Notes under the pieces: model-generated
Told to the model about the DNA's origin: nothing
The model's input: only the letters and a program-made list of their open reading frames with translations
The model's database searches: none
Position numbers and translations under genes: made by a program
Shown here: one piece after another, positions 1 through 12,067 of the stretch
Position numbering within the stretch: the first letter of the stretch is position 1
Layout: each line of letters opens with the position of its first letter
From: Candidatus Hodarchaeota archaeon
Lineage (GTDB): Archaea > Asgardarchaeota > Heimdallarchaeia > Hodarchaeales > Hodarchaeaceae
Direction of reading: 5' to 3'
DNA: 12,067 nucleotides
Assembly: GCA_029856365.1 (NCBI GenBank)
Contig: JAHQWW010000119.1
Span: forward strand, 1-12,067

Positions 1-1
1 A

Positions 2-670
2 GTTGACCCTACCCTATGTGTAGGATGTGGTACTTGTGGTAGCGTATGTCCATATGGTGCGATAAGCTTTCATCCAATAGATTTGATTTCTCATGTAAAT
101 GAGGCTATTTGTAAAGGATGTGGAGTGTGCGCAGTCGCTTGCCCTGCAAAAGCAATAACAATGCAAGGTTTCACTAATCTCCAGATCTTAAACCAAATTT
201 CTGAAGCACTCCATGGAAACTTTCCTGCTGATGAACCCAAGATTGTCGGTTTTTGTTGTAATTGGTGTTCTTATGCTGGAGCTGACCTCGCTGGAATTTC
301 ACGTTTTCAGTATCCCTCCAGCATTCGCATCATCAGAGTAATGTGTAGTGGACGAATAGACCCCTTCTTCTTATTATGGGCTTTTCTCGAAGGTGCTGAT
401 GGTGTTTTTGTTAGTGGTTGTCACCCTGGGGATTGTCATTATATCTCAGGGAATTTATACGCAAAGGAACGCATTGAGAAAATGAAGAAAGCTCTTTCTT
501 CAATAGGAATTGATTCTAGGCGTCTGACTCTTGAATGGATATCAGCCAGTGAAGGAAATCGGTTTGCTCAAGTAATAACAGAATTTACAGAATTAATCAA
601 ATCTCTTGGCCCTCTTGAACCCTTATATGTAGAAACAAGACGTGTGAGAGGTGAAATTCATGTTGTCTAA
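2..670 (+). CDS. hdrA-mvhD: HdrA-MvhD fusion, 5'-truncated by the window edge (HdrA-type C-terminal 2x[4Fe-4S] domain fused to an MvhD/FlpD [2Fe-2S] domain)
   Basis: Frame 2 is open from base 2: VDPTLCVGCGTCGSVCPYGAI...VNEAICKGCGVCAVACPAKAITMQGFTNLQILNQI, which resembles the HdrA C-terminus. MvhD signatures follow: GFCCNWCSYAGADLAG, IRVMCSGRIDP, GADGVFVSGCHPGDCHY, WISASEG. The ORF-track start at 83 is an internal codon. The HdrA FAD domain is not in the window. Confidence 0.85.
   Translation, partial: VDPTLCVGCGTCGSVCPYGAISFHPIDLISHVNEAICKGCGVCAVACPAKAITMQGFTNLQILNQISEALHGNFPADEPKIVGFCCNWCSYAGADLAGISRFQYPSSIRIIRVMCSGRIDPFFLLWAFLEGADGVFVSGCHPGDCHYISGNLYAKERIEKMKKALSSIGIDSRRLTLEWISASEGNRFAQVITEFTELIKSLGPLEPLYVETRRVRGEIHVV
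648..654 (+). promoter_or_regulatory. Shine-Dalgarno GAGGTGA for ATG at 660
   Basis: GAGGTGA-aattc-ATG. Related motifs precede starts at 1822 (GAGGTGG), 5327 (AGGTGA) and 11224 on the minus strand (GAGGTGA). Confidence 0.75.
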
Positions 671-1841
671 ACAACAGAAATTGGAAAATGAAGTTTGGAA
701 TGTCGATCGATGTGCTGGTTGCGGCATGTGTGTCGCTGCTTGTTCCCGTGGACGATTAGAGTTTAAACCAGAAATGGAACATCCCATTTTTATTCCCAAA
801 ATGAAAACTGTTGGTTTGTCGGTTGTTGACATTGATACCTGTTCATTTTGCGAGGGAATGTGCATAGAAAGTTGTCCTCGCCTAAGGGAGTGGGAAGAAA
901 GAGAACTAAAGGATGTTATATCAGTAAAAACGACACGTAATATCACAAGTAACCCCATAAATGAAATTATTATTGATCTTCTTTCAACAGGTTTTATGAA
1001 TGGATTTATTGATGCAGCTCTAATAATGGATGTAAATAGATGGGATGGGACACCATATTCTAAAATTGTCAGATCAATCGAAGAATTATATGAGGTTTCC
1101 GGTAACCAAAAAGTGTGGAACCCTATTTTATCTAACTTATATCACGAGGTTATTAAAAATGACTTCCATCAAATTGCTATTATTGGACCTCCGTGCGTCG
1201 CTCAGGCCGTTAGAAGAGTTACCGAGTCAAAAATAGAAGGTTTGGCGATTCTACGAAAGTCTATTGGCATTGTGATTGGGTTATTCTGCTCAGGATATTA
1301 TGAAACTGCTCTCCTTGAAGATCTATCAAGTCATCTTGGTGTGTCGTCTGCTGAAATTATAAGTATCACCAGTTCAGTCAAAGGGGAATACCTGGAAATC
1401 AAGCTTAACACTGGAAAAAATGTCACCTTTCCGCTAGAGGAAGAACAAAAATATCTAAGGAAAGCTTGTGCCCGGTGTACAGATTATGTTGCTAATATGG
1501 CTGATATTTCGATTGGTCAGACTGGTTCCCAGGTAGGATTTGCAAGCTTAATTACTTGGAATACGAAGGGACGCAGTTTCCTAAATAATTGCTTAAATTT
1601 GGGCTTAATTGAAGTTTCTGAGGATGTTGATCTTAAGACAATTTCTGCTGCCTGTTCTGATAAACAACGTAGAAAGCGGACACAAACTTTTGATTCTCTG
1701 TTAATCTATTCACTCGAATCACTCACGGATGAAAATCGACTTGCAGAGGCAAAAAATCGATTCATGGGTTTATTCACCCAAAAAAAGAATGAAAAAACAT
1801 TAAAAATTCGAGGTGGCTGTAATGGATGTAGTAGCTGTTAG
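660..1841 (+). CDS. FrhB/FdhB-family (F420 hydrogenase/dehydrogenase beta subunit-like) protein with N-terminal ferredoxin-like Cys motifs; divergent copy
   Basis: N-terminal CAGCGMCVAAC and CSFCEGMCIESCP. FrhB core Cys motifs IIGPPCVAQ, IGLFCSG and CARCTDYVANMADISIG. Start moved from 651 to ATG 660 on the basis of the SD. Overlaps the upstream gene by 11 nt. Confidence 0.85.
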   Translation: MLSKQQKLENEVWNVDRCAGCGMCVAACSRGRLEFKPEMEHPIFIPKMKTVGLSVVDIDTCSFCEGMCIESCPRLREWEERELKDVISVKTTRNITSNPINEIIIDLLSTGFMNGFIDAALIMDVNRWDGTPYSKIVRSIEELYEVSGNQKVWNPILSNLYHEVIKNDFHQIAIIGPPCVAQAVRRVTESKIEGLAILRKSIGIVIGLFCSGYYETALLEDLSSHLGVSSAEIISITSSVKGEYLEIKLNTGKNVTFPLEEEQKYLRKACARCTDYVANMADISIGQTGSQVGFASLITWNTKGRSFLNNCLNLGLIEVSEDVDLKTISAACSDKQRRKRTQTFDSLLIYSLESLTDENRLAEAKNRFMGLFTQKKNEKTLKIRGGCNGCSSC

Positions 1842-2499
1842 TGCAACTGATTTAATTGGGTTAAAATTAAAAAGTGTAAGTCAAAAAATTAAAAATATCC
1901 TCGAAGAGAATGAAACGGTCACTGTTACTAATTGTGATCTATTAAATGGTATTGCTTCGGGATTGATGCGAGGAGAAGTTATTATTAAGGGTTCTGTAGG
2001 TAACTACGTTGGTATGCTTAATTCGGGAGCTAAATTAATCATTGAAGGAAATGTAGGAAAATATATTGGAGATAACATGATCAAAGGAGAAATTATTGTT
2101 AAAGGTAATGCTGATTATTGTGCAGCCCCATATTGTTATGGGGGAATAGTAATCATTAAAGGAACTTGTGGAGACTTTTTGGGAACAATGAACAAAGGAG
2201 CTTCAATTCTTGTAGAAAAAGACGCAGGAAATGATCTTGGAACCTATATGCTTGCAGGAAATATCATTTTATTAAGGAACGCTGGTGAAAGAGTTGGTAA
2301 TTACCTAATTTCTGGTCGAATTTTTATTAGAGGAAAATGGAAAAGTCTTGGAAATAATACTAAAATTGAAGATCTTTCGTCTGATGATATATATTTTCTT
2401 CAAAAATTCTTTTCTACCTATAAGATCGAAGCAAAGCCAGAAGAATTTACAAAAATTATTGCAGATACCGATAAACCGTTCTATTCTAAAAAAAGTTAA
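1822..2499 (+). CDS. gltB3: Glutamate synthase domain 3 / GXGXG beta-helix subunit (GltB3, FwdC-like fold)
   Basis: Repeats of the type IxGxVGNYxGxxxxGxxIxVxG (GSVGNYVGMLNSGA, GNVGKYIGDNMIKG, GTCGDFLGTMNKGA, DAGNDLGTYMLAG, NAGERVGNYLISG). SD GAGGTGG at 1810-1816 favours ATG 1822 over GTG 1813. Adjacent to GltB2. Confidence 0.85.
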   Translation: MDVVAVSATDLIGLKLKSVSQKIKNILEENETVTVTNCDLLNGIASGLMRGEVIIKGSVGNYVGMLNSGAKLIIEGNVGKYIGDNMIKGEIIVKGNADYCAAPYCYGGIVIIKGTCGDFLGTMNKGASILVEKDAGNDLGTYMLAGNIILLRNAGERVGNYLISGRIFIRGKWKSLGNNTKIEDLSSDDIYFLQKFFSTYKIEAKPEEFTKIIADTDKPFYSKKS

Positions 2500-2522
2500 A
2501 CAAATGACGAGGGTAAGATAAC

Positions 2523-4064
2523 TTGCCAATTCTAGGAGCATATTGCGTAAATATTGATTATGAAAGATGTACTCATTGTGGTACTTGTGTAGAAGTATGT
2601 CCATATAAAGTATATGAAAAAGATGATGAGAATAGGGTTCGAATAGTTAATGATATGGCATGTGTTGGTTGTAGGATCTGCATGGAGTTCTGTCCTAATA
2701 ATGCTACTCACATCAAACCTGCTGAACCTGAATATTTCTCACGATCCCTTTGGACTTTTCAAACGGTTGAACATATTCACTTTCAAGCTCAAACTGGTAA
2801 ATATTTATTAAGAGGCTTTGGAACCTCTCGAATTATTCCACACTTTGATGATCTTGTTATCATTCCCTCTCAACTGGCCTCGCCGCCTCCTCTTGATAAA
2901 TATCGTGAGGATTGTGATGTTAGTGTAATTATTGGCGAAGAGACAGTAAAGTATCCTATTAAATTAAAAATTCCTATTATTTTTGGGGCAATGTCCTTTG
3001 GCGCTTTATCAAAAGAAGCAAAAATGTCTCTAGCAATAGCAGCTTATAAAATGGGAACTATTGCTAATACAGGGGAAGGAGGAGCCCTAAATGAAGAATA
3101 TCCTCTTGTACATGGTTACAATACACTAAAGGAACTTGAAGCTTCTGGAAAAGCTAATCCTCACCCCTGTAACGGTGGATATTTGGCTGTACAGTGGTCA
3201 ACTGGCCGCTGGGGAGTTAATCTTGATTTTCTTCATAATGCTGATGCCATAGAAGTCAAAATAGGTCAAGGCGCAAAGCCGGGGATGGGGGGACATCTTC
3301 TTGGGAAAAAAGTTGTAGAAGAAGTTGCAAGAGTGAGAGGAATCCCTATTGGTACAGATGCACTTTCTCCTCCAAGATATTATGATGCAATAAGCCCAGA
3401 AGATCTTAAAGTGCAGATAGAGATTATTAAAGATATTACTGATCATAAAGTGCCGATTCTGATAAAATTAGGCCCTAGCCGACCCTATCATGACGTAAAG
3501 ATAGCTGTAGAACTAGGAGTCGACGCTATATCTATTGATGGAATGGTTGGTGGAACTGGTGCTTCTCCAGAGTCTGTAACGCAGCATGCTGGAATTCCTA
3601 CTATTGCTTGTATTCCTCCTGCGGTTAAGGCTCTAAAAGATATGGGATTTTATCGAAAAATCAAACTTATTGCATTAGGAGGTATCCGTAATGGTGTTGA
3701 TGCTTTCAAAGCATTAGCGCTTGGTGCTGATGCTGTTGGTATTGGGACAGCTGCAGAAATCGCGATGGGATGTAGAGCTTGTATGGCATGCCATCAAGGT
3801 ATCTGTCCTTATGGTATCACGACAAACAAACCTGAGCTTCGGGCTCGTTTAGATCCCAAGAAAACGAGTCAACGCTTAGCAAATCTCTTAAAAGCAATGA
3901 CAGATGAGATTAAAATATTCACCATGCTTTCTGGACATAGAAGCATAAAAGATCTTTCAAAAGAAGATTTGAGGGCTCTAACTATTAATGCAGCAGCAAT
4001 TACAGGTGTCAAGCTTGCAGGATTGGATCGTCCATATCCTCAGATATGGGAAGATTATCAATAG
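2523..4064 (+). CDS. gltB2: Archaeal-type glutamate synthase FMN-binding subunit (GltB2) with N-terminal 2x[4Fe-4S] ferredoxin domain
   Basis: CTHCGTCVEVCP and CVGCRICMEFCP; AMSFGALS, NTGEGG, IEVKIGQGAKPGMGGHL, DGMVGGTGASP, GGIRNGVDAFKALALGADAV, and the Fe-S motif GCRACMACHQGICPYGITT. TTG start with GAGGGT upstream. Confidence 0.92.
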   Translation: MPILGAYCVNIDYERCTHCGTCVEVCPYKVYEKDDENRVRIVNDMACVGCRICMEFCPNNATHIKPAEPEYFSRSLWTFQTVEHIHFQAQTGKYLLRGFGTSRIIPHFDDLVIIPSQLASPPPLDKYREDCDVSVIIGEETVKYPIKLKIPIIFGAMSFGALSKEAKMSLAIAAYKMGTIANTGEGGALNEEYPLVHGYNTLKELEASGKANPHPCNGGYLAVQWSTGRWGVNLDFLHNADAIEVKIGQGAKPGMGGHLLGKKVVEEVARVRGIPIGTDALSPPRYYDAISPEDLKVQIEIIKDITDHKVPILIKLGPSRPYHDVKIAVELGVDAISIDGMVGGTGASPESVTQHAGIPTIACIPPAVKALKDMGFYRKIKLIALGGIRNGVDAFKALALGADAVGIGTAAEIAMGCRACMACHQGICPYGITTNKPELRARLDPKKTSQRLANLLKAMTDEIKIFTMLSGHRSIKDLSKEDLRALTINAAAITGVKLAGLDRPYPQIWEDYQ

Positions 4065-4082
4065 TAAATTGGGTAATTATCA

Positions 4083-5204
4083 ATGTATTCGCCACTAATC
4101 GAAGAAAGTCCAGGTTTTTTAAATTTAAAGAAGCAGGTCATTGACTCTGGTCTTTGTTCCCTATGCGGATCATGTGGATTATTGTGTGATAAGATAGAAT
4201 ATAGAGACTTTCCCTCTTTAAGGGAAGGTACATCCTGTAATATTACCAATGGAGCTAAGACTTGCGGAACCCTTGGTTGTTGTTATGATAATTGTCCAAT
4301 GACCTCATTTTCCAAGAAAGAACTTGAATCAGCTTTTTTTGGTAAAGAAGCGTCTGATCGTGACCTTGGAATGTATAGAAAGATTTTATCTGCACGATCT
4401 ACAGATAAAGAGATTCTCAATAGTGCACAAAATGGAGGAACAATAACCTCATTGCTGATTAATACTCTTTCAGGTAATTCCTCTGATTCCAAATATAAAG
4501 GAGCAATAGTTACTAGGAGGGGGCCAGCTTGGATTCCAACTCCTTTCTTCGCTTCAAAACCAAAGGAATTATTGTTAACAACTGGATCTATTTACTCTCG
4601 TTTGCCTCTTTCTAATCAAATACGTAGTTTACTACGTGAAAAACATTATTTAATCTTTGTTGGAACAGGTTGTCAAACTACGGGAGTTCGTAGATATCAG
4701 TACAATTTTCTCAGCAAAATACCTCCAGAATCTGCTCATATTTTTCTGATTGGTGTTTTTTGTTATGAGAACTTCCCCTATCCACAATTCAAAGCCGCAA
4801 TTCAAGAAAAAAGTAAGACTTCAATTAATGAAATAAAAAAGATGGACATTAATAAGGGCAAATTAGTCATTAATACAAAAGATGGTACATTTCTCCAGTA
4901 TCCTATTAAAGAATTTAATTCTATCGTACCAGAAGCTTGTAAATTGTGCACAAACTTCACAGCAGAATTAGCAGACATTAGTGTGGGCTCTGTGGGGGCA
5001 AAAGAGACTTGGAATACTTTAATTATACGAAGTGATGAGGGAGTTGAAGTTGTTGAAAGAGCAGAAGATAGTGGCATAATTGAAACCACAACCAAGGTTT
5101 CTGTTGAGACCATTCGGAATATCATTTCAAGAAAAAGGTTCTTGAGTGAAAAAATAATCGAAAAACGAAGAGCAAAAGACCTCTATGTTCCCAACTTCAA
5201 TTAA
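4083..5204 (+). CDS. FrhB-family (F420 hydrogenase/dehydrogenase beta subunit-like) protein, canonical copy
   Basis: SARS...AQNGGTITSLL, TTGSIYS, VGTGCQ, IGVFCYENF, CKLCTNFTAELADISVGSVG. N-terminal CSLCGSCGLLC and CCYDNCP ferredoxin-like motifs. Confidence 0.9.
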   Translation: MYSPLIEESPGFLNLKKQVIDSGLCSLCGSCGLLCDKIEYRDFPSLREGTSCNITNGAKTCGTLGCCYDNCPMTSFSKKELESAFFGKEASDRDLGMYRKILSARSTDKEILNSAQNGGTITSLLINTLSGNSSDSKYKGAIVTRRGPAWIPTPFFASKPKELLLTTGSIYSRLPLSNQIRSLLREKHYLIFVGTGCQTTGVRRYQYNFLSKIPPESAHIFLIGVFCYENFPYPQFKAAIQEKSKTSINEIKKMDINKGKLVINTKDGTFLQYPIKEFNSIVPEACKLCTNFTAELADISVGSVGAKETWNTLIIRSDEGVEVVERAEDSGIIETTTKVSVETIRNIISRKRFLSEKIIEKRRAKDLYVPNFN

Positions 5205-5326
5205 ATAGCCAAAAACTTGTAGAATTAAGACATTTGACTAAATAATAAAAAAAACGATGTTAAGCTCCCATTTTCCTAAAAAACCTATCTATAATTTATA
5301 AAAATAAGAATTTAAAGGTGAATCTT

Positions 5327-6094
5327 TTGTTTAATCTTTCAGCTTCTGAAACTTCTCTTATTTGGGGTAATCTGAGAAATTTAATTGATTTTAAATCTAT
5401 AACAGTTCCAACTGATTTGAGTCTAGTAAGTACAATTCCAGGTGAATTTCCAATAAATAATTTTCACCCAATATTTCTTGAAGTACCGAAATCCCTAAAA
5501 AAATTCAACATATCAGGTCGAAAAAATTTTTCTCAAGCTTTTATTGATAAGAATCTCAGATGGCTCCCACGGAGAATAGTTTCTCTCCCCAATTATGAAA
5601 ATGGTAAAGATGCAGACCTAGAATGTCTGAAGTCAATCATTCAACAATGGGAAAGAACATTAATCCCCGAGGAAATTCCCTGTATTGCTCTTGGAGTCAA
5701 TATCACTGGACAAAATTCTGATGGGAGAGAAGGGCAATATGTAGCAGTCTTATTAATATGGGTGAACCAAAAAACGCGAATACTTGAATTAGACTGGTTT
5801 GAAGGGCCACTGGACGATTGTATTACACCTGAATGGTATCTCCAAGTTTCTGAGATAATGAATATGAAGAAAGCTTTTATTAGAATGAAAAAACTTTTCA
5901 AAATGCCTCCAAATTGGGAGAATCCTCTTTTTTCAATTTATTGTATTCCTCCATGCTTAGGATGCTCATTAAAAAATAAATGGGAGGAAGCAAACCTTGT
6001 AGGATGGAGTTATAAGTTGTCTTATCATCAATATGAAATGTGGATGAAAGCAATAGAGTTAATTTTAACTCAAATAAAAACACTATTCTCATAG
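5327..6094 (+). CDS. Hypothetical protein (about 255 aa, apparently soluble)
   Basis: Long ORF in AT-rich DNA filling the gap between genes. In-frame TTG at 5327 follows AGGTGA (5316-5321); GTG 5318 is an alternative start. No family recognised. Confidence 0.75.
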   Translation: MFNLSASETSLIWGNLRNLIDFKSITVPTDLSLVSTIPGEFPINNFHPIFLEVPKSLKKFNISGRKNFSQAFIDKNLRWLPRRIVSLPNYENGKDADLECLKSIIQQWERTLIPEEIPCIALGVNITGQNSDGREGQYVAVLLIWVNQKTRILELDWFEGPLDDCITPEWYLQVSEIMNMKKAFIRMKKLFKMPPNWENPLFSIYCIPPCLGCSLKNKWEEANLVGWSYKLSYHQYEMWMKAIELILTQIKTLFS

Positions 6095-6275
6095 TATCAC
6101 AAAAAGATTTGGAATTTACTCAAGATTAAAGGATCTTTGGATAATAACTCTACATATCAAGAAATCAGATCATATATTGCATGAAGATAACAACAAGCCA
6201 TGATATTAAATTTAAACAAATGTAAATGTAATTGATAAAATAAAAGCTCTTTAAATTATCAGAAAAGGAAAGATA

Positions 6276-7544
6276 TTGGAATTGAAAGGTAATGAATTAA
6301 ATCCGTGGAAAAATGCACTTACACAATTACATAATACTGCTGAAGTAATTGATCTTGATAAAAATATTCAGAAAATTCTTGAAAACCCTGCAAAGACTTT
6401 AATTACCACTTTTCCAGTCACAATGGACGATGAAAGCATTGAAGTTTTTGAAGGATACCGTGTTCAGCATAATGCTGCTCGTGGCCCTTGTAAAGGCGGA
6501 ATTCGTTATTCTCCTGATGTTAATCTTGATGAAGTAAAAGCATTGGCTTCATGGATGACTTATAAAACTGCAGTAGTTAACATCCCATTCGGAGGAGCAA
6601 AAGGAGGAGTTGTAGTTGAGCCTTCCAAGCTTAGTACAAATGAATTAAAAAGGGTTACACGCAGATTTACTTATTCTATGATTGGTATGATTGGTCCAGA
6701 CAGAGACATTCCTGCTCCTGATATTAATACAACACCCGAAATAATAGCTTGGGTAATGGATACATATAGTATGATTCAAGGTTATACTGGATTAGGTGTA
6801 GTCACAGGTAAACCTTTAGAAATTGGAGGAAGTTTAGGTAGACTAGAAGCCACAGGTAGAGGTGTTTTTATTATAATGGAAGATACCCTCAGACAAAAAA
6901 AACAGAGTTCAAAAAATGTTACCATCGCTATTCAAGGATTTGGAAATGTTGGTTCAAATTTTGCGAAAATTGCACACGAACATAGTGCTAAGATTATTGC
7001 AATAACAGATGCTTTTGGTGGGTGTTATAATCCTGAAGGATTAAATATTCCAGAATTATTGGATTATGTTACCAACCATCATAATAGAACAGTCAAGAAT
7101 TACCCTAACGGGGAACCAATTACCAATAAGGAATTATTAACATTAAATGTTGATATTCTTGCTCCTTGTGCAATACAGAATCAAATTACTGCTGAGAATG
7201 CCGATAAAATCGAAGCAAAACTAATAATCGAAGGTGCCAATGGTCCCACTACTCCAATAGCGGATTCTATTCTTAATGAGAGAGATATTGTTATCATACC
7301 TGATATTTTAGCTAATTCTGGTGGGGTAACAGTTTCTTACTTCGAATGGGTACAAAGTCTTCAACATTTCTTTTGGAATGAAGATCAAGTTAATGAAGCT
7401 CTACGAAAAATTTTGGTAAGGGCATTCGCTGAGGTCAATCAAATGAAAGAGAAATATAACACCAAAGACTTTCGTACAGCCGCAATGGCCTTAGCAGTTC
7501 AGAGAGTTGCTAGGGCTATCCAGCTTAGAGGAATTTTCCCTTAA
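6276..7544 (+). CDS. gdhA: Glu/Leu/Phe/Val dehydrogenase family, glutamate dehydrogenase
   Basis: GYRVQHNAARGPCKGGIRY, MTYKTAV, PFGGAKGG, DIPAPDINT, VTGKPLEIGGSLGRLEATGRG, IQGFGNVG, EGANGPTT, PDILANSGGVTVSYFEWVQ. Confidence 0.96.
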   Translation: MELKGNELNPWKNALTQLHNTAEVIDLDKNIQKILENPAKTLITTFPVTMDDESIEVFEGYRVQHNAARGPCKGGIRYSPDVNLDEVKALASWMTYKTAVVNIPFGGAKGGVVVEPSKLSTNELKRVTRRFTYSMIGMIGPDRDIPAPDINTTPEIIAWVMDTYSMIQGYTGLGVVTGKPLEIGGSLGRLEATGRGVFIIMEDTLRQKKQSSKNVTIAIQGFGNVGSNFAKIAHEHSAKIIAITDAFGGCYNPEGLNIPELLDYVTNHHNRTVKNYPNGEPITNKELLTLNVDILAPCAIQNQITAENADKIEAKLIIEGANGPTTPIADSILNERDIVIIPDILANSGGVTVSYFEWVQSLQHFFWNEDQVNEALRKILVRAFAEVNQMKEKYNTKDFRTAAMALAVQRVARAIQLRGIFP

Positions 7545-7589
7545 ACAGCATTAACCAATTTAATTCAGTTATAAAATCTAAATAACTAG

Positions 7590-8010
7590 AAAAATTCTCA
7601 TTCAGGAAAACTCAAAGAGATTACAGGGTTTTCAAAGTACTTTAATTGGCTAAAAGCAACGTCTATACATCATATTCCTATCGTTACTGCATCTAACGGT
7701 CATCTTTTTAGTACAGAAACTTCATTAAACGCTATCGGATATTTACATCGCATCAACATAGTTCCCATAAAATCTCTAAAGATCGTCTTTTAAGTTCTAT
7801 TGTTAAGGACCTTCAAGTAAGTCCAGAAAATTATTTAGTGTTTGAGGATTCTTCTCTTGGGGTAGTTGCGGCTAAAAAAATTGTATAATGGTCATTATTA
7901 TTAATTCAAGTCATCTTCGAGAGGACAAATTTGAAGCCGATCTCATTGTGAATAATTATACAGATCCTACTCTGTATCCATTCGTAAAAAAGCTGTCCAA
8001 CTCTATATGA
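7590..8010 (+). pseudogene. Decayed HAD-superfamily phosphatase (beta-phosphoglucomutase-like), C-terminal half split over three frames
   Basis: 7590-7793 reads ...KEITGFSKYFNWLK...IPIVTASNG...SLNAIGY (motif II-like). About 7781-7888 reads LQVSPENYLVFEDSSLGVVAAKK* (motif IV, FEDS at 7841-7852). 7888-8010 reads MVIIINSSHLREDKFEADLIVNNY...*. No N-terminal DxD motif and no KPxP motif found. Confidence 0.8.
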
Positions 8011-8145
8011 TAGGGAGTTACCAAAGAAAAGGATTGAGATTAGGAACACTAACTATTGTTTGTATTCTAATTTGAACCTTTATGCATTGATTGGTTAAAA
8101 CACTTGCGCCTTTTTAACACGAATTAAAAAAATGTTGTTTTTTTT

Positions 8146-8343
8146 CTAATAATGATTTTGTACTAAAGAAGCCTTGGTCGGCACTTGTGATTCTCTTATT
8201 CTCCTATTTTCTTGTTCTAAGAGAGCTTGAGACGAAATATCTTCCGATTCATTTGTGGGGAAACACATACTAAAGCACGTGCAATATGTGCAGTTTGGAT
8301 AGAAATCCTGACAAATTTTTTCTTTTACTTTTGGGTTAATCAT
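8146..8343 (-). CDS. Small Cys-rich hypothetical protein (65 aa), possible metal-binding
   Basis: Strong SD AGGAGGT at 8360-8354, an upstream promoter module, and five Cys in CQDFYPNCTYCTCFSMC. A T7 run follows the stop on the coding strand (8132-8126). Confidence 0.7.
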   Translation of the reverse strand: MINPKVKEKICQDFYPNCTYCTCFSMCFPTNESEDISSQALLEQENRRIRESQVPTKASLVQNHY

Positions 8344-8417
8344 TTATTTCATAACCTCCTTGATAATTTTTCAATCTTTTTTTACTGGTACTCTTCATAG
8401 AACTTCTGGTTTGTTTT

Positions 8418-8474
8418 TTGACCTTTTTAGGTCAAGTAATTATAGTAACTAAGAATTTATAAAACATATGTACA
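8418..8474 (-). promoter_or_regulatory. Putative promoter plus operator, copy 1
   Basis: Minus strand: TGTACA (8474-8469), N4, TTTTATAAA (8464-8456), N22, then the GACC-N6-GGTC core of the perfect inverted repeat TTGACCT-N4-AGGTCAA (8418-8435). Confidence 0.65.
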
Positions 8475-8740
8475 AAAAAAGATTGATTTTATAAGAAAAA
8501 TCCAGATGACTAAATATAAAAACAAATAATTGCAGGTTTATTAAATATCATTTATGTACAACATGTTGATCATCTAAACTGGAATTAAATAGCCTTTTCG
8601 AGAAAATATTCTTAATAATATTAGCATTAATGACAGTTTAATTGAGAAAAATTAACATTTTGAACTCTTACATTTATCCCCCTTAAATTGGTTTTATTTC
8701 TAGAAAGAGATGCTAGATTAATTACCCATTTTCTTTGATT

Positions 8741-8760
8741 GAAAGGAAAAAATGAGAGAG
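8741..8760 (-). terminator. Pyrimidine/U-rich tract, possible archaeal intrinsic terminator
   Basis: CTCTCTCATTTTTTCCTTTC directly after the stop at 8764. Confidence 0.4.
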
Positions 8761-8763
8761 AAT

Positions 8764-9000
8764 CTAAAGATAAGGATCCTCATTATCTTCCTCAATCAAT
8801 TTATAAGTGACCTCTTTAGCTTCTCTGAAAGATTTTTCTGAGAGTTTCTTAAAAATATCGTTATTTAAACCTTTAAAGATCATATAATTTTGTATTAATA
8901 TGGCTTTAGTTCTAATGTTATCGAATTCTTTCAACTTCTCATGATTTTCATCTGTTATAGCTTTAGTGAACACATAATCTTCCAAGTCTTTAATTGTCAT
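8764..9000 (-). CDS. Small charged hypothetical protein (78 aa)
   Basis: SD GGAGG-acaaataaa-ATG; 21 nt downstream of the 9022-9216 gene; helical-looking charged composition. Confidence 0.75.
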   Translation of the reverse strand: MTIKDLEDYVFTKAITDENHEKLKEFDNIRTKAILIQNYMIFKGLNNDIFKKLSEKSFREAKEVTYKLIEEDNEDPYL

Positions 9001-9021
9001 TTTATTTGTCCTCCAAATTCT

Positions 9022-9216
9022 TTATTTCCATCTTGTTTTGAAATTTAGATCCATAAATCCTACAGAAATAAAAGCCAAAAAGCCTCCAAAAATAGAGGCC
9101 AAACAAACAACGAAGAGAATAATTCTCCAATCAAATGCAATTACAGAAATACTTGATACTAGAATAATACTGAGAAGTAAAGTTTGTGAAGTTGCAAGAT
9201 CATTTTTTAAAGCCAT
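9022..9216 (-). CDS. Small membrane protein (64 aa, two predicted TM helices)
   Basis: Hydrophobic segments TLLLSIILVSSISVIAF and IILFVVCLASIFGGFLAFISVGF; SD GAGGT upstream; co-oriented with its neighbours. Confidence 0.7.
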   Translation of the reverse strand: MALKNDLATSQTLLLSIILVSSISVIAFDWRIILFVVCLASIFGGFLAFISVGFMDLNFKTRWK

Positions 9217-9334
9217 GTTTGATCTACCTCTTATTCATGGATTATTTAACATATTTTGGGATAATACAGATAAGTGAGTCGCTTTTTCCGTTCATGAATA
9301 CTCTTTATCTGAATTATTGCAAATCAATTTCTAT

Positions 9335-9391
9335 CTGACCAATAGTGGTCGATTAAAAATACCAATATTAAGTTAATAAAATGTGTGTACA
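9335..9391 (-). promoter_or_regulatory. Putative promoter plus operator, copy 2
   Basis: Minus strand: TGTACA (9391-9386), N4, TTTTATTAA (9381-9373), N22, then the inverted repeat GACCA-N4-TGGTC (9337-9350). Spacing is identical to copy 1. Confidence 0.6.
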
Positions 9392-9604
9392 GAAGAAGCC
9401 TTATTTCCTGAAAAATTTCCAGCTTAGTAGATATGAAAATACATGATAATATTTCTAATAAGCCCTTTAGATATACAACAATATTATACATTTTCATGAA
9501 ATATAATGTCAGGAATGTTTGTTAAAAATTGGTTTTTTCATTGTTTATAACATATTGAAATGAAAAAGATATCAATCATGTTATGAAAATGTGTAAGTTT
9601 TCAT

Positions 9605-9650
9605 AAAAAAATAGATATAAAAAATTAAAAATATTAAAAAGAAAAAATGA
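9605..9650 (-). terminator. U-rich tracts, probable terminator of the membrane-arm operon
   Basis: Several T5-T7 runs on the minus strand beginning about 17 nt after the stop at 9665. Confidence 0.45.
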
Positions 9651-9664
9651 TAACAGGAGAAACA

Positions 9665-11224
9665 CTATGGGAATAGAGCGCTGGCAGCAGTGATTGCAAA
9701 ATTGGCAATAGCTGTCGGAAAGAATCCCAAGATCAACACAAAGACTGTTAATGAAATAATTGAGAGTTTCATGAATCCTCCATTGCGTAACGTCATTGCA
9801 TCAAAACCATTAATGTACTTTTCGTCCTGGTCAGGTTTTTTCATTACTAGGTACCAGATAAGCCATAAATACCCAACTGCAGCAAAGAAAGTAACAAAAA
9901 GTGCCCCTAAACCAGCAGTTACCCCAATGACTGGATTACTATTGTTGAATAACCCAAGGATAATCATTAATTTGGACCAAAAACCGCCTGTAAAGGGGAT
10001 AGAAGCTAATGAAAATAATCCAATGGTAAAACAGACCCCAATTAAGGGATCTCGCCGACCTAGGCCTTTATAATGATCTAGATAATATGAGCCTGTAGAA
10101 TAAATCAAATATCCAGTTATCATAAAGAGTACTCCCTTCGCTGCTGCATGATTTAAAGCGTGAAAGATAGTTCCACTTATTCCAAGGAGATTTCCAGCGC
10201 CTAATCCAGTTATCAAATAACCCATATGAGAAATCGTACTGAATGCAAATATCCGCTTCAAGTTTCGTGCTTGGGGATCTTTTCGCATAAATTGAATTAT
10301 TGCAAAGATATTTCCCTGAAGAGAGGTTAAAATTCCTAAAATAATTAGAAAATTGCTCCAAACACTACCTTGGAAAGTTCCTCCAACATCAGCCATTGTA
10401 ACTGGTATCACTGTGAAAACAATTCGCAAAATACCATATGTGCCACCAATGACAATAATTCCTGATAACATTGCATGAGCTGGTGGTGGGGCTGCTGGGT
10501 GGGCATCAGGTAACCAAGTATTGAGGAAGAAGAAAGCTGCGGTTACTCCAAAACCGAATATCATACAAAGAATAGCAACATAGAGAACTGGTGATTCCAT
10601 TAACGGATTTAATATTCTTAATTCATTAAAACTCAGTGTTCCAGCAATTCCATATAGTAACGCGACTCCAAAGAGATAAAGAAGACTACCTGTGCTACTC
10701 ATTATGAGATACTTAAAACCAGCTTCAGATGATTCTCTGCTGCGATAAAAGCCAACCATTGCATATGCACAGAGAACCATACTTTCCCACGCAACGAATA
10801 ATGTGAAGTAATCAGTTACAAGAACGATTAAGTTCAATCCTGCAACTACTGCGAATAGAATGGCATAGAAATGAGCGAGATCGTTGTGTTCATGCATGAA
10901 GTTAATAGAATAGATACATACTGCAGCATGAATGAGTGTAAAGATAAAGATAAAGAACATAGATGTTAAATCCGATTGTAATACTAATAGAATTCTTTCT
11001 TTTATTACGGGATGAGGAGAACTAGAACTGAGAAGTTGCATCCCAAAAATAATGGCAAGTATTAAATCTAACATGGAAGAAAAGACTGCAATCATGTGGG
11101 AAATGATTTTTTTACGATTAGATACATCTAGTAATTTTTCCAGACCAATAAGCAAAAAGCTTGTTATAACTGGAACTATAACAAATATTAGAAGGGGTAA
11201 TTCAAATCCTAACACAGCTGGCAC
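9665..11224 (-). CDS. Proton-conducting antiporter-like membrane subunit (NuoM/NuoN/MrpD/MbhH family), last gene of its operon
   Basis: Highly hydrophobic; DYFTLFVAWESM, EAGFKYLIMSSTGS, WLPDAHPAAP, LKRIFAFSTISHMGY, HALNHAAAKGVLF, IPFTGGFWSK. GTG start with SD GAGGTGA (11235-11229) overlapping the upstream stop. Confidence 0.92.
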   Translation of the reverse strand: MPAVLGFELPLLIFVIVPVITSFLLIGLEKLLDVSNRKKIISHMIAVFSSMLDLILAIIFGMQLLSSSSPHPVIKERILLVLQSDLTSMFFIFIFTLIHAAVCIYSINFMHEHNDLAHFYAILFAVVAGLNLIVLVTDYFTLFVAWESMVLCAYAMVGFYRSRESSEAGFKYLIMSSTGSLLYLFGVALLYGIAGTLSFNELRILNPLMESPVLYVAILCMIFGFGVTAAFFFLNTWLPDAHPAAPPPAHAMLSGIIVIGGTYGILRIVFTVIPVTMADVGGTFQGSVWSNFLIILGILTSLQGNIFAIIQFMRKDPQARNLKRIFAFSTISHMGYLITGLGAGNLLGISGTIFHALNHAAAKGVLFMITGYLIYSTGSYYLDHYKGLGRRDPLIGVCFTIGLFSLASIPFTGGFWSKLMIILGLFNNSNPVIGVTAGLGALFVTFFAAVGYLWLIWYLVMKKPDQDEKYINGFDAMTLRNGGFMKLSIISLTVFVLILGFFPTAIANFAITAASALFP

Positions 11225-11233
11225 AATCTCACC

Positions 11234-12067
11234 TCAAAAGAATATGAATATCAGCATTACAGCTAATATAACTAATCCAATCAAGCTAAAATTATAATTC
11301 AGATCGCCAGTCTGGAGTCTTCGCAATCTCCAAAAGCCATTCATTATGATATTCTGACAGCTTTGAATAAAGTGGTCAATGTAGAAACCTTCTGCTGCAA
11401 GTATTTGTAACATTCTTAGATAACCATTATTCTTTATAAATACTATCTCTTTTGATCCATCTTTGTAAAGCAGATAGCTGCTAAGTGCCCCTATAGTTAC
11501 AGAAGTGAGGGTAAAAAGGGTAGGAACCAACGTTTCGATCGTTGGGAGGAGTAAAAGCTCATAATGAGAGAAAGTATGATAAAAAGCTACATCACTGATT
11601 GAGAAGTAAAATTGCATTTGATCAAAAAATACAGTCATCATTGGTGCCATAAATCCAGTGATGACCGTAAAACTAGCAAGAACTATTACAACTGTCGTCA
11701 TAAATATACCTGGTCTGTGTACTTCTAAATTCTTAGGTTTTTCACCCTTAAAAACCATTAAGTATAGTCGAATAGAATAAGCAGCTGTTAATCCTGCGGT
11801 TACAACTCCTAAAATGAAAAGAATTAACGCAATTGGAGCCATATTGTGCCCAGCCTGGAATAATTCCCAAGCAGCACCTAATACAGATTCTTTCGAGAAA
11901 TAGCCATTCAAAGGAGGAATACCTGAAAGCGCAAGTATTCCAATAAACATTGGAATTGCGATTATTCTTAATTCGGAAAAAAGTCCTCCCATCTTTTTGA
12001 TATTTCTTTCATTATGAAGGGAGTGGATTATTGCACCTGCTGAAAGGAATAATAAAGCCTTAAAGAT
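11234..12067 (-). CDS. nuoL: NuoL/FpoL/MrpA-like antiporter subunit, C-terminal part (5'-truncated by the window edge)
   Basis: Frame open to the window end: IFKALLFLSAGAIIHSLHNERNIKKMGGL, then LALSGIPPLNGYFSKESVL, LTAAYSIRL and C-terminal GFYIDHF...LRRLQTGDLNYN (lateral helix plus final TM). Confidence 0.85.
   Translation of the reverse strand: MFKALLFLSAGAIIHSLHNERNIKKMGGLFSELRIIAIPMFIGILALSGIPPLNGYFSKESVLGAAWELFQAGHNMAPIALILFILGVVTAGLTAAYSIRLYLMVFKGEKPKNLEVHRPGIFMTTVVIVLASFTVITGFMAPMMTVFFDQMQFYFSISDVAFYHTFSHYELLLLPTIETLVPTLFTLTSVTIGALSSYLLYKDGSKEIVFIKNNGYLRMLQILAAEGFYIDHFIQSCQNIIMNGFWRLRRLQTGDLNYNFSLIGLVILAVMLIFIFF

Follow-up and report, generated by a model that had tools for sequence, protein, structure and literature searches.

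The DNA analysed here, referred to as the window, is a whole contig of 12,067 nucleotides from a Candidatus Hodarchaeota archaeon, and carries most of an operon which would encode a soluble iron-sulfur flavoprotein complex. In the operon the glutaminase-less half of a glutamate synthase is joined to the electron-splitting module known from methanogens. The best reading, tentative and credited with slightly less than even chances, is an Hdr-type complex that connects ferredoxin and F420 with the glutamate/2-oxoglutarate pair. No description of an enzyme or operon of such build was found in the searchable literature.

Organization and conservation of the operon

Five co-oriented genes are found on the forward strand. 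These are the 3' end of an HdrA-MvhD gene (2-670, 5'-open, stop TAA; the 5' part of the operon is cut off by the contig end), FrhB1 (660-1841, start ATG, 393 aa), the GXGXG gene GltB3 (1822-2499, start ATG, 225 aa), Fd-GltB2 (2523-4064, start TTG, 513 aa) and FrhB2 (4083-5204, start ATG, 373 aa). ORF listing and inspection of starts and stops confirm the overlaps of 11 and 20 nt and the gaps of 23 and 18 nt reported in the earlier note. A purine-rich ribosome-binding site precedes each operon start, and the starts agree with public gene calls on near-identical contigs. Hydrogenase, formate dehydrogenase and GltD, said to be missing among the five genes, were indeed not detected by family searches (Pfam, NCBIfam). 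HdrB and HdrC are similarly absent from the present operon, as had been claimed, but the claim does not extend to the operon family, as some relatives feature an HdrC-HdrB pair.

Between the operon and the next gene lie 113 nt of AT-rich sequence, which include a TATA-like box; this gene encodes a conserved hypothetical protein (5318-6094, forward strand, 258 aa). The protein has no Pfam or NCBIfam match and its structure model is poor (pLDDT 48); orthologues are found at the equivalent position in G074, G076, G071 and L073, and the protein is a candidate member of the system. A glutamate dehydrogenase (GDH) gene follows (6276-7544, forward strand, 422 aa; NCBIfam GdhA_Arch, E 9e-156; Pfam ELFV_dehydrog), in which the catalytic GGAKGG motif is intact in the alignment. 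GDH genes adjoin the core genes also in the loci L069, L073, L076 and L084.

The missing upstream part was recovered from the public contigs L070-L072, which share 99.85% identity with the window and host the full-length HdrA-MvhD gene. Their gene order is ELFV-like, 135-aa, HdrA-MvhD (1160 aa), FrhB1, GltB3, GltB2, FrhB2, 258-aa and GDH. In these near-identical contigs HdrA-MvhD is preceded by a TIR-like gene and by a GDH paralogue, in which the catalytic Lys is replaced by Gln. In the same MAG, the missing part of the HdrA-MvhD gene is found on contig C172, and about 162 nt between the two contigs are unassembled; residues 953-1175 of the HdrA of a relative correspond to the window fragment (95% identity), and residues 14-894 to the C172 fragment.

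The linkage of HdrA-MvhD, FrhB, GltB3 and GltB2 proposed in the earlier note is conserved far outside the genus. This four-gene core was identified in about 20 loci, distributed among four Asgard families, one Thermoproteota MAG and bacteria. Six genomes of the same genus share its order, as do four genomes of three other Asgard families, CP070649, two metagenome contigs, a Geothermarchaeales MAG and three bacterial contigs. Each of the three GltB2 homologues (61-68% identity) chosen for context look-up shows it. The module following the core varies, and may be FrhB2, HdrC-HdrB, both, none, or NuoE-NuoF. FrhB2 occupies the equivalent slot in G076, G077 and L073. As an operon member it is accessory and varies with lineage: in close relatives the slot is filled by HdrC-HdrB or is empty. 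No FrhB2 orthologue was found anywhere in the genomes G074 (99% complete) and G071; the core thus dispenses with an F420 module, and it has no obvious third partner in G074, where the operon has neither FrhB2 nor HdrC-HdrB. G071 carries HdrC-HdrB in the slot, and the nearest HdrC-HdrB pair in the MAG under study is only 45-46% identical to it.

Domains and cofactor motifs

The window fragment of HdrA-MvhD corresponds to the final 222 codons of a 1160-codon gene for a type II tandem HdrA fused to MvhD. It encodes the C-terminal 2x[4Fe-4S] ferredoxin domain and the MvhD [2Fe-2S] domain (two Fer4 motifs and FlpD/MvhD, E 6e-55, in Pfam), and covers positions 574-774 of the NCBIfam HdrA2 model. PDB matches are HdrA (8RVU/5ODC) and MvhD (5ODC_D, E 8e-50). 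In the full-length protein, residues 7-370 align with HdrA 154-517, residues 449-627 with HdrA 10-188, residues 868-1009 with HdrA 515-654, and residues 1016-1143 with MvhD. The upstream part is an FAD-binding HdrA, as had been supposed; each half retains a GxGxxG motif together with residues equivalent to E356 and K409. The latter two residues are taken as marks of bifurcating HdrA (PMC12054007).

The two FrhB proteins, described earlier as twins, share only about 21% identity and have different cofactor motifs. FrhB1 has an N-terminal Fer4 dicluster and, of the FrhB_FdhB domains, matches only FrhB_FdhB_C in Pfam; it ends in a CxxCxxC tail. By sequence it comes closest, among PDB entries, to 8RJA_E (FwdI, E 3.7e-30), and its structure model (pLDDT 82; TM 0.70 to 8RJA_E) resembles the plug-in F420-reductase modules 8RJA_E and 8RIU_B, as well as FdhB/ElpB of Hdr complexes. 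The three FAD-binding loops (QDGG, AGTKYT and YCMENF; defined in PMC3930138) are missing from the entire FrhB1 clade, and the [4Fe-4S] cysteines are kept. Since all FAD loops are lost and the cysteines retained, FrhB1 is probably an Fe-S adaptor between MvhD and GltB2; being a motif argument, this is no proof against flavin binding. In related loci FrhB1 always has the MvhD-bearing HdrA on one side and the GXGXG gene on the other, and here it overlaps both the end of the MvhD gene and the start of GltB3.

FrhB2 includes FrhB_FdhB_N and FrhB_FdhB_C (Pfam) and a Cys-rich N-terminal ferredoxin-like domain. Over residues 7-354 it matches the F420-reducing CODH subunit zeta (8RIU_B, E 2e-54), and FrhB itself is also matched (3ZFS_C, E 6e-44). 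The FAD loops are intact (AQNGGTIT, TGSIYS, VFCYENF), and FrhB2 is probably the F420/F420H2 site. Distant FrhB2 relatives are located in HdrBC-FrhB-HdrA-MvhD clusters. Genes of F420 biosynthesis were found in the MAG (CofH, a CofG-like neighbour, CofD and CofE). The tie of the operon to F420 holds for FrhB2 alone, as FrhB1 has lost the FAD loops.

GltB3 is a GltB3/FwdC-like GXGXG beta-helix protein (Pfam GXGXG, 53 bits), is matched by FwdC-type NCBIfam models and by FwdC chains in the PDB (E about 1e-14), and adjoins GltB2 in all related loci. Fd-GltB2 consists of an N-terminal 2x[4Fe-4S] ferredoxin domain and of the FMN synthase domain of the glutamate synthase large subunit (Fer4 dicluster and Glu_synthase, E 8e-110, in Pfam), and lacks both the amidotransferase and the central domain. 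Alignment to Synechocystis Fd-GltS (1LLW) shows that E903, Q969, K972 and R992 are kept; their equivalents and the four cysteines of the cluster motif CxxCxxCxxxxCP are invariant in 42 GltB2 homologues. In the MAG, PF01645 (Glu_synthase) strongly matches GltB2 alone (368 bits), two weak partial matches (29 and 26 bits) being located elsewhere. GATase_2 and Glu_syn_central have no match in the MAG, and no amidotransferase gene is found in any related locus.

Proposed complex and alternative explanations

Modelling of GltB2 with FrhB1 gave an ipSAE of 0.35 against 0.00 for the best control, a result marked as weak support; among solved complexes 58 of 80 attain this mark, as do 2 of 110 mismatched pairs, and scores up to 0.60 are found in only 7 of the 80 solved complexes plus both mismatched pairs. 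At least 85% of contacts are shared among the model runs, with a partner pLDDT of at least 78. An FrhB-GltB interface, anticipated in the earlier note, is thus weakly predicted for the FrhB1-GltB2 pair. Of the earlier interpretation as a whole, HdrA, the linkage and, weakly, the interface hold; the twin FrhBs do not, FrhB1 is probably no F420 module, and FrhB2 is not shared by all relatives.

We infer a single complex in which tandem HdrA, with two flavin sites and fused MvhD, FrhB1 as Fe-S wire, GltB3 and Fd-GltB2 would form the constant core. As there is no glutaminase, the catalytic site is proposed to interconvert glutamate and 2-oxoglutarate plus free ammonium. Electrons may run between the FMN, the GltB2 clusters, the FrhB1 clusters, MvhD and an HdrA flavin, ferredoxin exchanging electrons with the HdrA ferredoxin domains. 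In the present strain the FAD-containing, canonical FrhB2 would add the F420/F420H2 site. The putative overall reaction, 2 F420H2 + Fd(ox) + 2-oxoglutarate + NH4+ <-> 2 F420 + Fd(red) + glutamate, would be reversible, working by bifurcation or confurcation according to direction, and the 2-oxoglutarate/glutamate couple (about -140 mV) would take the high-potential role that heterodisulfide has in methanogen Hdr. Textbook potentials favour this assignment: ferredoxin is at about -500 mV and 2-oxoglutarate/glutamate at about -140 mV, and their mean, about -320 mV, is near F420 (-340 mV) and NADH (-320 mV). The variable third module fits a constant ferredoxin and glutamate core with exchangeable mid-potential partners. 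A working GDH next to the operon counts against the Hdr-type complex, as it gives no reason why another enzyme for the glutamate/2-oxoglutarate pair should be needed; so do the lack of HdrB/HdrC in the operon and the low score of the complex model.

The position of the glutamate module also speaks against the assignment: on the MvhD arm of solved Hdr complexes sits the mid-potential donor, and the usual roles would here be reversed.

The same core could serve nitrogen assimilation as a non-bifurcating, ammonium-using glutamate synthase dependent on ferredoxin or F420H2, with HdrA-MvhD-FrhB1 as an electron-input wire replacing GltD or plant-type ferredoxin docking. A simple enzyme of this kind fits equally well the core-only operon of G074, which has no third redox module and whose genome has no FrhB2. 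Every synthase-site residue is kept in GltB2, no further large subunit of a glutamate synthase occurs in the MAG, and ferredoxin-GOGAT is an established enzyme class. Yet the bifurcation-linked E356/K409 pair is found in both HdrA flavin domains, most lineages have added a third redox module (HdrCB, NuoEF or FrhB2), known glutamate synthases take electrons from ferredoxin without an extra 1160-aa flavoprotein, the glutaminase is absent, and a GDH able to assimilate ammonium adjoins the operon. We regard this explanation as rather unlikely.

Less probable still are two neighbouring but separate enzymes, GltB3-GltB2-FrhB2 being an FGltS-like, F420-dependent, ammonium-using synthase and HdrA-MvhD-FrhB1 an independent Hdr-type oxidoreductase. 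An F420-dependent glutamate synthase that includes an FrhB-like subunit has been proposed for methanogens (PMC3087415, PMC9012536), only 18 nt separate GltB2 from FrhB2, and in CP070760 the order is GltB2-FrhB2-HdrC-HdrB, with HdrA, FrhB1 and GltB3 not directly upstream. However, FrhB1-GXGXG-GltB2 follows an MvhD-bearing HdrA in about 20 loci, FrhB2-less ones included, where GltB2 would be left without electron partner. The gene overlaps of FrhB1 on both sides, and the occurrence of distant FrhB2 relatives in Hdr rather than glutamate synthase clusters, are also at odds with a split; FrhB1, having no flavin site, cannot be the terminal F420 module for HdrA.

An Hdr-linked reductase in which GltB2/GltB3 acts on another substrate (a different 2-oxo acid or imine, or as in N-methylglutamate synthase) is the least likely explanation, as no variation is seen at the residues holding 2-oxoglutarate/2-iminoglutarate in Fd-GltS, distant lineages have GDH genes beside the operon (with a GDH-like paralogue also in Hodarchaeales) and the GltB1-like subunit needed by N-methylglutamate synthase is absent, even if the family is named merely 'glutamate synthase-related' or 'FMN-binding glutamate synthase family', a few members are named 'methylamine-glutamate N-methyltransferase subunit C', the GXGXG protein scores higher on FwdC than on GltS models, and four cluster cysteines replace the three of GltS.

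Comparison with known systems

FGltS, which includes a glutamine amidotransferase subunit, differs from the present operon, which has none. It also has no HdrA-MvhD link, whereas here HdrA-MvhD is linked and the two FrhB proteins are highly different. FGltS of methanogens is a putative, unproven F420-dependent glutamate synthase, with MTH193 as FrhB-like subunit (PMC3087415, PMC3448663); as in FGltS and in the ANME FrhB10-GltS clusters (PMC9012536), split GltB2 and GltB3 genes lie beside an FrhB-family gene and F420 is the proposed reductant. Ferredoxin- and NADPH-dependent glutamate synthases (1LLW/1OFD, 1EA0, 6S6X) share the FMN synthase domain with E903, Q969, K972 and R992, the Fe-S cluster beside FMN and the GXGXG beta-helix. 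In contrast, the system described here lacks the amidotransferase domain, the central domain and GltD, has four cluster cysteines instead of three, an extra N-terminal 2x[4Fe-4S] domain, and is split into two genes.

Type II HdrA clusters of class 'A3+MVH', known from methane- and alkane-oxidising archaea, similarly encode a tandem, MvhD-fused HdrA that reaches about 1180 aa and has two thioredoxin-reductase domains, and have FrhB/FdhB-type F420 modules clustered with HdrA; unlike the present operon, they feature a non-catalytic molybdopterin protein and HdrBC/D, and there is no report of such a cluster containing subunits of glutamate synthase or coming from Asgard archaea (PMC12054007). The plug-in subunits CODH zeta (8RIU_B) and FwdI (8RJA_E) of Ca. 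Ethanoperedens bind FAD and reduce F420 (PMC11493965). They combine an N-terminal 2x[4Fe-4S] ferredoxin domain with an FrhB domain, a build shared by the FrhBs here (FrhB2 matching zeta, FrhB1 matching FwdI), and dock on the Fe-S chain of another enzyme; FrhB1 differs in lacking the FAD loops, and the partners here would be HdrA-MvhD and GltB2/3 instead of CODH or Fwd.

The solved precedent for an HdrA fed via MvhD by an FrhB-family subunit is given by Elp-Hdr (ElpABC-HdrABC, 8RVU) and FdhAB-MvhD-HdrABC (7BKB), which carry out F420H2- or formate-driven flavin-based electron bifurcation in methanogens (PMC12350162). Here HdrA is instead tandem, type II and fused to MvhD, HdrB/HdrC are not encoded in the operon, the MvhD-adjacent FrhB lacks flavin loops and is followed by the FMN module of glutamate synthase, and the host is a non-methanogen with no known CoM-S-S-CoB. 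Common to these complexes and to the present operon are the bifurcation-linked HdrA residues, the MvhD [2Fe-2S] connector, an FrhB-family subunit in the MvhD-attached arm, and F420 as likely carrier, here via FrhB2.

Organization of the operon and of the complete locus

The window is one entire contig of a metagenome-assembled genome (MAG) of 4.24 Mb, 83.6% complete and with 35% GC; judging from its relatives, the MAG belongs to Asgard archaea of the Hodarchaeales type. The five + strand genes described in the earlier note at 2-5204 were all reproduced, with the same overlaps (11 and 20 nt) and gaps (23 and 18 nt); ATG starts are found at 660 and 1822, and a purine-rich ribosome-binding site lies ahead of every start. 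According to Pfam and NCBIfam, the first gene (2-670) encodes the C-terminus of HdrA2, with a ferredoxin domain and a fused MvhD domain matching FlpD at full length (E 6e-55) and PDB 5ODC_D (E 8e-50). The second (660-1841) encodes FrhB1, a member of the FrhB family with an N-terminal dicluster domain, the third (1822-2499) the GXGXG protein GltB3, the fourth (2523-4064) GltB2, a Glu_synthase FMN domain fused to ferredoxin (E 8e-110), and the fifth (4083-5204) FrhB2, which has both FrhB_N and FrhB_C. As claimed, no hydrogenase, HdrB/C, formate dehydrogenase or GltD is found among the five. The operon is assigned to the Hdr-type modular flavin/Fe-S complexes.

The first gene is truncated at the contig end. 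Contig C172 of the same MAG also ends within a long HdrA gene, in front of which lie a 135-aa ORF and an ELFV-dehydrogenase-like gene. Taking the 1174-aa HdrA of a relative as reference, the C172 fragment corresponds to residues 14-894, and the window fragment to residues 953-1175. The entire locus is unbroken in three public metagenome contigs, whose identity is 99.85% with the window and 99.1% with C172, from which it follows that about 162 nt are absent between the two contigs. In the complete locus (L070) IleRS, an HTH regulator (- strand), the ELFV-like gene (397 aa) and the 135-aa ORF are followed by HdrA-MvhD (1160 aa), FrhB1 (393), GltB3 (225), GltB2 (513), FrhB2 (373), a 258-aa protein, GDH (422), small ORFs and, on the - strand, complex-I-like M/N and L subunits.

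The complete HdrA of L070 matches the HdrA of 8RVU and 5ODC (E about 1e-210), and comparison with PDB sequences identifies the 1160-aa protein as a tandem form. Residues 7-370 correspond to HdrA 154-517 (thioredoxin-reductase domain with inserted ferredoxin domain), residues 449-627 to HdrA 10-188 (N-terminal cluster domain and start of the second reductase domain), residues 868-1009 to HdrA 515-654 (C-terminal ferredoxin domain), and residues 1016-1143 to MvhD. Both halves retain the GGGIAG dinucleotide motif, as well as residues equivalent to E356 and K409, a pair treated as marks of bifurcating HdrA (PMC12054007); the upstream part is thus an FAD-binding HdrA, as the earlier note had supposed.

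At least three further Hdr loci are found in the MAG. On contig C19 (4139-10422), a second type II HdrA (1038 aa) is accompanied by HdrC, HdrB, a CCG/Fer4 protein and a separately encoded MvhD, the DNA of which is 68% identical to that of the window's MvhD. Contig C75 hosts the end of an HdrA-MvhD gene together with HdrC and HdrB, and contig C151 a 799-aa HdrA2-type gene.

Downstream of the operon, GDH (6276-7544, +) keeps the catalytic GGAKGG motif. The ELFV-like gene upstream (L070:4823-6016, +; on C172 in the MAG) encodes a GDH paralogue of 397-420 aa, 81-94% identical within the genus, in which GGAQAG stands at the place of GGAKGG and the catalytic Lys is changed to Gln. Equivalents of K89, K113 and D165 and the GFGxVG dinucleotide motif are retained, and a role as pseudoenzyme, sensor or subunit is possible. 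The 135-aa ORF (L070:6029-6436, +), located between this paralogue and hdrA, begins MFNLFISYS and has no Pfam match; its language-model features are closest to TIR-domain clusters (score 0.94), and its position is kept in the genus. No family was detected for the 258-aa protein (5318-6094, +), with protein-atlas scores under 0.9 and a poor structure model (pLDDT 48). The gene has a TATA-like AT-rich spacer in front, and its position between operon and GDH is kept in the genus and in the genome CP070649. Farther on, the region 7545-9664 is AT-rich (27-31% GC, vs 35% in the genome) and contains only small ORFs (64-79 codons) on both strands. The complex-I-like cluster (window 9665-12067, -; also L080, G074:C4:44000-63000, in a close relative) includes NuoB, a NuoC/D fusion, NuoH, NuoI, NuoK, NuoL and NuoM/N-like genes. 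NuoE, NuoF and NuoG are missing from the stretch read in G074, which indicates an 11-subunit type of complex I that could receive its electrons from ferredoxin or F420H2.

Conservation of the core and variation of the third module

Of the 21 further genomes in the genus, 6 have an FrhB1 orthologue (77-87% identity); more divergent orthologues (35-40% identity) are found in four genomes from three other Asgard families. The linkage is conserved, as MvhD-bearing HdrA, FrhB1, GltB3 and GltB2 are found in that order wherever the contig permits; within the genus the ELFV-like and 135-aa genes precede this core. The four genes are also associated in CP070649, two metagenome contigs, a Geothermarchaeales MAG and three bacterial contigs. 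GltB2 relatives at E <= 1e-60 are more than 7,800; three homologues chosen from the top 120 were looked up for context, and the core was present in all.

Additional redox genes, denoted here as the third module, vary in type and position. HdrC-HdrB are placed between MvhD and FrhB1 in the relatives G001, G005 and G006 and in locus L076, and ahead of HdrA in locus L082. In the bacterial loci L074, L083 and L084 HdrA is preceded by NuoE-NuoF and a small NuoG-like protein. Within and near the genus, the slot after GltB2 holds FrhB2 in the window MAG and in the relatives G076 and G077, HdrC-HdrB in G071, FrhB2 plus HdrC and HdrB in CP070649, and nothing in G074; no FrhB2 orthologue was found anywhere in the genomes of G074 (99% complete) and G071. 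The earlier claim that HdrBC is missing is therefore correct for the window strain, as neither HdrB nor HdrC was found in the operon of the complete locus L070, but does not extend to the operon family, since the pair is found in the operons of relatives. Within the MAG, the pair on C75 comes closest to the slot-type HdrC-HdrB of G071, at 45-46% identity.

A rearranged version is found in the Heimdall-group genome CP070760.1 (L077, 7609-11545). Here the order is GltB2 (453 aa, with no ferredoxin domain), FrhB2 (sharing 76% identity with FrhB2 of the window), HdrC and HdrB, and a peptide ABC transporter lies upstream, where HdrA, FrhB1 and GltB3 would stand.

These data suggest that the core forms one complex. 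A plain ferredoxin-dependent, ammonium-using glutamate synthase also fits, and the total lack of a third module in G074 speaks in its favour. Weak points of the one-complex reading are the lack of HdrBC in the window strain and the functional GDH adjoining.

Cofactor and substrate sites of the FrhB and GltB proteins

The two FrhB proteins had been regarded as twins, a view that has to be abandoned: their mutual identity is about 21%, and they differ at the FAD site. Three loops enclose FAD in FrhB, namely 24-QDGG, G73-T77 and I132-F138 (PMC3930138). All three are retained in FrhB2 (AQNGGTIT, TGSIYS, VFCYENF), along with the [4Fe-4S] cysteines (PC.., FC and CxxC), and all three are replaced in FrhB1 (PINEIIID, SGNQKVW, LFCSGYY). 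The loss is common to the whole FrhB1 clade, bacterial members included. The structure model of FrhB1 (pLDDT 82; TM 0.70 to 8RJA_E) has the FrhB fold, 29 homologues share without exception the [4Fe-4S] cysteines C179, C210, C270 and C273, and the N-terminal ferredoxin domain retains all eight of its cysteines. With FAD loops replaced and cysteines kept, FrhB1 is best read as an Fe-S adaptor. Its tail (window 1813-1838) ends GGCNGCSSC, a CxxCxxC motif unstructured in the model (pLDDT under 50), which is found in Hodarchaeales, neighbouring clades and some distant members, and is missing from HdrCB-containing Asgard versions; it may provide an extra metal or cluster ligand.

The view that the genes encode two separate enzymes is weakened by the probable lack of a flavin site in FrhB1, and by the persistence of FrhB1-GltB3-GltB2 next to HdrA-MvhD where FrhB2 is missing. 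In the single complex favoured here, FrhB2 is best read as the only plausible F420 site. It matches over its entire length 8RIU_B, the F420-reducing zeta subunit of Ca. Ethanoperedens CODH (E 2e-54), and also FrhB itself (3ZFS_C, E 6e-44). Its more distant relatives (39-44% identity) sit within HdrBC-FrhB-HdrA-MvhD-HdrA clusters, which places FrhB2 in an Hdr-associated FrhB lineage. A search for F420 biosynthesis genes, proposed in the earlier note, revealed CofH (431 bits, cut-off 374), an adjacent CofG-like gene, CofD and two CofE genes in the MAG. The organism hence probably makes F420. CofH is present also in G074 and G071, both lacking FrhB2, and absent from G001, G005 and G006; CofE-family genes were found in 5 of 5 relatives tested.

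FrhB2 was also considered as an FpoF-type input of the neighbouring complex-I-like cluster, which in G074 has no NuoEFG. This was rejected as the main reading, because FrhB2 starts 18 nt past GltB2 on the strand opposite to the nuo genes, G074 retains the nuo neighbours without FrhB2, and the distant FrhB2 relatives are found in Hdr clusters. A third FrhB-family gene (491 aa) is located on contig C96 of the MAG at 29965-31440 (L081:5966-7441); its FAD loops are intact (GQDGGVVT), it is extended at length beyond the usual C-terminus, and it has orthologues in G074 and in the relative G075.

GltB2 aligns with residues 870-1202 of the Synechocystis ferredoxin-GltS (1LLW). E903, Q969, K972 and R992, counted along this alignment, line the 2-oxoglutarate/2-iminoglutarate site of Fd-GltS; they are kept in GltB2 and invariant across 42 homologues. 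Equally invariant in the 42 homologues are the four cysteines of a CxxCxxCxxxxCP motif located beside the FMN site (window 3768-3806, residues 416-428). GltS has instead the three-Cys Cx5Cx4C motif of a [3Fe-4S] cluster, and the four-Cys motif suggests that GltB2 proteins bind a [4Fe-4S] cluster, hence of different potential. The C-terminal GXGXG beta-helix (PF01493, 53 bits) is encoded by a separate gene. GltB2 is the sole strong PF01645 (Glu_synthase) match in the MAG, and weak partial matches occur at two other places. Neither the glutamine amidotransferase GltB1 (GATase_2, PF00310) nor the central domain Glu_syn_central (PF04898) gave matches in the 83.6%-complete MAG, and no amidotransferase gene was found in L070 or in any related locus examined. 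The module thus corresponds to the synthase half only, which, judging from domain content, implies free ammonium rather than glutamine. The reading in which the GltB2/GltB3 module acts on another substrate is weakened by the invariant 2-oxoglutarate-site residues and by the recurrence of GDH neighbours. The N-methylglutamate synthase MgsABC was rejected, as a GltB1-like subunit is missing and the Fe-S/Hdr context is redox.

A candidate glutamate-linked bifurcating complex

Starting from gene content, linkage, motifs and F420 genes, we infer the rest of the mechanism as follows. In a complex made of the constant core, the FMN site of GltB2, interconverting glutamate and 2-oxoglutarate + NH4+, would be connected to the HdrA flavins by a wire formed by the clusters of GltB2, those of FrhB1 and the [2Fe-2S] cluster of MvhD. 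Ferredoxin would exchange electrons with the ferredoxin domains of HdrA, and FrhB2, NuoEF and perhaps HdrBC would be interchangeable mid-potential partners. The reaction would be reversible: 2 F420H2 + Fd(ox) + 2-oxoglutarate + NH4+ <-> 2 F420 + Fd(red) + glutamate. The confurcating direction, in which glutamate and reduced ferredoxin from 2-oxoglutarate oxidation would yield F420H2, is attractive for an amino-acid-using archaeon.

Potentials are about -500 mV for ferredoxin, -340 mV for F420, -320 mV for NADH, and about -140 mV for the 2-oxoglutarate + NH4+/glutamate couple, the same as for CoM-S-S-CoB. Ferredoxin and glutamate couples thus average about -320 mV (textbook potentials), so that the proposed reaction would be close to equilibrium.

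The contact between FrhB and GltB postulated in the earlier note is weakly supported by a two-chain model of GltB2 and FrhB1, with ipSAE 0.35, the highest value among three controls being 0.00. Of 80 solved complexes 58 attain this mark, as do 2 of 110 mismatched pairs; a score of 0.60 or lower was given to both of these pairs and to only 7 of the 80 complexes. At least 85% of the contacts are shared between runs, and the pLDDT of the partner is no lower than 78.

Altogether it is possible, although on balance doubtful, that the core is a new bifurcating (in reverse, confurcating) enzyme, in which 2-oxoglutarate + NH4+/glutamate replaces the heterodisulfide as high-potential partner, glutamate oxidation and reduced ferredoxin producing two F420H2 or the reverse, and which is re-used in archaea and bacteria with F420 (FrhB2), NADH (NuoEF) or thiol (HdrBC) modules. 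Glutamate/2-oxoglutarate is the hub joining carbon and nitrogen metabolism, and the examples of Hdr-type bifurcation known so far come mostly from methanogens and sulfur metabolism. Should the proposal be true, many uncultured anaerobes, including Asgard archaea, Thermoproteota and Anaerolineae-type bacteria, could oxidize glutamate while avoiding the thermodynamic cost of NAD(P)-linked GDH or, alternatively, use 2-oxoglutarate amination to generate reduced ferredoxin, and bifurcating enzymes would gain a new class of acceptor. For Hodarchaeales, closely related to the lineage of the eukaryotic host, an amino-acid-based metabolism has been proposed, which would gain a concrete F420- and ferredoxin-linked step. 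The operon also illustrates the evolution of bifurcating scaffolds by swapping of peripheral modules, as a single slot can be occupied by FrhB2, by HdrC-HdrB, by both or by neither.

No description of HdrA-MvhD combined with FrhB and glutaminase-less GltB2/GltB3 was found in the open literature, to which the search was confined, either in Asgard or elsewhere. Partial counterparts are known. The F420-dependent glutamate synthase of methanogens is putative and still unproven (PMC3087415), and in ANME FrhB paralogues are found near glutamate synthase subunits (PMC9012536). Type II HdrA clusters with F420 modules have been described, and the tandem HdrA found here has the 'type II, A3+MVH' build reported for methane-metabolising archaea (PMC12054007). 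In Ethanoperedens enzymes, modules made of a ferredoxin domain plus FrhB dock on the Fe-S chains of other enzymes (PMC11493965), and in the solved Elp-Hdr and Fdh-Hdr complexes an FrhB-family subunit feeds HdrA via MvhD (PMC12350162). Because the MvhD arm is the donor arm in solved Hdr complexes, a glutamate module located there would invert the usual roles.
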